DNA of 64,000 nt. Source: an uncultured Candidatus Binatia bacterium (GTDB lineage: Bacteria; Desulfobacterota; Binatia; Bin18). The notes under the pieces are model-generated. The model had not been told where the DNA came from. It worked only from the letters and a program-made list of their open reading frames with translations, and did not search any database. The stretch lies in NCBI GenBank assembly GCA_965204455.1, contig CBDBEO010000004.1:2183485-2247484 (forward strand). The letters run 5' to 3'. The position numbers and the translations under genes are program-made. This document shows positions 1-64,000 of this stretch, one piece after another (position 1 is the first letter of the stretch; every line of letters starts with the position of its first letter).

Positions 1-2
1 GG

Positions 3-717
3 TCAGGGATTGGTAGACCGCCGCGACCTGGAGCAGCAGGTCTTCGCGAAAATACGGGCCGACCAGCATCAGGCCGACCGGCAGCCCATCGACCTTGCCG
101 CACGGGATGCTGAGCGCCGGATGGCCGGTCAGGTTGAACGGGGCGGTGTTGTGGGCGACCAGACCCAGGTCCATGCCCAGCTGACCGCCGAACAGGGTAT
201 GCTCAATCGCCTCCTGGGCGTCTGCGGGCTGGCGATAGACCGGGGCGGTCATCGGACTCGTCGGCAGGGCCAGGACATCGGCCTGCGACAGGGCCTGGTT
301 GTACTGTTTGACAAAGGTGGGACGGACGTTGTGACCCTTGGCGTACAGCCGGCCGTGGGTGAAGCGGCTGAGATACGCGCCCATCAGCAGGCCGAGTTTG
401 TAGTTGAGCGGCAGCTCGTGGTCGTGGCCGTGTTTGAAGCGGCCAAAGCTGGAGATCAGCGAGCTGGGGTAGTAGGTCCTGGCAAAAGCCCCGCCCAGGT
501 TGGTCTCGAACATGTGTTTACCGCCCTCAAAGTAGATCGGCAGCAGGGCCAGCAGCGCCTTGTCGTGGAGCGGGAGCGGACACCGAGCTGAGCCGGGCGC
601 CCGCCCCCTCCAGGCTGGCCAGGGCGGCATGAACCGCCTGCTCGACCTCCGGCTGGCTGCCGACAAAGCCAAAACCCTCAGACAACACGCCGATGGTGAT
701 GCCGTCAATGCCGCGGC
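3..717 (-). pseudogene. C-terminal part of the same amidase in a different frame (frameshift around 590-610 at a C5 tract)
   Basis: Hand translation of the minus strand gives ...TAPFNLTGHPALSIPCGKVDGLPVGLMLVGPYFREDLLLQVAAVYQSLT*, the canonical amidase C-terminus. GC3 is ~88% on the minus strand versus antisense-like on the plus strand, so the + ORF 10..591 is a shadow. Confidence 0.6.
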
Positions 718-1543
718 TCAACGCCTGGCCGTAGTCGGGCAGCCGGGCCGGCAGCTGTGTCTGACGGGGATCGTAGCCGTCCGGTCCGGCCACGCAGCTC
801 AGCGCTGCGGTCAGGTCTTCGACCGTGCGTGTCATCGGGCCGACGTAGTCGATGCTCGGGTCGAGGCCAAACACGCCGGTGTGCGGAATAAGCCCGTGGG
901 TGGCCATCAGGCCCAGGCAGCCGGACCAGGCTGCGGGCAGGCGAATCGAGCCGCCCTGATCGCCGCCAAAGGCGATGTCCACCAGTCCGCCGGCCACCGC
1001 CGCAGCCGAGCCGGACGACGAGCCACCGGTGACATGGGCGGGATTGTGGGGGTTGAGCGGCCGGCCAAAATCGCCGATGCCGCTCAGGCCCGGTCCGCCG
1101 AACGAAAAGTCCTCCATGTTCATCTTGCCGACGATTGTGCCGCCGGCGGCCAGCAGCCGGGTGACGATGCTGGCGTCAAAGTCGGGGGTATAGCCGTCCA
1201 TGAAATGCGAGCCCAGGGTGAGCGGCACCCCGGCCACGCTGATGTGGTCCTTGAGGCCGATGGTTTTGCCGCTGAGCGGACCTTGCTCAGCGCCCGCCAC
1301 CCAACACTTGCGGATAAAGACGTTGAGCGGGTCCTCGTCTTCGGTCGGCCGGTAGCCCGGGTCGCGGTCGGTGACATCCAGGGGCAGGTGCTCCTCCTCG
1401 ATCCGTAGCTCGTGAAAGCGCTCAAAGCTGTCGATGTGCTCAAGCATGCGCGACTGCATGCTGCGCGCCTCGGCCTGGCTGAGGGCGAGGCCAAGAGTTC
1501 TGCCGTGTGCGATCACATCCTCGATAGTGGGCCGTGGCAACAT
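527..1543 (-). CDS. amidase (amidase-signature family), N-terminal 338 aa up to an apparent frameshift
   Basis: GGSSSGSAAAVA amidase-signature motif and typical amidase N-terminus. The ORF ends at 527, but the coding signal continues in another frame down to coordinate 3. Confidence 0.8.
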   Translation of the reverse strand: MLPRPTIEDVIAHGRTLGLALSQAEARSMQSRMLEHIDSFERFHELRIEEEHLPLDVTDRDPGYRPTEDEDPLNVFIRKCWVAGAEQGPLSGKTIGLKDHISVAGVPLTLGSHFMDGYTPDFDASIVTRLLAAGGTIVGKMNMEDFSFGGPGLSGIGDFGRPLNPHNPAHVTGGSSSGSAAAVAGGLVDIAFGGDQGGSIRLPAAWSGCLGLMATHGLIPHTGVFGLDPSIDYVGPMTRTVEDLTAALSCVAGPDGYDPRQTQLPARLPDYGQALSRGIDGITIGVLSEGFGFVGSQPEVEQAVHAALASLEGAGARLSSVSAPAPRQGAAGPAADLL

Positions 1544-1773
1544 ACTCCCGCCTCCTTTTGCGTCTTCCCATACAGGCGAGAGGGCGGGCTTGTCAAACGC
1601 GCCACAGCCCGGCCGTGGCGGGCCGGGTCGGCCCTGTGGGATATTCCTCGGGCTGGCTTGTGGAGTCTGGCGTTCTACTCACCCTTTCCGCGTGCGGGCA
1701 GCTGTGGTACAGGCGCGGAGAAGTGCTCGGAGGCCGGATAAGCCGGAGGCATCATTAAGCAGTGAGGGCGACC

Positions 1774-2127
1774 ATGACTATTAAGCGCAGCGATGTGGAC
1801 CGGGGACGGATAGACTTCTCGGAGGTGATATCCGGGCGGCGGCTGCCGCCGGTCCATCCCGGCGAGATTCTCCGTGACGAATTCCTGACGCCGCTGGAAC
1901 TCAGCGTGTACCGGCTCTCCCAGATACTCAAGGTGTCACGGCCGCGGCTGAACGATATCGTGCACGGACGCCGTGCCGTTACGACCGATACCGCGCTCCG
2001 CCTCGGGTACTATTTCGGGACGACGCCGGAGTTCTGGCTCAATCTTCAGACTCGCTACGATCTTGATGTCGCCGAGCATACGCTGCGCCGGAAGATCGAG
2101 CGGGAGGTCACCCCGCGTGCAGCATGA
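1774..2127 (+). CDS. higA: HigA-family antitoxin-like HTH (XRE) protein
   Basis: PPVHPGEILRDEFL...LSVYRLSQILKVSRPRLNDIVHGRRAVTTDTALRLGYYFGTTPEFWLNLQTRYDL matches the HigA antidote family. GAGGG RBS lies before the ATG at 1774. No higB is found adjacent. Confidence 0.75.
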   Translation: MTIKRSDVDRGRIDFSEVISGRRLPPVHPGEILRDEFLTPLELSVYRLSQILKVSRPRLNDIVHGRRAVTTDTALRLGYYFGTTPEFWLNLQTRYDLDVAEHTLRRKIEREVTPRAA

Positions 2128-2160
2128 CGCGCTCGGCGGTCCATACCCACGCAACAGCGC

Positions 2161-3102
2161 CTAGCGCTGATGGTAGAGCGGATGCCCGCGGACGCCGGTA
2201 TGCACGCGGCTGAAATGGTCGCCTTCCAGATTGGCAAAATAGAGGTCCTGCAAGCCCGGACCGCCGAACGCGCAGTTGGTGGGAAAATTCAGCTTTTGCC
2301 CTTCAGGGTCGTCAATCAACAGACTCCACTGCCCATTCGTATCCACTTTGATGATCTGATGGGCCGGAACCATGTTGACGCCCTGGTGGGCAATACCCTG
2401 GAGCGTATGGGAGCCGCCAATCTTCGCCGGCAGCGTGACGTAGAGGTTGCCGTCCACGTCGAAGGCCATCCCGTCGGGCAGGGCGGGAAAGTCTTTGGAG
2501 TATATTTCAGGTGGGCCAAAAGTCCCGTCTTTCTTGATCTGAATGCGCAGGCAGTCATCCCGGGTGCTTTCCAGCACGTAGACCGCGTCTTCATTCGGCG
2601 CGATAGCCGTTCCGTTGGCGAGGTAAATACCGGTGGCAACGACATCGCCCCGGCCGTCCGGGCGGATACGGACCAGCGCGCCATTCGGGGCCGGCTGTGC
2701 CAACTCGTCGAGCGCCTTTTCCAGTGTCGGCGCGCTCGACGAATTGGAGACGTATAAGTTCCCCTCGGCATCATAGCTGGCGAAATTCGGCATGGTGAGC
2801 TTCACGTCGCCCACCCGGTCGGCAATAAGCGAGACCTGGCCGGTCTGGGAGACGCGCATCACGGCCTGCTTGGCCAGGTCGCAGTAGACAATATTGCCCT
2901 CACGGTCCATGGTCACGCCGTTGGGCATGGAGCCCTCCGGCAAGCGGGCCATTTCACCCACTGTCCCGTCCGGGGTGACGCTGTACACAACGCCGTTGCG
3001 ACCCGCGCCATAGGCCGCGCCATCTTTATCAATGACCACCCCTTCGGCCTGAAGAACGCCTTGCCCAAAAATTTCTACCTGGTCCACAGAAAATGTCGCC
3101 AT
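2161..3102 (-). CDS. SMP-30/gluconolactonase/LRE-family beta-propeller protein
   Basis: Repeated ...DG.LY...-type propeller motifs (DAEGNLYVS, DVDGNLYVT, CAFGGPGLQDLYF). AAAGGAG RBS lies before the second Met. Confidence 0.7.
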   Translation of the reverse strand: MATFSVDQVEIFGQGVLQAEGVVIDKDGAAYGAGRNGVVYSVTPDGTVGEMARLPEGSMPNGVTMDREGNIVYCDLAKQAVMRVSQTGQVSLIADRVGDVKLTMPNFASYDAEGNLYVSNSSSAPTLEKALDELAQPAPNGALVRIRPDGRGDVVATGIYLANGTAIAPNEDAVYVLESTRDDCLRIQIKKDGTFGPPEIYSKDFPALPDGMAFDVDGNLYVTLPAKIGGSHTLQGIAHQGVNMVPAHQIIKVDTNGQWSLLIDDPEGQKLNFPTNCAFGGPGLQDLYFANLEGDHFSRVHTGVRGHPLYHQR

Positions 3103-3433
3103 GCTCCACGCTCCTTTTGCTGTCATACTGAGGCCATTCCGGCGTCAGTTCTGTAGGTCGGATTCGCCGGAGGCGTAATCCGGCGCCACCAGCGTACCGG
3201 CTGTCGCCACCATCGCTCCGATACGCCGTGCCGCTTGTTATCACTGACCGAATCGATCTTGGCAAGAACCGCTCCTGTCAAGACCGCCGCCATGCGCCGG
3301 CAGAGTCCAGGCATAGGGCTCAAGACCACGGCTTTTCATGAGGGGCGGGGCTATGCTAAGGCATACGGATAGACCTGCTCTGTCTCTCTGCAATGGCGCA
3401 GGGGATGAGGGCGGCCACAAGGAGGGTTCGCTT

Positions 3434-3967
3434 ATGACGACGCAAAAAGGTTTTTCGCATCTGGGTCTGTCCACCCTGGATTTAGACAAGACCCGCGACT
3501 TTTACGAGAATATTCTGGGTTTCAAGCCGGTGCGCTGCGATACGATCAAGGTCAAAGAGGGCGGGCATATCCGGCACATCTTCTTTGACACCGGCCGCGA
3601 CCAACTGCTGGCCTTCATGGAGGCGCGCGAGGTGCCGGGCGTGCCCCAGGAGTATGACGCGGGAATCAACCGCGGGCTCGGCGTGCCGAACGCGTTCTAT
3701 CACTTCGCGTTTGAGGCCGGGACCGAGGCCGGCCTGGCGGCCAAGCGTCAGGAGTTGCTGGACAAGGGCGTAGACGTGTCCGAGGTCGTGGACCACGACT
3801 GGGCCAAGTCGATCTATTTCAAGGACCCGAACGGTATGCAGCTGGAATTCTGCTGCCTGACACGCGATTTTGTTGACGACGACGGCGTCATGCAGGAGCG
3901 CTTCCAGGCCTCGGTCCGCGCCCTGGGCCTCGAAGATACGCGTGACCTCAAGGACGCCCCCCGCTAG
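3434..3967 (+). CDS. VOC-family (glyoxalase/bleomycin-resistance/dioxygenase fold) protein
   Basis: HLGLSTLDLDKTRDFYENILGFKP... VOC fold. AAGGAGG RBS lies before the ATG at 3434. Confidence 0.7.
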   Translation: MTTQKGFSHLGLSTLDLDKTRDFYENILGFKPVRCDTIKVKEGGHIRHIFFDTGRDQLLAFMEAREVPGVPQEYDAGINRGLGVPNAFYHFAFEAGTEAGLAAKRQELLDKGVDVSEVVDHDWAKSIYFKDPNGMQLEFCCLTRDFVDDDGVMQERFQASVRALGLEDTRDLKDAPR

Positions 3968-3975
3968 GCCCGCTC

Positions 3976-5418
3976 TCAATCGGTAGCGGTTGTGTCCAGC
4001 AGCCGCTCAACCATAGCCCGGTACTGCTTGACCGCAGGCGAGCGGTAGAAGCGGGCACGGGTGAAATTGGGGTCGCCGGCGTAAAACCACTCGTACTGGA
4101 GCTGGCGGCTGCCAAACTGCTCGCCCAGCATATCCCAGGCCAGCTTGAACAGCCGCACGCGCTCCTGGGCCGGCAAATCCTTACCGCGCAGATATTGTTC
4201 GAGATACGGCGCAATGGCCGGATTTTCCAGGTCCTTTTCCGTCGGCGTCAGAATCAGACCACTGCCGCTCAGCTGCCGCAGGACTTCCGCCGCCCGCATA
4301 TGCGCCTGGGGCAGAAACACCCACAGGCTGGCCGCCAGGGCGCGCAGCGAAGTGCCCTCGCGTCGGCCGGCGTCCACGTCCTGAGCCGCCGCCCGCACCA
4401 GGCCGTTGGCGATCTCGACATTGGCGATCAACTCTCCGAGCAGGGTCTGGACATGCGCGGCTGCGGTCCGGCCGATGGCTTCGGCCACCGAACACGCCAG
4501 ACCGGCCATGAAACGCAGCTTGACCGTGCCGCGAATCACCCCCTGGAGCAGGGCATAGCCGGGCGCGTGGCCAAGAATATAGTTGGACGCCTCAATATCG
4601 CCGTTGATAAAGACCCGCTCCCACGGCACTTCCACATCGTCGAAGATCGCCAGCGCGTCTTCCTCGTCAAAGCGGGACGACAGCGGCCGGTCAAAGTCGC
4701 TGCGGCCGGTGCTGTAGGCTTCACGACACACGAATTTGAGGCCGGGGATATCCATCGGCACGGCGAAACACAGGGCGTAGGCTTCCTCGCCCGGCTTGCG
4801 TGGGTAAAACGGGCCGACCCACAGCTCGTTGGAAAACGGGGCCAGGGTTGACAGCATGCGCGCGCCACGGACGACGAGGCCGCGGTCCGTCTCGCGCACG
4901 CGGTGCAGGGCGGCTCCGGGGTCGGCCTGCTCGGCCGGGCCTTTTGAGCGGTCGATCTGGGGATCGACCAGGGTGTGGGTGAGGCACCAGTCGCGGTCCC
5001 GGCAGTCTTCGTAATAGCGCAGGGTATTGTCGCCGTACTGTTTGTTGCGCTGGCCGATGAACTCGTGGGCGACCGCCGCGTCGGTGACCAGGGCGTTCAT
5101 GAAGTCGGGCAGCCGGCCCATCAGCCCGAACGTGGCCTCGGCCCGAAACTCCTCGGCCCGCACCCGACGGTCCACGTCCTGGGCGGTGTCGGTGATCAGA
5201 AAGGACAGGCTGACCGGCTGACCGTCGGCCGGGGAGGGGTAGGTCAGGAGGGACTGGTGCTGGGGATCGTGCTGGAGGTCGTACAGCATGGCCAGGGTAT
5301 TGATCGCACCCTGAAACGGCGGATAGGCCGTGACGTCCGTGACCCGTTCGCCGTTGACATAGATGCTGCGCCCGTCGCGCAGGCTTTCCCGATACTCCGC
5401 GCCGCTCCGAATACCCAT
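3976..5418 (-). CDS. 4-hydroxyphenylacetate 3-monooxygenase oxygenase-component (HpaB) family flavin-dependent monooxygenase
   Basis: 480 aa. N-terminus MGIRSGAEYRESLRDGRSIYVNGERVTDVTAYPPF is typical of the HpaB/phenol-hydroxylase family. GGGGGAGGG RBS. Confidence 0.8.
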   Translation of the reverse strand: MGIRSGAEYRESLRDGRSIYVNGERVTDVTAYPPFQGAINTLAMLYDLQHDPQHQSLLTYPSPADGQPVSLSFLITDTAQDVDRRVRAEEFRAEATFGLMGRLPDFMNALVTDAAVAHEFIGQRNKQYGDNTLRYYEDCRDRDWCLTHTLVDPQIDRSKGPAEQADPGAALHRVRETDRGLVVRGARMLSTLAPFSNELWVGPFYPRKPGEEAYALCFAVPMDIPGLKFVCREAYSTGRSDFDRPLSSRFDEEDALAIFDDVEVPWERVFINGDIEASNYILGHAPGYALLQGVIRGTVKLRFMAGLACSVAEAIGRTAAAHVQTLLGELIANVEIANGLVRAAAQDVDAGRREGTSLRALAASLWVFLPQAHMRAAEVLRQLSGSGLILTPTEKDLENPAIAPYLEQYLRGKDLPAQERVRLFKLAWDMLGEQFGSRQLQYEWFYAGDPNFTRARFYRSPAVKQYRAMVERLLDTTATD

Positions 5419-5440
5419 TTGGAATCCCTCCCCCGCGTGT

Positions 5441-5935
5441 CTATTGCCGCATGGCCGCGATCACGTCGCGCAGACCCTTGTCCTCCTGGGCGTACTCGAG
5501 CTTCTCCACCCCCAGATAGGCGTTGGGGTACTGGACGTATTCGGCGGCGTCGTTATCGCAGTAGACTTCGAGTTCGTAGCCGTCCGGGTCCTCGAAATAG
5601 ACGCTCCTGGTGATGCCGTGGTTGACGGTAAAGTGGACCGGCACGCCTTTGTCCTTGAGTTCGTGGTAGGCAGCCTCAAGCTCTTCCTGGCTGCCGAGAC
5701 GAAAGGCGATATGGGCCAGCCCGACCGCTTTGGGGTTGGGAGCCTCGGCCTCGGAGCCGATTTCAAACAGGGCCAGCTCGTGGTGGTCGCGTCCGTGGTT
5801 GGCCAGAAAGACGGCCCGAATTTCGGAAACATCTTTCATGATCTGCATACCCAGGACTTCAGTGTAAAACTTGCGCGAGCGGTCAAGGTCGCGGACCTTG
5901 ATGACGGCGTGGCCAATGCGTTCGGGGCGGATCAT
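5441..5935 (-). CDS. VOC-family protein (glyoxalase/extradiol-dioxygenase-like), co-transcribed with the hpaB-like gene
   Basis: IGHAVIKVRDLDRSRKFYTEVLGMQ... VOC fold. 22-nt gap to the downstream hpaB-like gene. AGGAGG RBS. Confidence 0.75.
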   Translation of the reverse strand: MIRPERIGHAVIKVRDLDRSRKFYTEVLGMQIMKDVSEIRAVFLANHGRDHHELALFEIGSEAEAPNPKAVGLAHIAFRLGSQEELEAAYHELKDKGVPVHFTVNHGITRSVYFEDPDGYELEVYCDNDAAEYVQYPNAYLGVEKLEYAQEDKGLRDVIAAMRQ

Positions 5936-5967
5936 AGCGGAACCTCCTGTGTGGGATGGGTTTACCC

Positions 5968-6423
5968 TTACTCGTTTTTTTCGACTTTCTCTACAGGCGG
6001 GGCAGGGCTGTGTTGGTCATGCTCGGGTGTCAGGCGGGCGATGTCGTAGCCATCGACGACGCTGGGTTGGCCGAACAGCTCGACCGCCGGGGCGACCTCG
6101 GCGAGCGACAGCGCCATGAGCAGCAGGCGCTCGGCCTCGGGCGGCAGCTTGTCCGGCGGAAACTGTTCCAGATGGGCCAGGACCTCTTCCATGCGCGCCA
6201 GCATGGCGGTGTAAAAGGCCCGGAGGTCTGCCATGCTGCTGGACTGTCGCTTGGCGCTGCGTTCCCCTTCGGTGGCCAGGGACCACTCCAGCCACGGTTC
6301 AAGATCGTGAAAGGCTGCGGGCAGGTGTTGCACGTTTGCTCTCTTAGCATTATTCCACCCCGGCCGGCTAGCGCGCCTGAAGGCGAAGGGCGACACAGGA
6401 TCGGACTCTGCTCTAATGACCAC
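5968..6423 (-). CDS. hypothetical protein (start uncertain, possibly the Met at 6234)
   Basis: Minus-strand GC3 ~75% in this ORF. No recognisable domain. Confidence 0.35.
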   Translation of the reverse strand: MVIRAESDPVSPFAFRRASRPGWNNAKRANVQHLPAAFHDLEPWLEWSLATEGERSAKRQSSSMADLRAFYTAMLARMEEVLAHLEQFPPDKLPPEAERLLLMALSLAEVAPAVELFGQPSVVDGYDIARLTPEHDQHSPAPPVEKVEKNE

Positions 6424-6582
6424 CCGGTGCGGGGGCAGCGGCTCCAGCCATGCCGGGCGGCTCTGCTTGAGACAGCCGGCCCCCCTTCGCCCAGACTCAG
6501 GACCTGTCTCCGAGCAGGGGAGGGGGGGCGGTGGTCAATCCCCTCCTTGGAAGGGTCCGGCGAAGCCGGGGGGTGGGTGGCC

Positions 6583-9500
6583 TTATTCCACGCCGGTGAC
6601 GACGAAGTTCTGCTGCGCCTCCTGCCACTCTACCGTGGTCGTCTGCCCGGCCGCCGGGAAGTCCGCAATGGTGTGCGTCTGGCGCAAGCCGCGCGCGAAC
6701 TCCCCGTCCAGCGTCGTCACCGTCACGGTACTGTGGGCAAACTCGTCCCCGTCGGCCACGGCCCGCACGGTATGGGTGCCGTCGCCCAGCAGGTTCCAGT
6801 TGAACAGCAGCCCAAAGCCATTATCCGTGTCTCCGCAGCGGTCGGCCGTGTCCAGCCGTTCGGTGCCGGAACCCGCCTCGAAGGTCAGGGACTCGTCCGT
6901 ATCGCCCGGCTCGAACACAATCTCGACCGTGTCGGCCTCGCACACCCAGCCGGAAATCACGCCCAGACCGCTCTGAAAGGACCCCGGCGCGGGGTTCTCC
7001 AACCGCGCCTGCTCGGGCGTCAGCTGTTCGCCGCCGTCTCCACCGTCGCCGCTGGCAATGACGAAGTTCTGTAAGGCTTCCGCCCAGCGCAGCGTGGTGG
7101 TTTCCCCCACGTCCGGGAAGTCGGGGATGGTGGTGGTGGCGTGGAGGCCCCGGCGGTACTCCTGCTCGGCGTGGTCGCCGAGGGTGGTGACGGTGATCTG
7201 CCGCTCGGCAAACACCACGTCAGCAATCCGCACCCGCACGGTATGCGCCCCGTCGCCGAGCAGGTTCCAGTTGAACAGCAGGCCGAAGCCGGTGTCGGTG
7301 GTCTCCGCGCCACACACCCCGGCGGTGTCGGCCCGGGCCGTGCCGGTGGCCGGGACCACCAGGTGCGGCTCGCCGTTTTCCGGGACCAGCTCCATCTCGA
7401 CCGTGGCGGTCGCGCACACCCAGCCGGACAGCACGCCCAGGCCGCTCTGGGGCGCATTCGGGGCGGGGTTATCGACAAAGGCCGGGGTGTAGTCCACGCC
7501 CAGGCGGTAGTCGCCGAAGCTGGTCCCGGCCGACACGGACAGGTAGTAGGTGCCGGGTTCGACGGCTACGCCCAGCCGGAACGGGCCGCTCGCGGTGTCT
7601 GCGGCCACCAGGGCGGGCGCGCCGTCGGTTTGGGCCTGGTACAGCCGCCCGGTGGTGTCGGGGCCGGTGGTGTGGGCGAGGAGCACGCCGGCGTGGGGAA
7701 TCTCGATGGCAAAGGTGTCCACGTCGGTAAAGCTCTGGAGGCGGGCGTCGAGCCGGCGGCGGAGATAGCCGGTGGTGTAGCGCCGGGGATTGAGGGAGGT
7801 CGCCTCGTCCAGGGTGTCGCCGTGCTGGTCGGGCGCACGGCGGGCGCCGCCGCCCCCGCCGCCCCTGCCGCCCGTGGTGGGGGGCCGTGGCGGCGTGGCC
7901 GTGCGCTCGGGCAGGGTGCCTTCGTAGTACAACCGGGGGCTGGTGGGGTGGTCGGTGGTCCGCACCAGGAAGGCGATGATCGCACCAGGGGTCGGGCCGC
8001 TGACGGTGGCCATGGTGCCGGTGACTGACGCGGAGGCCCATCTGCCGGCACGATACCACGCGGTATAGCCGCTGGGGGCGGGGTCGGCGGGTTGTGGTTC
8101 CCACGTGGCGGTGAACCCGGTGGAGTGGGACCGGATGTGCAGCTTGTCCACCAGGGTTGGGACGGTGCAGTCGGTGGTGCCCGCCTCGCCGTCCGCATCA
8201 CCGTACAGACATATCGCCGTGCCGTCGCCGGGGGCGATCAGGATCAGGCTGGCATCATCTGCCATGGTGGCGGGATAGCCGTACAGGTCGGGGTTGCCAT
8301 ACAGGGAGAGATACTCCAGCTCTGTTAGGGTGTCCCGAGCAAGCGAAGCGGGAATCGGCCCGACCAGGTCGTTGTTGTGGAGATAGAGGCGGTGCAGCTT
8401 GGTGGGCAGGGTGGTGGGAATCGCCCCGGTCAGGGCGTTGTCCTGGAGTTCGAGTTCTCGCAGGGCGGTCAGGCTGCTGAGGTCGGGAATCGGCCCGTTC
8501 AGTTGGTTGTGGTTGAGTTGGAGGCGTTGCAGGGTCGCAGCGGGCAGCTTGGCAGCCAGCCCATCGAGCGGGGCTGTAATCTGCTGCCCGTCCGTATCCA
8601 GGCCGAGTTGGTTGGCGTGGAGTCGGAGATTTTGCAGCTTGGTCAGGGCGCTGAGGTTGGGAATCGGCCCGTTCAGTTGGTTGTGGTCGAGACCGAGATG
8701 TAGCAGGAGGGTCAGGGCGCTGAGGTCGGGAATCTCCCCGCTGAGTTGGTTGTGGTCGAGATAGAGGACTCGCAGGTTGGTCTGGCTGATGAGGTCGGTG
8801 GGAATCTCCCCGCTGAGTTGGTTGTGGTCGAGATAGAGGTAGCCCAGGCCGGCGGGCAGGGCGAGGACTCGTGGGCTGTCCGGGTCGGTCGGGTCGGTCA
8901 GCTTGGTGGGAATCTCCCCGCTGAGTTGGTTGGTGCCGAGATAGATGTTTTGCAGGCTGGTCAGGCTGCTGAGGTCGGGAATCTCCCCGCTGAGTTGGTT
9001 GCGGTCGAGATGGAGGTTGCTCAGGCCGGCGGGCAGGGCGGGGACTCGTGGGCTGTTCGGGTCGGTCGGGTCGGTCAGCTTGGTGGGAATCGGCCCGTCA
9101 AGGTCGTTGTCGCTGAGATGGAGGCTGATCAGGCTGGTCAGGCTGCTGAGGTCGGGAATCGGTCCGCGGAGTTGGTTTTTGTCGAGAGAGAGGTGGGCCA
9201 GGGTCGCAGCGGGCAGCTTGGCAGCCAGCCCATCAAGCGGGGTTGCAATCCGCTGCCCGTTCGTAGCCAGGCCGAGTTGGGTGTCGTCGAGATTGAGGTG
9301 AGTCAGGCTGGTCAGGCTGCTGAGGTCGGGAATCGGTCCGCGGAGTTGGTTGGTGTAGAGATAGAGTTCTTGCAGGCTGGTCAGGGCGCTGAGGTCGGGA
9401 ATCGTCCCGCTGAGTTGGTTTTTGTGGAGAAAGAGGCGTTGCAGGTTGGTCAGGTTGCCCAAGGTGGCGGGAATCGTCCCGCTGAGTTGGTTGTTGTCGA

Positions 9501-9828
9501 GCCGGAGGCGTTGCAGGCTGGTCAGGGCGCTGAGGTCGGGAATCGTCCCGCTGAGTTGGTTTCTTCTGAGATTGACGCTTGTCACTCGCCTGCTGCCGGT
9601 ATCGACGGTGACGCCATGCAAGGTCCCCAGGTCGGTAGTGGTGTCGATGGCGTCCCAGCCCGTGCTGGTTGTCCAGTTGGCGCCATCGGTGGCCTCGTAG
9701 AGCGCTTTTAACGCTGCTCTGTCGTTCTCATTGACGCTGGACTGCGCCTGCGTGCTGGGGACGGCCAGGAGCAGCAGGCTGAGCGCGCCCAGCAGGGCGA
9801 CGGGGGTGACCCACAACCGCCGCCTCAT
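6583..9828 (-). CDS. large secreted leucine-rich-repeat protein (plant-specific-type LRRs) with two C-terminal copies of an unassigned ~140-aa domain
   Basis: Signal peptide MRRRLWVTPVALLGALSLLLLAVPSTQA, start chosen at 9828 after a GGAGGG RBS. About 20 repeats of L..L..L.L..NQLSG.IPDLS. C-terminal duplicated domain ...SGWVC...GFGLLFNWNLLGDG.HTVR.... Confidence 0.8.
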   Translation of the reverse strand: MRRRLWVTPVALLGALSLLLLAVPSTQAQSSVNENDRAALKALYEATDGANWTTSTGWDAIDTTTDLGTLHGVTVDTGSRRVTSVNLRRNQLSGTIPDLSALTSLQRLRLDNNQLSGTIPATLGNLTNLQRLFLHKNQLSGTIPDLSALTSLQELYLYTNQLRGPIPDLSSLTSLTHLNLDDTQLGLATNGQRIATPLDGLAAKLPAATLAHLSLDKNQLRGPIPDLSSLTSLISLHLSDNDLDGPIPTKLTDPTDPNSPRVPALPAGLSNLHLDRNQLSGEIPDLSSLTSLQNIYLGTNQLSGEIPTKLTDPTDPDSPRVLALPAGLGYLYLDHNQLSGEIPTDLISQTNLRVLYLDHNQLSGEIPDLSALTLLLHLGLDHNQLNGPIPNLSALTKLQNLRLHANQLGLDTDGQQITAPLDGLAAKLPAATLQRLQLNHNQLNGPIPDLSSLTALRELELQDNALTGAIPTTLPTKLHRLYLHNNDLVGPIPASLARDTLTELEYLSLYGNPDLYGYPATMADDASLILIAPGDGTAICLYGDADGEAGTTDCTVPTLVDKLHIRSHSTGFTATWEPQPADPAPSGYTAWYRAGRWASASVTGTMATVSGPTPGAIIAFLVRTTDHPTSPRLYYEGTLPERTATPPRPPTTGGRGGGGGGARRAPDQHGDTLDEATSLNPRRYTTGYLRRRLDARLQSFTDVDTFAIEIPHAGVLLAHTTGPDTTGRLYQAQTDGAPALVAADTASGPFRLGVAVEPGTYYLSVSAGTSFGDYRLGVDYTPAFVDNPAPNAPQSGLGVLSGWVCATATVEMELVPENGEPHLVVPATGTARADTAGVCGAETTDTGFGLLFNWNLLGDGAHTVRVRIADVVFAERQITVTTLGDHAEQEYRRGLHATTTIPDFPDVGETTTLRWAEALQNFVIASGDGGDGGEQLTPEQARLENPAPGSFQSGLGVISGWVCEADTVEIVFEPGDTDESLTFEAGSGTERLDTADRCGDTDNGFGLLFNWNLLGDGTHTVRAVADGDEFAHSTVTVTTLDGEFARGLRQTHTIADFPAAGQTTTVEWQEAQQNFVVTGVE
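8300..9600. repeat. intragenic near-identical ~72-bp tandem repeats encoding LRR units
   Basis: Recurrent ggtcgggaatcggcccgttcagttggttgtggt-type units. These produce many long plus-strand shadow ORFs. Confidence 0.7.
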
Positions 9829-9842
9829 CGCCAGCCCTCCAA

Positions 9843-9865
9843 GCGGAAAGCGGAAAGCGGAAAGC
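9843..9865. repeat. tandem heptamer GCGGAAA x3 (plus partial) immediately upstream of the LRR gene RBS
   Basis: gcggaaagcggaaagcggaaagc, 3 nt from the CCCTCC (minus-strand GGAGGG) RBS and ~15 nt from the ATG at 9828. Confidence 0.6.
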
Positions 9866-10197
9866 ATCTTATCCCTACTTTTCAATCTCACGAGCCCACC
9901 GGAGTATATACTAGCAGTTTTACGAGTTCTACCTCCGTAATCTGGTAAAACTATGAGGGACTCTGCCTCCCCCGGCGAGCAGGGCGGCGGCGGGGCTCAG
10001 GACAGGCCCTTTGGCTTTGCTCAGGACCAACGGTCTCCCGTTCGTGCTGAGCGGAGCGAAGTCGAAGCATGGATGCCGGATCACGGCATGACAAACGCGG
10101 AACAGCAGGACTACAGCCTAACGTGGAACGCGCTGGGGTGGCGGGGATGACCCTGCCTATGATCGCCGGATGCCCGGTCCGCTGCTAGACTACGCGG

Positions 10198-11085
10198 ATG
10201 GACATACACCTGGTTGACGGCACGTATGAGCTGTTTCGCGCCTATTATGGCCCGCCCTCGGCAAAAGCGCCCGACGGGCGGGAGGTAGGAGCGATACGTG
10301 GGCTGGCGCGGTCGCTGCTGTCCCTGCTGCGGAACGAGGGCGCGACGCATGTCGCCGTAGCCTTTGATCACGTCATCGAGTCGTTCCGCAACGAGCTGTT
10401 CGACGGCTATAAGACCGGGGCGGGTATTGATCCCGAGCTGTGGGGACAGTTTGGGCTGGCCGAGGACATGGCCCGCGCCCTGGGCCTAATCGTCTGGCCG
10501 ATGGTCGAGTTTGAGGCCGACGATGCCCTGGCCACGGCTGCCGGGCGGTTTGCCCAGCGCGGCGACGTTTCGCGGGTTCTCATCTGTAGCCCGGACAAAG
10601 ACCTGTGCCAGTGCGTTGTTGGCGAGCGTGTGGTGTGTGTTGACCGGCGCCGGAAAAAGGTGGTGGATGCCGACGCGGTCCGGGCCAAGTTTGGGGTTGC
10701 GCCGACCTCCATTCCCGACTGGCTGGCCTTGGTCGGTGACTCCGCCGACGGCATTCCCGGTATTCCGCGCTGGGGCGCGGCTTCCTCGGCCAAGCTGCTG
10801 GCCGCATACGCTTCGATTGAGCGCATTCCGGACGACGCGGCGCAGTGGACGGTCACGCTGCGCGGGGCGGCCGCCCTGGCCGAGAGCCTGAGGACCCGCC
10901 GCGACAAAGCCCGGCTGTATAAACGGCTGGCGACGCTCAGAACCGATGTGCCGCTCGAAGAGTCGGCTACCGCGTTGGAATGGCGGGGTGCCCGGCGGAC
11001 CGAACTGGAGGCGCTGTGCGAGCGGCTGGGAGACCCGGCGCTGCTGGCCCGCGTGCCGCGCTACGACACCTCAGCCGGAGAATGA
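10198..11085 (+). CDS. 5'-3' exonuclease (FEN / Pol I N-terminal domain-like, H3TH)
   Basis: LVDGTYELFRAYY, EADDALAT, SPDKDLCQCV and LVGDSADGIPGIPRWG motifs. Confidence 0.8.
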   Translation: MDIHLVDGTYELFRAYYGPPSAKAPDGREVGAIRGLARSLLSLLRNEGATHVAVAFDHVIESFRNELFDGYKTGAGIDPELWGQFGLAEDMARALGLIVWPMVEFEADDALATAAGRFAQRGDVSRVLICSPDKDLCQCVVGERVVCVDRRRKKVVDADAVRAKFGVAPTSIPDWLALVGDSADGIPGIPRWGAASSAKLLAAYASIERIPDDAAQWTVTLRGAAALAESLRTRRDKARLYKRLATLRTDVPLEESATALEWRGARRTELEALCERLGDPALLARVPRYDTSAGE

Positions 11086-11286
11086 CTTGAGCAGCAGAGA
11101 GACGACGCCGGCGACGACCGCGCCGGTCATCCATTTCACGACCGACAGTTCCCGCTCAAGCCGCACAATGTCGGCCTTGGTCGCCAGGCTCTCTGCCAAC
11201 ATGGCCTGGGCGGCCGCGCGCGCCTTTTCTTCAGGCGCACCAGCCGCCATCAGCGCGTCGTACAGCTCGGTCACCATCCTGCTCAT
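11071..11286 (-). CDS. small coiled-coil protein with C-terminal TM, DUF1640-like
   Basis: MSRMVTELYDALMAAGAPEEKARAAAQAMLAESLATKADIVRLERELSVVKWMTGAVVAGVVSLLL. The longer upstream extension of the ORF looks non-coding. Confidence 0.4.
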   Translation of the reverse strand: MSRMVTELYDALMAAGAPEEKARAAAQAMLAESLATKADIVRLERELSVVKWMTGAVVAGVVSLLLKSFSG

Positions 11287-11359
11287 AGCGCAAATATAAA
11301 ATTCTTCCCGGTCGTGGATAAGAAGAGCGGTTGAACCCGGAGATATGCTCCCTTGCCCG

Positions 11360-12616
11360 TCAGTTGTTTTGGGATGCTGTGGCGACCGCTTCGACCTCTT
11401 CCATGACCCGCAGCAGGTTACCGCCCCACAGCTGGGCGATGTGATCCCCGCTATAGCCTCGGCGTACCAGTTCGAGGGTGACGTTGAGGGTTTCTCGGGC
11501 GTTATTCCAACCCACGATTCCGCCGCCGCCGTTGAAGTCCGAGGCAATACCCACATGCTCGATGCCGATCAGCTTGACCGCGTAGTCGATATGGTCGGCC
11601 AACTCCTTGACCGAGGCCCTGGGCCATTGCCGGTCGATCTCGGCCCGGCGGGCGTAATAGGTGTCGCGTTCCGCTTCGCTCAGCCGGGCGAAGTCGGCGG
11701 CATCCTTGAGGCGCATGTCCTCCCGCAGGGCGAGGAGCGCGGCCTGCTTTTCCTCGGGCACTGGGCGCAGGTAGGAATCGAAGGCGACGATCTGGACGAC
11801 TCCGCCGTTGTCCTTGAGCGCCGCCAGGGCTGGGTCGGACATATTACGGGGATGATCCTGGAGGGCGCGTACAGACGAGTGGGAGGCGATCACCGGCGCG
11901 CGCGACGCGGCTATGGCGTCCAGGGTCGTACTCATGGCCGAATGGGAGACATCGATCATGATGCCGAGTGCGTTGGCCCGGGCGATGACGGCGCGTCCGA
12001 AACTGCTGAGCCCCCCGTGTTCAGCCTCCGCTTCCTCGCGGCCGAGGCTGGGTACGGCCGAATCGCCAATGTCGTTATGGCCGTTGTGGAGAAGGCCGAG
12101 GTAGCGCGCGCCAAAGTCGTAGTAGATATCGAGGAGTTCCAGGTTGCGGCCTATGGCATAGCCGTTCTCAATGCCGATCAGCGCCGCGCGCCGGCCCTCG
12201 CCGTGCAGACGCCGCACATCCGCAGCGCTGAGAGCCAGACCAATGGTGTCCGGGTACTGCACGTCGGTCATGCGGCGGATGGCGGCAAACTTGATAAAAG
12301 CGTCGGCCATGGCGCGGGCATAGCCCGCCGCAGCGCGCTCCCTCTGCGGCACGTAGACGATGAAAAAAGCGGCGTCCAGGCCGCCGCGCTGCATGCCGAG
12401 CAGATCCAGCTGGTGGCGGGGGCTCTTGGCCTCCAGGGGGTCGTAGGCTTCGGTGCCGAAATCAGGGGGAATGTCCACGTGGGTATCAATGGTGATGGCG
12501 CGCTCGTGGATGGCCGTGGCTCGAGCGAGCAGCTCGGCGTCGGTCTCGGCTCCGGCCGGGCTCGCCGACAGGACCCCGACCACCAGGGTTAAGATGAAGA
12601 CGTTCGTCCCTTTCAT
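11360..12616 (-). CDS. membrane dipeptidase (peptidase M19 family), secreted
   Basis: Signal peptide. HVDIPPDF...GLLHNGHNDIGDS...DVSH motifs of renal-dipeptidase family. Confidence 0.85.
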   Translation of the reverse strand: MKGTNVFILTLVVGVLSASPAGAETDAELLARATAIHERAITIDTHVDIPPDFGTEAYDPLEAKSPRHQLDLLGMQRGGLDAAFFIVYVPQRERAAAGYARAMADAFIKFAAIRRMTDVQYPDTIGLALSAADVRRLHGEGRRAALIGIENGYAIGRNLELLDIYYDFGARYLGLLHNGHNDIGDSAVPSLGREEAEAEHGGLSSFGRAVIARANALGIMIDVSHSAMSTTLDAIAASRAPVIASHSSVRALQDHPRNMSDPALAALKDNGGVVQIVAFDSYLRPVPEEKQAALLALREDMRLKDAADFARLSEAERDTYYARRAEIDRQWPRASVKELADHIDYAVKLIGIEHVGIASDFNGGGGIVGWNNARETLNVTLELVRRGYSGDHIAQLWGGNLLRVMEEVEAVATASQNN

Positions 12617-12622
12617 ATGACC

Positions 12623-13063
12623 TCAGTGGGCGGCTTTTTTCTTGCCCTTTTTGCGTTTGACCCGGGTGAGCAGCGAGACGTAGCTGATGCCGTCCCGATT
12701 GTCCTGGGTGGTGGGTAGCTGGTGTTTGCGCCAGCCGGGGTAGCCGTCCGGCATGATGCGTACATTACGATAGCCGGCTTCGGCCAGCTTGTGGGCGGCC
12801 TGGGCGGCCCGCGCGCCGTCGTCGCAGCCGGTGATCAGCACGGCGTCTTTGGCGCAGCTGTCCTCGACCACCTGCAGAAAGCTCTGGTTGGGAAAGACCT
12901 CCTTGGTGGTCGGGTGGAAGAAGACCAGCGGGATGTTGACGACCGGGCCCTTGGGGTGGCCGGTGGAGAATTCGGCCACCGTCCGCACGTCAACATAGGT
13001 CGCGGGCTCGTCGCCGCCCAGGGCGGCGCTGACTTCCGGAGGGCTCATGACGGGGTGATCCAT
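12623..13063 (-). CDS. rhodanese-domain sulfurtransferase
   Basis: Rhodanese fold with active-site Cys in ...VLITGCDDGARA.... Start chosen at the Met before MDHPVMSPPEV. Confidence 0.6.
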   Translation of the reverse strand: MDHPVMSPPEVSAALGGDEPATYVDVRTVAEFSTGHPKGPVVNIPLVFFHPTTKEVFPNQSFLQVVEDSCAKDAVLITGCDDGARAAQAAHKLAEAGYRNVRIMPDGYPGWRKHQLPTTQDNRDGISYVSLLTRVKRKKGKKKAAH

Positions 13064-13083
13064 TAGGTAGACTCCTGTGGGTT

Positions 13084-13344
13084 TCAGGCCACGCTCTCGA
13101 AGCTGTCGAACTCGTTGACCAGGGGAGGAATGATCCGGCACCGCTCGCGCCCGGCGGCCGGCGGCCGGCCGTTCAGGCTGTAGACGATAGCGGTGGCGTC
13201 TTCCTGCACGCTCACCTCTTCAAGATGATGATGGATATACGGGCCGTCCGGCGACAGGGCAAAGATACACTCCAGGACTTTGCGGGCGGGCAGTTTGCCC
13301 AGGTCGGGATGCAACAGTGCCTCGGTCGGTTTGCTGTCACTCAT
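13084..13344 (-). CDS. small hypothetical protein upstream of the rhodanese gene
   Basis: 86-aa ORF with a 20-nt gap to the rhodanese start. No recognisable domain. Confidence 0.3.
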   Translation of the reverse strand: MSDSKPTEALLHPDLGKLPARKVLECIFALSPDGPYIHHHLEEVSVQEDATAIVYSLNGRPPAAGRERCRIIPPLVNEFDSFESVA

Positions 13345-13448
13345 ACGGCGGGTCTCCTTGTGGCGTCATTTCCCTTTGTGCATACGTGTTTTTTCCTTGA
13401 CAGGCAATCGAGAAACGGATTACATGGCGGGCACGGAAGGAGGGTCGT

Positions 13449-14102
13449 ATGTCGGTATCGCCCCAAAAGGAGCTGGTCAACGGGGAGGTCTGGTATCAAC
13501 CGGGCGAGAAGGTTCCCAACGTTGACAAAAAGCTCTTCGCCCTGCAAAACCTGTGCACCGATTGCAAGATCTGCGAGGTGGCCTGTTCGCTCATCCACTC
13601 GCCCGAGGGGGAACTCAACCCGCTGTGGACACGCATCAAGATCGAACACGCGCCAACCGTGGAAACGCGGGTCAGCAAGGACGGCTTCGGCTTTACGGCC
13701 GAGATCTGCCACCACTGCGCCAACCCCCCACCGTGCGCCAAGGTCTGCCCGACCGACGCGTTCTACTACGATCCCGTCACCCAGGCGGCCATCATCGACC
13801 AGGACAAGTGCATCCAGTGCATGGAGTGCGTGCCGGCCTGTCCGTTCGACACGGTCTTTGTCGCCCCCAGCGGCGAGGTGCTCAAATGCGACCTGTGCGG
13901 CGGCGACCCGGCCTGTGTCAAAGCGTGTTCGACCCGGCCCGAAATGCTGAACGCGGGCAAACAGTACAACCGCTCCAGCGTGCTGTTCTTTGAGGAAAAA
14001 GCAGCCTTCAGCCAGATCCTGCGCCGCAAGCCGGAGGAGCGGGATGAAGTCGGCATCATGCAAGCCATGCTGTCAAAGGGGAAAATCAGCAGCTCGGCAT
14101 AA
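13449..14102 (+). CDS. 4Fe-4S ferredoxin-type electron-transfer subunit (AOR-associated)
   Basis: Four CxxCxxCxxxCP clusters. Immediately precedes the AOR gene. Confidence 0.85.
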   Translation: MSVSPQKELVNGEVWYQPGEKVPNVDKKLFALQNLCTDCKICEVACSLIHSPEGELNPLWTRIKIEHAPTVETRVSKDGFGFTAEICHHCANPPPCAKVCPTDAFYYDPVTQAAIIDQDKCIQCMECVPACPFDTVFVAPSGEVLKCDLCGGDPACVKACSTRPEMLNAGKQYNRSSVLFFEEKAAFSQILRRKPEERDEVGIMQAMLSKGKISSSA

Positions 14103-14141
14103 GGCCGCCCAGCCGGCCGAACGAGACAAGGAGTTCCAGCC

Positions 14142-16166
14142 ATGGAAAGTCGTTTACTGCGGGTCAATCTCAGCACCAACGAAATCAAGACCGAGATCAT
14201 TCCCCACGCCGTGTTCGAGCGCTGGATCGGCGGCTCGGGGATCAACAACTGGATCATGTGGGAGCACTTCCTGAACCACGACATCAACTGCGATCCCCGC
14301 GGGCCGGACAATATCTTTGTGTTCGGCGTCGGGCCGCTGGCCGGGACCGGGGCGGGTATTGGCGTCAAAGGCCGGATCACCTTCAAGAGCCCGTGCTACG
14401 GCATTTTTGGCGACTCGACCGGTGGCGGCAAGTTTCCCTATGTCGTGCGCTTCAGCGGCTATGACTATATTGCCGTGACCGGCAAGGCGCCCAAGCCGGT
14501 CTATCTGCACATCGCCAATAACGAGGTGACCCTGTGCGACGCCCGCCACCTGTGGGGCAAGAACAGCTCGGAAGCCCACGAGGCGCTGCAAAAAGAGCTG
14601 GGCGACTACCCGTCAGAGGTGCATACCCTGACTATCGGCCAGGCCGGTGAGAACCAGGTCGGTATTTCCGGCGTGATCTCGGACGGCTGGCGGATTCACG
14701 CCCGCTGCGGCGGCGGGGCGGTCATGGGCTCCAAGAACCTCAAGGCCATCGCCGTGCAGGGCAATCTGGGCATCAAGGTCGATAACCCGGGCGGGCTGCT
14801 CGACTGGTCGGACGATTTCCGCCACAAGATCGACACCAACGAGGCCGGCTACGGCTTCAAGCGGCGGGGGACGCTGGGAGCGGTGGAGATGTACCAGCGG
14901 ATCGGCGGCAATTTCTGGCGCAACAACCAGGGCGCGCTGTTCCGGGGCGAAGAGGTCCGCTCCGATAACTGGGTCAAGAAATACCACAAATACTCCGAGG
15001 TGTGTTCCTCCGACTGTTATATTGCCTGCGACGGGCGGTACAAAATCGAGGGCAACGAGTCGGACAAGGCCGAGAAATATATTGGCGAATCCTTCCGCCA
15101 TCCCGAGTATCTGACGACCGGCAGCAGTGCCGGAGCCATGGACGTTCGTGACTGGGCCGAGGTCGCCCACTGGGGCAAGATCACCAACGAGTACGGCATT
15201 GATAATCAGGACCTGAGCTGTTCCATCAGCTTCATCATGGAGCTGCGGCAGCGCGAGCTGATCTCCGATACGGATGTGGCCGAGCTGTTCGGCAAGTCCC
15301 AGCGGCTGGAGTGGGGCAATATGGAGGATATCGAGAGCCTGATCCGCAGCGTCGTCCACCAGGAGAACCCGTTCGGCTGGATGTTCCGCGACGGCGCCTA
15401 CTGGGGCGCGCTGCGCTACTCCGAGAAGATGGGCCAGAACTTCATGAAGTACGCCATCTACGGCAAGGGCGGGGCCAGCTTCACCGAGGAGATGCGGCCG
15501 TTTCCGACCTGGATGAATAATATGGCGGTGGCCTCGCGCGGGGCCGACCACCTCAAGGGCATCGGCCTGATCGAGAAATTCCAGCGCAAGGATCTGTCCA
15601 AGGCATACTTTGGCACGCCGATCGCCGGTGACCCGACCGTGCCCGATCTCAAGGGCGCCTGCACTGCGGTGATTGAAAACCAGGTGGCGCTGATCAACTC
15701 CTACGGGGTGTGCATGTTCCACTGGCTGCTCGATCCCCTGGGCTATGCGCCGGAGAGCTACTACGGCAAAGCCTACGCCGAGGTAACCGGCATCGACCGG
15801 ACCAAGGAAGAGCTGATGCGCGACGGCGAGCGGATCTGCAACCTGGAAAAAGCCTTTAACTCACGCCTGGGCATGCGGCGCGAGCACGACACCATCTGTG
15901 AGCGCTGGATGCACGAGCCGGCGCCGGAAGGCATGTACGAGGGCCGGGTGGCGGCCGATATGTTCGACCAGGTTTTGGACGAATATTACGAGTGGCGCGG
16001 CTGGGACAAAGCAACCGGCCTGCAAACGCAGTCCAAACTCGAAGAATTGGGTCTCCAGGATGTGGCCGACGTGCTGGCCTCGGAAAGAGCCCTGGCCGGC
16101 GAACAGGGCCGCAAGTCGGTGCAGGTGCTCAAGGCGTCGAGTGACGATCCCGGCCTGCCGGACTAA
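14142..16166 (+). CDS. aldehyde:ferredoxin oxidoreductase (tungsten-containing AOR family)
   Basis: 674 aa. ...GGSGINNWIM..., AVMGSKNLKAIAV and IGQAGEN hallmark motifs. Confidence 0.9.
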   Translation: MESRLLRVNLSTNEIKTEIIPHAVFERWIGGSGINNWIMWEHFLNHDINCDPRGPDNIFVFGVGPLAGTGAGIGVKGRITFKSPCYGIFGDSTGGGKFPYVVRFSGYDYIAVTGKAPKPVYLHIANNEVTLCDARHLWGKNSSEAHEALQKELGDYPSEVHTLTIGQAGENQVGISGVISDGWRIHARCGGGAVMGSKNLKAIAVQGNLGIKVDNPGGLLDWSDDFRHKIDTNEAGYGFKRRGTLGAVEMYQRIGGNFWRNNQGALFRGEEVRSDNWVKKYHKYSEVCSSDCYIACDGRYKIEGNESDKAEKYIGESFRHPEYLTTGSSAGAMDVRDWAEVAHWGKITNEYGIDNQDLSCSISFIMELRQRELISDTDVAELFGKSQRLEWGNMEDIESLIRSVVHQENPFGWMFRDGAYWGALRYSEKMGQNFMKYAIYGKGGASFTEEMRPFPTWMNNMAVASRGADHLKGIGLIEKFQRKDLSKAYFGTPIAGDPTVPDLKGACTAVIENQVALINSYGVCMFHWLLDPLGYAPESYYGKAYAEVTGIDRTKEELMRDGERICNLEKAFNSRLGMRREHDTICERWMHEPAPEGMYEGRVAADMFDQVLDEYYEWRGWDKATGLQTQSKLEELGLQDVADVLASERALAGEQGRKSVQVLKASSDDPGLPD

Positions 16167-16222
16167 GACCGCTGTGCCCTCTCCCGTTCGGGAGGGGGCT
16201 CTACTCAACAAGGAACCCCATC

Positions 16223-16504
16223 GTGATTACGGTACACACGGAATATCAGGCCCGTTTCCGGGAAATCACCAAGGTTGCGGGAGAGAGCTTTGAGCTTGAG
16301 CAGCCGCTGGTGTCCGAGCTGGCCGAGCGGATCACCCGGAAGTACGGCGCAGATATGCAGGCGCTGCTGATCGATCCCGACACCCAGGACCTGAACACCA
16401 AGGGCACGCTGTATCTCGACTCAAAGGGCAACCGGGTTTTTATTGACGACAGCCTGGAAGACGGCGAGACGGTCGTCTTCATGGTCGGCATTGCTGGCGG
16501 CTGA
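16223..16504 (+). CDS. MoaD/ThiS-family ubiquitin-like sulfur-carrier protein (ends ...IAGG)
   Basis: 93 aa with C-terminal Gly-Gly, directly downstream of the AOR gene. Confidence 0.7.
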   Translation: MITVHTEYQARFREITKVAGESFELEQPLVSELAERITRKYGADMQALLIDPDTQDLNTKGTLYLDSKGNRVFIDDSLEDGETVVFMVGIAGG

Positions 16505-16585
16505 GGCGTGGACCAGCCTTTCCCGGCCTGCTTTCCCACCGCACGGGGTATGGTCGATGGCTGATGCCAGGCCGGCCCTGAACAA

Positions 16586-17920
16586 TCAGTTTTCCCCGCC
16601 GATAAAGACAATCTGCCCGGCTTCGTTCTGGGCCTTGATCCGGGCCTCAAGGGCGTCCGACAGCCGAATTGTGCGCTCGGTCGGAAACTTGTCCCGGTAC
16701 AGATGGGGCCGCAGGTAGAACTCTTCGGGCGTGCTCACCCCAGCCTGGGTTTTGAGCGGCACCGGAAACCAGCCGCGGCGCATGAAGTCGGGATTGAAAA
16801 ACACGTCTTTGTCGGCCTGGCTCCACTCGCGCAGATCCATGGCGTCGTGCACCCCGTAGGAATAGAAGTCCTGCTGGGGGTCCCACCACAGGGCCAGCAG
16901 GTTGTGGTAGCCACGCTCCTTGAGATCGGGGTTCATCAGCTCGGCCAGACGTTCTTCAATCAGGACGAGTTCCCCGTCCGGGCCGTAGGCCTCGATCCGC
17001 AGCGGGTAGAAGTATTCCTGATCGACCCAGTACAGAATCCGGGGCGCGTAATAGGTGGGCAGCCAATCCTGTTTTGCCGTAGCCTCCATGACATACGTGC
17101 GGACACCGCCGTCCTCGGTGTAATAGGGATAGTCTTTGCCCATCAGCTTGATGTCGCTCACCGGCACATCGGTGAAGGTGCCGTCTGTGGCGCGCAGGGT
17201 CATGGACTGACGGGTGCTTGGAAAGCGGGCCGTCTCGTACAGGACATCGGTGCCGATCACCCGCCACGAGAACTCCCAGGCGTCGCGGCCCAGAAAGTCA
17301 TCGTAGGCGACCGGCTGGTTGGGAAATTTGTCCTGGCGCCGGGGCTGGGGAAAGCGACGCACGCGGCGCAGGGTCGGTGAATAGCCGAACATATCGGCCT
17401 TCTTGGTCAGTTCCTTGTCGGTCCGATAGGTGGCGAACAGCAGCTGGTTGCCGTGGTTTTCCGGCGGGGCGATATCCTGGCTCAGCCAGCGTGAGAATAT
17501 ATCGCCGGGTTTGGCCAGGATTTGGCCCATCAGGCCGGCCGGCTCATCATATTGGATCAAGACGATGATCTGGTTGATGAACAGATAGCCGGTCGGGGTG
17601 AGGGTGCCGCTGTCTTCGATCTGGACACAGTTCCAGCGCGGCATGTGGGGGAATTCCATTGAGCGAAAGCCGATCTCTTCGGGCGTGTAGGGCGGCTCAA
17701 AGGGGTACGGCTCGGCCGGCATGTAGGGAATGGTGGCGTCGCGCGGGGTATCGGTCGAAAAGTCGAGCCGTTGGCGTTCTTCGGGCGTCAGTTCCGACAG
17801 CAGCCGCCAGCTGCGTTCGGCCTGTGGGGCGCCGCTCGTGTCGTCGGCCCAGGCCGGCGCATGGAACACAAGGAGTGTGGCCAACAGACACACCACCAGA
17901 CGTGGATCAACTCTACGCAT
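16586..17920 (-). CDS. secreted hypothetical protein (possibly DUF1329-like)
   Basis: Signal peptide MRRVDPRLVVCLLATLLVFHAPAWA. ~445 aa, Trp/Tyr-rich. The family assignment is tentative and from memory only. Confidence 0.5.
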   Translation of the reverse strand: MRRVDPRLVVCLLATLLVFHAPAWADDTSGAPQAERSWRLLSELTPEERQRLDFSTDTPRDATIPYMPAEPYPFEPPYTPEEIGFRSMEFPHMPRWNCVQIEDSGTLTPTGYLFINQIIVLIQYDEPAGLMGQILAKPGDIFSRWLSQDIAPPENHGNQLLFATYRTDKELTKKADMFGYSPTLRRVRRFPQPRRQDKFPNQPVAYDDFLGRDAWEFSWRVIGTDVLYETARFPSTRQSMTLRATDGTFTDVPVSDIKLMGKDYPYYTEDGGVRTYVMEATAKQDWLPTYYAPRILYWVDQEYFYPLRIEAYGPDGELVLIEERLAELMNPDLKERGYHNLLALWWDPQQDFYSYGVHDAMDLREWSQADKDVFFNPDFMRRGWFPVPLKTQAGVSTPEEFYLRPHLYRDKFPTERTIRLSDALEARIKAQNEAGQIVFIGGEN

Positions 17921-18098
17921 ACCATTCCTCCTGCCAAGCTCCCGCCGGTGTACCACATTCATGGCACGGGGGGGAGAGGGGGCAGCTCAGAACGCGCGAT
18001 GCAGGCTGCCCCTGACAGTTGATCTCTGAGCCCAGAGGTTTAAGATAACCGGAACCGATTGTGCTGGGGCTGGCCCCGGTGCGGAGCAAGGAGGGTGT

Positions 18099-18578
18099 AT
18101 GAAACAGCTCCGTGTCATCACCGATAAATGCACGGGCTGCGTGCAGTGCGAGCTGGCATGCGCGTTTGTCCAAACCGGTACGTTCCAACCATCCCGGTCC
18201 GTGATCCGGGTCCACATCTTTGATGAGCAGGCTGTCTACTCGCCGTATACCTGCTTTCAGTGCGAAGAAGCCTGGTGTCTGACCGCCTGCCCGGTCAACG
18301 CGATTGCCATCGATCCCAACACCGAAGCCAAGGTCGTGATGGACGATGTGTGTGTCGGCTGCGCGGTGTGTACGGTGGCCTGCCCGTATGGCACGGTTTT
18401 CTATAATCCCGACACCCACAAGGCGTTCAAGTGTGACCTGTGCGGTGGCGAGCCGGCCTGCGTGCACTCGTGCCCGACCGGCGCCCTCGAATATGTTGAT
18501 ATGGAACAGGCCGACTGGCTGGCCAGCTGGGCAGACCGGGTCAATCACGGCTTTGTGAATGAACCGGCTGACAAATAA
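18099..18578 (+). CDS. 4Fe-4S ferredoxin-type electron-transfer subunit (AorA-like)
   Basis: Multiple CxxCxxCxxxCP motifs. 11 nt upstream of the second AOR gene. Confidence 0.85.
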   Translation: MKQLRVITDKCTGCVQCELACAFVQTGTFQPSRSVIRVHIFDEQAVYSPYTCFQCEEAWCLTACPVNAIAIDPNTEAKVVMDDVCVGCAVCTVACPYGTVFYNPDTHKAFKCDLCGGEPACVHSCPTGALEYVDMEQADWLASWADRVNHGFVNEPADK

Positions 18579-18589
18579 GGAGACGACCT

Positions 18590-20437
18590 ATGGCAAACGG
18601 ATGGACAGGCACGGTGCTGCGTATCAACCTGACGGAGCGGACCATTGCCAAAGAGCCGCTGAACGAACAGTGGGCCAAAGAGTATGTGGGCGGCCGTGGG
18701 CTCGGCGCCAGATATCTGACCGAGGAAGTGGACCCGACGGTCGACGCGCTCGACCCGGACAACAAGCTGCTGTTTGTGACCGGACCCCTGACCGGAACCA
18801 GCGCCTCGTGCGGCTCGCGCTACATGGTCGTCACCAAGGGGCCGCTGACCAACGCGATTACGACCTCGAATTCGGGCGGCTACTGGGGGCCGGAACTCAA
18901 GTTTGCCGGCTATGACATGCTGATTCTCGAAGGTCGGGCGTCGTCGCCGTGCTATCTGTGGATCTATGACGATGGGGTCGAACTCCGGGATGCCGGCGAG
19001 CTGTGGGGCAAAACGGTCTGGGAGACCGAGGAAGCCCTGCGCGCCGAACTGGGCGTGCCCGACACGATTATCGCCAGCATCGGTCCGGCCGGCGAGAACC
19101 TGGTCCGCTTTGCCTGCATCATGAACGATCTGCACCGGGCGGCCGGCCGCTCTGGGGTCGGCGCGGTCATGGGCTCAAAAAACCTCAAGGCGATTGCCGT
19201 GCGGGGGACCGGTGGGGTCAGCCTGGCCGACCCGCTGGCCTTCATGCAGGGCATGTGGACGATGAAGGAAAAGCTGCGCGAGTCGCCGGTCACCTCCCAG
19301 GGCTTGCCGATGTACGGCACCGAGGTTCTGGTCAATGTGATCAACGAACACGGCGCCCTGCCGACCCGCAACCACCAGCAGTCGGTGTTTGAAGAGGCCG
19401 AAGACATCAGCGGCGAGACGCTGACCGAAACACGGCTGGTGGCCAATAAGGCGTGCTTTTCGTGCGCGATTGCGTGTGGCCGGGTGTCCACCCTGCCGGG
19501 CGAGGCGTCGAGCAAGTACGAGGTCAGCACCAGCCCGCGGAACTGGAAGATTGCCGGCGAGGGACCCGAGTATGAGGCTGCCTGGGCCATGGGCTCGGAG
19601 TGCGGGATCGGCGATCTGGACGCCCTGATCAAGGCCAACTGGTTGTGCAACGATCTGGGCATGGACTCGATCAGCTTTGGCGCCACCGTGGCCGCAGCCA
19701 TGGAGCTGTACGAAAAGCAGGCCGTGTCGCTCGACCAGACCGAGATCCCGCTGGATTTCGGCAGTTCCGAGGCGCTGCTGAGCATGGCCGAGCGGATCGC
19801 CTATCGCCGGGGGTTTGGCACCGAGCTGGCCGAGGGCTCCAAACGCATGACCGAGAAGTTCGGGCATCCCGAGTTCTTCATGGGCGTGCGCGGTCAGGAG
19901 TTTGCCGCCTATGAAGCCCGCGCGATTCAGGGCATGGGCCTGGGCTATGCGACCTCGAACCGGGGCGCGTGTCATCTGAAGGCGTACACGGTGGCGGCCG
20001 AGATTCTGGGCCTGCCGCGTCAGATGGACCCCAACGAAACCGAGGGCAAGGCCGAGATCACCAAGCTGTTTCAGGATGCCACCTCGACGGTCGATGCCAC
20101 CGGGCTGTGCCAGTTCCTGACCTTTGGCGTAGGGCTGGAGGAAATGCTGCCCCAGCTGGCCGCAGCGACCGGGGTGGATTTCAAGCTGGAAGAGCTGCTG
20201 ACCATTGGCGAGCGGATCTGGAATCTGGAGCGGCGCTGGAATGAGCGGGCCGGCGTGGGCGGCACCGCGGATACCCTGCCCAAGCGCATTCTGGAGGAAC
20301 CGCTGCCGTCCGGCCCGGCCAAGGGCAAGGTCAACCGTCTGGGCGAGATGCTGCCCGAGTACTATGCGCTGCGCGGCTGGGACAAAGACGGCAATGTGAC
20401 GCCGGAGAAGCTGAAGGAGTTGGGCTTGGACGAATAA
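18590..20437 (+). CDS. aldehyde:ferredoxin oxidoreductase (tungsten AOR family, AorB-like)
   Basis: 615 aa. GGRGLGARYL and GAVMGSKNLKAIAVRG motifs. Paralogue of the gene at 14142. Confidence 0.9.
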   Translation: MANGWTGTVLRINLTERTIAKEPLNEQWAKEYVGGRGLGARYLTEEVDPTVDALDPDNKLLFVTGPLTGTSASCGSRYMVVTKGPLTNAITTSNSGGYWGPELKFAGYDMLILEGRASSPCYLWIYDDGVELRDAGELWGKTVWETEEALRAELGVPDTIIASIGPAGENLVRFACIMNDLHRAAGRSGVGAVMGSKNLKAIAVRGTGGVSLADPLAFMQGMWTMKEKLRESPVTSQGLPMYGTEVLVNVINEHGALPTRNHQQSVFEEAEDISGETLTETRLVANKACFSCAIACGRVSTLPGEASSKYEVSTSPRNWKIAGEGPEYEAAWAMGSECGIGDLDALIKANWLCNDLGMDSISFGATVAAAMELYEKQAVSLDQTEIPLDFGSSEALLSMAERIAYRRGFGTELAEGSKRMTEKFGHPEFFMGVRGQEFAAYEARAIQGMGLGYATSNRGACHLKAYTVAAEILGLPRQMDPNETEGKAEITKLFQDATSTVDATGLCQFLTFGVGLEEMLPQLAAATGVDFKLEELLTIGERIWNLERRWNERAGVGGTADTLPKRILEEPLPSGPAKGKVNRLGEMLPEYYALRGWDKDGNVTPEKLKELGLDE

Positions 20438-20489
20438 GGCGAGCGCTGCTGACTACTCATCAGGAAGAGAGCAGCGTTCACCTGGGGGA

Positions 20490-21950
20490 TTGAGCATGGC
20501 ACAACATATCATTATTGGCGCGGGTCCGGCCGGCGTGGCGGCGGCCGAAACCATTCGGGCTCACGATGCCGACGCATCGGTGAGCCTGATTTCCAACGAA
20601 CCGGCCTACTCGCGGATGGTGCTGCCGTATTATCTGGCCCAGGAAATCCCGGAAAAACACGTCTTGACCGGTGACCGGGACTATTTTGCCGAGCGGAACA
20701 TCGAGGCCCTGTTCGACACTGCGGTCAGCCGGGTTGACGGCGGACAAAAAACCATCACCCTCAGCGATGGCACGACCCGCGCGTTTGACAGCCTGCTGAT
20801 CGCGACCGGCTCATCCGCCCAACAGCCGCCGATTCCGGGCAGTGATCTGGAGGGAGTGTACGCGTTCTGGACCCTGGACGACGCCCAGAAGGTCATCGCC
20901 AAAGCCCAGGCCACGCCCAGCGCGGTGCTTATTGGCGCGGGCTTCATCGGTTTTATTGTCCTGAACGCCATGGCCAAGCTGAACTGGAAGCTGTCGGTAG
21001 TTGAGGCGGAAAACCAGGTCCTGCCGCGCATGCTCGACGCGACCGGGGCGGGGGCGGTTGAGGGTTGGCTCACGGCTCGTGATATCGCCGTCCATACCGC
21101 GACCCAGGTGCAGGAGATCCGGCCCAGCGCTGACGGGAAACTGTCGCTGGCCCTCAGTTCGGGACAGACGCTTGAGGCTGATCTTGTCATCATGGCCACC
21201 GGTATCCGGCCCAATAGTGATTTTCTGGCCGGTTCGGGGGTCAATGTCGAACCCGGCGGGATTCCGGTTGACGACCGGATGCAGACCAATGTCCCGGGCA
21301 TTTATGCGGCTGGTGACGTGGCGATTGGCCCGGATATCCTGGCCGGCCGTACCGCGTCCGACACTGCCGCCTCTGCCCACGCCATCCAGCCCACCGCAGT
21401 TGACCATGGGCGGATTGCCGGGGCCAATATGGCCGGCCACGAGACCCATTATCCGGGCAGCCTGCTGCTGAACGTCCTGGACGTGGTCAATCTGCACTGC
21501 GCCAGCTTTGGCCTGTGGCGGGACGAGGGCCACGACACCACGACGGTGTTCAATGCCAGCCGGCCGATCTACCGCAAATATGTGTGGCACGAAGACCGCC
21601 TCGTTGGCGCCCTGTTCGTCGGGCCGATTGACGACGTGACGATGCTGAACGATGTGGGCATGGTCAAGGGCCTGATTCAGACCCAGCAGCCCTTGGGCGA
21701 CTGGGCGGCCTATATCAAGGCGAATCCGACCGATGTGCGTCGCGCCTATGTGGCCAGCGGAGCCGCCCAGGCGCTGATCGGACGGACGCTGTTAGGCGCG
21801 CCGGCCCGCGACCGGGCCTATCGGGTTGACGGCAAAACGCCGCCGGCCTGGGATAAAACCGCCACCCACGGGCCGCTGGTCAGCACCCAGTCCGAGCACT
21901 ACCGCGAGCTGGACCCGACGCCGACCCCGGGGATCGGAAAGGCCGAGTGA
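20490..21950 (+). CDS. FAD/NAD(P)-binding pyridine nucleotide-disulfide oxidoreductase (AorC-like)
   Basis: IIGAGPAGVAAAE and AAGDVA Rossmann/FAD motifs. Same gene order as the NAD-linked AorABC complexes. Confidence 0.8.
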   Translation: MSMAQHIIIGAGPAGVAAAETIRAHDADASVSLISNEPAYSRMVLPYYLAQEIPEKHVLTGDRDYFAERNIEALFDTAVSRVDGGQKTITLSDGTTRAFDSLLIATGSSAQQPPIPGSDLEGVYAFWTLDDAQKVIAKAQATPSAVLIGAGFIGFIVLNAMAKLNWKLSVVEAENQVLPRMLDATGAGAVEGWLTARDIAVHTATQVQEIRPSADGKLSLALSSGQTLEADLVIMATGIRPNSDFLAGSGVNVEPGGIPVDDRMQTNVPGIYAAGDVAIGPDILAGRTASDTAASAHAIQPTAVDHGRIAGANMAGHETHYPGSLLLNVLDVVNLHCASFGLWRDEGHDTTTVFNASRPIYRKYVWHEDRLVGALFVGPIDDVTMLNDVGMVKGLIQTQQPLGDWAAYIKANPTDVRRAYVASGAAQALIGRTLLGAPARDRAYRVDGKTPPAWDKTATHGPLVSTQSEHYRELDPTPTPGIGKAE

Positions 21951-22198
21951 TGGAAGTCAGGCTCAGGCTGTTTGCCACCCTGCGCAAAAAGCTGCCGCCC
22001 GGCTCCAAGGCCGGCAAGGCCGTCCTGACGCTTGATCAGGACGCCACCATCCGGGACGTGATCCAACAGCTGGATATCCCGGAGGATCTGGCCCAGATGG
22101 TGCTGGTCAACGGCGAACAGACCCGCGAGTTCGATCAGGTCTTGGCCGACGGCGACAGCCTGAGCATTTTTCCGCCGGTAGCCGGCGGAAGCGGGTAA
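21950..22198 (+). CDS. MoaD/ThiS-family protein with C-terminal GG followed by Ser-Gly (..PPVAGGSG*)
   Basis: ATG overlaps the upstream TGA (TGATG). MoaD-like beta-grasp sequence. Carries a 2-residue extension after Gly-Gly. Confidence 0.7.
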   Translation: MEVRLRLFATLRKKLPPGSKAGKAVLTLDQDATIRDVIQQLDIPEDLAQMVLVNGEQTREFDQVLADGDSLSIFPPVAGGSG

Positions 22199-22211
22199 AA
22201 CGTCCCGTACG

Positions 22212-22784
22212 ATGGAGTTCTCAATGCAAACCGTGCCGCAGCCTGGTATCGCCACCCTCGAGGATCTGTACCGCGTGCCTGAGCATGGCAAAGCCGAGCT
22301 GGTAAACGGAGAGCTGAGATACATGGCACCCACAGGTGACGAGCCAGGCTATGCCAGTGACGAGATCTTTGTGTCGTTACGCGCCTATGCGAGACGGGTT
22401 GGTCGGGGCCGGGCGGTGAGTGATAACAAGGGCTTCCGCGTCAACCTTCCCCATCGCCAATCGTTCAGCCCTGATGCCGCCTACTACACCGGTCCACGCG
22501 CGGGGATGCGGTTTTTTGACGGAGCGCCTGTTTTCGCGGTTGAAGTCCGTAGCGAGAATGACTATGAGCCCCAGGCCGAAATGGACATGGCGGCCAAACG
22601 GGCCGATTATTTCGCCGCCGGAACACTCGTGGTCTGGAATGTTGATCTGCTGAGTGACACCGTGGTCCGGGTCTACCGCTCCAGCAATCCTGACACGCCG
22701 AGTTCCTATCGCCGGGGCGAGACCGCCGAAGCCGAGCCTGCCGTTCCCGGTTGGACAATGGCGGTCGACGATCTCTTTGTGTGA
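22212..22784 (+). CDS. Uma2-family (DUF820) putative restriction-endonuclease-like protein
   Basis: ...ELVNGEL...SPDAAYY...PVFAVEVRSEND...YFAAGTLVVWNVD pattern of the Uma2 family. Confidence 0.7.
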   Translation: MEFSMQTVPQPGIATLEDLYRVPEHGKAELVNGELRYMAPTGDEPGYASDEIFVSLRAYARRVGRGRAVSDNKGFRVNLPHRQSFSPDAAYYTGPRAGMRFFDGAPVFAVEVRSENDYEPQAEMDMAAKRADYFAAGTLVVWNVDLLSDTVVRVYRSSNPDTPSSYRRGETAEAEPAVPGWTMAVDDLFV

Positions 22785-22811
22785 GCCGTCCTCTCCGCTT
22801 CTGGCGAGCCC

Positions 22812-23768
22812 TCAGCTTTTTCTCTGTTTGGCCAGGCGGGCCATCGTCCCGAACAGGTCGGCAAAAGCCGGCGGAGTCGGGTCGCCGCTGAACTCCCGAT
22901 ACAGCGTATTGACATTGACCGCGATGCGCTCGGCGTCGCCCCAGGCCGAGTAATCGCCCAGCCCGATATCGTTTGCCGCTTCGGTCCACGACAGGCCGGC
23001 GTCATAGCGTTTGCGGGCCTCGGCCTCGATATACTGCAAATAGCCCTTGACCGCCTCCACCCCGCGCTTGTCGGTAATCGGTCCGTGGCCTGGCACGACC
23101 GTCTCGAGCTCAAGGCCAAGCATCAGGTCACAGGCTTTGATCCAGTTGGCGACCGGGCCGTTCCACATCAGGGGAGTGCCGTCGATAAAGAGAATATCGC
23201 CGGTAAAAATGGTCCGGTCGTCCGGGACATAGACCAGCACGTCGCCTCGGGTGTGGGCCGGACCGACCTGAATCAGACGCACCTCCTTGTCGCCGAGGTG
23301 GAGGTCGAGACGGCCCTCAAACGTCCGGGTGGGCAGCGTGGCGGTGATGCCCTCAAACTCGAACGGGCCGAGGATTTCGGACAGATAGGCGCCGAGTTCC
23401 CCCATGCTGGGGGCGGCCCGCATCATCTCGGCCAGCCGCTCGGGGGGCAACTCGCCCATCTCGTCGGCGCAGGCCTGCGAGGCGACGATCTCGGCGCCGC
23501 GGACCAGCTCGTTGCCAAAATAGTGGTCGCCGTTGGCGTGGGTGTTGACCAGGGTCTTGATCGAGGCGGCGGCCGGCACGGCGGCCCGCATGGTGTCGAG
23601 CATGTCCCGGGTCAGCCTCAGGTCAAATAAGGTATCGACCAGCAGCGATTGGTCCCCGCCGACAATCAGGCCGGCATTCCTCCAGCCCCACGAGCCGTCG
23701 GGCAGCAGATAGGCGTAGACCTGGTTACCTAGGTCGTGAAGTCCCTTGGTGTAATTCCATTGGGTCAT
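22812..23768 (-). CDS. MBL-fold metallo-hydrolase
   Basis: THANGDHYFGN (HxHxDH) motif. Confidence 0.8.
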   Translation of the reverse strand: MTQWNYTKGLHDLGNQVYAYLLPDGSWGWRNAGLIVGGDQSLLVDTLFDLRLTRDMLDTMRAAVPAAASIKTLVNTHANGDHYFGNELVRGAEIVASQACADEMGELPPERLAEMMRAAPSMGELGAYLSEILGPFEFEGITATLPTRTFEGRLDLHLGDKEVRLIQVGPAHTRGDVLVYVPDDRTIFTGDILFIDGTPLMWNGPVANWIKACDLMLGLELETVVPGHGPITDKRGVEAVKGYLQYIEAEARKRYDAGLSWTEAANDIGLGDYSAWGDAERIAVNVNTLYREFSGDPTPPAFADLFGTMARLAKQRKS

Positions 23769-23780
23769 GACCGGTCCTCC

Positions 23781-24557
23781 TCATGCCCCGGGTACCTTGC
23801 TGAAGTCGGGCTCACGCCGCTCAAAGAAGGCCGCAATCGCCTCGCGGTTGGCCGGGGCGCCGACCAGGTCTTTGTAGGCTTCCAGCTCGCGGGCGTGGGA
23901 TTCTTTGGCCACGGCCAGCCGGCCGCCGGCCAGCATGAGTTCCTTGGTGGCGATCAACGACGGAATCGGGTTGGCGGCAATATCCGTGGCCACGGCCAGG
24001 GCCTGTTCGATAAGCTGCTCAGGCTCGCAGACCTTCCACACATAGCCCGCCTCATGGGCGTCCTGGGCGCTCAACCATTTGCCCGACAGCAGGGTGTGGG
24101 CTGCGTTCTGCCAGCCCATGCGCAGCGGAAACAGGCCGCTGCTGCCGGCCTCGGGGGCCAGGCCAAGTTGGGGAAAGGGCGTGCGCAAACGGGCGGTGCT
24201 CGACATCAGCACCAGATCGCAGTGGGCCAGCATGGTCATGCCGATGCCCACGCCCACGCCGTTGACCGCCGCGATCAGCGGTTTGCGAAACGCGGTGAGC
24301 TGAGCCAGGAAGCCCGGAAACTGGTAGGTGCCGCCACCGCCGTCCAGCATGCGCTGCATCTCGGTCAGATCCTGTCCGGCCGAGAAGGCCCGTCCCGCGC
24401 CGGTGAGCAGGACAACCGCAACGCCCGCGTCCTGCTCGGCCTGTTTGAGGCTATCGTGCACGGCTTTATACAGGGCGTTGTTGAACGCGTTCATGAACTC
24501 GGGGCGGTTGAGGATGAGCGTGCGGACCCGACCGGCGTCTTCGATGGTGAGTTCCAT
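23781..24557 (-). CDS. enoyl-CoA hydratase/isomerase (crotonase) family protein
   Basis: VVLLTGAGRAFSAGQDL crotonase oxyanion-hole motif. Confidence 0.85.
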   Translation of the reverse strand: MELTIEDAGRVRTLILNRPEFMNAFNNALYKAVHDSLKQAEQDAGVAVVLLTGAGRAFSAGQDLTEMQRMLDGGGGTYQFPGFLAQLTAFRKPLIAAVNGVGVGIGMTMLAHCDLVLMSSTARLRTPFPQLGLAPEAGSSGLFPLRMGWQNAAHTLLSGKWLSAQDAHEAGYVWKVCEPEQLIEQALAVATDIAANPIPSLIATKELMLAGGRLAVAKESHARELEAYKDLVGAPANREAIAAFFERREPDFSKVPGA

Positions 24558-24589
24558 ACTCGGGGCTCCTTGCTGCTCGGGGTCGGGCG

Positions 24590-26332
24590 TCAGCGGGGAA
24601 TGATCGGCAGGACAATATGTGATGGCCGTGTTTCGTCGTGAAACACGCGCTGCAGGGCCGGCTCCAGACGGTCGGTCTCGGCACTGGCCTCTCCGGTCTG
24701 GGGATTGCGGTCAAAGCGGGGGAAGTTTGAGCTGGCGATCTCGACCCGGATACGGTGGCCGGCTTTGAACACATTGCTGGTGGACCACAGGTCAATGGTA
24801 TACGTGTACACCTCTCCGGGCGTGAGGAGTGTTGCGCGTTCCCGCGTCTCTCGGTAGCGGCCGCGGATAATGCCATCGGTCAGATTCCGGGCATAGCCGT
24901 CGGGATGGACATCGACCAGCTTGGCGGTGAAGTCGGCATCGGGCGCGCTGCTGGCCGCGTACAGCTGCACACTGACCGGACCGGTGACCTCGACAGCGTG
25001 TTCCAGCACCGGTGTGGTATAGACCAGCACGTCCGAGCGCTCTTCAACCGGACGTTGGTCAAAGGCACCGCCCGGCACTGCGGCCGGCCAGCAACACAGA
25101 CCGCCGCCCTTGGTAGGCACCGGGTTGCGGGGATCCGAAACGTAGACATCGGCCGGCTCGCTGCGGGGTTGCTCGGGACCCAGGGTGCCGTTGCCGCGCA
25201 GGCTTTTGGCGTCACCCTGGCTGTGGAAGTAGTACGGGGTGTACCGGGTACGGGCCAGCGGCCATTCGTCCTCGGTCCGCCAGGCGTTCTCGCCCATGAC
25301 AAAAAGCCGTACCGGCGGCTCTTCCAGCAGGCCGTTTTGCTTGCCCTTCAGCCAGTAGTCAAACCATTTGAGGTGCAGGCCGTCGAGATCAACCGCCAGC
25401 GAGGTGCTGGCCAAGCCGTAGTTGACCTCGCCGACCATGTTGTTCAGCGGCAAGGTGTGATGCCACGGGCCGATGATGAGCTTCTGTCCCTGCCGGGCGT
25501 CCGCACTGCCGCCCCGCTCGCGCATGCCCAGGTAGTTGCGGATTGTGCCGCCCAGGAAAATATCGTACCAGCCGCCAACATTGCAGGCCGGGACCGTGAC
25601 TGCGTGATGCTGGGCTTCGATATTCCAGGCCGCCCAGTATTCATCGTCGTCCGGGTGGGCCAGCCAGTCGTAGAAATAGCCTGCGGCCTGGCCGAACAGG
25701 GGAAAGTCTTTGAGCGGCAGATGACGGAACCAGTGGCACATGTCGTCAATGCCGGCCACCATCTTGCCCATGTCCTCGGCCGCTTCGGGGGTGGTCCGGG
25801 CCAGGCGCTGGTAGGTGTCGGAGGCGAGACTGATCATTGTCCAGCTCTCGTTAAAGCCGAGGGCGAACGCCCCGCCCTGATAGGTCCAGCCTTCGTGGTA
25901 GTGCGAAGCGGTAATCAGGGGGAAAATCGCTTTGAGATGCGGCGGGGTGGTGATGGCTGCCAGCCACTGTGTGGCGCCGACATACGAGGCGCCGTACATG
26001 CCGACCTGACCGTCCGACCAGGGCTGGACGGCACACCACTCAACCGTGTCGTAGCCGTCATTGACATCGTCCCGAAAGGTATAAAACGTGCCCTCCGAGG
26101 TATAGCGGCCGCGCGAGTCCTGAATGACGACGGCATAGCCCTCGCCCGCAGTGCGGAGCACGTCGAGCATCAGCATGCCGATGCTGGTGAGACCCTTATC
26201 GTAGGGCGTGCGTTGCAGGATGACCGGATAGCGGCCGGCTGCGGCCGGACGATAGACATCGGCGTACAGGACAACCCCGTCGCGCATCGGCACGGGAACA
26301 TTTTTTTCGATCACAATCGTTGGCTCACCCAT
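24590..26332 (-). CDS. CocE/NonD-family alpha/beta hydrolase (X-Pro dipeptidyl-peptidase S15 fold)
   Basis: 580 aa. PVILQRTPYDK...MYGASYVG (GxSYxG nucleophile) and C-terminal beta-sandwich. Confidence 0.8.
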   Translation of the reverse strand: MGEPTIVIEKNVPVPMRDGVVLYADVYRPAAAGRYPVILQRTPYDKGLTSIGMLMLDVLRTAGEGYAVVIQDSRGRYTSEGTFYTFRDDVNDGYDTVEWCAVQPWSDGQVGMYGASYVGATQWLAAITTPPHLKAIFPLITASHYHEGWTYQGGAFALGFNESWTMISLASDTYQRLARTTPEAAEDMGKMVAGIDDMCHWFRHLPLKDFPLFGQAAGYFYDWLAHPDDDEYWAAWNIEAQHHAVTVPACNVGGWYDIFLGGTIRNYLGMRERGGSADARQGQKLIIGPWHHTLPLNNMVGEVNYGLASTSLAVDLDGLHLKWFDYWLKGKQNGLLEEPPVRLFVMGENAWRTEDEWPLARTRYTPYYFHSQGDAKSLRGNGTLGPEQPRSEPADVYVSDPRNPVPTKGGGLCCWPAAVPGGAFDQRPVEERSDVLVYTTPVLEHAVEVTGPVSVQLYAASSAPDADFTAKLVDVHPDGYARNLTDGIIRGRYRETRERATLLTPGEVYTYTIDLWSTSNVFKAGHRIRVEIASSNFPRFDRNPQTGEASAETDRLEPALQRVFHDETRPSHIVLPIIPR

Positions 26333-26467
26333 GGCGTGTGCTCCTTATGTGTGGCGTGCTGACCGTATCGACAGAAAGGGACGACGCCGTCGAGCATACG
26401 CCCCCACCCCCGCCTCTGCAACGCCGCCGCGTTTGCGGCAGTCCTGGGACGTGCTATAGCAGCCGGG

Positions 26468-27217
26468 GTGCTGCGTGAATTCCTGATCGCCCTCCAATTC
26501 CTGACCTGCGTCCATTTCGTCCGTCCACCGGTGCTTGAGCCCGGCCGCTTTGGTCGGTCGGGCGTCTTTTTCCCGCTGGTCGGTCTGCTGCTCGGCGTCG
26601 CGGTCTGGAGCGTGGACAGTGGGTTGCGGCCGGTGCTGCCGCTCGGCCTGCTGAGCGTGGTCCTCGTCGCACTCCTGGCCATATTGGGTCGCGGCTTGCA
26701 GTTGCGAGGCGTGGCGGCCAGTGCGGTTGGCCTGCTGGGTCACAAACCGCGGGCGGCCCGTCTGGCCGATATGCAAGACCGCCCCTGGGGTGTCGTGGGG
26801 ATAGCGGCTCTGGCGGCTATCCTTGTCCTGAAAGTCGTGGCACTGGCCTGTCTTGATACCGGCTACCGCGGGGCGGCCGTGCTGCTGAGCCCGATGCTGG
26901 GTCGCTGGGCGTGTGTGGTGATGGCCTACAGCTCGCGTCCCGCCCGCAACCACGGGCTGGGTGCCGCGTTCATGCAGGACCTTGGGTTTCGGGAGTTTGG
27001 CACGGCCAGCGTGATAACGCTGATCCTGATGTTGAGCCTGGTGGAAGTGGGCGGCCTGCTTATCTTCCTGGGGCTGGCAAGCCTCATGATCGGCTGGATC
27101 TTATACTGTAACCGGCGCTTGGACGGAGTGACCGGAGATGTGATCGGCGCGCTGGGCGAAATCGTTGAAACCGGGGCGGTGTGTCTGTTTGCGGTGCTGG
27201 AGAGCGTGGTCGGGTGA
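26468..27217 (+). CDS. cobS: adenosylcobinamide-GDP ribazoletransferase (cobalamin synthase CobS)
   Basis: LQFLT...FPLVGLLLG... multi-TM CobS pattern. Confidence 0.75.
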   Translation: MLREFLIALQFLTCVHFVRPPVLEPGRFGRSGVFFPLVGLLLGVAVWSVDSGLRPVLPLGLLSVVLVALLAILGRGLQLRGVAASAVGLLGHKPRAARLADMQDRPWGVVGIAALAAILVLKVVALACLDTGYRGAAVLLSPMLGRWACVVMAYSSRPARNHGLGAAFMQDLGFREFGTASVITLILMLSLVEVGGLLIFLGLASLMIGWILYCNRRLDGVTGDVIGALGEIVETGAVCLFAVLESVVG

Positions 27218-27275
27218 GAGTAACGCCTGAGGCGTATCAGGATAAGCGGGGTGCCAGACACCCCGCTCAGCGGGT

Positions 27276-27668
27276 TTACCCGGCGGGCTGGACCATTTCG
27301 GGCTGAGAGAGACTGGGCTGAACAGGGATGCCCCGACCCACCTCAATCTCGGTGACGTCCTGCTGCTGGAGGAGCAATTGCTTCTCTCTCCACTCTTGCA
27401 GGGCTTCACGCATCCGACCGGGGTGGATGCCAAGGATGTCGCAGATATTCTCAAACGAGAAAAACCAGTGCGTGTCGGTCGACTCGATCCATTCCTGAGC
27501 CTCTTGGAACAGACGGCGCTCGTGCGGTTTGCGGGCCAACAGATAGGTCTGGAAACAATGCACCGCATCCTCCAGCATGGCCAACAACAGGCGTTTTTCT
27601 CCCTGCAAAGGCTTTCTGCCCAGAATACTGAAGAACTGTTCTGGGAGAAGGGTATCCGGCTCGAACAT
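27276..27668 (-). CDS. hypothetical protein, divergent from the LysR regulator gene
   Basis: ORF with plausible Met start MFEPD.... No recognisable domain. Confidence 0.4.
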   Translation of the reverse strand: MFEPDTLLPEQFFSILGRKPLQGEKRLLLAMLEDAVHCFQTYLLARKPHERRLFQEAQEWIESTDTHWFFSFENICDILGIHPGRMREALQEWREKQLLLQQQDVTEIEVGRGIPVQPSLSQPEMVQPAG

Positions 27669-27781
27669 AATTCCTCTCCTTACCGCAGCGCTATGCATGA
27701 AGAACTGCACCCCGCTGCCACATGTATAAATTGGTTATGGACTGGTATGAGGTGGCACCCTAACGAAATTCGAGCTATAAG

Positions 27782-27800
27782 TAAAGTGAAAAAAACTTTA
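27782..27800. promoter_or_regulatory. putative LysR-type binding site (dyad TAAAG-N9-CTTTA) in the divergent intergenic region
   Basis: taaagtgaaaaaaacttta, in an AT-rich region 17 nt upstream of the lysR ATG. Confidence 0.45.
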
Positions 27801-27816
27801 TCACATTATTAGAAAC

Positions 27817-28758
27817 ATGCATGTCGAGACGCTCAAGGTTTTTTGTGATCTGGCCGAGACAGGCAGCTTCTCGCTGGCAGCCTCAAAGAATTTCGTGACC
27901 CAGTCGGCGGTCAGCCAGCAGATTCGGAGTCTGGAGGAGCGCTACGGCCGAGAGTTGGTGGAGCGCTCCAAAGGCCACGTGCGGCTGACCCAGGCCGGCC
28001 AGGTCTTATACGAGGTCGGCAAGGAGATTATCCAGAAGTGCCGGGAGATTGAGGACAGTCTGCACAGCCTGTCCCGCTCGGTGGCCGGCACGGTCCGGGT
28101 GGCGACGGTGTACAGTGTCGGCTTGTACGAACTGTCTGCCCCGCTCAAGCGCTACCTCCAGACGTTTCCCGAGGTCAACGTGCACCTCGAATACACCCGG
28201 GCCAACAAAATCTATGATGAGGTCGGCCGCGGGGATGTCGATCTTGGCATTGTGGCCTATCCGAGCAAGCGTCCGCAGATTCTGGTCACCCCTTTTCGTG
28301 AGGACCGACTCGTCCTGATCTGTGCTCCCCAGCATCCGTTCGCGAAATTTTCCGAGATCCCGATTGCGCGGCTCGATACTGAGAAATTCGTCGGCTTCGA
28401 GCGGGATATTGCCACCCGGCGGGCCTTGGATCGCATTCTCCGGCGCAATGGCGTCAAGGTGCGCTATGTGATGGAGATGGACAATATCGAGACCATTAAG
28501 CGTGGAGTCGAGATTGGGGCCGGGGTGTCCATCGTACCGGAGCCGGCCATCAGCCAGGAAGTGAAGAATGCCACCCTTGTCGCGGTACAGCTCCAGGACG
28601 AAATCCTGACTCGACCGCTCGGTATCATTGCCAAACGGGGGCGGCAGTTTACGCCCGCGGTGCAGGAGTTCATCGATTTCCTACAAGGAAAAGCGGGCCA
28701 GGAGACAGACGACGAGAAGGGCCGGGAGGCTGACCGGACGCTCGACGGTTTGGTCTGA
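27817..28758 (+). CDS. LysR-family transcriptional regulator
   Basis: N-terminal HTH ...FSLAASKNFVTQSAVSQQIRSLEE..., then a LysR substrate-binding domain. Confidence 0.9.
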   Translation: MHVETLKVFCDLAETGSFSLAASKNFVTQSAVSQQIRSLEERYGRELVERSKGHVRLTQAGQVLYEVGKEIIQKCREIEDSLHSLSRSVAGTVRVATVYSVGLYELSAPLKRYLQTFPEVNVHLEYTRANKIYDEVGRGDVDLGIVAYPSKRPQILVTPFREDRLVLICAPQHPFAKFSEIPIARLDTEKFVGFERDIATRRALDRILRRNGVKVRYVMEMDNIETIKRGVEIGAGVSIVPEPAISQEVKNATLVAVQLQDEILTRPLGIIAKRGRQFTPAVQEFIDFLQGKAGQETDDEKGREADRTLDGLV

Positions 28759-28814
28759 GTTCCGTATGTTTCGCCCTTGGGGTATGATGGGGCCATATCA
28801 GAGATGGGGGGATC

Positions 28815-29789
28815 ATGGGGGAACAGGAGTTGAGATCGGTTTTCACGGCACTCAGGCAGGCGCGTGAGCAGCGAGACATCTCTTTGCAGGACGCCGCCCA
28901 GGCGGCGAACATCCCCGTGCACTACCTCCAGGCTCTGGAGACGGGGCAAGACTCTCGTGTGCTCGCCGATCCGATGTATCTCATCCCATTTCTGCGGAGA
29001 TACGCCGCCTTTCTGGACCTCGATCCTGATGAGGCGGTGCGGCAATTCCTGGCAGAACCGCGAAAAAGCAACAGTCTCAGGGTCAAAAATCCGCCGAGCA
29101 ATCCTTTCAGACCTGCCCGGTTTTCGGGCTGGCTCGTTCCCCTCATAGTGTTGGTGGGCGGCTTGGTCGTCGGGGCGTTTCTCCTCCAGTCAAGCGATCT
29201 GCGTTTGTGGTGGACGGGCTCGACCGAGCCGCCGGTCGCGGCTGATCCGGAAGAGGCCGGTCTGCTGCCCGACGAGGAGGCGGCTCTGGTTGCACCGCCG
29301 GTCGCGGAGCAGGGACAAGACGCGACGGGCTCGGCCGAGCCGCCGGTCGCGGCTGATCCAGGAGAGTCGAGTGCGCCCTCTGGCGAGGAAGCGCCTGCGG
29401 CTGCGCCGCCAGTCCCTGAAGAGGAACAGGCTGCGAGCCTCTCGCCAACTCCCGAACCTGCTCTGCCCTCTACGCTGCCCGCCCTCGCCCCGTCTGGGCC
29501 CAGCCCGGAAGCCCCCCGGCTTCCGCAGACGTCCTCTGGCTTCCATCAGCTCCACATACAGGCCAGAGAAAGAACGTGGATCCGTGTCGTGATCGATGAA
29601 GAACTCATCCAAGACGTGGTGCTCGAACCGAACGAGCAGGTGCGGTGGGAGGCCAGGAATAATTTTACGCTGACGGTTGGCAATGCGGGAGGGGTTGAGG
29701 TGACGTTTGATGATGACCGGCTCCCCCCGCTGGGACGGTCTGGAGAAGTGATCCGCCAGCTCCATCTTCCGGCGTCCGAGGACGAGTAG
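28815..29789 (+). CDS. RodZ-like protein (HTH, TM, Pro/Ala-rich linker, C-terminal DUF4115-like domain)
   Basis: N-terminal XRE-like HTH, a TM segment LVPLIVLVGGLVVGAFLL, a PPVAADP-repeat linker, and C-terminal TWIRVVIDEE...GNAGGVEVTFDD. Confidence 0.65.
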   Translation: MGEQELRSVFTALRQAREQRDISLQDAAQAANIPVHYLQALETGQDSRVLADPMYLIPFLRRYAAFLDLDPDEAVRQFLAEPRKSNSLRVKNPPSNPFRPARFSGWLVPLIVLVGGLVVGAFLLQSSDLRLWWTGSTEPPVAADPEEAGLLPDEEAALVAPPVAEQGQDATGSAEPPVAADPGESSAPSGEEAPAAAPPVPEEEQAASLSPTPEPALPSTLPALAPSGPSPEAPRLPQTSSGFHQLHIQARERTWIRVVIDEELIQDVVLEPNEQVRWEARNNFTLTVGNAGGVEVTFDDDRLPPLGRSGEVIRQLHLPASEDE

Positions 29790-29799
29790 CCACGCAGCA

Positions 29800-31527
29800 T
29801 CAGGCAGAGGCGCGTCCCGCCGGTTTTTTCAGAAACTCCGAAAATTCGTAGACGCCACGGGCCTGACGACCTTGCCAGCAGGTCTCGGCCATGCCGAACG
29901 TCACGGCCAGGGCACGACCCTGGGTCACATGCCGGACGACCGGAATCGCTGTTGTGGTTTTTCCTTGACAGTTCAGGCTGAGGGAGAAGTCCGGCAGGTC
30001 CGGATTGAGGGACAGCTCGAACGTGACCGGACGGCCATGCTCGTGGACATAGTCCAGAGCCCAGTCGCTGGGACGCAGCGGGTAGGGCCTGCCATGGGCA
30101 TAGATCACCCCGGCCGAGCGCGGCCCTTCCGGCAGCTCAGTCCGGGCCAGGAAGATGCCCAGGTCGGGGCCAAACGGCAGCGAGACGAGTTGACGGGGCA
30201 GCAGGCGGCCGGCTTCCTCGGCCCGCAGCATGTCCATGAAACCCCAGGCGTCGATTGCCGCGCTACGGTCGCGCAGGCGAATCTCGCCGTGCAGGCGGGC
30301 GAGGTAGATCGGCACCGGCGGCGGGCTTGATGGCTGGGGAATGCTCAGCTGCAGCCGCATTTCAACCGGTTCAATCCAGGAGGCGGCCAGTCCGTCCTCC
30401 AGACGGATAAACGCCTGCGGGTGGGAAAAGCGCATGGCCGTGCCGCGGTACGAGATCGACAGGCCGTCGGCATGGCGCTGCCAGACATAGCCGCCAATAC
30501 GGACCCGATCAGGATGCGGGCTGGCGGCATCCTCGCCGGTAAACAGCATCATCTCGGTGCCACCCAGCGATAACAGCAGCCGGCCTGAGTGGGTGGACGC
30601 CTGGGCGTCAAATTCAATCCCGCCGGTGAGACCCAGGCCACTGACCAGATCGTGGAAATGGAGGCTCATACGGCTCGGTTGCGCGTCGTGGTGAACGGGC
30701 AGAAACGCGCCGTCACGGCCGGCCGAGGCGTCTGACCCAGCCAGGCTCAGGTGAGAAAAGTCGCGGCCGCCCTGCGGCAAGGGCTTGGGCGCCTGGCCCA
30801 GGGTCCGACAGAAGATGTCGATGAAACGGTCCCGCTCAGGACCGGGCCAGCGCAAGCCGACGCCCAGCTCAAGCTGGACGGCGTGGATCTTTTCCTGGCT
30901 CGACAGCTCCGCCAGAGTCCGAATCGGGAGCGATTCGTCCTGGGCGAAACGGGGGCTGAAGACCTGCATGAAGTTGTTTTTTGCTGCGGCCGGGTAGCGG
31001 CGACCGAGCGCCACGTCGAGCCCGGCGGCCGCCCCGGCGGTCTGAAACGGCAACAGCTCTTCAGACACAAAAGCGCTGCCAACAGTTGGCGCGCCCTTGC
31101 CGGCGGGCACGAGGCGTGTCCCGTGTTGTTTGAGGCCGACCCCCAGGTCGCACACCGGCTGGACCACGTTCCAGCCGTGGACAAAAAATACCTTGGCCGT
31201 GCCGTACACGGCCACCAGGTGAGACACCAACTCGAGCAGGGCGACGGGAAACCAGGGGGCATCGGTGCGCACTCGACTGACCCGATTGAGATCAATTTCG
31301 TTCCGGTCGAGCGATTGATTAATGAGCGCATAGCCACCCGTCCGGGCGGCCAACTGCCGGGTCAGACCGGCCGTGTGCAGATCGTTGACCTTGACACTGT
31401 CCTGAACGGGCGCGTCACTCGGCCGGCGTCCGCCGTGTGGAGCCACCAGCACGATGGGCGCCTCGCCCTCGATATACTCCATCCAGTCCGGCAGGCTGGC
31501 CACAAAAGGAAAAGACATGCGCCCCAC
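29800..31527 (-). CDS. 575-aa hypothetical protein (N-terminal region weakly resembles N-formylglutamate amidohydrolase-type fold)
   Basis: Long ORF with high GC3, beginning ...IVLVAPHGGRRP.... Function unknown. Confidence 0.5.
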   Translation of the reverse strand: MGRMSFPFVASLPDWMEYIEGEAPIVLVAPHGGRRPSDAPVQDSVKVNDLHTAGLTRQLAARTGGYALINQSLDRNEIDLNRVSRVRTDAPWFPVALLELVSHLVAVYGTAKVFFVHGWNVVQPVCDLGVGLKQHGTRLVPAGKGAPTVGSAFVSEELLPFQTAGAAAGLDVALGRRYPAAAKNNFMQVFSPRFAQDESLPIRTLAELSSQEKIHAVQLELGVGLRWPGPERDRFIDIFCRTLGQAPKPLPQGGRDFSHLSLAGSDASAGRDGAFLPVHHDAQPSRMSLHFHDLVSGLGLTGGIEFDAQASTHSGRLLLSLGGTEMMLFTGEDAASPHPDRVRIGGYVWQRHADGLSISYRGTAMRFSHPQAFIRLEDGLAASWIEPVEMRLQLSIPQPSSPPPVPIYLARLHGEIRLRDRSAAIDAWGFMDMLRAEEAGRLLPRQLVSLPFGPDLGIFLARTELPEGPRSAGVIYAHGRPYPLRPSDWALDYVHEHGRPVTFELSLNPDLPDFSLSLNCQGKTTTAIPVVRHVTQGRALAVTFGMAETCWQGRQARGVYEFSEFLKKPAGRASA

Positions 31528-31590
31528 TATACCCGATTCCGATACAACCGAAAGGCTCTGGTCGGCCGGAGGCGAGGGCGGGCGGGCGTC

Positions 31591-32571
31591 TCAGCCCGTG
31601 CCTTCGGCATCGACCAGCTTTTGCAGCTCTGCCACGCTGTAGCTGCCGGGCGCCTGACCGGTCGCCGCCATGTGGTTGGCGAGGCGCTGTAAGACGCGAT
31701 TATAGGGGGTGGGGACGCCGTGCTGCTGGCCCAGGAGCACGATCTCGCCGTTCAGAAAATCGGCCTCGATCGTTGGCCGGCCGCGTTTGAGGCTCTGCCA
31801 CGACGAGCCCCCGCTGCGCGGCTCGCCCTCAATTGCGACCAGTTTGAGCTGGCTACGGACGCGGGTCTGCAACTCCTCCTCGGGGGCAAAGGCAATGCCG
31901 GCCGCCTCATAGCACGCCCGGGTCTCGGCCTGGGCTGCCCGTCCGAAGGCGGTGGACCGGGCGTCGAGCCCGCACGCGGCCTGGAGGGCGTTGCGGATAT
32001 TGGACAACAGCTTGGTGTACTTCCAGCGCATGATATCGGGCTCGGCCCGGGCGCTGAACCCGCTGTGACTGAGATCGGCGGTAAGCTGGGTGATGCGTTC
32101 ATCAACGCCGCTGGGATAGCGGCCGGCATCGAGAATGCCACCGATCGGGACCGCATGATTGAGCACCACGCCGGGCTCCAGATAAGTACCGGGCATCCAG
32201 ACCACCATGCCGTACACGTGCCGAAACCGCCGGGCGGCCATGCGCTCGTTGTCGACGCCGTTTTGGGCACATACGATAGGCAGCCTGTCGTCGGCGGCCT
32301 GATACAGATCGCACAGGGCCTGCTCGGTATCCTGAGACTTCATGCATAAGAGAACGACATCCTGATCGCCGAAACGGATCTGCGACGGATGGCCAACGGC
32401 CGGGATGTTGAGGGTCAGGCTGTGGCGGGGAGTCTTGAGGGTCAGACCCCGGTTCTGGATGGCGCTCAGATGCGCCCCCCGACAGATGAGAATGACCTTA
32501 TGCCCGTGGTGAAAGAGCTGGGCGCCAATCCCGCCGCCGATCCCGCCGGCTCCGTAGATGATGTATCGCAT
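31591..32571 (-). CDS. 2-dehydropantoate 2-reductase (PanE/ApbA family)
   Basis: MRYIIYGAGGIGGGIGAQL Rossmann start. The longer upstream ORF extension is probably non-coding. Confidence 0.75.
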   Translation of the reverse strand: MRYIIYGAGGIGGGIGAQLFHHGHKVILICRGAHLSAIQNRGLTLKTPRHSLTLNIPAVGHPSQIRFGDQDVVLLCMKSQDTEQALCDLYQAADDRLPIVCAQNGVDNERMAARRFRHVYGMVVWMPGTYLEPGVVLNHAVPIGGILDAGRYPSGVDERITQLTADLSHSGFSARAEPDIMRWKYTKLLSNIRNALQAACGLDARSTAFGRAAQAETRACYEAAGIAFAPEEELQTRVRSQLKLVAIEGEPRSGGSSWQSLKRGRPTIEADFLNGEIVLLGQQHGVPTPYNRVLQRLANHMAATGQAPGSYSVAELQKLVDAEGTG

Positions 32572-32692
32572 GGCCGTTCTCCCGACCGCCTGTTGTACCC
32601 CGGGACACGCGCCAGACGCAAACGGCTTGCGGGAACAGACGCTTTGTTGTACCAGGCCAGTACACGCTCGGTGTACCGCACAGGAGGACAGC

Positions 32693-33574
32693 ATGCCACT
32701 CAATTCAGACAGTGTTGGAAGTTCAGGCGAGCCGGTCGTACATGAGGTTGACGCCCGCTGGGTGATGGCCTACGCCACGGGCATCGGCGACAGCCTGCCA
32801 TGCTATCTCGATACCCTGCGCCCCGAGGGGGTGATAGCCCATCCCCTGTTTCCGGTGTGCGTGGAATGGCCGGTGATTGTGGCCATGCGCAAACATCCAG
32901 TCAATGCCGCGCTGAGCCAGGACGAGTATGTGCGGGCGGTCCACGCCACCCATGAGCTGGTCATCCACCGTCCGGTCCGGGCCGGAGACCGGCTCACCAC
33001 CCGAGCCTCGGTTGTCGGGCTTGAGCAGCGCCGGCCCGGTGCCTATCAAACGCTGCGCCTGGACACGACCGACGCGCAGGGCGAACTGGTGAGTTCGACC
33101 TGGCAGGGGGCGATCTATCGCGGGGTTGCGGTCAGCGGTCCGGACCGTCAGGCGCCAGACCTGCCCGCGCCCATCCCGATGCCCGACGCCGAGGCGGGGG
33201 TGCGGGCCGAAGTGCCGGTTCCGATCACGCCTGGAGCCGCCCATGTGTATACCGAGTGCGCGCGTATCTGGAATCCGGTCCACACCGATGCTGCGGTTGC
33301 CGCGGCCGCAGGTCTGCCGGCGATCATCCTGCACGGCACGGCAACCCTGGCGATGGGCGTCTCGCGCGTACTGGAATTGGAAGCCGACAACAGGCCCGAG
33401 CGGGTCACGCGCGTGGCGTGTCGGTTTGGGGCGATGGTGCTGATGCCCTCACGGGTCACCGTCCGTATTCTGGCGCGTCACTCCACGCCACACGGTGAGG
33501 CGGTGCACTTCGAGGTGCGGACCGAGGACGGCGGCCCGGCCGTGCGCGACGGGCTGCTGGTGTTGCAAGCCTGA
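32693..33574 (+). CDS. MaoC-like (double hot-dog) dehydratase
   Basis: Two hot-dog halves. ...HPLFPVC... and ...IWNPVHTD... motifs. Confidence 0.7.
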   Translation: MPLNSDSVGSSGEPVVHEVDARWVMAYATGIGDSLPCYLDTLRPEGVIAHPLFPVCVEWPVIVAMRKHPVNAALSQDEYVRAVHATHELVIHRPVRAGDRLTTRASVVGLEQRRPGAYQTLRLDTTDAQGELVSSTWQGAIYRGVAVSGPDRQAPDLPAPIPMPDAEAGVRAEVPVPITPGAAHVYTECARIWNPVHTDAAVAAAAGLPAIILHGTATLAMGVSRVLELEADNRPERVTRVACRFGAMVLMPSRVTVRILARHSTPHGEAVHFEVRTEDGGPAVRDGLLVLQA

Positions 33575-33601
33575 GATGGTCGAACGAAGAAGGAGAATGC
33601 C

Positions 33602-34609
33602 ATGCGACGCGGACTGATTTTTCCCGGTGGCGGTATGGCCCAGCGCGACATGATCCAGATCGCCCGGGAAGCCGAGGCTGCGGGTCTTGATGCGCTGTAT
33701 GTCACCGAGGCGTGGCGGAGCGCTTTTGTGCCTCTGACCGCGCTGGCGCTGTCAACCGAGCGGGTGCGTCTCGGCACCTATGTGCTCAACGCCTATGGCC
33801 GCAGCCCGTTCATTACGGGCATGAGCGCGGTTGATGTTGACGAGCTGTCCGGCGGCCGGCTGATGCTCGGGGTCGGCAGCGGCAACCGTTTCATCAACGC
33901 CGACTGGCAGGGCGTCCCACACGAACGCCCGTACCGGAAGATGACCGAGTATGTGGAACTGCTGCGCCAGATTTTCCACACCAGGGCCGGCGAGCGGGTT
34001 GTATACGAGGGTGAAATCCATCGCATGAACTGGGTGCCGGCGGTCACGCCGCTGCGGGCGGATATCCCTCTCTATCTGTCGGCGGTTTTTCCCCGCATGG
34101 TCAAGGTCGCCGGTCGGGTGGCGGACGGCCTGGCCCTGGGTGCCATCCTGTCGGCCGAGTACGCCCGCGACGTGATCCAACCGGCCGCGCGAGCCGCAGC
34201 CGAAGAGGCTGGGCGCGACCCGCGCCGACTGGGCTTTCTGATGGCGGCCATGGTCGCGGTTGACGATGATCGTGAGCGGGCGCGACGGGCGGCCCGCGAG
34301 GCGATTTGTCGTCTGTTTGCGCCCCTGCCGCACCCCTACTACGAGTACATGCTGCGCGAGCATGGGTTCTCGGCTGCGGCCGATGCGGCCTGTCAGTACG
34401 TGCCTGCGGGTCAGCTGGAGCGGGCGGTTGAGGCCATCCCGGACGAGGCGGTTGATCGTTTGACCATGGCCGGGACGGCCGACGAGGTGCGTAAGCGACT
34501 GGCCGACTACGAGGGCATTGTCGATGAGGTCATCTGCGTCAACGTGTTCTATTCGGCCGGTGATCAATCGTCCATGCTGGACGCCTACCGCCGTCTCATC
34601 CATCTCTAG
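33602..34609 (+). CDS. LLM-class (luciferase-like) flavin-dependent oxidoreductase
   Basis: DALYVTEAW...LGVGSGN TIM-barrel LLM pattern. Confidence 0.75.
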   Translation: MRRGLIFPGGGMAQRDMIQIAREAEAAGLDALYVTEAWRSAFVPLTALALSTERVRLGTYVLNAYGRSPFITGMSAVDVDELSGGRLMLGVGSGNRFINADWQGVPHERPYRKMTEYVELLRQIFHTRAGERVVYEGEIHRMNWVPAVTPLRADIPLYLSAVFPRMVKVAGRVADGLALGAILSAEYARDVIQPAARAAAEEAGRDPRRLGFLMAAMVAVDDDRERARRAAREAICRLFAPLPHPYYEYMLREHGFSAAADAACQYVPAGQLERAVEAIPDEAVDRLTMAGTADEVRKRLADYEGIVDEVICVNVFYSAGDQSSMLDAYRRLIHL

Positions 34610-34685
34610 GAGCGCATGAGGTCCATCCTGCTGGGTATCGCGCAGGGGCGGGTTTCAAACCCGCCCCTGCCGTTCCAATGAGGTC

Positions 34686-35060
34686 TCAGCTGGCGTCCTT
34701 CTTGTCAATCGAATCAAACACCTCCTGGGCAATCCGCAGCCCGTTCACCCCGACCGGCCAGCCGCCGTAATGGGCCAGATGAATCATGATCTCCTGGATT
34801 TTCTCACGGCTGAGGCCGACGTTGAGCGCCCCCCGAATATGTACCTTGAGTTCCGGGCTGCGACCCAGGACGGTCAGCGCGGCGACCGTAATCATCGAGC
34901 GCTCGTGGGTTTCCAGACCCGGCCGGCCCCAGATATCGCCAAACAGATTCTCGACCGTGATGTTCAGAAAATCGTTCTGCATCATGCCCGGGCGTGGTCC
35001 TGCGCCAAACAGCTCTTTCATTTTGGCGGCGCCTTTTTGGTAGCGTTCAGATTCTGCCAT
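34686..35060 (-). CDS. carboxymuconolactone decarboxylase-family protein
   Basis: ...RSMITVAALTVLGRSPELKVHIRGALNVGLSREKIQEIMIHLAHYGGWP... CMD/AhpD-like core. Confidence 0.8.
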   Translation of the reverse strand: MAESERYQKGAAKMKELFGAGPRPGMMQNDFLNITVENLFGDIWGRPGLETHERSMITVAALTVLGRSPELKVHIRGALNVGLSREKIQEIMIHLAHYGGWPVGVNGLRIAQEVFDSIDKKDAS

Positions 35061-35170
35061 CGTCTCTCCTCCTTAGGTGGAATAGCGGGTGGAATAGCGC
35101 ACCCTTGCGGGCCATCAGTCGGTTGTCTAGTATCAGACGATCTATCGCCGAGTCAAAGCAAAGGACGCGC

Positions 35171-36385
35171 ATGGTTGCCGAGAAGTCCGTCGGTCCCCTG
35201 CATGGGATTCGTGTTGTTGAGTGCGGCCATATGGTCGGGGCGGCGTATGCCACAAAGCTGATGGCTGACCTTGGCGCTGAGGTGGTGAAGGTCGAAGAAC
35301 CCGGCGGCGATGACGCCCGACGCCGGGGGCCCTACCCCGATGACAGCCCTCACCCGGAAAAGAGCGGGCTGTTCCTGTACCTGAATACCAACAAGCTCGG
35401 CGTGACGCTGGACTTGCAACAGGCCAGGGGGCGCGAGCTGTTCCGCGGCTTGGTGCAAGAGGCCGATTTGCTGGTCCACAACTATCCGCCGCCCGACATG
35501 GCGGCGCGCGGCCTGGACTACGAAGCCTTCCGCGAGCTGAATCCCGGTCTGGTGATGACCTCGATTTCTCCGTTTGGCCAGACCGGCCCCAACCGTGACT
35601 ACCACACTCACGATCTGACCATGTGGAGTGCGGGCGGCATTGTCTATCTGAGCGGCGCCTCCGGGCGGGAAGATCTGCCGCCGCTGAAAGCCTTCGGCCA
35701 GCAGGCCGGGCTGCAGGCCGGGGTGAACGCGGCGGTCGGCTCTCTCGGCGCGCTGTTCAGACGCGCCGCCGGCGGGCAGGGGCAACACGTGGATGTGTCC
35801 GTGCAGGAGTGCCTGGTAGCGATCATGGAGAACAACTATATCTCCTGGCCGTATGACGGCAGCGTGGCCTCACGCCTCGGCTTTCGGCTCATTCCGCAGG
35901 ACGTGCTGCCGTGCCGTGACGGGTATATCTACGTCCTGGCCATTGAAGATCACCAGTGGAACGGCGCCATGGAGCTGATGGGCAACCCCGAGTGGGCGTC
36001 GATGGATCTGTTTCAGGATTTTCCCTCGCGGTCGGCCAACTGGGACGCGCTGAAGCCCCTGCTTGAGGACTATCTGCAGGACAAATCGGTTCAGGAAACC
36101 TACCATGCCGCCCAGGCCAGGCGCGTGCCGTTTGCCCCGGTTTCGACCATGGGCGATCTGCTGGACTCTGCGCACCTGAACGCACGTGGTTTTTTTGCCA
36201 GTATCGGCCATCCCCAAGCCGGGACACTCCGTTACCCGGGCGCTCCGTATCAGTTCTCGGCCTCGCCGTGGCTGCTGAGCCGCCCGGCCCCCTGCCTGGG
36301 ACAGCACAACGTCGAGGTATTTGGCGGTCGTCTGGGCCTTGGGCAGGCGGAGTTGGAGCGGCTGAAAGAAGACAAGGTCATCTGA
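35171..36385 (+). CDS. CoA-transferase family III (CaiB/BaiF) protein
   Basis: GIRVVECGHMVGAAYATKLMADLGAEVVKVE N-terminal signature. Confidence 0.85.
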   Translation: MVAEKSVGPLHGIRVVECGHMVGAAYATKLMADLGAEVVKVEEPGGDDARRRGPYPDDSPHPEKSGLFLYLNTNKLGVTLDLQQARGRELFRGLVQEADLLVHNYPPPDMAARGLDYEAFRELNPGLVMTSISPFGQTGPNRDYHTHDLTMWSAGGIVYLSGASGREDLPPLKAFGQQAGLQAGVNAAVGSLGALFRRAAGGQGQHVDVSVQECLVAIMENNYISWPYDGSVASRLGFRLIPQDVLPCRDGYIYVLAIEDHQWNGAMELMGNPEWASMDLFQDFPSRSANWDALKPLLEDYLQDKSVQETYHAAQARRVPFAPVSTMGDLLDSAHLNARGFFASIGHPQAGTLRYPGAPYQFSASPWLLSRPAPCLGQHNVEVFGGRLGLGQAELERLKEDKVI

Positions 36386-36397
36386 AGAGAGATCGCC

Positions 36398-37615
36398 ATG
36401 GACAACCAGCTTCCCCTGTCCGGTATTCGTGTGGCCGACTTCACCTGGGTCTGGGCTGGCCCGTTTGCGACCCTGCAGCTGGCCCATCTGGGCGCCGAGG
36501 TGATTCGTATCGAGACCGAGAACCGGGTGTGTGTGACCCGTCGCATCCCGCCCTTTGCCGACGGCGAGCCGGGACCCAACCGCAGCGGGTACTACAACCA
36601 GTACAATCAGGGCAAGGCCTCGGTGTGTCTGAACCTGAAGAAGCCCGAGGGCATCGCCATCGCCAAAAAACTGGTCGCGGCCAGCGATGTTGTGGCCGAG
36701 AACTTTGCCGGCGGGGTGATGAACAAGATGGGTCTGGGCTACGAGGTCCTGAAGCAGATCAAATCCGATATCATCATGATCTCCATGTCCGGCTATGGGG
36801 CGACCGGACCGGAGAGTGCCTATGTGTCCTACGGCCCAGCTCAGGTGCCGATGAGTGGCTTGTCGTCGGTGACGGGTTTTCCCGGCTTCCCGCCCATGCA
36901 CGTGGGCTTCTCATACGGAGACCCCAACGGCGGTCTGCACGGCGCCTTCGCCGTCCTGGCCGCGCTCATGCACCGGGCTCGGACGGGTGAGGGCCAGTAT
37001 ATCGACCTCTCCCAGTGGGAGACCTCGCTAACCCTGTTGGGTGAGGGACTGATGGCCCAGCAGATGCACGGCGAGCCGCCGTCCCGGGTTGGCAATCGGG
37101 ACGCCCATATGGCGCCCCACGGGCTGTTTCGGTGCCAGGGCCAGGACCGCTGGGTGAGCATTGTTGTGGCCAACGAGGACGAATGGCAATGCTTGTGCCA
37201 GGCTCTGGGCCAGCCCGAGCTGGCAACCGACACGCGTTTTGCCAGCCTGGCCGACCGTAAAAAGAATGAGGACGCGCTTGAAGCGCTGATCGGCGCCTGG
37301 ACCCAAGCCCGGACGGATGACGAGGTCACCCGTACCCTGCAAGCCGCTGGCGTGGCGGCTTTCCCGGCTCTCACCAACCAGGACTTGGCCCAGGATCAAC
37401 ACCTGCAAGAGCGCGGCTTTTTTGTCGAGCATCCGCACCCCGAGGTTGGCCCACGCCGCCATGCCGGCGTGCCCTGGGTGTTCTCTGACACGCCGTGTCA
37501 GGTTCGCCAACCGGCCCCGTGTCTGGGCCAGGACACCGACGCGGTGCTCCAGGACCTCTTGGGCTACTCGGCCGACGAGGTCGCGGCCTTGCGCGCTGAC
37601 GCGGTGCTGACCTAG
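36398..37615 (+). CDS. CoA-transferase family III (CaiB/BaiF) protein, second tandem paralogue
   Basis: GIRVADFTWVWAGPFATLQLAHLGAEVIRIE N-terminal signature. Confidence 0.85.
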   Translation: MDNQLPLSGIRVADFTWVWAGPFATLQLAHLGAEVIRIETENRVCVTRRIPPFADGEPGPNRSGYYNQYNQGKASVCLNLKKPEGIAIAKKLVAASDVVAENFAGGVMNKMGLGYEVLKQIKSDIIMISMSGYGATGPESAYVSYGPAQVPMSGLSSVTGFPGFPPMHVGFSYGDPNGGLHGAFAVLAALMHRARTGEGQYIDLSQWETSLTLLGEGLMAQQMHGEPPSRVGNRDAHMAPHGLFRCQGQDRWVSIVVANEDEWQCLCQALGQPELATDTRFASLADRKKNEDALEALIGAWTQARTDDEVTRTLQAAGVAAFPALTNQDLAQDQHLQERGFFVEHPHPEVGPRRHAGVPWVFSDTPCQVRQPAPCLGQDTDAVLQDLLGYSADEVAALRADAVLT

Positions 37616-37649
37616 CCCGGGCCGGTGCCCTCGGATCGGACACTGACGC

Positions 37650-38096
37650 ATGGGATGCCAACGACCGATGCTGGCCCGGTCCATCAAGAAGCTACTCTGC
37701 CCGCTGTTGGGTCTGGTTCTGGTGTCGGGCCTCGCTCCCCCGCTCGCCGCTCAGACGGCGACCCGGGGAACGGTGCTGATCGAGTTTACCGGTATGGTGC
37801 AGAGCTGGCCCGGGAATGACGTGCTGACCCTGGAGGTGAAAAAACAACACATTTTTTTCGCCCTCCACGATGTGCATAGTTCGGGGCAGCGGTTTCTGCG
37901 TGAGCGCTTTCTTTCCGACCTGCGCCTCCGTACCCCGAGCATGTATGTCCGGGGCCCGGACTATCTGCTGGAAGAACTGCTGGCCGAAAAACCCGGCACC
38001 CGGCCGATTAAAATGCGCGGCATGTACTACAGCGATTCGCGCGCCTTTGTGATGAACCGACTGTTCCGGTTGCGCGACACGCGGCCCGAGCGCTAG
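37650..38096 (+). CDS. small secreted hypothetical protein
   Basis: Signal peptide KLLCPLLGLVLVSGLAPPLAAQTA. No known domain. Confidence 0.5.
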   Translation: MGCQRPMLARSIKKLLCPLLGLVLVSGLAPPLAAQTATRGTVLIEFTGMVQSWPGNDVLTLEVKKQHIFFALHDVHSSGQRFLRERFLSDLRLRTPSMYVRGPDYLLEELLAEKPGTRPIKMRGMYYSDSRAFVMNRLFRLRDTRPER

Positions 38097-38189
38097 CAGT
38101 CTGCCACCGCCTTGAATCCCTTGTCTCGCCCAGGGCCTTTGCCTGTCGTCTTTTTTCGATCTCCCACGCTGGAAGGATGAGTTTTTGCC

Positions 38190-39815
38190 ATGAGTGAATC
38201 GACCGCCTCTGTCGCCAAGTCCATGGACGCCATCGTCGCCCTGTGCAGACGCCGCGGCTTCATTTTTCAGTCGTCCGAGCTGTACGGCGGCATCAACGGG
38301 TTCTGGGACTACGGCCCGCTCGGCGCCGAGTTGAAACGCAACCTCAAGGAAGCCTGGTGGCAGGACGTGGTCCGTTGCCCGGCCGCCGGCCCGGACGGCA
38401 GGCCGATCGAGATCGTGCCGGTTGATGCGACCATCATCATGAATCCCAAGGTCTGGGAAGCCTCGGGACACCTGGGCGGTTTTTCCGATCTGATGAGTAC
38501 CTGCCGGCACTGCAAGAAGCTCGTACGGTACGACCACATCTGGGAGATGATTCATGAGAGTAACGGGTATGCTTCACTTAAAGAGTTGCATGAGGCGGGG
38601 AATGTGACCGCCGAAAGCATGAAAAGCATGACACGCTGGACGGAAAAGGTCGCAAAAAAAAGCATTCCGAATTCGGCTCTTGTTCGTGATCCCGGGGGCA
38701 CGCTTATGCTCCTTGCTGATGTATTGGCACTTGGTCCCATTAACAAGGTGGACGACTTGTTCCTGTTGCTTACTACAGGGTGGGACGGGATAGGCCCACG
38801 GCCGCAGCCGCCGTGCCCGTTCTGTGGCGGGGAAATCACCGACCCAAAACCCTTCAACCTGATGTTCAAAACCACCACCGGCGCGGTTGAAGACCCGTCT
38901 GCGGTCGCCTACCTGCGGCCGGAGACCGCCCAGGGCATCTTCACCCAGTTCTGGAATGTGCTCGACAGCAACCGGGTCAAGGTGCCGTTTGGCATCGCCC
39001 AGATAGGTAAGGCGTTTCGCAACGAGGTCACGCCGCGCAACTTCACCTTCCGTTCCCGCGAGTTTGAACAGATGGAGCTGGAGTTCTTTATTCATCCCGA
39101 CCAGGCTCAGGAGTGGTACCAGTATTGGCGCGACGCGCGGTTTGGCTGGTGGCAGTCAATCGGTCTGGCCGGCGAGAACCTGACCCTGCGCGAGCACGAC
39201 CCGGATGAGCTCGCCCACTACGCCAGAGAAGGGGCCGGGACGAGCGATGTCGAATACCGTTTCCCGTTTACCGCTCCCGGCTATGGTGAACTGGAGGGCG
39301 TTGCCCACCGTGCCGACTACGATCTGCGCCAGCACGCCGAGCACTGTGGGCAGGGCGATAAGCTGCGCTATTTCGATGCGGACCGCAACGAGCGCTATTT
39401 CCCGCACGTCATCGAGCCCAGCGCCGGGGCCGACCGGGGAACCCTGGCTGCGCTGTGTGAAGCCTACACTCCCGATGAACAGCGGCCCAGCAAGGTCTAC
39501 ATGAGGTTCCACCCACGGCTGGCCCCGCTCAAGGCGGCCGTCTTTCCGCTGGTCAATAAAGCGGGCATGCCCGAGCTTGCCGAAAAGCTCTACCACGAGC
39601 TGCGGCCCAGGTACGCCGTCCAGTTCGACGCCAAGCAGAGCATCGGCAAGCGCTACGCGCGCATGGACGAGGCCGGCACCCCGTACTGCTTCACCATCGA
39701 CGGGGAGACGCTGACCGGTCAGACCGTGACCGTGCGGCACCGCGATTCGCTGCAACAGGAACGCATCGGCCTCGACCAAGTCGCGCCCTTCCTGGCCGAC
39801 AAGATTGGGCAGTGA
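38190..39815 (+). CDS. glyQS: glycine--tRNA ligase (alpha2 dimeric type)
   Basis: CRRRGFIFQSSELYGGINGFWDYGPLG, FNLMFKTTTG, LRPETAQGIFTQF, IAQIGKAFRNEVTPRNFTFRSREFEQMELEFF and IEPSAGADRG class II motifs. Confidence 0.9.
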   Translation: MSESTASVAKSMDAIVALCRRRGFIFQSSELYGGINGFWDYGPLGAELKRNLKEAWWQDVVRCPAAGPDGRPIEIVPVDATIIMNPKVWEASGHLGGFSDLMSTCRHCKKLVRYDHIWEMIHESNGYASLKELHEAGNVTAESMKSMTRWTEKVAKKSIPNSALVRDPGGTLMLLADVLALGPINKVDDLFLLLTTGWDGIGPRPQPPCPFCGGEITDPKPFNLMFKTTTGAVEDPSAVAYLRPETAQGIFTQFWNVLDSNRVKVPFGIAQIGKAFRNEVTPRNFTFRSREFEQMELEFFIHPDQAQEWYQYWRDARFGWWQSIGLAGENLTLREHDPDELAHYAREGAGTSDVEYRFPFTAPGYGELEGVAHRADYDLRQHAEHCGQGDKLRYFDADRNERYFPHVIEPSAGADRGTLAALCEAYTPDEQRPSKVYMRFHPRLAPLKAAVFPLVNKAGMPELAEKLYHELRPRYAVQFDAKQSIGKRYARMDEAGTPYCFTIDGETLTGQTVTVRHRDSLQQERIGLDQVAPFLADKIGQ

Positions 39816-39819
39816 GATC

Positions 39820-39848
39820 CCGGGCTGCGACTCGTGCCCGCAGCCCGG
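39820..39848. terminator. 10-bp perfect inverted repeat hairpin between convergent glyS and the pilin-like gene
   Basis: ccgggctgcg-actcgtgcc-cgcagcccgg. GC-rich stem with no clear U-tract, so it may be a bidirectional terminator. Confidence 0.45.
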
Positions 39849-39886
39849 CTCAACCTCAGGGCTGGTCCATAATTCTGCCAGCCCGG

Positions 39887-40261
39887 CTATTGCCACTCGG
39901 GCTGCCCGCCTTGGGCCAGGACGTAACTGTTCCCCTTGGGACAATCGGAACCGTCGGGTTGGAGGTCGGTGCCGGTGACGGTGACAAGCCCGCTGGTGTC
40001 AATGGACAGATTGACGCCGTCACTGGCAGCAATTCCCAGCAGGCTCAGATCCGTGGTGTACTCGCTGTTGGCCGCATAGTAGGCTTCGAGGGCGAGCATG
40101 GTGTTGCTCACATCCGACTCGACCCGCGAACAATATGCGCTGCGACGATAGCTGGCGAACTGCGGAACGGCGAAGGCGGCCAGGATGCCGATGATGGTGA
40201 TGACGACGAGCAGTTCGATCAGGGTAAAGCCTGTGTTGTCCTTGTGAAATGTCTGCGACAT
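39887..40261 (-). CDS. type IV pilin/pseudopilin-like protein (prepilin N-terminal cleavage/methylation domain)
   Basis: MSQTFHKDNTG-FTLIELLVVITIIGILAAFAVP canonical class III signal. GGAGGA RBS. This is the C-terminal part of the long minus ORF 39887..42220, whose remainder is a shadow of selB. Confidence 0.8.
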   Translation of the reverse strand: MSQTFHKDNTGFTLIELLVVITIIGILAAFAVPQFASYRRSAYCSRVESDVSNTMLALEAYYAANSEYTTDLSLLGIAASDGVNLSIDTSGLVTVTGTDLQPDGSDCPKGNSYVLAQGGQPEWQ

Positions 40262-40435
40262 AGGATCCTCCTGCGCCTCTAAAGCTCTCGCACCGGATAC
40301 CACACCGCATATGAATAAGCAAACTGTCTGTATTATAACTCTGCTTTCCGATCGACGCCGGTCTTTTCTCCCGGCTGGCTTCCTTTTCCCCATCCTTTTT
40401 GCCAGAATGCCGTTTGCCCGCGCGGGAGTGACTCC

Positions 40436-42382
40436 ATGCCGCACATTATTGGGACTGCCGGCCATATTGATCACGGCAAAACGGCGCTGATTAAGGCCCT
40501 GACCGGCCACGACACGGACCGCCTCCAGGAGGAACAGGAGCGCGGCATTTCTATCGAATTGGGATTTGCCTATCTGGATCTGCCCGATGGCGAGCGGGCC
40601 GGGATTGTCGACGTGCCCGGCCATGAGCGTTTTATCCGCAATATGCTGGCCGGAGCGCACGGCATTGATCTGGTTCTCTTCACCGTTGCTGCGGATGACG
40701 GCGTCATGCCCCAGAGCGAAGAGCACCTGGATTTTTTGCATCTGTTGGGTCTCACAAATGGGATCTTCGTGATTACCAAGGCCGACTTGGTTGATGCCAA
40801 GCGCCTGGCCGATGTGCGTGAAGAGATCGAAATTCTGACTCTTGACTCTACCCTGGAAGGCGCCCCGATTGTGACGGTTTCTGCGGTCACTGGTGATGGC
40901 ATTGCCGAACTCCGCAGCGCTATCGCCACCCGGCTGGCGGACTACGAGCGGCCGTCCCTGCCGGGCTATTTCCGTTTGCCTGTGGACCGGGCGTTTGTGA
41001 TGAAGGGACACGGGGTGGTGGTGACGGGTACGGCCACAGCCGGCAGTGTCCAGAGCGGGGCAACTGTCAGACTCCTGCCCGGTGGAGAAGAAACCCGGGT
41101 GCGCTCCATGCAGGTCCACGGTCAAACGGTCCCCCAGGCCAGCTGGGGCCAGCGCGTTGCGCTGAATCTGGTCGGTTTGGAAAAAAGCGCGATCACCCGC
41201 GGTCATGTCGTGTGTCATCCCAAGCTCAGCCGCACCACGCAACGGTTTGACGCCTGGGTTGAGATTCGGCCCGGGGTCAAGCGCGAGGTCATCAATCATG
41301 AGCGCATCCGGGTGCATGTCGGGACGGCCGAGGTGCTGGGAAAAATCATTCTGCTGAACGGTCAGGATAGCCTTGCGCCCCGCTCGGCCGCCTTTGCCCA
41401 GATCGTTGTCGAGGAGCCGGTCGTTGCCCTGCGTGGCGACCGTTTCATCGTGCGTAATCACACCGCCCAGGCTACGCTGGGGGGTGGCGAGGTGGTCAAT
41501 CCCTTTGCCACCCGTCACCGCCGCCTCAAGGCCCGGTCGGCCGGGCAGGGCGGTATCCAAGACCGGCTGGCCCTGCTGCGGACGACTGACCTGCTCCAAG
41601 CCTGTCGCGCCTATATTGAAATACAGCCCGAGTTTGCCGTCTCGCTCGACAACATTTATCAGGGCGTGAACGCGCAGGAAAAAGAAGTCGCGCCGCTCCT
41701 GGTCCAAGATGCAGAGATTCTGCCCCTGCCGGACGCCGATCATCCCGAGGCGTACGCGACGCTCGGCAAGTGGCAGCGACTGACCGCCACGGTGGATCGT
41801 ATGCTGACTGACTTTCATGCCCGCACGCCCCTGGCCCAGGGCATGGAGTTGGAGTCGCTGCGCAGTCAGCTTGCCTTTGCGCCGAAAATTTTTCGGGCGG
41901 TGACGGACAAATTGGTCACCGAGCGCTGTGTGGTGCGTGAGCAGAGCACGCTCCGCCTGCCATCGCACCGCGTGGAGCTGAGCGAGGCTGAGCAAGCGCT
42001 GAGTGCCCGCCTGGAGCGGCTGGTGGCCGACGGTGGTTTTACGCCTCCGGAGGTCAAAGACCTGGAGACTGCGCTGGCCGTCCCGCGCAAGCAGTTTCTT
42101 GACCTGCTGGGCATTTTGGAGTCCCAACACAAGCTGGTGAAGGTCAGCACAGACCTCTACTTGAGTCAAAAGCGCGCAGACCAGGCCCGTTCTGTCCTGG
42201 TCGAACACCTGACCGAGCACGGGGAAATATCGGCCGCAACATTTCGGGATGCCTTGGGCATCAGTCGGAAGACGGCCATCCCCTTACTGGAGTACTTCGA
42301 CCGGACCGGGCTGACGCTACGGGTTGGCGATATTCGGAAACTGCGCAAAGCCGAGACAACCCCGGCAAGACCCTCAGTGTAA
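40436..42382 (+). CDS. selB: selenocysteine-specific translation elongation factor SelB
   Basis: AGHIDHGKT...DVPGHERF... GTPase domain, then winged-helix C-terminal domains. Matches E. coli SelB. Confidence 0.9.
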
Positions 42383-42390
42383 AGGACAGT

Positions 42391-43491
42391 ATGGGTAGCA
42401 CACCTCAACGGACCGAGGATCAGCGTTCGAGAATCCGCCTGACCGAAAAAGTGAAAGCCGCCGGTTGAGCGGGGAAATTGGGTCCGGCGGACCTGGCACA
42501 CGTCCTGAGCGAGCTGCCCCGCGAGCAGCACCCCGATCTGCTGGTTGGCGTGGAAACCTCAGATGACGCCGGCGTGTTTCGCCTGAGCGATGACCTGGCT
42601 GTTATTAATACGGTCGATTTTTTTACCCCGGTGGTGGACGACCCGTACACCTACGGGCTCATTTCGGCCGCCAACTCGCTCAGCGATGTCTACGCCATGG
42701 GCGGTGAGCCGAAAACGGCACTGAATATCGTCTGTTTTCCCCAGGATGGGGTCGATAAGAGCGTGCTGGCCGAGATTCTGCACGGGGGAGCGGCAAAAGT
42801 GCGGGAGGCTGGAGCGGCGCTGGTCGGCGGACATTCGGTTGCCGATGAGGAGATTAAATACGGTTTGGCCGTGACTGGAGTAGTCCATCCCCAGCGCGTA
42901 GTGCGCAATGTCGGCGCTCAGGTGGGCGATGTGCTGATCCTGACCAAACCGCTGGGCACGGGCATTATCACCACTGCGCTGAAACGCGGCCGTCTCCAGG
43001 ATCGGCAAAATACGGAACACGATACGGAATACACGGCGGCGGTCGATTCGATGGCGAGCCTGAACCGCACCGCCAGCCACGTCATGGCCCGCTACACGGT
43101 CCACGCGTGCACCGATGTAACCGGATTCAGTCTGATGGGCCACGGCTATGAGATGGCCCACGGCAGCGGAGTCAGCCTCCGGCTACGGGCCGCCCGATTT
43201 CCGGTCTTGCCGGGCGCCCTGCGTCTGGCCTCAGAGGGCTATCTGACCGGTGGCTGCAAACGCAACCGCAGCTATCTGGCCGATAAAGTCCATGTGTCGC
43301 CAGGGCTTACCGCCGAGCTTGCCGAGCTTGCCTTTGATCCACAAACCTCGGGCGGTCTGCTCATGGCTGTACCCGAATCTGAGGCCAAGGCTTGTGTGCA
43401 GGCGCTTGAGAATGTCGGGATATCGGCCGCAGCCGTGGTCGGGGAGGTTGTTCCACACACCGAGCATTGGGTGGAAGTTGTTGAAGACTAA
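42391..43491 (+). CDS. selD: selenide, water dikinase SelD (selenoprotein with in-frame UGA-Sec at 42466-42468)
   Basis: Upstream in-frame translation MGSTPQRTEDQRSRIRLTEKVKAAG-U-AGKLGPADL... corresponds to E. coli RLTQYSHGAGCGCKISP (Sec replaces Cys17). AAGGA RBS. The ORF caller only reported the region after the TGA (42478..43491). Confidence 0.85.
42469..42496 (+). promoter_or_regulatory. putative bacterial SECIS-like hairpin downstream of the selD UGA
   Basis: ggtcc-ggc-ggacc stem-loop starting 13 nt after the UGA. Spacing is compatible with SelB-dependent recoding. Confidence 0.35.
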
Positions 43492-43569
43492 ACCTGCTTG
43501 AAAATGATACCGAAGGGTTATCGGGGAGAGAGATTCTCTTGCTTGAGAGCAGTTGGCGGGAGCGCGACC

Positions 43570-43593
43570 CACATCGCGCTCCGTCTGTTCGCC
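43570..43593 (+). terminator. putative terminator hairpin after selD
   Basis: ggagcgcg-acccacat-cgcgctcc (8-bp stem), followed by gtctgtt. Confidence 0.4.
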
Positions 43594-43854
43594 GTCCACG
43601 AGCTGAAATGAACCAGCAGCGTCAGAAGTACCAACCGTGTAGCAGCGAAAGCACCAACTGCTCTATACCACCACCACATCCACCACCACATCCACTACCC
43701 TTATAGCGGACATCGTCACACATTTCAAGCTTTGCATGAGATTTTTTTCATTCTTCAGGATAAACATGAATAATTCAGGGTAAGTATGAATAAATCCTCC
43801 CCTTTAACTGCCATGCTTGACTCCTTGTTCGGCATCGTTTAAGGCTCGTCCAGG

Positions 43855-45120
43855 GTGCACTACGAACTCTTCATCAGTTTTCGCTATCTGCGCGCCAAGC
43901 GGCGTGAGATTTTCATTTCCCTGATTACCACAATATCTACTCTTGGAGTCTTGATCGGGGTGATGGTGCTGAATGTCACCCTGGCCATCATGACCGGATT
44001 TGAAGAAGATTTGCGGAGTCGGATTCTGGGCTTTAATCCGCATATCCTGCTGTCCAGCCTGAATGGCCCCTTGGACGCCTATGAGCAGGTGGCGGAACAG
44101 GTCCGACAGGTACCGGGGATCGCCGCGGCCGCGCCCTTTCTGTACGGCCAGGTGATGGTCAGCTCGCCACGGGGCGTGTCCGGGGTGGTGGTGCGCGGGG
44201 TCGAACCGGCCCTGGCCAGTGCGGTGGTCAATATCGCCGACCACATCAAAGAGGGGAGTCTCGCCCGGCTCGGCCAAAAGCAGCTCGTGCATCTTGGGAA
44301 TGGTACGGGCCAGCGCAGCGTTGAGCTGGCAGGGATTGTGATCGGTGAGGAGTTGGCCGACCAGCTCGGTCTGCTGATCGGTGATCCCATCACCCTGATC
44401 TCTCCCCTTGGCGGGACGCCGGGACCGCTCGGCATGGCGCCTCGCCTCAAACGTTTCGTGGTGGTCGGACTGTTTGATTCCGGCATGGTCGAGTATGACA
44501 GTGGCCTGCTCTACATGGCTCTCCAGGATGCCCAGCAGTTCTTCAAGCTTGACCGACAGGTGTCCGGGCTCGAAATTCGGCTCCAGGAAGTCTACAACGC
44601 GCAGCCGATTGCCCGGCAGATCGAGGAACTGCTCGGCTTTCCCTACAAAGCCCGCGACTGGACCGAAATCAACCGCAACCTGTTTACGGCCCTGAGCCTT
44701 GAAAAGTTCGTGTATTCGATCGTGATTTTGCTCATCGTCCTGGTGGCCGCGTTCAACATCGTTGCGACCCTGATCATGGTTGTCATGGAAAAACGCAAGG
44801 ACATTGCACTGCTGAAATCCATGGGCGCTTCGGATGCGGCAATCGGCCGGATTTTTATCTACAAAGGGCTGGTTATCGGGCTGGTCGGCACGCTCCTGGG
44901 GACGCTGAGCGGTTTCGTCCTGTGCTGGTTGCTCCAGCGCTACGAGTTCATCGAACTGCCACCCGACGTGTGGTACGTTTCGACCGTGCCGATCAAGATG
45001 TCGGTCCACAATTTCCTGATCGTTGGCCTGGCCTCTGTCGCGATCTGCCTGGGCGCCACGATCTATCCCGCCCGTCAGGCGGCCCGTTTGGCGCCGGTTG
45101 AGGTCATCCGCTACGAATGA
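43855..45120 (+). CDS. lolC: lipoprotein-releasing ABC transporter permease (LolC/LolE, FtsX-like)
   Basis: FISFRYLRAKRRE...MTGFEEDLR.. and C-terminal 4-TM FtsX domain. Confidence 0.85.
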   Translation: MHYELFISFRYLRAKRREIFISLITTISTLGVLIGVMVLNVTLAIMTGFEEDLRSRILGFNPHILLSSLNGPLDAYEQVAEQVRQVPGIAAAAPFLYGQVMVSSPRGVSGVVVRGVEPALASAVVNIADHIKEGSLARLGQKQLVHLGNGTGQRSVELAGIVIGEELADQLGLLIGDPITLISPLGGTPGPLGMAPRLKRFVVVGLFDSGMVEYDSGLLYMALQDAQQFFKLDRQVSGLEIRLQEVYNAQPIARQIEELLGFPYKARDWTEINRNLFTALSLEKFVYSIVILLIVLVAAFNIVATLIMVVMEKRKDIALLKSMGASDAAIGRIFIYKGLVIGLVGTLLGTLSGFVLCWLLQRYEFIELPPDVWYVSTVPIKMSVHNFLIVGLASVAICLGATIYPARQAARLAPVEVIRYE

Positions 45121-45890
45121 ATGGTGACCGGCCTGAGCACCAGACGGAGAGGAGCGGTGGCGTGGCGCAGATTTTGATTCGAGCCGAGCGGCTCAGCAAA
45201 TGCTACGGCGAGGAAGGGCAGGCGATCCAGGTCTTCTCGGAGTTGGACCTCGACATCCGGCGGGCTGAGCGCATTGCTATCATTGGTGAGTCCGGGGTTG
45301 GCAAAACGACCTTGCTGCATATCCTGGGGACGCTTGATCGGCCCAGCGCAGGCAAGGTGTGGCTGGCTGGCCACGACGTGTTTGCCCTGCCGAGCGAGGA
45401 GCTGGCCGGGCTGCGCAACCGGGAAATCGGGTTCATTTTCCAGTTCCACCACTTGTTGCCCGATTTCAACGCTGTTGAGAACGTCATGCTGCCCGGACTG
45501 ATCGCCCGGCTGTCGCGCGCTGAGGCCAAGCGGCGGGCGGTCGAGATTCTGGAGCAGGTCGGGCTCACAGATCGACTGACCCATCGCCCTGGAGAACTGT
45601 CCGGGGGCGAACAGCAACGGGTTGCCGTGGCGCGGGCGCTGGTGCTGCGTCCGCGTGTGGTGCTGGCTGACGAGCCGACGGGCAATCTTGACCCTGGGAC
45701 AGGGGAGGGCGTGCTGCAGTTGCTGCTCAAGCTCAATCAGGCCATGAACATTACCATGGTGGTTGTGACCCATAACGACAAAGTGGCCACCAGCATGGAT
45801 CGGACGCTGCGGCTCGAGGCGGGTCGGCTGCATGAACTCCAGGCTCGGGCGGAGACAGACGCGGTCCCGGCCGGCTCTCGACTGGGCTGA
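45117..45890 (+). CDS. lolD: lipoprotein-releasing ABC transporter ATP-binding protein LolD
   Basis: Walker A GESGVGKTT, signature LSGGEQQRVAVARAL, Walker B VVLADEPTGNLD. Confidence 0.9.
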   Translation: MNGDRPEHQTERSGGVAQILIRAERLSKCYGEEGQAIQVFSELDLDIRRAERIAIIGESGVGKTTLLHILGTLDRPSAGKVWLAGHDVFALPSEELAGLRNREIGFIFQFHHLLPDFNAVENVMLPGLIARLSRAEAKRRAVEILEQVGLTDRLTHRPGELSGGEQQRVAVARALVLRPRVVLADEPTGNLDPGTGEGVLQLLLKLNQAMNITMVVVTHNDKVATSMDRTLRLEAGRLHELQARAETDAVPAGSRLG

Positions 45891-45930
45891 ATGGCTTTAC
45901 AATCTGAGGGGATTTTGTTAGGGGGGGCCG

Positions 45931-48474
45931 ATGGGGAAAGGCGCGTCAATGCGGGGAATATCTCGAACAACCGGCACCCGATGGCTGATCTTGGTCCTCG
46001 GCTTGGTTCTGTCCGGTCTACCCGGTCAGGTACGGGGACAGACTCCGGTGCCGACCCAGGCGTCCGACCCGGCTGAGGCTTCGGCACCGATCAACCCTCC
46101 TCAAGCGACGCTGCTGAGCGAGGTGGTGGTCGGCGGCAACGAGCAGGTCGACCCTGAGGCTATTCGTATCCGTCTCTCATCCCGGGCTGGCCAGCCGCTC
46201 GATCATGAGACGGTTGATGCCGATATTCGATCCATCTACGAGATGGGTTTCTTCAAGAATGTCGAGGCGCGGCTGACCGAGGACGACGGCCGCAGCGTGC
46301 TGACCTACTGGGTGCGCGAACGCCCGCTGATCCGGCAGGTGCGGGTTGAGGGGAATGAGAAAGTCACCCAGGAAGAGATTCTGACCGAGCTGAAAATTCA
46401 TCCGCGCACCATTCTGAATCCGGTCAGAATCCGTCGCGGGATTCTTGACACCAAGGCCCTGTACGAGAAAAAAGGCCACCTGGATACGGATATCTCATAC
46501 CGGACCGAATCGACACCCAACGGCGAAACGATCGTCTCTTTTACGATTTCCGAAAACACCCAAACGAGCGTGGTCGACGTGGTGTTTGAGGGCAATCAAG
46601 CCTTTTCCGACAAGATCCTGGCCGGCTTCATGCAGACGAAGAGGAAGAACTGGCTGTCCCGTTTTCTGCCGTTCGGGGTGCTGAGCAATGAAGCCCTCAA
46701 GACCGATGTCGAACGCCTGACGGCCTGGTACTACGATAATGGCTATATCAACGTCCGGATTGATGAGCCGCAGGTGACCCGTGGCGAAGACGGCCTGGTG
46801 GTGACCATCCGTCTTGAGGAGGGACCCAAGTATAAGGTCGGTGAAGTGCGGGTCGTGGGCGATGTGGTGGGCGGTGAGGCTGCGGCAAAACGGGTCTTGA
46901 CCCTGCGCTCAAAGCGGACCTTCAAGGCCAGCGTGCTGCGGGACGACGTCTTCAACCTGACCGGCTATTTCAGTGACCAGGGCTACGCGTTCGTCAATAT
47001 CGAGCCGGAAACCGATGTCCAGCCCGACGAGAAGCTGGTGAACGTCTCATACCGGGTGAATAAAGGCCCCGAGGTCTACATCGACCAGATCGCTATTGCC
47101 GGCAACCGCAAAACGCGGGACAAGGTCATTCGGCGTGAGCTGTCGATCGTTGAGCAAAGTCTGTTCGCCGCCTCGTCACTCCAGTTCAGCCGAGACCAGG
47201 TCAAACGCCTGGGGCTGTTTGAAGACGTGAATCTGACCACCCAGCGGGGTAAGCGCAAAGATCTCCTGAACGTGCTGGTCGATGTCAAGGAAGCCCAGAC
47301 CGGCTCGTTCAGCATCGGCGCCGGCTTCAACTCGTCAACCAGCGTGGTCGGCAATGCCCGGATTCAGGAAAACAACCTCATGGGTCGGGGCCAGCGTCTG
47401 ATTGTCGGGGGCAGCATCGGCACCCGCTATCGGAATACCCAGGTCAATTTCATGGACCCCTACTTCATGGATACCTACCTGCGGCTCGGGCTGGAGCTGT
47501 TTGACTGGCGGTTCATCTTTGAGGACTTTGACCGCTCGGGAACCGGCGGTGGCTTTCGGCTGTTCTATCCGCTGACCGCCCTGGGCTATCGTTCGCTGTG
47601 GGGCTACTCCTTGACCGATGTCGAGGTTGGTTTTCAGTACCAGTGGGAACGCTCACGGATCAGCAACTTCGACCCGATTACGCCGGACGCGGTCCGCGCC
47701 GAACGGGGAGCGAACACGGCCTCCCTGATCTCGCCGGTGCTCATGCGGAATACCCTGAACCACGCGTTCGAGCCTACGGCCGGCTCGCTGCAGCAGGTCT
47801 CCTTCACCTTTGCCGGACCCGGTGGGAATGCCGATTACACCAAGCTTGAGCTTGAGGCGCGCTACTTTCTGCCCATCTGGCGCGGCCGTCGCTTTGGCGA
47901 GGTGACCCTGATGACCGGTGGCGTTTTTGGCTATGGCATAGGCGATGTCGATTTTACCGAGAATCGCCATATTGCGACCCACCGTAAGCGTATCCTCAAG
48001 GATGACGTGCCCCTGTTTGATCGTTACTTCCCGGGTGGTATCAACTCGATCCGGGGCTTTGGCGAGCGCAGCCTCGGTCCTCGTGAAGAAACGGTGGTCG
48101 TGGTCACTGATGGTGACTCGCCGGATGGGCGAAAAGCGCGCACCTACCGTCGTCCCATCGGGGGTAGCCACCAGCTGATTATTAACAATGAAATCATCGT
48201 TCCGATTGTCCCGGCTCTCAACCTCAAGGGCGTGCTGTTTAACGACATCGGCAATGCGTTTACCAATGTCCAAGGCATCGATCTTGGAGATCTCCGCTAT
48301 TCCGTGGGAGCGGGAGTCCGCTGGAAATCGCCATTTGGTCCGATCCGCATTGAGTTGGGCAGACCGCTGAATGCCAAGAATGATGAGCGCACCAGCAGCA
48401 TTCACTTTTCCTTCGGTGGTTTTGGCGGGATCGGCCAGACCGGTGGCGCCAACCGTTTCGATTCGCTGTTCTAG
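45931..48474 (+). CDS. bamA: outer membrane protein assembly factor BamA
   Basis: Signal peptide, POTRA repeats, and C-terminal Omp85 barrel ending ...GGFGGIGQTGGANRFDSLF. Confidence 0.9.
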   Translation: MGKGASMRGISRTTGTRWLILVLGLVLSGLPGQVRGQTPVPTQASDPAEASAPINPPQATLLSEVVVGGNEQVDPEAIRIRLSSRAGQPLDHETVDADIRSIYEMGFFKNVEARLTEDDGRSVLTYWVRERPLIRQVRVEGNEKVTQEEILTELKIHPRTILNPVRIRRGILDTKALYEKKGHLDTDISYRTESTPNGETIVSFTISENTQTSVVDVVFEGNQAFSDKILAGFMQTKRKNWLSRFLPFGVLSNEALKTDVERLTAWYYDNGYINVRIDEPQVTRGEDGLVVTIRLEEGPKYKVGEVRVVGDVVGGEAAAKRVLTLRSKRTFKASVLRDDVFNLTGYFSDQGYAFVNIEPETDVQPDEKLVNVSYRVNKGPEVYIDQIAIAGNRKTRDKVIRRELSIVEQSLFAASSLQFSRDQVKRLGLFEDVNLTTQRGKRKDLLNVLVDVKEAQTGSFSIGAGFNSSTSVVGNARIQENNLMGRGQRLIVGGSIGTRYRNTQVNFMDPYFMDTYLRLGLELFDWRFIFEDFDRSGTGGGFRLFYPLTALGYRSLWGYSLTDVEVGFQYQWERSRISNFDPITPDAVRAERGANTASLISPVLMRNTLNHAFEPTAGSLQQVSFTFAGPGGNADYTKLELEARYFLPIWRGRRFGEVTLMTGGVFGYGIGDVDFTENRHIATHRKRILKDDVPLFDRYFPGGINSIRGFGERSLGPREETVVVVTDGDSPDGRKARTYRRPIGGSHQLIINNEIIVPIVPALNLKGVLFNDIGNAFTNVQGIDLGDLRYSVGAGVRWKSPFGPIRIELGRPLNAKNDERTSSIHFSFGGFGGIGQTGGANRFDSLF

Positions 48475-48508
48475 GCCTGGTGCTGCGAGCGGACGGTGGA
48501 GAACAGCT

Positions 48509-49054
48509 ATGCGTCGTATTGCTAGTGGAGTCCTGCTCAGCGTCCTCGGCCTGGTGTGGCTGTCCGTTCCGGTCGCCGCCCAGGGGGTGAAGATTGGCTA
48601 TGTCGATCTCCAGCTGGCGCTCACCGAGTCGAGCGCCGGCCAGAGGGCCAAGCAGGCGTTCAGCGCCGAAATGAACCGCATGGAAACCCAGCTCCAGGAA
48701 CGCAAGAAAAAGGTCGAGACGCTCAAGGACGACCTGGAGAAGAAGGCCCAGCTACTGAGATCCGAGGAGCGGACCGAGCTGGCCCGTCAGTATCGGGTCG
48801 AAATCCGTGAATTTCAGCGTCTGCACGAGGACTCCAAAAAGGAACTCGAAATACGAGACCGCGAGCTGACCGGCCACATTCTGGTTGAGTTGCACCACAT
48901 CATCCACGACCTGGGCCAGCAGGGCGACTTCACGCTGATCCTGGAAGGCAACAACACGGTCGTCTTGTACGGCGCCCAAACCATCGACCTGACCCAAGCG
49001 GTGATTGCCGCCTACAACAAGAGAGGAACGAAGATTGCGCAGCCGATACGCTAG
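48509..49054 (+). CDS. skp: OmpH/Skp periplasmic chaperone
   Basis: Signal peptide. KIGYVDLQLALTES... and coiled-coil Skp pattern. Located directly after bamA. Confidence 0.8.
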   Translation: MRRIASGVLLSVLGLVWLSVPVAAQGVKIGYVDLQLALTESSAGQRAKQAFSAEMNRMETQLQERKKKVETLKDDLEKKAQLLRSEERTELARQYRVEIREFQRLHEDSKKELEIRDRELTGHILVELHHIIHDLGQQGDFTLILEGNNTVVLYGAQTIDLTQAVIAAYNKRGTKIAQPIR

Positions 49055-49084
49055 CGTGCGTCTCGGACTCCGCTGCCTGCCGGT

Positions 49085-49558
49085 ATGGATACCCTTGCGG
49101 CCCTGCTGCCCCACCGTTACCCTTTCCTGCTCGTTGACCGAGTCGTGGAGATCGTCGCTGCCGAACGGATTGTGGCGCTCAAAAACGTGACCATCAACGA
49201 ACCTTTCTTCCCCGGCCATTTTCCCGGCTATCCGGTCATGCCCGGCGTCCTGCTGTGTGAGGCTGTTGTCCAGGCCGGAGGCATTCTCGTCTGTTCGTCC
49301 GCGCCGGAAGGGGGTCGCCGTCCCCAGTACGCGCTGCTGACGGCGCTGGACAAGGTCCGCTTTCGGCGCCAAGTCACTCCAGGTGATCAGCTCCGCCTGG
49401 AGGCCGAGACCGTCCACCGGCGAAAGAAATTCTGGAAGATGCGTGGCACCGCCTCGGTGGCCGGTGCGCTGGCGGCTGAACTGGAATTTACGCTTGCCGA
49501 GACGGACCCGCCCGACAGCCGCAGGCCAGACACGCGGACGGATGGGGAGCGCTCATGA
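49085..49558 (+). CDS. fabZ: 3-hydroxyacyl-ACP dehydratase FabZ
   Basis: [15 protein letters not shown]...[23 protein letters not shown] canonical FabZ motifs. Confidence 0.9.
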
Positions 49559-50382
49559 CGGCAGCCCCCCACATCCATCCCTCGGCAGTCGTCGCACCGG
49601 GCGCCGAACTCGACAGCGGAGTCCGGGTCGGGCCGTATACGGTCATTGGGCCGCATGTTCGGATCGGACGAGAAACCCAGGTCGGTCCCCACGCCGTCAT
49701 TGAGGGGCGGACCACAATCGGGCGGCACAACCATATTTTTCAGTTTGCCAGCGTCGGCGCGGTTCCCCAGGACAAAAAGTACGCCGGCGAAGACAGCCAG
49801 TTGATTATTGGCGATCACAATACCGTTCGGGAGTTTGCCACCCTCCAGCCCGGCACCACGGGAGGCGGCATGATCACCCGGGTCGGTGACCATAATCTGT
49901 TCATGGTCTACTCGCACGTCGCCCACGATTGCGCGCTGGGCAGCCATATTGTCATGGCCAACAGCGCCAACCTGGGCGGCCATGTCACGATCGAAGACTT
50001 TGCGGTGATCGGCGCGCTGGCCGGTATCCATCAATTCGCCCGGATCGGCGAATCCGCGATCATTGGCGCGGGAGCCATGGTTTCTCTCGATGTCCCGCCG
50101 TACTGTATGGCCCAGGGCGACCGGGCCTACCTGTTCGGCCTGAATCTGATCGGGCTCAAACGGCGCGGTTTTACGACCGCCCAGCTCGAAACCCTGAAAA
50201 AAGCCTATCGAGCCTTGTTCAGCGAGGGCGAACCGTTCAAGCAGGCTCTGGCCCGCGTCAGTCGGGAATACGGCGACGGTCCCGAGGTCGTCCACCTCGT
50301 GGAGTTTATCTCGCGCTCTCAGCGCGGTGTGTGTCGGCCCCGGAGTGGGGCGTCTGCCGACGCCGATGGGGCCGCCGGCTAG
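49555..50382 (+). CDS. lpxA: acyl-ACP--UDP-N-acetylglucosamine O-acyltransferase LpxA
   Basis: Left-handed beta-helix hexapeptide repeats. IHPSAVVAPGAELDSGVRVGPYTVIG. Confidence 0.9.
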   Translation: MTAAPHIHPSAVVAPGAELDSGVRVGPYTVIGPHVRIGRETQVGPHAVIEGRTTIGRHNHIFQFASVGAVPQDKKYAGEDSQLIIGDHNTVREFATLQPGTTGGGMITRVGDHNLFMVYSHVAHDCALGSHIVMANSANLGGHVTIEDFAVIGALAGIHQFARIGESAIIGAGAMVSLDVPPYCMAQGDRAYLFGLNLIGLKRRGFTTAQLETLKKAYRALFSEGEPFKQALARVSREYGDGPEVVHLVEFISRSQRGVCRPRSGASADADGAAG

Positions 50383-50416
50383 AGTCCGACGGACTCACCC
50401 ACAGATTGTAGACAGG

Positions 50417-51268
50417 ATGTCTCGATTCGGGCTGATCGCCGGCAACGGCCGCTTCCCCCTGCTCTTTGTTGAGGCGGCCCGCGCCCAGGGGCTCGACCTT
50501 GTGGCGGTCGCCCACCACGGCGAGACCCTGGAGACGCTGAACGATCTGGTGTCCGAGGTCAGCTGGGTTCGGGTTGGCGAGCTGGGCAAGATCATCGACA
50601 TCTTCAAGACCGCCGGCGTGACACAGGCCGTTATGGCCGGTGGGATCCACAAATCCGGCGCCCTGAGCCATATTCAGCCCGACGCGCGCGGTCTGGCGTT
50701 TATCAGTCGGCTGCCGAGTCTGAAGGATGATGTGATCTTGCGCGGCATTGCCCAAGAGCTGGAAGGCGAGGGTATCCGGGTGGTCGAGTCCACCCGTTTG
50801 CTGCCCGACCTGGTTCCCCAGCCGGGGGTGTTCACCCGGGCCGCTCCGGATGAGCGGCAGTGGCAGGACATCCGGCTGGGGGTTGAGGTGGCCAAGGAAA
50901 TCGGACGCTGGGATATTGGTCAGAGTGTGGTGGTCAAGCGCGGCACGGTGTTTGCCGTTGAGGGCTTGGAGGGCACAAATGCCGCGATCCGGCGCGGCGG
51001 AGAACTGGCCGGGTCTGGGCTGGTCATTGTCAAGGTCAGCAAGCCGCACCAAGACCTGCGCTTCGACGTGCCAACGGTTGGACCGGAGACGATTGAAGAG
51101 ATGCGGGCCGTTGAGGCGCGTGTGCTCGCCGTCGAAGCCGAGAAAACCCTGATGGTGGATAAGCCTGCGGTCGTTCGACAGGCTGATGCCGCCGGGCTGT
51201 GCGTGGTGGCCGTCTCAGTCACGAAAACGGAGACGGGTTTTCGGGTGTCGCAAGAACAGCGGGAGTAA
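50417..51268 (+). CDS. lpxI: UDP-2,3-diacylglucosamine hydrolase LpxI (DUF1009)
   Basis: MSRFGLIAGNGRFPLLF...DIGQSVVVKRGTVFAVEGLEGTNAAIRRGGELA...KVSKPHQDLRFDVPTVG LpxI pattern. The ORF caller used an upstream GTG. The displayed line 50401 has only 59 bases, so coordinates may be off by 1 in 50401-50460. Confidence 0.75.
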   Translation: MSRFGLIAGNGRFPLLFVEAARAQGLDLVAVAHHGETLETLNDLVSEVSWVRVGELGKIIDIFKTAGVTQAVMAGGIHKSGALSHIQPDARGLAFISRLPSLKDDVILRGIAQELEGEGIRVVESTRLLPDLVPQPGVFTRAAPDERQWQDIRLGVEVAKEIGRWDIGQSVVVKRGTVFAVEGLEGTNAAIRRGGELAGSGLVIVKVSKPHQDLRFDVPTVGPETIEEMRAVEARVLAVEAEKTLMVDKPAVVRQADAAGLCVVAVSVTKTETGFRVSQEQRE

Positions 51269-51284
51269 GAGGCGGTTGGTCGGA

Positions 51285-54200
51285 ATGGGTATGAAACAGC
51301 TAGTGTGGAGAAGTATTGGGGCATTGTTCTGGAGCGGGCTACTGTGCCTTGTGCCTGCCAGCAGCCTGGCCGATATCAAATTTGCCCTTGAAAACCCGGC
51401 ACCGGGCCAGGTTCTCAGCGGCATACGCGTGATATCGGGCTGGGCGTTTTCGACCGAGTCTGCTGAGCCGGTCAGCGTCCGCGTATGGATCGATGACGGT
51501 GAGGCCATTGAGGTACCGTGCTGTGTCGAGCGGGCCGATGTCGCAAACGGGCATCCCGATTATCCCCAAGCCCTTGCCAGTGGATTCGGCCAGGTCTTTA
51601 ACGCCGGCCTGCTCGAAAAAGGCGCCCATACCCTGACGATTGAAATTGAGGATGCGACCGGCGCGCGCGAGACACGAGCGCAGAGGATTGAAACCGTCAG
51701 ACCCGGTGGGTTTGAGTTTCTCGGCGCGCTCGATCTGGACCGGGCCGACGCCGAACTGAGCGAAGACAAACAAGAAATTGTGATCACCAGAGTGATCGTC
51801 CGGGAGAAAGGCAGCACCGAGTCCGAGGAGATCGAACTCCGTCTGGCCTGGCAGGAGAACCTCCAGGCGCTGGGCATTGTCGCCGCGCGCAACGAGAACG
51901 AAGAAAGCGCGTCTATGGCCGCTGCCCTCAGTGCCAGTCTTGAGGCTGCCGAGATGAGTGCCGAGGACCCGGTTGTGGAGCCCGTGCAGGTGAGTGCCGA
52001 GGAGTTGGCTGTAGAGCCCGACTGGGTGCGGAACCCGGCCATCATTCGGATTGATCCGAATAGCGGCAATCGAACCATTCTGTCCGACGTGCACACCCCG
52101 ACCAGAGCAGACCTGAGCGGTGCCGAGACCGAAGGCGACCAGACGCTGACCGATCCGGGGCCGACCTGGCTCATCCCCCAAGGGCTCACGATTGAGCCGG
52201 ACGGCCAGATTGCGGTGACCGATGCCGGCCGCGAAGCGCTGATCCGGGTCGATCCTGTCACGGGCCGGCGTCAAGCCTTCGCCGGCTCCGGGCCAAGCCT
52301 GGTCCGGCCGAACGGGGTTGCTGCCTATCCCCAGGAATCGGGCTTGGACCGAACGCTTGTGATTGCAGACTCCGGCCGCTCGGGTGTCCTTGAACTGAAC
52401 GGCAGCCGGACGATCATCTCGAACAGAGAGTTTGAGGACGAGCCCGAACAGGTGACCCTCCAGGACCCGTTTGGTATCGCGGTTGAGAACAACTGCACGG
52501 AGGATGACTGCCGGGTCGTGGTGTCCGATGCCGGCCTGCGGGCGATTGTTCGCCTCGATCGGGGGACCGAAGAGCGCCGCATTATCTCTGGACCGGAAGT
52601 CGGTAGCGGACCTGAACTACGGGTACCGGTTGACATTGATGTTGCGTCCGACGGCCAGCTGTTTGTTGTCGATGTCGGCCTCAACGCTATCGTGCGGGTC
52701 AATCCGACAAACGGGAGCCGGGCGATTGTGTCGGGCGCGGGGACCGGCGGCGGTCCCGATTTCCAGCGGGTCCGAGCCCTGGCGATTGAGTCGGACGGCC
52801 AGCTGGCTGTCGTGGATGAGGGCGCCCGGACTGTGCTCCGCGTCGATCCACGCAGCGGTGAGCGCCGCATTATTTCCGGGCCGGAGACCGGCGGCGGCCC
52901 TGAACTGCGGGTGCCGGTTGATATCGCCGTCGGCTCTAACGGCCAGTTGATTGTCGTTGATAGCGCGCCTTTTTCGGCCGCCTTTGAAAACCCGTTTGGA
53001 GATTTTATCGGCGGGATCGGTCTGGTGTCGGGCTGGGTCTTTCCCAACGTGTCCGCCGCCACTTTGAACAGTGTTGTGCTCACGATTGACGACAACGAGC
53101 CCATACAGATGCCGTGGGGTGCTTCGCGCGGGGATGTCCAGGCGTCTTTTCCTGAGCGGCCGTGGGCGGCGGAGAGTGGGTTCGGACTCGTCACCAACTT
53201 CAATATCTTGCCCAGCGGTTCACATACCTTTGCGCTGACGGTCGAGGATACGAGCGGGAGTTCTCACACCCTGCGCCGCAGCGTGGAGACCGTGAGACTG
53301 GACGATTCGGAGTTTCTGGACCAGTTCGATATGACGAACGCCGAAGTTGACATATTTGATGACACGGTATCCATCGAGCAGGTGCAGGTCCGGGATAAAG
53401 CCAGCCAGCGCAGTCGCAAGATCAACGCCAGCTTTGTCTGGCGGGAGAGCTGCCAGTGTTTTGTCGTGCAGGGCGAATGCGGTAATGGGAATATCGAATC
53501 CAACGAAGAGTGTGACGGTCAGACCTTCGGTGGACAAACGTGCCAGAGCCTGGGCTTTGACGCTGGAGACCTGAGCTGTACTGAGCAGTGTAATCTGGAC
53601 CTGGAGGAATGCACGGGGGGCATGCCGGTCCTGGTCGCCAATAGCGGAGACGACAGCGTTTCCGTGGTGAGTGCCGCGACCCATGAAGAGGTCGGCACTA
53701 TACCGGTCGGCGACAATCCCCGCAGCATAGCCGTCAGCCCGACCCAAACGCTTGCGTATGTGACCAACTTTGGCGACGGGACTGTGTCGGTCCTCGATCT
53801 CAGCGACCTCGCCGCCCTCACCGACCCCGCCTCCGACCTCCCAACGATTGACGTTGGCCATGCGCCTGTCGGTGTGGCCTTCAGGCCGGATGGGCAGTAC
53901 GCCTATGTGGTCAACGCGGGCCAGAATCGGGTCAGTGTGATCAATACGGACTCACAGACCGTTGAGACACACATACGGGTCGGGAGCGAACCGCAAGAGA
54001 TCGCCATCAATGCCGCCGGCACGCGGGCGTATGTCACCAACTCCGGGGACGGAACGGTCTCGGTCATTGATCTGGCGACAAACAAGCAGCTGACCACGGT
54101 CGCCGTCGGCGAGGATCCCAACGGGGTTGCGGTCCGCCCCGGCGATAGCCAAGTGTATGTCGTGAACTCGGAACAGGACGATAACACCGTGTCGATTATT

Positions 54201-54599
54201 GACACGCATACGAACCGCGTGGTGGCGACGCTGACCCGAGAAGAAGACGAGGGCCGTATCGGACTCGTGCCGCAGAAGGTCACGTTTTCTCCCGATGGCC
54301 GCAGGGCTTTTGTGACCAACTCACTCGACGATACGGTGTCGATCATTGATGCCGCAACACGGGCCAATCTGGATACGCCCTATGTCAGGCGATATCGCTA
54401 CCGCACGGTGTATGACCAGCCGAACGGGATTCTGGTCACTCCCAACGGACTGCGCTTTTACGTCTCGTTGTTTGGCCGGAGTGGACAGGGTGACTATCTC
54501 GCCGTTTTCAGCGTGAAGAACGACCACCCCCGGTACGGGCTGATCGACTTCATCGAGGTCGGAGAGGGGCCGGTCGGCCTGGCGGGTGGGCCGGGTTAG
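51285..54599 (+). CDS. large secreted multi-repeat surface protein: two copies of the SGW.../GFG domain shared with the LRR protein, RVDP..G.R..ISG repeats, a Myxococcus-type Cys-rich repeat and C-terminal YVTN beta-propeller repeats
   Basis: Signal peptide MGMKQLVWRSIGALFWSGLLCLVPASSLA. Cys-rich repeat CGNGNIESNEECDG..C..C. YVTN units AYVTNFGDGTVSVLDL, AYVVNAGQNRVSVIN, AYVTNSGDGTVSVIDL, VYVVNSEQDDNTVSIID and AFVTNSLDDTVSIID. Confidence 0.8.
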   Translation: MGMKQLVWRSIGALFWSGLLCLVPASSLADIKFALENPAPGQVLSGIRVISGWAFSTESAEPVSVRVWIDDGEAIEVPCCVERADVANGHPDYPQALASGFGQVFNAGLLEKGAHTLTIEIEDATGARETRAQRIETVRPGGFEFLGALDLDRADAELSEDKQEIVITRVIVREKGSTESEEIELRLAWQENLQALGIVAARNENEESASMAAALSASLEAAEMSAEDPVVEPVQVSAEELAVEPDWVRNPAIIRIDPNSGNRTILSDVHTPTRADLSGAETEGDQTLTDPGPTWLIPQGLTIEPDGQIAVTDAGREALIRVDPVTGRRQAFAGSGPSLVRPNGVAAYPQESGLDRTLVIADSGRSGVLELNGSRTIISNREFEDEPEQVTLQDPFGIAVENNCTEDDCRVVVSDAGLRAIVRLDRGTEERRIISGPEVGSGPELRVPVDIDVASDGQLFVVDVGLNAIVRVNPTNGSRAIVSGAGTGGGPDFQRVRALAIESDGQLAVVDEGARTVLRVDPRSGERRIISGPETGGGPELRVPVDIAVGSNGQLIVVDSAPFSAAFENPFGDFIGGIGLVSGWVFPNVSAATLNSVVLTIDDNEPIQMPWGASRGDVQASFPERPWAAESGFGLVTNFNILPSGSHTFALTVEDTSGSSHTLRRSVETVRLDDSEFLDQFDMTNAEVDIFDDTVSIEQVQVRDKASQRSRKINASFVWRESCQCFVVQGECGNGNIESNEECDGQTFGGQTCQSLGFDAGDLSCTEQCNLDLEECTGGMPVLVANSGDDSVSVVSAATHEEVGTIPVGDNPRSIAVSPTQTLAYVTNFGDGTVSVLDLSDLAALTDPASDLPTIDVGHAPVGVAFRPDGQYAYVVNAGQNRVSVINTDSQTVETHIRVGSEPQEIAINAAGTRAYVTNSGDGTVSVIDLATNKQLTTVAVGEDPNGVAVRPGDSQVYVVNSEQDDNTVSIIDTHTNRVVATLTREEDEGRIGLVPQKVTFSPDGRRAFVTNSLDDTVSIIDAATRANLDTPYVRRYRYRTVYDQPNGILVTPNGLRFYVSLFGRSGQGDYLAVFSVKNDHPRYGLIDFIEVGEGPVGLAGGPG

Positions 54600-54648
54600 A
54601 CAGAGTTGACTCCCAAGACGGAAAGTGGCACTATCGCCTGACCCTCGT

Positions 54649-54721
54649 GGGGCCGTAGCTCAGCTGGGAGAGCGCTTGACTGGCAGTCAAGAGGTCGGCA
54701 GTTCGATCCTGCTCGGCTCCA
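54649..54721 (+). tRNA. tRNA-Ala (anticodon GGC)
   Basis: GGGGCCGTAGCTCAGCTGGGAGAGCGCTTGACTGGCAGTCAAGAGGTCGGCAGTTCGATCCTGCTCGGCTCCA. G3:U70 Ala identity pair, cloverleaf folds, no encoded CCA. Confidence 0.9.
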
Positions 54722-54775
54722 CTCGTCCGCCCCTTTTTCCCGTCGCACACCAGACAGCGCCAAACATTGTGTGAT

Positions 54776-55507
54776 CTACACCTCGAGCACCCAACCGTCG
54801 TAGGCACACTCGAAGCGTATTTCCCCCTGGTGGACGAGAACCTCGCGTCCCAGATGGCTGAGGACCAGGCGCTGACAGCCCAGGCGGGCGCGCTCCCGCA
54901 GCAGCTCCGGATAGCTCAGGTGAAAAGGCGTTTGTGAGTCAAAATAGCAGCACTCACAGATAAAGATGTCGGTGCCTTGGGAGTAGTGGACCAGGTTTTC
55001 GTTCCAGCCGCAGTCGCCCGAGTACAGAAGGGTCTTCCCGTCCAGGCGCACCTGATAGCCGAAGCAGGTCTCTTTCTCCAGGTGAGGCACGACAAAGGGC
55101 GTGAGTTCGACCCCATCCACGTCCGCGGTGCGGTCGGCCCTGAGTTCCCGGTACACAATCGGGAAGGTCAGCGGGCGCTCGGCCAGCTCCCCAAACATCG
55201 CCCGGTAGAGCGATTCGACGCGGGTTTGCAGATTTGGCGGGCCGGTGATGACGAGCGGCCGCGAGCGGGGCTGCTGGTACAAACTCTCCAGGAAAAAAAA
55301 AGGCAGGCCGCCGAAATGATCGCCGTGCATATGGCTGATGGCGATAAAATCTATGCGCTCGGCCGGGATCTTCAAATCTTTCAGCGCCAGCAGGGTCGTC
55401 GCTCCACAGTCGAGCAGGAAGCCCGTGCGGCCAGATTCAACAAGATAGCCGCTGTGACGCCGACCGCCGCTGTTAAAGGCATCGCCCGAGCCGAGTACCG
55501 TAATTCG
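54776..55507 (-). CDS. MBL-fold metallo-hydrolase
   Basis: MRITVLGSGDAF...ISHMHGDHFGGLPFF metallo-beta-lactamase motifs. Start taken at the internal Met (MRITV). Confidence 0.75.
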   Translation of the reverse strand, partial: RITVLGSGDAFNSGGRRHSGYLVESGRTGFLLDCGATTLLALKDLKIPAERIDFIAISHMHGDHFGGLPFFFLESLYQQPRSRPLVITGPPNLQTRVESLYRAMFGELAERPLTFPIVYRELRADRTADVDGVELTPFVVPHLEKETCFGYQVRLDGKTLLYSGDCGWNENLVHYSQGTDIFICECCYFDSQTPFHLSYPELLRERARLGCQRLVLSHLGREVLVHQGEIRFECAYDGWVLEV

Positions 55508-55668
55508 CATCGCCTGCTCACAAGAGTATGACTCAAGTCTCAGCCTAGCGAGTTTGTCAGTCCGACTCAACTGTCCGACCCACACCCGCCCGCAGCGCCG
55601 TTTTCTTTACTTCCCGGTGCAGCTGGGCTAAGGGGGGAAGGCTCAGACCTCTTGATTGGAGACTCGGG

Positions 55669-56565
55669 GTGCGTGCTTTCAGTTCTGCCGGCTACACCGT
55701 TCCGCTGGGGCGTCACTCGTATCCGATGGACAAGTACCGTCTGGTGCCGGAACGTCTGCTGGCCACCGGTGTGCTCACCCGGGACGAAATCCGTGAGCCT
55801 CAGCCGGTCACGCGAGACGACATTCTGCGGGTCCACACCCCGGAATACGTCCACGCCTTTTGCAGCGGGAGGCTCGACCGCCGGGCCATGCTGCGGCTCG
55901 GTCTGCCCTGGTCCGCAGCCCTGGTTCGCCGCGCCTTTGTGGTGATTGGCGGCACTCTGGCGGCGAGCCGCGTCGCCCTGTCCGACGGACTGGGGGTGAA
56001 TTTAGCCGGCGGCACCCACCACGCGTTTGCCGACCACGGCGAGGGCTACTGTATTTTTCACGATATGGTCATCAGCCTGCGGCGGCTGCGGCACGAGGGC
56101 GTGGCCCGGCGTTTTCTGATTATCGATCTCGATGTCCACCAGGGTAACGGCACTGCGGCGCTGTGTCAGACCGACCCGGACGTGTTCACCTTTTCCATGC
56201 ACGCCGCAAACAATTACCCGGCCCGCAAAGAGCACAGCTCGTGGGATATTGCCCTGCCCGACCACACCACCGATGCGCCCTACCTCGACCGCCTCCAGAC
56301 GGCCCTGGCCCGCCTTCTGGAACGCTGCGAGCCTGAGCTGATTTTCTACCAGGCCGGTGTTGATGTCTTGGCCGGCGACCGTTTCGGTCGGCTCGATCTC
56401 AGCATGCACGGGCTTGGAGAGCGGGACCGGCTGGTAGCCCGCTTCGCCCGTCAGGCCGGCCTGCCGCTTGTGGTGACCTTCGGGGGTGGCTATGCGCGGG
56501 ATATCAACGTGATTGTCGAGGCCCACTGTCAGACGGTCGAGCTTGTCGGGGCGTGCCTGGGCTGA
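55669..56565 (+). CDS. histone deacetylase-family amidohydrolase (AcuC/HDAC-like)
   Basis: ...HHAFADHGEGYCIFHDM...IIDLDVHQGNGT...FGGGY arginase/deacetylase-fold motifs. Confidence 0.85.
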   Translation: MRAFSSAGYTVPLGRHSYPMDKYRLVPERLLATGVLTRDEIREPQPVTRDDILRVHTPEYVHAFCSGRLDRRAMLRLGLPWSAALVRRAFVVIGGTLAASRVALSDGLGVNLAGGTHHAFADHGEGYCIFHDMVISLRRLRHEGVARRFLIIDLDVHQGNGTAALCQTDPDVFTFSMHAANNYPARKEHSSWDIALPDHTTDAPYLDRLQTALARLLERCEPELIFYQAGVDVLAGDRFGRLDLSMHGLGERDRLVARFARQAGLPLVVTFGGGYARDINVIVEAHCQTVELVGACLG

Positions 56566-56597
56566 GCGGCTCCTCCGGACGGTGAACGATACTGCCC

Positions 56598-58103
56598 TTA
56601 CTCGGCACTCACCACCGGCAGGTTCTCCCCGATCGCCAGACGCGACAGAATCGTGCGCAGCTCGTCGTCCGATACGCCCGAGTCGGCCGGCGTCTGAAAA
56701 AAGAGCGCCACCTGCTGGTCTTCCAGAGAGCGCTGGGCGAGGCGGGCCTGGGCGCGTATCCGGACCAGGGGACCGATGAGCCGGGCCAGTTCCGAGGTGA
56801 AGCGGGCGGCCAGCAACAGGGCGTGGCCCGCGCTCCGCGCCTCGGCAAGCGCCTCACGATAGACGGCGACCATGCCCGCGTGGAGCACGAACGCGGTTTT
56901 TGTCTCCTCCCAGAGTTCGCCCTCGACCGTCCCCCAGGTCAGCGCCATGTCGTCGATAACCGGCCACAGCTCGGGCTGGAGGGCCGGGGCGCTCTCGGCC
57001 GCAATCAGACGGACCAGGACCGCCTTCCACTCGTCTGACAGCCGGGCCGGCTCTCGGACGTGCCAGCGCCGGGGCGGCAGGGGGCGGGCCAGGATTGTGC
57101 CCTCGGCGCTCAGGACGAGGTGGTCTTCGACCGACTGGCCGAGCAGCGTCAGGCTGGCGATATGACGCACCTGGCCGTCCTCACTATGTTCCGTTCGCAA
57201 GGCGTGGGCGTTGACCGACAGGACGGGATGGTAGTAGACCCGGCCCCGGTCATACACCTTCTCGATTCCGTCGCGCAGCTGGACGCAGGTGTGAGCCGCA
57301 GGGAAGAAGTACTCGTGCGGAGCGGGTGTCCAATCGACCTCAGCCTCGCGCATCTCCATGCGCAGGGCTGCCTCTTGGGCGCCACGGGTGAAGCGCTCGC
57401 GGATGCTGCCGGCTTCTCCGCCGCTATGAAAGGCTTCGCGCAGCGTCCCGAACAAGCGTTCGCTGGGGTAGGGACCACGGTAGCGGAGGAGCCGCTTGCC
57501 CTGATCCTGGCTCAGCAGCGACAGGACGTTGAGCAGGCTTGACCCGGCTCCGGTCGGCAGGAGGCCGGGGGCGTCGAGGGGTGGAATCGCCGTCACATCG
57601 GTGTAGCGCACCGCCCGAAAAAGGGTCAGGAAACGTTGTTGACGAAAGCCGACCTCGCCGTCCAGGGTCCATACACAGTCCGAAGTGCCCCAACCCAGAT
57701 GGGACGCCGTGGCTGCGGTCACGCCCAGAAAACGGCCGTCAAGTCCGCGCACCTTACAGCGCTGGAGTGCCCGCCGACTCCCCTCGTCCCGCCAGCCGAG
57801 GAGGAGCAGCAGGCGTCCGTGGCGGTCAAACGTCGCCAGGCGCAGCGGCTGGCGGGACGGTCCATCCCCGGGTACGAAAAGACTCAGGCTGCCGTGCCGA
57901 GAGCGGCGGGCGACGAGCCGCGCGTTATGACGCAGGTCGCCTGCGGTGTCGGTGACGGCCTGGCTCAGAGCGTGTCTGAGACGCCCGAGCTGCTCGGGCG
58001 CGACCTCTTCCAGGGCCAGGGTTTCGAGGGCCAGGGCCAGACTCTCGGGAGCGATGCGGTTGGTCATGAACGGAACGCCTTCCGTGGGAATGCCATGGCT
58101 CAC
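56598..58103 (-). CDS. 501-aa hypothetical protein co-transcribed downstream of the Hel308-like helicase
   Basis: High-GC3 ORF 16 nt after the helicase stop. No recognisable domain. Confidence 0.55.
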   Translation of the reverse strand: MSHGIPTEGVPFMTNRIAPESLALALETLALEEVAPEQLGRLRHALSQAVTDTAGDLRHNARLVARRSRHGSLSLFVPGDGPSRQPLRLATFDRHGRLLLLLGWRDEGSRRALQRCKVRGLDGRFLGVTAATASHLGWGTSDCVWTLDGEVGFRQQRFLTLFRAVRYTDVTAIPPLDAPGLLPTGAGSSLLNVLSLLSQDQGKRLLRYRGPYPSERLFGTLREAFHSGGEAGSIRERFTRGAQEAALRMEMREAEVDWTPAPHEYFFPAAHTCVQLRDGIEKVYDRGRVYYHPVLSVNAHALRTEHSEDGQVRHIASLTLLGQSVEDHLVLSAEGTILARPLPPRRWHVREPARLSDEWKAVLVRLIAAESAPALQPELWPVIDDMALTWGTVEGELWEETKTAFVLHAGMVAVYREALAEARSAGHALLLAARFTSELARLIGPLVRIRAQARLAQRSLEDQQVALFFQTPADSGVSDDELRTILSRLAIGENLPVVSAE

Positions 58104-58118
58104 CTGCGGCTGACCGGC

Positions 58119-60359
58119 TCAGCCTGCGGCGCGCAGGGCCTCAATCTGGCTGGGAGACAGGTAGGCGGCCAGGATTTCCGGGGCTGCCTCTTGGACGGCA
58201 GCGGGCGAGTCAAAGCCGGCCGCCACCAAGCTGCGCAGCGCTTCCCGGTCAAGGCCGGGCAGCTGGGCGCGGGCCAGGGCCAGGCCGTCCGGCCCGACGC
58301 CGAAACGCACGCAGTCGGCCAGGTCTTTGAGGTGCTCGGCTGCGGTCCAGCCCATCACCTCGGCCACCTCGTTGGCCGCATCGGCCAGCCAACCGATTTC
58401 GTCCGTCAGGGCTTTGATCGTCCCGGCGTAACACTGATAGCGACTTTCCAGGCCGGACAGGGCGTTGCCCTTGATCCATTCGCTCAGGAGCAGGGACAGT
58501 TTGGCCGAACGGACCTCTTTGCTGGTCGGCAGCATGCTGGCGTGCAGCAGCCGGCCGAGTTCCTCGCCGGGCGGCTGGCCGTCTTCAGGCAGCCGCTCAT
58601 TCAGCATGCTTTCATACACCCGGCTGCGGTGTTCGGTCGTGGACAGCGGCACGTACAGCCGTTTGCCGTCCGCAGTCAGGCTGAACAGATGCAGCAGCTC
58701 AAGCTCGGGCACGGCCCGGTCTCGGGCCTGGCTGAAAAAGCGGGCCAGCTTGACCGCTGTAGCGGCCTGAATGCCGCGCCGGGCGGCCACTTCTCCCAGG
58801 CTCGAGGCTTCCAGGCGGCCGTCCTCGCTGCGGTTGAGCAGCTGGGCTTGGACCAGGCTGTCGAGAATGGTGTCGAGCTCGTGGGCGGTCTCATCGGTCT
58901 GGGACGGCTTGGCGCCACGCCGCAGAAAACCCACATAGGTCAGTGCAAAGAAGGCCGCCACCTCATCACGCGTGGAGCACAGCTTGGAAGCGATCACGTT
59001 CAGCACCCGGTCGGCAAAACCGGCCTGGCCGGGAGCCAGAGTGAACTGTTCCTGTTCGCCCTGGATGTAGCCGTTCCACAGCAGGTCGGCCTGAAACTGG
59101 TTGACCGCGATGAGGATGGAGCGGCCGAACTCTTCCCGAAAACCCAGCCGTCCGGCGCGTCCGGAAATATTTTCGTACTCGGCCCACGATACCGGCATCT
59201 CGATAGGCGTGCCCGTCCGCTCGTCGGTCGCCCACTTCATCGGCTCGACAAACACGGTTGAAGCCGGCAGGTTGACGCCAAAAGCCAGGGTAGTGGTGCA
59301 GGCAATCACCCGCAGTTCTCCGCGCCGGTAGGCAGCCTCGACCACCCGGCGTTCCTCGGACGTGAGATCCGCGTGATGAAACGCCACCCCGCCGGCGAAA
59401 GCCGTTGTGAGCTGGGCTTTCAGCGCGGTTTCTTCACAGCCGTCAAGCTCGGCCAGGGCTGTCTGGGCGGGCGGTAGCTCGGCGCTGTTGGCCAGGGCCA
59501 AAGCGCACTGCACGGTGTCCCGCTTGGCTTTGAGGAAGATCAGGACCTGTTCGTCTTGCTGCACCAGATGGGTGACGGTGGTCAACAAGACCTCGGTCGG
59601 ATCCTCACTCTCGGTGTCAACAAAGTGCTCCTGGCCCTCTTCGCCGGTATTATAGGCTTTGTAGCGAAAGCTGCCGTTCAGCAGGACGCCGCGGTACAGT
59701 TCGACCGGCCGTTCGTCTTGCAGCAACAGATCGGCCTCCAGCCACTCGGCGATGGGTTCGGCCTCGCGCAAGACCGCGGACAGCCCCAACAGCTGCGGGC
59801 GCGGCTCACAGCCCAGGAGTTTGGCCAGACTCAGCTCCAGACCCGCCCCGCGTTCGGCATCGCCCAGCATTTGCAGCTCGTCGACCACGACCAGGGCAAC
59901 GCCGCGCAGCAGGTGGGGATGACGGACCAGGAGCTGAGACAGCTTTTCATACACCAGAACGGCCAGATGATAGTCGCCCTGTTCAATCGCCCGGTCGAAC
60001 TCGTGGCGGTCGCGGGTGGCAACCGCCACCTTGACCCCATACGCCCCGTAGCGGTCGCGGAAGGTCTGGTATTTCTCTTCGGCCAGGGCGCGCAGCGGGG
60101 TCAGGTACAAGACCCGTTTGCCGGCAAAGGTGGCCCGCATGGCGGCCATCTCGCCGACAAAGGTTTTGCCCGAAGAGGTCGGAGAGGAAATGATCAGGCT
60201 CTGGCCCTCAAACAGCCCGTAGCGTTGGACCGCAACCTCTTGGACGGGCAGCAGAAACTCGCCCTGCTGGTGTTCCCAAATCTCCAGCAGAGTGTCCGGC
60301 AGACCGTATTTGCGTAAGTCTCGAATCCGTCGCACCGACACGCCTCCAAACGCGGCCAT
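58119..60359 (-). CDS. Ski2/Hel308-like superfamily-2 DNA helicase (DEAD/DEAH box) with C-terminal HhH-like domain
   Basis: LLPVQEVAV...SLIISSPTSSGKTFVGEMAAM (motif I), VVVDELQMLGDAERGAGLE (motif II DExx), GLSAVL (III) and VFVEP...GRAGRLG (VI), in Hel308-like arrangement. Confidence 0.8.
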   Translation of the reverse strand: MAAFGGVSVRRIRDLRKYGLPDTLLEIWEHQQGEFLLPVQEVAVQRYGLFEGQSLIISSPTSSGKTFVGEMAAMRATFAGKRVLYLTPLRALAEEKYQTFRDRYGAYGVKVAVATRDRHEFDRAIEQGDYHLAVLVYEKLSQLLVRHPHLLRGVALVVVDELQMLGDAERGAGLELSLAKLLGCEPRPQLLGLSAVLREAEPIAEWLEADLLLQDERPVELYRGVLLNGSFRYKAYNTGEEGQEHFVDTESEDPTEVLLTTVTHLVQQDEQVLIFLKAKRDTVQCALALANSAELPPAQTALAELDGCEETALKAQLTTAFAGGVAFHHADLTSEERRVVEAAYRRGELRVIACTTTLAFGVNLPASTVFVEPMKWATDERTGTPIEMPVSWAEYENISGRAGRLGFREEFGRSILIAVNQFQADLLWNGYIQGEQEQFTLAPGQAGFADRVLNVIASKLCSTRDEVAAFFALTYVGFLRRGAKPSQTDETAHELDTILDSLVQAQLLNRSEDGRLEASSLGEVAARRGIQAATAVKLARFFSQARDRAVPELELLHLFSLTADGKRLYVPLSTTEHRSRVYESMLNERLPEDGQPPGEELGRLLHASMLPTSKEVRSAKLSLLLSEWIKGNALSGLESRYQCYAGTIKALTDEIGWLADAANEVAEVMGWTAAEHLKDLADCVRFGVGPDGLALARAQLPGLDREALRSLVAAGFDSPAAVQEAAPEILAAYLSPSQIEALRAAG

Positions 60360-60434
60360 GTTACCAAGCGGCCGGGACGGAGAAAAGGGCGGGAGCCGGT
60401 GCGACGCGGATGAAGAGCGGGGCGGGCCGGTGTT

Positions 60435-60923
60435 TCAGTCCGAGTCCGAGCGCGCCGCCCGCAGCGTCCGTACATAGCCAGCGCTCCCGCCGCAGCTGAG
60501 GATGTCAATATACAGGTCCGACAGATCGCGAATCGGGTAGCGCGTCCCAGAGCTGAGGTCTTTGACGATGAGGTCGTTGACATCAATGCGGAGACGGTCG
60601 TGGGCTCGAATCTCGGCCGCCTCCCACAGGGTCAGTGGGGGCAGGCCGATAGTCAGGCAGACCCGGAAAAACGACCAGGCAAAGCGCGGAGCAATGACCG
60701 CCTGTATGCCGTGGCCTTGCAGAGCCTCGGCCGCCCGAGCCGGGTTGGGACCGTCTCCGACCGGGCCGGTCGCCAGCAGGATGGTGTCCTCGGCCGGCGC
60801 GGACTCGGCCAATCGGTTGAGGATATCTACGGCTGAGACCCCACCCGTCATAACCCAGGCTCGTCCGCTCAGAATAAGCTCGTCTGTGTCCACGCCTGAC
60901 CTCGCTGCTCGGGCGTGCAGCAT
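60435..60923 (-). CDS. LeuD-like / aconitase swivel-domain protein
   Basis: ...GRAWVMTGGVSAVDILNRL...IQAVIAPRFAWSFFRVCLTIGLPPL resembles 3-isopropylmalate dehydratase small-subunit fold. The upstream ORF extension is probably non-coding. Confidence 0.5.
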   Translation of the reverse strand: MLHARAARSGVDTDELILSGRAWVMTGGVSAVDILNRLAESAPAEDTILLATGPVGDGPNPARAAEALQGHGIQAVIAPRFAWSFFRVCLTIGLPPLTLWEAAEIRAHDRLRIDVNDLIVKDLSSGTRYPIRDLSDLYIDILSCGGSAGYVRTLRAARSDSD

Positions 60924-61041
60924 AGTGCCACGGACAGAGCTTGTCGAGGGCGGTCGGCTCGGCCTTGCAAACCCCGCTTGGATCGGCGAAAACGGGGAGG
61001 CCGACCCAGGGCAGGAGTTCGGCTCGCGAGGAGGGACGCGC

Positions 61042-62103
61042 ATGAAATTCGGACTTCACTACCAGCTGCCGTGTACGGGTACGCAGTCTCCGGTCCAGCG
61101 TTATCGGGATACCATTGAGCAGGCCGTCCACGCCGAGAGCCTGGGCTTTGAGTCGATCTGGCCGGTTGAGCAACACTTCAACCCCCAGCTGTCCATCATG
61201 CCCGCCCCCCTGTTGCTGTTGACGGCCGTGGCCGAGCGAACAACGACCCTGCGGCTGGGGATTGCGATTGTCCTGCTGCCGCTCTCGCACCCGCTACGGG
61301 TGGCTGAGGAAATTGCCGTTTTGGATGTGATCAGCAACGGCCGGGTCGAGTTTGGGATTGGGCGCGGCTCCATCCCCACCCACTTCAGCGGTTTTGGTAT
61401 CGACCAGAAAGAGAGCCGGGGGCGGATGATGGAGGCGCTCGACATGATCCGTCAGGCCTGGACCTCGGAACGGGTATCGTTTCACGGACAGTTCTACAGC
61501 GTGGACGATATTGCGGTCGTTCCCAAGCCGGTCCAGCAGCCCCACCCGCCCATCCGGGCGGCGGCCAACAGCCTGGACACGTTCGAGTTGATGGGCCGTC
61601 TGGGCTATCCCATCTTTGTGGCCTCGCAGGTGAATCCGTTTGCGAAAATGCGCGAACTGATTCCGGTCTACCACCAGGCACGGGCGGCGGCCGGTCACGC
61701 CGAGGCACGAGCCGAAGATATTTCCCTGCTCGGGCCGCTGTACGTGGCCGACAGCCAGGCTCAGGTCCGCGAGGAGCTGGAGCCCAGCATCCGGCGTTTT
61801 CTGCAATCGGTCGCCTCCATCTATTCTTCGCAGGGACAAGATCTGGGGCCCGAATCGAGCCGCATCAAAGAGGTCCTGGAGCGGGTACGGCGCATGACCT
61901 ACGACAAGGTTGCCGAGGTGATGGGCATCTTTGAAACGCCCCAGGCCTGCGTTGAGCGCCTGCAGGCGCTGCACGAAGAGTTTGGCATGGGCCGGATGAT
62001 CTGCTGGTTCAATCCCGGCGGGAGCGTGCCGCATAGCCAGGTGATGCGCAGTATGGAGCTGTTCGCGGCCAAGGTCATGCCGCATTTTCGGGATGACGCC
62101 TGA
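61042..62103 (+). CDS. LLM-class (luciferase-like) flavin-dependent oxidoreductase
   Basis: MKFGLHYQL...ESLGFESIWPVEQHF...RLGIAIVLLPLSHPLRVAEE LLM pattern. GAGGGA RBS. The long upstream extension of ORF 60562..62103 is a shadow. Confidence 0.8.
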   Translation: MKFGLHYQLPCTGTQSPVQRYRDTIEQAVHAESLGFESIWPVEQHFNPQLSIMPAPLLLLTAVAERTTTLRLGIAIVLLPLSHPLRVAEEIAVLDVISNGRVEFGIGRGSIPTHFSGFGIDQKESRGRMMEALDMIRQAWTSERVSFHGQFYSVDDIAVVPKPVQQPHPPIRAAANSLDTFELMGRLGYPIFVASQVNPFAKMRELIPVYHQARAAAGHAEARAEDISLLGPLYVADSQAQVREELEPSIRRFLQSVASIYSSQGQDLGPESSRIKEVLERVRRMTYDKVAEVMGIFETPQACVERLQALHEEFGMGRMICWFNPGGSVPHSQVMRSMELFAAKVMPHFRDDA

Positions 62104-62132
62104 GCCCCAACGGCCACACAAGGAGTCCGTCA

Positions 62133-62293
62133 TGTTTGATCTGCTCATCAAAAACGCGTGGATCGTCGATGGCAACGCAAGCCCGGGCTTTGCCGGGGAC
62201 GTGGCGGTCCGGGACGGGAAGATCGCCGCGATTGAACTCTGTATTGCTGACGAAGCCCGGCACACCGTGCAAGCTTGCCGGTTGGCTTCCTGA
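62133..62293 (+). pseudogene. N-terminal remnant of a D-aminoacylase/amidohydrolase-family gene, truncated at a compositional junction
   Basis: MFDLLIKNAWIVDGNASPGFAGDVAVRDGKIAAI matches the N-terminus of N-acyl-D-amino-acid deacylase-type amidohydrolases. The reading then runs into a stop where GC content drops. Confidence 0.5.
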
Positions 62294-62317
62294 CTCGTTA
62301 CAAATTGAGGTAGTCGA

Positions 62318-63931
62318 ATGGCGTTGAGTGTACGTCCCATCAGCCAAATTTTCCTTCATGTTGGTAGCGGCGGAGAAGCTGATCTATTCAAGAAGGTACG
62401 CAAAGTCATCCTCAAATGGATAGAGCCTCGCGCCGGTGCCGCTCTTTCTGCCAAAGCCTGGCAGGGGGACTCGTTTATGCTTGATGGAATTGGCACTCAG
62501 AGGACCGAAGCCGTCGTCCTCCCTGACAAGCGCTTGTGGGCAGCGCGTCTCGATGACGCGGATAAGAACGTGGCGCGGCGGAGCTGGGTGACCGAGGTTG
62601 TAATCCATGAAGAGCAGGACGGAACGGTGCGTTTGGGCTGCCGACTGCAATGCGTGATGCGCGATGCTGACGTTGCCTTCGAGCGATCTATACCGGGCTT
62701 TGTGTCCGATATTGTTCAGCACAACACAGTCAAACTCGACGGCAAGCCAATCTCGCTCGAACCGTGGTTCATCGACAGAAAGGATCAGGTTCAAGAACTT
62801 ATAAAGCTGCTTCGTGCCCCTCATCGGCGCGGTGATGTGATTGTTTTCTCACTGCCGGAAGACTCCACCAGTCAGGATGAAACGGCAGCATCGGCTCCAG
62901 AAGTTGCTCGACGTACCTCTGGCGCTGCGCATGTCGCGGTCATTAGCGGGCCGGCGGGTTATTATCTTTCAGACCTTGTTGGTGAAGGATTCTCTGTCTA
63001 TCGCCGGGCAATACGTACCTACCGCCCTGGCTTTGACCCGACCACGGACGAGCCGTTCTTACATCCCCGAAGGTTGGAGTCTCAAATTGCCGAATGGCAA
63101 GACGAAGGCCCAAAAGCGTATGAACGACTCTTGATCTCGCAGGCATTGCTGCGGTCCGTTTCTAGTCGTGACATTGAGCGGGAGCTGCCACCGTTTCCGG
63201 AACTGCGCCGTATAGCCGCCGACCTGGAGCGTAAGAAAGATCGACAAGAAGTCTCCTCTCAAGAAGACCTTCTTCAACTTGCGGAGAGTGAAATTCGAGA
63301 ACTGAGAGACGAACGTGCCAAGATGAAAGACGAATACAACGGGCTTCTCGTTGTTGCGGAACAAGAACGAGACTCGGCTCAGGAGGATTATGAGCGGGCC
63401 AGAAACAGAAACATCCATCTTCAGAATCGTGTACGACAGCTAGAACAGCAGCTAGCGCAGTCCAATCAATCAATGGAACCACCGATCCCCAACAACCTAG
63501 ACGGCTTTGAAAAATGGTGTCAAGAAAATCTCTCGGGCTCTGTGGAGCTCCACAATCGTGCGTTCACGGGCGTCAAGAAATCGCAATATGAAGATAAATC
63601 GTTGCTCTACAAGGCCCTTCTCCTACTGCGCGATTATTATGTGCCGATGCGCCGCGAGGGAGGAGACAAAAAAAAGGATGATTTCAAAAAAGCGTGCCAG
63701 AAACTCGGCATTGAGGAAGCGCAGGCAATTAGCGAAACCGGGAAAGGAGAAGAGGGAGACACCTATATTGTCCGTCACTCAGGCAAGAAGTGTGTTTTGA
63801 AACGTCACCTCAGAAAGGGGAATGCACACGACGAACGTTACTGCTTCCGATTGTATTTCTTTTGGGATGACGAGAATGAGTACGTTGTCGTTGGCTGGCT
63901 TCCCTCGCATCTTGATACGCGAGCGACGTAA
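62318..63931 (+). CDS. 537-aa protein of unknown family in a low-GC3 foreign segment; central coiled coil; C-terminal RelE/ParE-like motif
   Basis: GC3 ~55% versus ~85% for flanking genes. GAGGT RBS. Coiled coil ~aa 290-390. C-terminus ...YIVRHSGKKCVLKRHLRKGNAHDERYCFRLYFFWDDENEYVVVGWLPSHLDTR resembles the RelE/ParE core (YRIIY.VDDE...V.ILRIGHR). Confidence 0.7.
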   Translation: MALSVRPISQIFLHVGSGGEADLFKKVRKVILKWIEPRAGAALSAKAWQGDSFMLDGIGTQRTEAVVLPDKRLWAARLDDADKNVARRSWVTEVVIHEEQDGTVRLGCRLQCVMRDADVAFERSIPGFVSDIVQHNTVKLDGKPISLEPWFIDRKDQVQELIKLLRAPHRRGDVIVFSLPEDSTSQDETAASAPEVARRTSGAAHVAVISGPAGYYLSDLVGEGFSVYRRAIRTYRPGFDPTTDEPFLHPRRLESQIAEWQDEGPKAYERLLISQALLRSVSSRDIERELPPFPELRRIAADLERKKDRQEVSSQEDLLQLAESEIRELRDERAKMKDEYNGLLVVAEQERDSAQEDYERARNRNIHLQNRVRQLEQQLAQSNQSMEPPIPNNLDGFEKWCQENLSGSVELHNRAFTGVKKSQYEDKSLLYKALLLLRDYYVPMRREGGDKKKDDFKKACQKLGIEEAQAISETGKGEEGDTYIVRHSGKKCVLKRHLRKGNAHDERYCFRLYFFWDDENEYVVVGWLPSHLDTRAT

Positions 63932-64000
63932 ACTTCTATTACTGAGGCAGGGGAGCACCTGATTGTCGGTCATTCATTCGGTTTTCCTGAAGCCGGTCTT

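What the first reader, a model, noticed from the sequence alone, without database searches (positions are those of the whole stretch)
6586..7470. Unassigned ~140-aa domain present twice in the LRR protein and twice in the YVTN protein 45 kb away
The two C-terminal units of the LRR protein are NPAPNAPQSGLGVLSGWVC...GFGLLFNWNLLGDGAHTVR... and NPAPGSFQSGLGVISGWVC...GFGLLFNWNLLGDGTHTVR.... They share an ENP.PG..SGI..(I/V)SGW ... SGFG ... G.HT core with two units in the 51285..54599 protein (nt ~51390-51815 and ~52983-53405). I cannot assign this domain to a known family. It links two large secreted surface proteins as modular paralogues, and it may be a carbohydrate- or adhesion-binding module.
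Basis: seen in the sequence. Interest (0 to 1): 0.55.

Follow-up and report, generated by a model that had tools for sequence, protein, structure and literature searches.

The report
Unnamed Ig-like tandem module of Binatia
The repeated 140–170-residue unit is real: it is an immunoglobulin-like fold with an extra beta-strand tail that no curated family library names, it nearly always comes in pairs, and Binatia bacteria (some of them from sponges) attach it to dozens of different exported, adhesion-type proteins, but what it binds is still unknown.

Summary
The LRR protein (6583-9891, minus strand) ends in two units, and the YVTN protein (51285-54599, plus strand) carries two more. Cross-protein BLASTP E-values run from 6e-10 to 7e-5, and the window holds no fifth copy.

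The family is large: 5,738 clusters at 50% identity. It has a short type (as in the LRR protein) and a long type (as in the YVTN protein). The short type is heavily expanded in Candidatus Binatia genomes, with at least 11-13 genes in each of two assemblies. Units come in pairs, directly after the signal peptide or at the extreme C-terminus. The pairs are joined to unrelated partner domains such as LRR, fn3, cadherin, SRCR, YWTD and beta-propellers. The units are very acidic and nearly lysine-free.

My best inference is a shared surface-attachment or assembly handle (confidence 0.35). Glycan or host binding is not excluded. I rate it a new variant of a known kind, of moderate interest.

The parts
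6583..9891 (-). LRR protein CDS (1102 aa as listed; probable true start M22 at nt 9828). Order of parts: signal peptide, leucine-rich repeats, fn3-like and Gly/Pro-rich linker, PPC-like region, two short-type units.
   Evidence: ORF. Pfam LRR_4, LRR_1 and LRR_8, E 2.6e-33 to 5e-17. Hydrophobic N-terminus. The homologue in L002 carries LRR plus a weak fn3 match.
7012..7485 (-). Short-type unit 1 of the LRR protein (aa 803-960, including the linker to unit 2).
   Evidence: Alignment and profile hits. Part of the tandem AlphaFold2 model, pLDDT 90.9, pTM 0.83.
6586..7011 (-). Short-type unit 2 of the LRR protein (aa 961-1102, ending at the C-terminus).
7528..7725 (-). PPC-like (pre-peptidase C-terminal) region just upstream of the tandem pair. 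Weak match only.
   Evidence: Pfam PF04151, E 0.069, 14.5 bits, below the cut-off. Several relatives show the same '...G.Y.L...' ending directly before the first ENP motif.
51285..54599 (+). YVTN protein CDS (1104 aa). Order of parts: signal peptide, long-type unit 1, NHL/SGL-type beta-propeller, long-type unit 2, Cys-rich acidic repeat, YVTN beta-propeller.
   Evidence: ORF. TIGR02276 YVTN repeat E 7e-50. Pfam Lactonase, YNCE, SGL and NHL. The start matches relative P0098.
51378..51899 (+). Long-type unit 1 of the YVTN protein (aa 32-205), directly after the signal peptide.
   Evidence: 42% identical at E 4e-40 to P0291, whose equivalent N-terminal half passes Pfam Big_7.
52974..53489 (+). 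Long-type unit 2 of the YVTN protein (aa 564-735).
   Evidence: BLASTP against LRR_u2 gives 29% identity over 170 columns, E 1e-8.
53472..53609 (+). Cys-rich acidic repeat (CGNG..EECD..) between unit 2 and the YVTN propeller. Neighbouring element, not part of the unit.
   Evidence: TIGR02232 myxo_disulf_rpt, E 0.11. The same element sits at the same place in P0333.

Best explanation
Each unit is one exported, disulfide-containing, strongly acidic domain. It consists of a Big_7-related Ig-like beta-sandwich of about 85-95 residues plus a three-strand C-terminal extension. Two units in tandem form a conserved module. Binatia bacteria, and a few other lineages for the long type, fuse this module to many unrelated extracellular 'passenger' domains.

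I infer that the pair acts as a common handle. It would attach or assemble these variable adhesion-type proteins on one shared partner at the cell surface, such as an outer-membrane or LPS/polysaccharide component, a scaffold protein, or other copies of itself. SLH triplets, CWB2 triplets and dockerins play this role for other bacterial surface-protein repertoires.

Shown: homology, fold, pairing, terminal position, export signals, paralogue expansion, and the contrast between conserved module and variable passenger. Inferred: the attachment or assembly role and the identity of the partner.
For: - Family size: 5,738 clusters at 50% identity with E<=1e-3, and 1,760 with E<=1e-30. Among the best 150, 147 carry exactly two units.
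- Pairing and position: in 78 genome loci, 81 of 94 unit-bearing ORFs have exactly two units, with a median 12-residue spacer. The pair lies either right after a signal peptide ('VWA/QATLENP') or ends the protein.
- Variable partners: fn3, LRR, LDL-receptor YWTD, Calx-beta, SRCR, cadherin, FGE-sulfatase, GDSL lipase, beta-helix and beta-propellers.
- Conserved module, unrelated passengers: in one 4.8-Mb Binatia chromosome, 11 paralogues share the tandem at a mean 62% identity in all 55 pairs, while 0 of 55 passenger pairs align over >=70% of their length. In a second genome, 13 paralogues share it at 74%.
- Equivalent units: the two units of one protein are more alike (73%) than same-position units of different proteins (64%), so they have not specialised by position.
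- Defined pair geometry: the tandem model has pTM 0.83.
- One evolutionary piece: 301 full units against 3 Ig-only copies among the representatives.
- Extracytoplasmic character: the Cys pair GWVC...CGD is invariant in the short type.
- Not a drifting spacer: net charge is about -14 per unit and lysine is 0.2% against 1.6% in passengers.
Against: - No partner has been identified, and no conserved neighbouring gene was found in 78 loci.
- Small proteins that are only a signal peptide plus a tandem pair exist (for example L050 and L079). That fits an intrinsic binding role at least as well as an anchor.
- Fold neighbours are generic Ig-like modules and give no functional lead.
- Model coordinates and PAE were not available, so no binding surface or inter-unit interface could be examined.
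- In the window's YVTN protein a propeller separates the two units, so direct adjacency is not obligatory.
Confidence: 0.35

Rival explanations
1. The tandem is itself a ligand-binding module. It would be a lectin- or CBM-like or adhesive domain that recognises a host or environmental glycan or matrix component, and the passenger domains would add further specificities.
For: - Polar residues are conserved across both subtypes (R52, D54, N71, H80, Q134).
- Stand-alone proteins of signal peptide plus tandem exist.
- At least one genome with many copies appears, by MAG name, to be a sponge symbiont (JAJDZM01 jk18x40bins.50).
- Duplicated binding domains are common in lectins.
Against: - The mannanase Ig-like modules are, to my knowledge, linkers and not proven binders.
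- There is no match to any CBM or lectin family in Pfam or NCBIfam.
- The partner domains (LRR, cadherin, SRCR, fn3) are themselves the usual binding modules, so a constant extra binder on every protein is less economical.
- The long type also occurs in Competibacteraceae and Deltaproteobacteria MAGs that carry no sign of host association.
Confidence: 0.25
2. The units are inert structural spacers or stalk elements, ordinary Ig-like domains that merely project or stabilise the functional domains.
For: Ig-like fold. The nearest structures include spacer modules of enzymes and adhesins: Fn3-like CbhA modules, filamin rods, and Lap and SiiE adhesin repeats.
Against: - Spacers usually vary in copy number and diverge freely. 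Here the number is fixed at two.
- The position is terminal rather than between domains.
- Sequence identity among paralogues is 62-74% while everything else differs.
- The composition is unusual: lysine-free and very acidic.
Confidence: 0.15
3. The pair is a recognition domain for a dedicated export or sorting pathway, analogous to T9SS C-terminal domains. It would be recognised by a machinery and possibly removed or modified.
For: - About two thirds of the pairs end the protein.
- The module is shared by a large cargo repertoire.
Against: - About 28% of the pairs are N-terminal, directly after a Sec signal peptide.
- There is no NCBIfam or Pfam sorting-signal match.
- No sorting-machinery gene is conserved next to the loci.
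- The similarity to T9SS CTDs is at generic Ig level, and T9SS is, to my knowledge, confined to Bacteroidota and relatives.
Confidence: 0.1

Closest known systems
Pfam PF17957 Big_7 (bacterial Ig domain, E-set clan)
   Same: The N-terminal ~85-95 residues have the same Ig-like sandwich. The long-type relative P0291 scores 34.3 bits against a cut-off of 24.1 over exactly this part. 13 of 49 long-type relatives touch Big_7 at E<=1.
   Different: None of the four window units, and none of 35 family members scanned, reaches Big_7 even at E<=10. Big_7 has 70 positions. The unit here has 139-172 positions with a conserved C-terminal three-strand extension (W-x-E/Q-x-x-Q-N-F), an N-terminal ENP motif and, in the short type, an invariant Cys pair.
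Ig-like modules of GH5/GH26 endo-mannanases (PDB 6tn6, 2bvt)
   Different: Only 15% identity. They cover only the Ig part. They are single internal modules of enzymes, not terminal tandem pairs. No sequence relationship is detectable.
Sulfite oxidase/dehydrogenase dimerisation domain and filamin repeats (E-set)
   Different: Different context and no sequence similarity. They give no evidence that the units here dimerise.
Surface-anchoring repeat modules: SLH triplets, Clostridioides CWB2 triplets, dockerins (functional analogy from general knowledge, not tested)
   Same: A fixed small number of tandem conserved repeats sits at either terminus of many paralogous exported proteins whose remaining domains differ.
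   Different: Unrelated folds and sequences. Those systems are best known in monoderm or atypical envelopes and have known ligands. Here the organism has BamA and Lpx genes, which indicates a diderm envelope, and no ligand is known.

Membership tests
Pfam Big_7 (PF17957) | HMM score at or above the gathering cut-off (24.1 bits) | tested here: not met
   No Big_7 hit for the window proteins, for the four isolated Ig halves at E<=10, or for 35 family members. It is met by the relative P0291/P0334 (34.3 and 28.4 bits), which is 42% identical to YVTN_u1. Superfamily kinship is therefore supported, but formal membership of the window units is not.
Ig-like / E-set beta-sandwich fold | Seven-to-eight-strand Greek-key sandwich superposable on known E-set domains | tested here: met
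Carbohydrate-binding modules (CAZy CBM families) | Sequence membership in a CBM family, or demonstrated glycan binding | tested here: not met
T9SS C-terminal sorting domain (Por_Secre_tail) | Single domain at the extreme C-terminus that matches the TIGR04183-type model, in a T9SS-bearing organism | tested here: not met
Pre-peptidase C-terminal domain (PPC, PF04151) | HMM score at or above the cut-off (25.9 bits) | tested here: not met
   Only 14.5 bits, E 0.069, and at aa 723-788, upstream of the units and not on them.
The undescribed family itself (short type / long type) | Full-length match to the unit profile: ENP start, SGW, R-x-D, GFG-x-x-x-N, G-x-H, terminal W-x-E/Q-x-x-Q | tested here: met
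   All four window units match end to end. These positions are invariant or nearly invariant in 35 sequences. Long and short profiles align at 99.1% probability.

The most novel reading that the evidence does not exclude
The tandem pair is a previously unrecognised cell-surface display or anchoring system of a diderm lineage. Binatia would use one conserved, acidic, lysine-free Ig-plus-extension module to mount a large, fast-changing repertoire of eukaryote-like adhesion domains (LRR, cadherin, SRCR, fn3, YWTD) on a common envelope or lattice partner. This would organise how these symbionts present themselves to the sponge host.
Probability: 0.25. Interest if true: 0.65.

Novelty: new variant of a known kind. 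Interest (0 to 1): 0.42.

Why it matters
A family of more than 5,700 sequence clusters has no curated name, no structure and no function. Source names, where present, are 'hypothetical protein', apart from one 'YVTN family beta-propeller protein' that describes the passenger. Yet it is the one constant part of dozens of exported, eukaryote-like adhesion proteins per genome in Binatia, a phylum reported from marine sponges. Defining it as a domain would improve annotation of these genomes. It would also give a simple handle for cataloguing the surface-protein repertoire, and point to a single experiment, finding the pair's partner, that could show how that repertoire is displayed or what it binds. 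It is not a new fold, and nothing here shows an unusual mechanism.

Tried and rejected
- Pfam and NCBIfam scans of both proteins, of the isolated Ig halves and of 35 plus 49 relatives: no family covers the units except Big_7 in some long-type relatives.
- PDB sequence searches with 4- and 35-sequence profiles: only chance-level hits, E>=0.07.
- Foldseek against PDB: only generic Ig and TCR/Fab hits, TM<=0.46.
- The AFDB50 fold library was not available.
- Exact look-up of the LRR protein: not on record.
- Search for a conserved neighbouring gene (possible partner or sorting machinery) in 78 loci: the large clusters were off-frame shadows of the domain itself or shared passenger repeats, with no consistent neighbour.
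- Test for position-specific divergence of unit 1 against unit 2: none.
- Literature searches on Binatia/Binatota, sponge, eukaryotic-like proteins and leucine-rich repeats: no listed paper's title or abstract concerns this module.
- The nested ~165-aa insert in some relatives: no Pfam hit.
- T9SS-CTD and PPC membership were considered and rejected (see the membership table).

Full report
**1. The observation**

The minus-strand ORF 6583-9891 (1102 aa) and the plus-strand ORF 51285-54599 (1104 aa from the MGMKQLV start) both exist. The first carries leucine-rich repeats (Pfam LRR_4 E 2.6e-33, LRR_1, LRR_8). The second carries YVTN-type beta-propeller repeats (TIGR02276 E 7e-50), plus a second propeller of NHL/SGL type.

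BLASTP between the two proteins gives four local alignments, one for each combination of units (E 6e-10, 1e-8, 2e-8, 7e-5). I place the units as follows:

| Unit | Residues | Window nt |
|---|---|---|
| LRR_u1 | aa 803-960 | 7485-7012 |
| LRR_u2 | aa 961-1102 | 7011-6586 |
| YVTN_u1 | aa 32-205 | 51378-51899 |
| YVTN_u2 | aa 564-735 | 52974-53489 |

Identities are 56% within the LRR protein, 36% within the YVTN protein and 28-32% between the proteins. A profile of the four units finds only these four copies in the six-frame translation of the window.

**2. Is the domain unassigned?**

- No Pfam-A or NCBIfam model covers the units in the window proteins.
- None of 35 family members hits a Pfam family significantly at E<=10.
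- The four Ig halves scanned alone also give nothing.
- Profiles of 4 and of 35 sequences find no PDB chain by sequence (best E 0.07).
- Source names, where they exist, are 'hypothetical protein', apart from one 'YVTN family beta-propeller protein' that describes the passenger.

At family level the domain is therefore undescribed in the libraries available here.

**3. Fold**

Only about 80-105 of the 142 residues ever align. Foldseek finds no whole-unit match (TM<=0.46). The unit is thus an Ig-like (E-set) sandwich followed by a confidently modelled three-strand extension that has no solved counterpart.

**4. Link to a known family**

A second search with long-type units found P0291 (Competibacteraceae). 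It is 42% identical to YVTN_u1 over the full unit (E 4e-40). Its residues 31-116, exactly the Ig part, score 34.3 bits on Pfam Big_7 against a cut-off of 24.1. Its full-length form P0334 scores 28.4 bits. 13 of 49 long-type relatives touch Big_7 at E<=1.

Long and short types are homologous end to end (hhalign 99.1%, E 7.7e-19). By transitivity the Ig half belongs to the Big_7/E-set superfamily. The window units themselves do not meet Big_7's threshold, and the extension is not covered by anything. Among the representatives, 301 units are complete and only 3 are Ig-only, so the composite behaves as one evolutionary unit.

**5. Size, distribution and architecture of the family**

An exhaustive HMMER search of 1.84 billion representative proteins finds 5,738 clusters at E<=1e-3 and 1,760 at E<=1e-30. 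Among the best 150, 147 have exactly two units. The pair ends the protein in about two thirds and follows the N-terminal signal peptide in about 28%. The median spacer is 12 residues.

A scan of one genome per species confirms 280 stretches. The best 80 are almost all in Candidatus Binatia MAGs, with many loci per genome. In those loci, 81 of 94 unit-bearing ORFs carry exactly two units, and two or three such genes are often adjacent.

Partner domains in 55 full-length representatives include fn3, LRR, LDL-receptor YWTD, Calx-beta, SRCR, cadherin, FGE-sulfatase and SWM repeats. Others carry GDSL lipase, a beta-helix-like region or YVTN propellers. About 72% of the representatives have a signal-peptide-like N-terminus.

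One of the Binatia MAGs (jk18x40bins.50) follows the naming used for Caribbean Ircinia sponge MAGs in PMC9531527. Binatota are reported from marine sponges (abstract of PMC9999580). That many of the other MAGs come from sponge or coral projects is my recollection and was not checked. The long type also occurs in Competibacteraceae and Deltaproteobacteria MAGs.

**6. The two window proteins in this frame**

The LRR protein is a canonical short-type member: signal peptide, passenger (LRR, fn3-like, PPC-like) and a C-terminal pair. A close relative on contig L002 has the same build.

The YVTN protein is a long-type member. Its relative P0333 reads signal peptide, unit, unit, Cys-rich repeat, YVTN propeller. 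The window protein looks like that architecture with an NHL/SGL propeller inserted between the two units.

The gene sits directly after lolC/E, lolD, bamA, skp, fabZ, lpxA and lpxI. Two related contigs keep this order.

**7. Clues to function**

- Within one 4.8-Mb Binatia chromosome, 11 paralogues share the tandem at a mean 62% identity in all 55 pairs, while none of the 55 passenger pairs aligns over >=70% of its length. In a second genome, 13 paralogues share it at 74%.
- The two units of one protein are more alike (73%) than same-position units of different proteins (64%). The units are therefore equivalent rather than specialised.
- The short type has an invariant Cys pair (GWVC...CGD). 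The long type mostly has a PCC motif.
- Units carry a net charge of about -14 and 0.2% lysine, against 1.6% in passengers.
- No conserved neighbouring gene was found.

**8. Interpretation**

The pattern is a fixed pair of highly conserved, exported, terminal units on many paralogues whose other domains are unrelated binding modules. That is the pattern of surface-attachment or assembly handles such as SLH or CWB2 triplets and dockerins. This comparison is an analogy from general knowledge, not a test. I commit to that reading at about 0.35.

The rivals are:

- **Intrinsic glycan or host ligand binding (0.25).** This is favoured by the stand-alone signal-peptide-plus-pair proteins and by the polar residues conserved across both subtypes.
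- **Inert spacer (0.15).** This is disfavoured by the conservation, the fixed number, the terminal position and the composition.
- **Sorting signal (0.10).** This is disfavoured by the N-terminal cases and the lack of machinery genes.

None of these can be settled without coordinates or binding data.

**9. Novelty and score**

This is not a new fold and not a new kind of system. It is an undescribed, large, lineage-expanded family built on a Big_7-like Ig core with a distinctive extension and pairing rule, so I class it as a new variant of a known kind.

The 'unassigned' claim is mostly correct. The functional guess is untested. Interest is 0.42. It is useful for annotation and for sponge-symbiont biology, but it carries no demonstrated mechanism.

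Noticed in passing
window 43855-51268 and 51285-54599; L001, L081: The YVTN protein gene lies directly downstream of an outer-membrane biogenesis cluster (FtsX/MacB-type permease, ABC ATPase, BamA/Omp85, OmpH/Skp, FabZ, LpxA, LpxI). Two related metagenome contigs keep the same order. In L081 the C-terminal YVTN propeller appears to be absent.
   Followed up: partly
window 53472-53609 (+): A Cys-rich acidic repeat (CGNGNIESNEECDG...C...C...C) lies between long unit 2 and the YVTN propeller. It resembles the myxococcal cysteine-rich repeat (TIGR02232, E 0.11 only). The same element sits at the same place in P0333.
   Followed up: partly
window 6586-7485 (-), 51378-51899 and 52974-53489 (+); family-wide: The units are almost lysine-free (0 K in both LRR units; family 0.2% against 1.6% in the passenger parts) and very acidic (net -13 to -18 per unit). 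No explanation was tested.
   Followed up: partly
L011, L029, L037, L046 (ORF aa ~1000-1180): In some Binatia paralogues one unit is split by a ~165-residue insertion right after the SGWVC strand (profile positions 24/25). The insert has no Pfam match.
   Followed up: partly
L005-L008 (OY282457.1): Four separate loci of one Binatia chromosome hold genes with the same >1474-aa architecture and the same unit positions. This suggests recent multi-copy duplication of a whole gene.
   Followed up: no
L001, L002 (ERZ25068633 contigs labelled 8x and 2x): Close relatives of both window genes are broken into several short called genes there. The cause is probably frameshifts in low-coverage long-read assemblies. 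This explains why many database 'proteins' of this family start in the middle of a unit.
   Followed up: partly
window 9828-9891 (-): The listed GTG start of the LRR ORF adds 21 residues in front of a canonical signal peptide (MRRRLWVTPVALLGALSLLLLAVPSTQA). The real start is probably the ATG at 9828.
   Followed up: no
window 7528-7725 (-): A PPC-like region (PF04151, E 0.069) lies just before the tandem pair. Several relatives end a similar region ('GAYTLE..L.VG') immediately before the first ENP motif, so PPC-like plus pair may be a recurrent combination.
   Followed up: no

Follow-up and report, generated by a model that had tools for sequence, protein, structure and literature searches.

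The window, by which we mean the whole 64-kb stretch of DNA analysed here, carries the genes selB and selD side by side on the forward strand, surrounded by glyS, a pilin-like gene on the minus strand, lolC/E, lolD, and bamA (Table 1). The closest genomes are Candidatus Binatia/Binatota metagenome-assembled genomes (MAGs) with 99%, 97%, and 84% protein identity, the last two being represented by CBDEVZ010000008.1 and OZ243961.1, respectively. A look-up of the exact proteins encoded at the two ends of the window, made in order to extend it, returned no records. SelB scored 388.5 bits against NCBIfam TIGR00475 (cutoff 242; 5.7e-116) and contains the Pfam domains GTP_EFTU, Beta-barrel_SelB, SelB-wing_2, and SelB-wing_3. 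The first-pass annotation had placed this gene directly upstream of selD with its stop 9 nt before the start; the position is correct and the gene is full length, and the spacing between the TAA (42380–42382) and the selD ATG is 8 nt. We found no predicted terminator or promoter within this 8-nt gap, and the intergenic gaps flanking the pair are larger. The short spacing, the lack of such signals in the gap, and the larger flanking gaps together suggest a single transcript, from which both proteins are probably made. selB precedes selD also in eight related loci (L002–L009), and the identity of SelB across relatives is 70–96%. No SECIS-like regulatory hairpin was seen in the selB leader.

Table 1. 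Positions of the genes and sequence elements discussed in the text
Feature	Coordinates	Strand	Details	Basis
Pilin-like gene, 124 aa	39887–40261	−	Prepilin-type N-terminal methylation motif GFTLIELLVV...; divergent from selB	PF07963, 3e-09
selB, Sec-specific elongation factor	40436–42382	+	648 aa, TAA stop	TIGR00475, Pfam
Shine–Dalgarno sequence AGGA of selD	42383–42386	+	4 nt upstream of ATG	Direct sequence reading
selD, full-length CDS	42391–43491	+	366 codons including predicted Sec26, TAA stop	Translation
UGA, predicted Sec codon	42466–42468	+	Residue 26	Aligned with E. coli Cys17; TGA kept in relatives
Lys29 codon of UxxK motif	42475–42477	+	Upstream of miscalled TTG	Corresponds to E. coli Lys20
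TTG (Leu30)	42478–42480	+	False start in ORF finding and public calls	
Predicted bacterial SECIS hairpin	42478–42496	+		Fold, bSECIS rules, covariation

The remainder of the window offered no further selenoprotein genes: a scan for pairs of ORFs joined by TGA gave only same-frame neighbours and spurious GC-rich ORFs. A forward-strand ORF in the interval between glyS and selB (39812–40282, 156 aa) was considered as a partner gene and rejected, as it is antisense to the pilin-like gene; it matches no family and appears to be spurious. Elsewhere in the window, two paralogous aldehyde:ferredoxin oxidoreductase genes with AFOR_N and AFOR_C domains (14142–16166 and 18590–20437, forward strand) are followed by a pyridine nucleotide-disulphide oxidoreductase (20490–21950), and two family III CoA-transferases lie in tandem (34994–36385 and 36398–37615, forward strand); none of these has an obvious link to selenium. 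The gap between selD and lolC/E (43492–43854) consists of 363 nt of noncoding sequence with a short imperfect repeat, ccaccaccacatccaccaccacatccac, at approximately 43669–43696 and an AT-rich stretch that holds the only promoter-like match of the region (43745–43774).

The selD Reading Frame Continues across an In-Frame UGA

The frame of selD opens at ATG 42391–42393 with MGSTPQRTEDQRSRIRLTEKVKAAG, reaches a TGA at 42466–42468, resumes with AGKLGPADLAHVL, and closes at TAA 43489–43491. There are 25 codons between the ATG and the TGA, which makes the latter codon 26. This reading, MGSTPQRTEDQRSRIRLTEKVKAAG-TGA-AGKLGPADL, is exactly the one that the first-pass annotation had given. Upstream of the conserved SelD N-terminus (IRLTEKVKAAG), the ATG at 42391 is the sole in-frame start; relatives retain the homologous ATG, and in six of them (L001, L003–L005, L007, and L008) it is likewise preceded by a purine-rich aGGA or GAGGA.

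When the TGA was replaced by Cys, the translated protein scored 392.8 bits against TIGR00476 (cutoff 125; 1e-117), with residues 16–331 matching positions 1–310 of the 311 in the model. As the match begins at residue 16 with the very first model position, the N-terminal extension belongs to the SelD family, and the proposed alignment of the upstream codons to the SelD N-terminus thus stands. The protein contains the Pfam domains AIRS and AIRS_C, and its best relatives of solved structure are the SelD proteins of E. coli (3u0o) and Aquifex aeolicus (2yye). The segment U26-A-G-K29 aligns with Cys17 and Lys20 of the E. coli protein, and the A. aeolicus chain aligns in the same manner; the UGA therefore falls on the Cys/Sec17 position to which it had been assigned, and the lysine is conserved. 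A UxxK motif is listed for Sec-containing SelD (PMC13188914). With both the TIGR00476 match and the [C/U]xxK motif in place, the predicted product is a member of the selenophosphate synthetase family. The ATP-dependent synthesis of selenophosphate from selenide is the activity of the family and, for the protein described here, is predicted from sequence.

Mechanical ORF finding begins the gene at the TTG (ORF 42478–43491), and so do three public protein calls (P0001–P0003) of 337 aa that begin with MGPADL; these are 98–99% identical to the SelD of the window and are cut at the UGA. The first-pass annotation was right that the true start lies upstream of the called ORF. Its distance of 75 nt, on the other hand, is that from the ATG to the TGA; the ATG lies 87 nt upstream of the called TTG. 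Truncated annotation of Sec-containing SelD is a recognised database problem (PMC13326102), and the three 337-aa calls are examples of that error. A deposited SelD call of 358 aa from one related locus (L160, 7889–8965, NCBI assembly GCA_035650655.1) spans the UGA, and this record appears to treat the protein as full-length already.

The conservation of the UGA and of the codons before it was assessed among Binatia-like Sec-type selD genes. A TGA is found at the identical column in every Binatia-like relative recovered (L001–L009, L084–L087, L129, and L160) and likewise in dozens of selD genes from Clostridium and Desulfobacterota, plus others; Cys-type homologues have TGT or TGC (TGY) at this column. 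Across 13 relatives, codons −15 to −1 before the TGA show 70 synonymous and 26 nonsynonymous codon differences, and the variable sites comprise 15/15 third, 7/15 first, and 7/15 second codon positions. Judged by these patterns, the 25 codons upstream of the TGA are evolving as coding sequence, under apparent purifying selection in the frame of selD.

A Short Hairpin after the UGA Is Maintained by Compensatory Change

Directly after the UGA, the sequence can form a hairpin with the core GGUCC-GGC-GGACC (GGTCC-GGC-GGACC in the DNA; 42481–42493), in which the stem pairs 42481–42485 with 42489–42493 around the loop GGC (42486–42488) and is extended by wobble pairing of 42478–42480 with 42494–42496. 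The first base of the core stem is the 13th nucleotide after the TGA, as the first-pass annotation had reported. According to the consensus rules of the bSECISearch model, which we took from PMC13188914, a bacterial SECIS has a loop of 3–9 nt, an upper stem of 4–16 bp, a G at one or both of the first two loop positions (usually G[G/U]), a UGA-to-loop distance of 16–37 nt, and a minimum free energy no higher than −7.5 kcal/mol. The selD hairpin falls within all four rules: it has a 3-nt loop, 5 Watson–Crick pairs (6–8 pairs when G–U pairs are included), a loop opening with GG, which is invariant at that place in almost all of 51 Sec-type selD genes, and a spacing of 17 nt between the end of the UGA (42468) and the start of the loop (42486). 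The folding energy, −8.2 kcal/mol for 42477–42500, is barely under the limit and no better than that of shuffled sequence.

Single-sequence folding statistics were set aside as evidence for a SECIS, the z-scores being nonsignificant for the 24-nt segment (−1.07), the 13-nt core (−1.83), and segments of 45 nt (+0.45) and 81 nt (+1.36). Given the peptide GPADL and the codon usage of the window, the synonymous choices needed to form the stem (GGU 0.19 × GCG 0.28) are expected with a probability of ∼5%. The exact 13-mer of the hairpin occurs once in the window, with near-matches at chance level, and a search against Rfam gave no SECIS match either in the whole window at the gathering threshold or in 42380–42580 with E values up to 10, the only matches being a tRNA-Ala and a chance hit to a lncRNA. 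Since the hairpin alone is weak in terms of energy and codon usage, support for it has to come from the comparison with related genes.

That comparison gave consistent signals. A block of 14 nt, GGTCCGGCGGACCT, is invariant in 14 genes from the Binatia-like Sec-type set, including four synonymous sites, namely the third bases of the codons for Gly, Pro, Ala, and Asp. Outside the block third positions vary: 11/15 downstream (the other 11) and 15/15 upstream of the UGA. Among 51 distinct Sec-type selD genes, three stem pairs show changes in both partners; the central pair is G–C in 32 genes, U–A in 13, A–U in 5, and a nonpair in 1. The covariation score of 0.280 compares with 0.109 for shuffles, none of which reached the observed value (0/500), and with at most 0.076 for registers in which the 3′ arm was slid. 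The covariation of the central pair comes from the Gly codon, whose synonymous third base changes in step with the second base of codon 8 to give the combinations GGU/GAC, GGA/GUC, and GGG with GCU or ACC. Among genes encoding GPADL, the stem is perfect in 16/16 of Sec type and in 1/4 of Cys type (P = 0.0035, Fisher's exact test, indicative only as it ignores the relatedness of the sequences). From these comparisons, the structure of the predicted hairpin is maintained by compensatory change, and the earlier reading of the stem-loop as a SECIS is borne out by the consensus rules and by the covariation in the 51 genes.

The one Cys-type gene with a perfect stem (L082, 750–797; JGI Ga0534154_0110217) has UGC in place of UGA, within ...AAGCAAKLGPADL, and this Cys codon is followed by a hairpin identical to that of Sec-type genes, GGUCCGGCGGACC. 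A recent change from Sec to Cys may have left it behind as a relic SECIS; the stem can thus persist, or arise, without a UGA. The other three Cys-type GPADL genes have lost the stem. The string UUGGGUCCGGCGGACCU is also present in the "canonical SECIS element" that BSepDB gives for the Sec-containing SelD of Acetomicrobium mobile. When longer stretches are folded at minimum free energy, the hairpin gains outer helices; these are not conserved among the relatives.

The Sec-Decoding Trait and the Location of selA

The trait for decoding Sec is represented in the window by the full-length selB, matching TIGR00475 and including the winged-helix domains. We searched for selA by tblastn with an approximate E. 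coli SelA probe and for tRNA-Sec with ARAGORN, in the window and in 80 genome and 76 metagenome loci, which covers at most ∼84 kb of each multimegabase genome. Within the 64-kb window, tblastn did not find selA, and ARAGORN and Rfam found only a tRNA-Ala and no tRNA-Sec. In nine close relatives (L001–L009), the 10 kb on either side of selD likewise yielded neither gene, and ARAGORN detected no tRNA-Sec in the 80 genome and 76 metagenome loci. In these loci, selA was found only beside selD genes of the Clostridium type and some of high GC content, and not near the closest relatives of the window. Protein searches with the SelA of L087 and of a Binatia MAG retrieved several SelA proteins labelled as Binatia and located none on the chromosomes of the nearest relatives.

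More distant loci contain selA, selB, and Sec-type selD as a single operon, among them L087 (2594–6868), L129, and L160 (4553–8965), the last from a MAG labelled Candidatus Binatia by NCBI. The sub-lineage of the window (L002–L008) has the order glyS ... selB–selD–lolC with no selA nearby. On the evidence of gene order, selA has apparently become separated from selB–selD in this sub-lineage, leaving an ancestral selA–selB–selD operon. To our knowledge, the delivery of Sec is the only role of SelB, and the retention of an intact, conserved SelB is a strong argument for the presence of the Sec trait in the lineage.

Alternative Readings of the UGA

The observations above could be explained in other ways. 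The 337-aa product reported by gene callers in three sources, and the normal use of TGA as a stop elsewhere in the window, would fit a UGA that is a real stop, with SelD starting from the TTG at 42478 and the 25 upstream codons forming an unrelated ORF. Such a protein, however, would lack the counterparts of both Cys17 and Lys20 of E. coli, and the 25 codons dismissed as unrelated match the SelD model and appear to be under purifying selection in its frame. An AGGA stands before the ATG at 42391, whereas the TTG has no Shine–Dalgarno sequence, and truncation of this kind is a documented annotation error (PMC13326102). We find a real stop very unlikely. Reassignment of the genetic code does not explain the UGA either, since TGA is the ordinary stop of the neighbouring genes glyS, lolC/E, and lolD, whose family models match to the end. 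As a separate observation, selB and selD both end in TAA and these three neighbours in TGA; with only two genes involved, this may be due to chance. The conservation of the TGA effectively refutes both an error of sequencing or assembly and a recent mutation that would have made selD a pseudogene: independent assemblies with protein identities from 56% to 99% share it, and the frame is intact on both sides.

More subtle are the readings in which the UGA is translated by other means. A lineage that had lost selA might read it through as a residue other than Sec, with Cys or Trp inserted by a near-cognate or mischarged tRNA; neither selA nor tRNA-Sec was found in the window or beside the selB–selD pair of the closest relatives, and selB of other Binatia has selA as its immediate upstream neighbour. 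Against this, the intact selB is kept directly upstream at 70–96% identity across relatives, the SECIS-type hairpin bears the marks of selection in its invariance and covariation, simple loss of the Sec trait usually goes together with a change of UGA to UGY, as in the Cys-type homologues, and the searches for selA and selC extended over at most ∼84 kb of each multimegabase genome. We give such read-through hardly any credence. It is similarly far-fetched that selA or selC is truly absent and that SelB decodes the UGA and hairpin noncanonically, through another route to Sec-tRNA or with Cys at the UGA. The role of the hairpin can be doubted independently of the residue: the UGA may be genuine Sec and the stem mainly a by-product of the GPADL peptide, the functional SECIS being different or larger. 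The stem lies wholly inside conserved codons, its chance expectation from codon usage is ∼5%, its folding energy is unexceptional, a Cys-type gene has it in identical form, and longer folds add outer helices. Yet a by-product would not account well for the four synonymous sites held invariant in 14 genes amid variable third positions (11/15 downstream and 15/15 upstream), for the covariation of the Gly third base with the second base of codon 8, or for the stem being broken in 3/4 of the Cys-type GPADL genes, and the outer helices lack conservation among the relatives; we regard a by-product as unlikely. On balance, we are highly confident that selD of the window encodes a Sec-containing selenophosphate synthetase in which the UGA is decoded as Sec by means of a bacterial SECIS hairpin. 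We infer both the actual insertion of Sec at the UGA and the binding of SelB to the hairpin from the sequence.

Discussion

Under the Sec-decoding reading, which most likely follows the textbook mechanism, translation of selD would start from the ATG at 42391 and, as the ribosome reaches the UGA, SelB carrying GTP and Sec-tRNA(Sec) would bind the hairpin at 42478–42496, a short in-frame SECIS with GG in its apical loop, placed 17 nt after the UGA. The UGA at 42466–42468 would then be decoded as Sec26 by the Sec-tRNA(Sec) that SelB delivers, and Sec26 and Lys29 would together make up the N-terminal catalytic loop (UxxK) of SelD. The two-gene unit of selB and selD would probably place on one transcript the UGA-reading factor together with the selenoprotein responsible for providing the selenium donor. 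Production of SelD must depend on the supply of selenium, since the enzyme itself makes the donor required for its Sec residue, and by the logic of Sec-dependent SelD an autoregulation by selenium supply is plausible.

The protein has close counterparts among known systems. Sec-containing SelD/SPS2 (TIGR00476), as in A. aeolicus (PDB 2yye/2zod), A. mobile (BSepDB), and Clostridium, belongs to the same family and has its Sec in the UxxK motif; the SelD described here shows no structural difference from it and is set apart by its host, a Candidatus Binatia-like lineage. Its predicted SECIS also lies in frame directly after the UGA, with a core identical to the database SECIS of A. mobile. The gene orders differ: selB–selD without an adjacent selA in the window, selD–selA–selB in Clostridium, and selA–selB–selD in other Binatia. 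The Cys-type SelD of E. coli (3u0o) has the same fold and domains, aligned over residues 13–356, and the same loop, G-x-G-[C/U]-x-x-K; its Cys17 is encoded by UGY and needs no recoding, whereas here a UGA is followed by a predicted SECIS. Like the elements of E. coli fdhF and fdnG and the bSECIS consensus, the selD hairpin is a stem-loop that directly follows the UGA inside the coding region, has G at the opening positions of its loop, and keeps a UGA-to-loop distance within 16–37 nt. The fdhF element is ∼40 nt long, and the selD hairpin is much shorter, with 5 Watson–Crick pairs, or 8 with wobble, and a 3-nt loop; this putative ligand of SelB also has no bulged U.

Only one prokaryotic selenoprotein family is more widespread than Sec-containing SelD, and approximately one-fifth of prokaryotic SelD genes have Sec at the same site (PMC13188914, PMC4561486); in one reference genome set, 19% of SelD genes encode Sec, "always in the same position" (PMC4561486). 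A full-text literature search for "Binatota" together with "selenocysteine" returned one paper, which has selenocysteine in its reference list only. The SelD of the window is a typical representative of its family, and both this family and its type of SECIS are well known; this is already known biology, and it adds nothing new to that of selenium. The practical value lies in the annotation: a selenoprotein of 366 residues starting from 42391 should take the place of the 337-aa calls, in which the loop with the catalytic Sec and Lys is missing. Sec-type selD also marks this Binatia-like organism as a user of Sec; further genes of its genome that contain a UGA may therefore have been miscalled in the same way.
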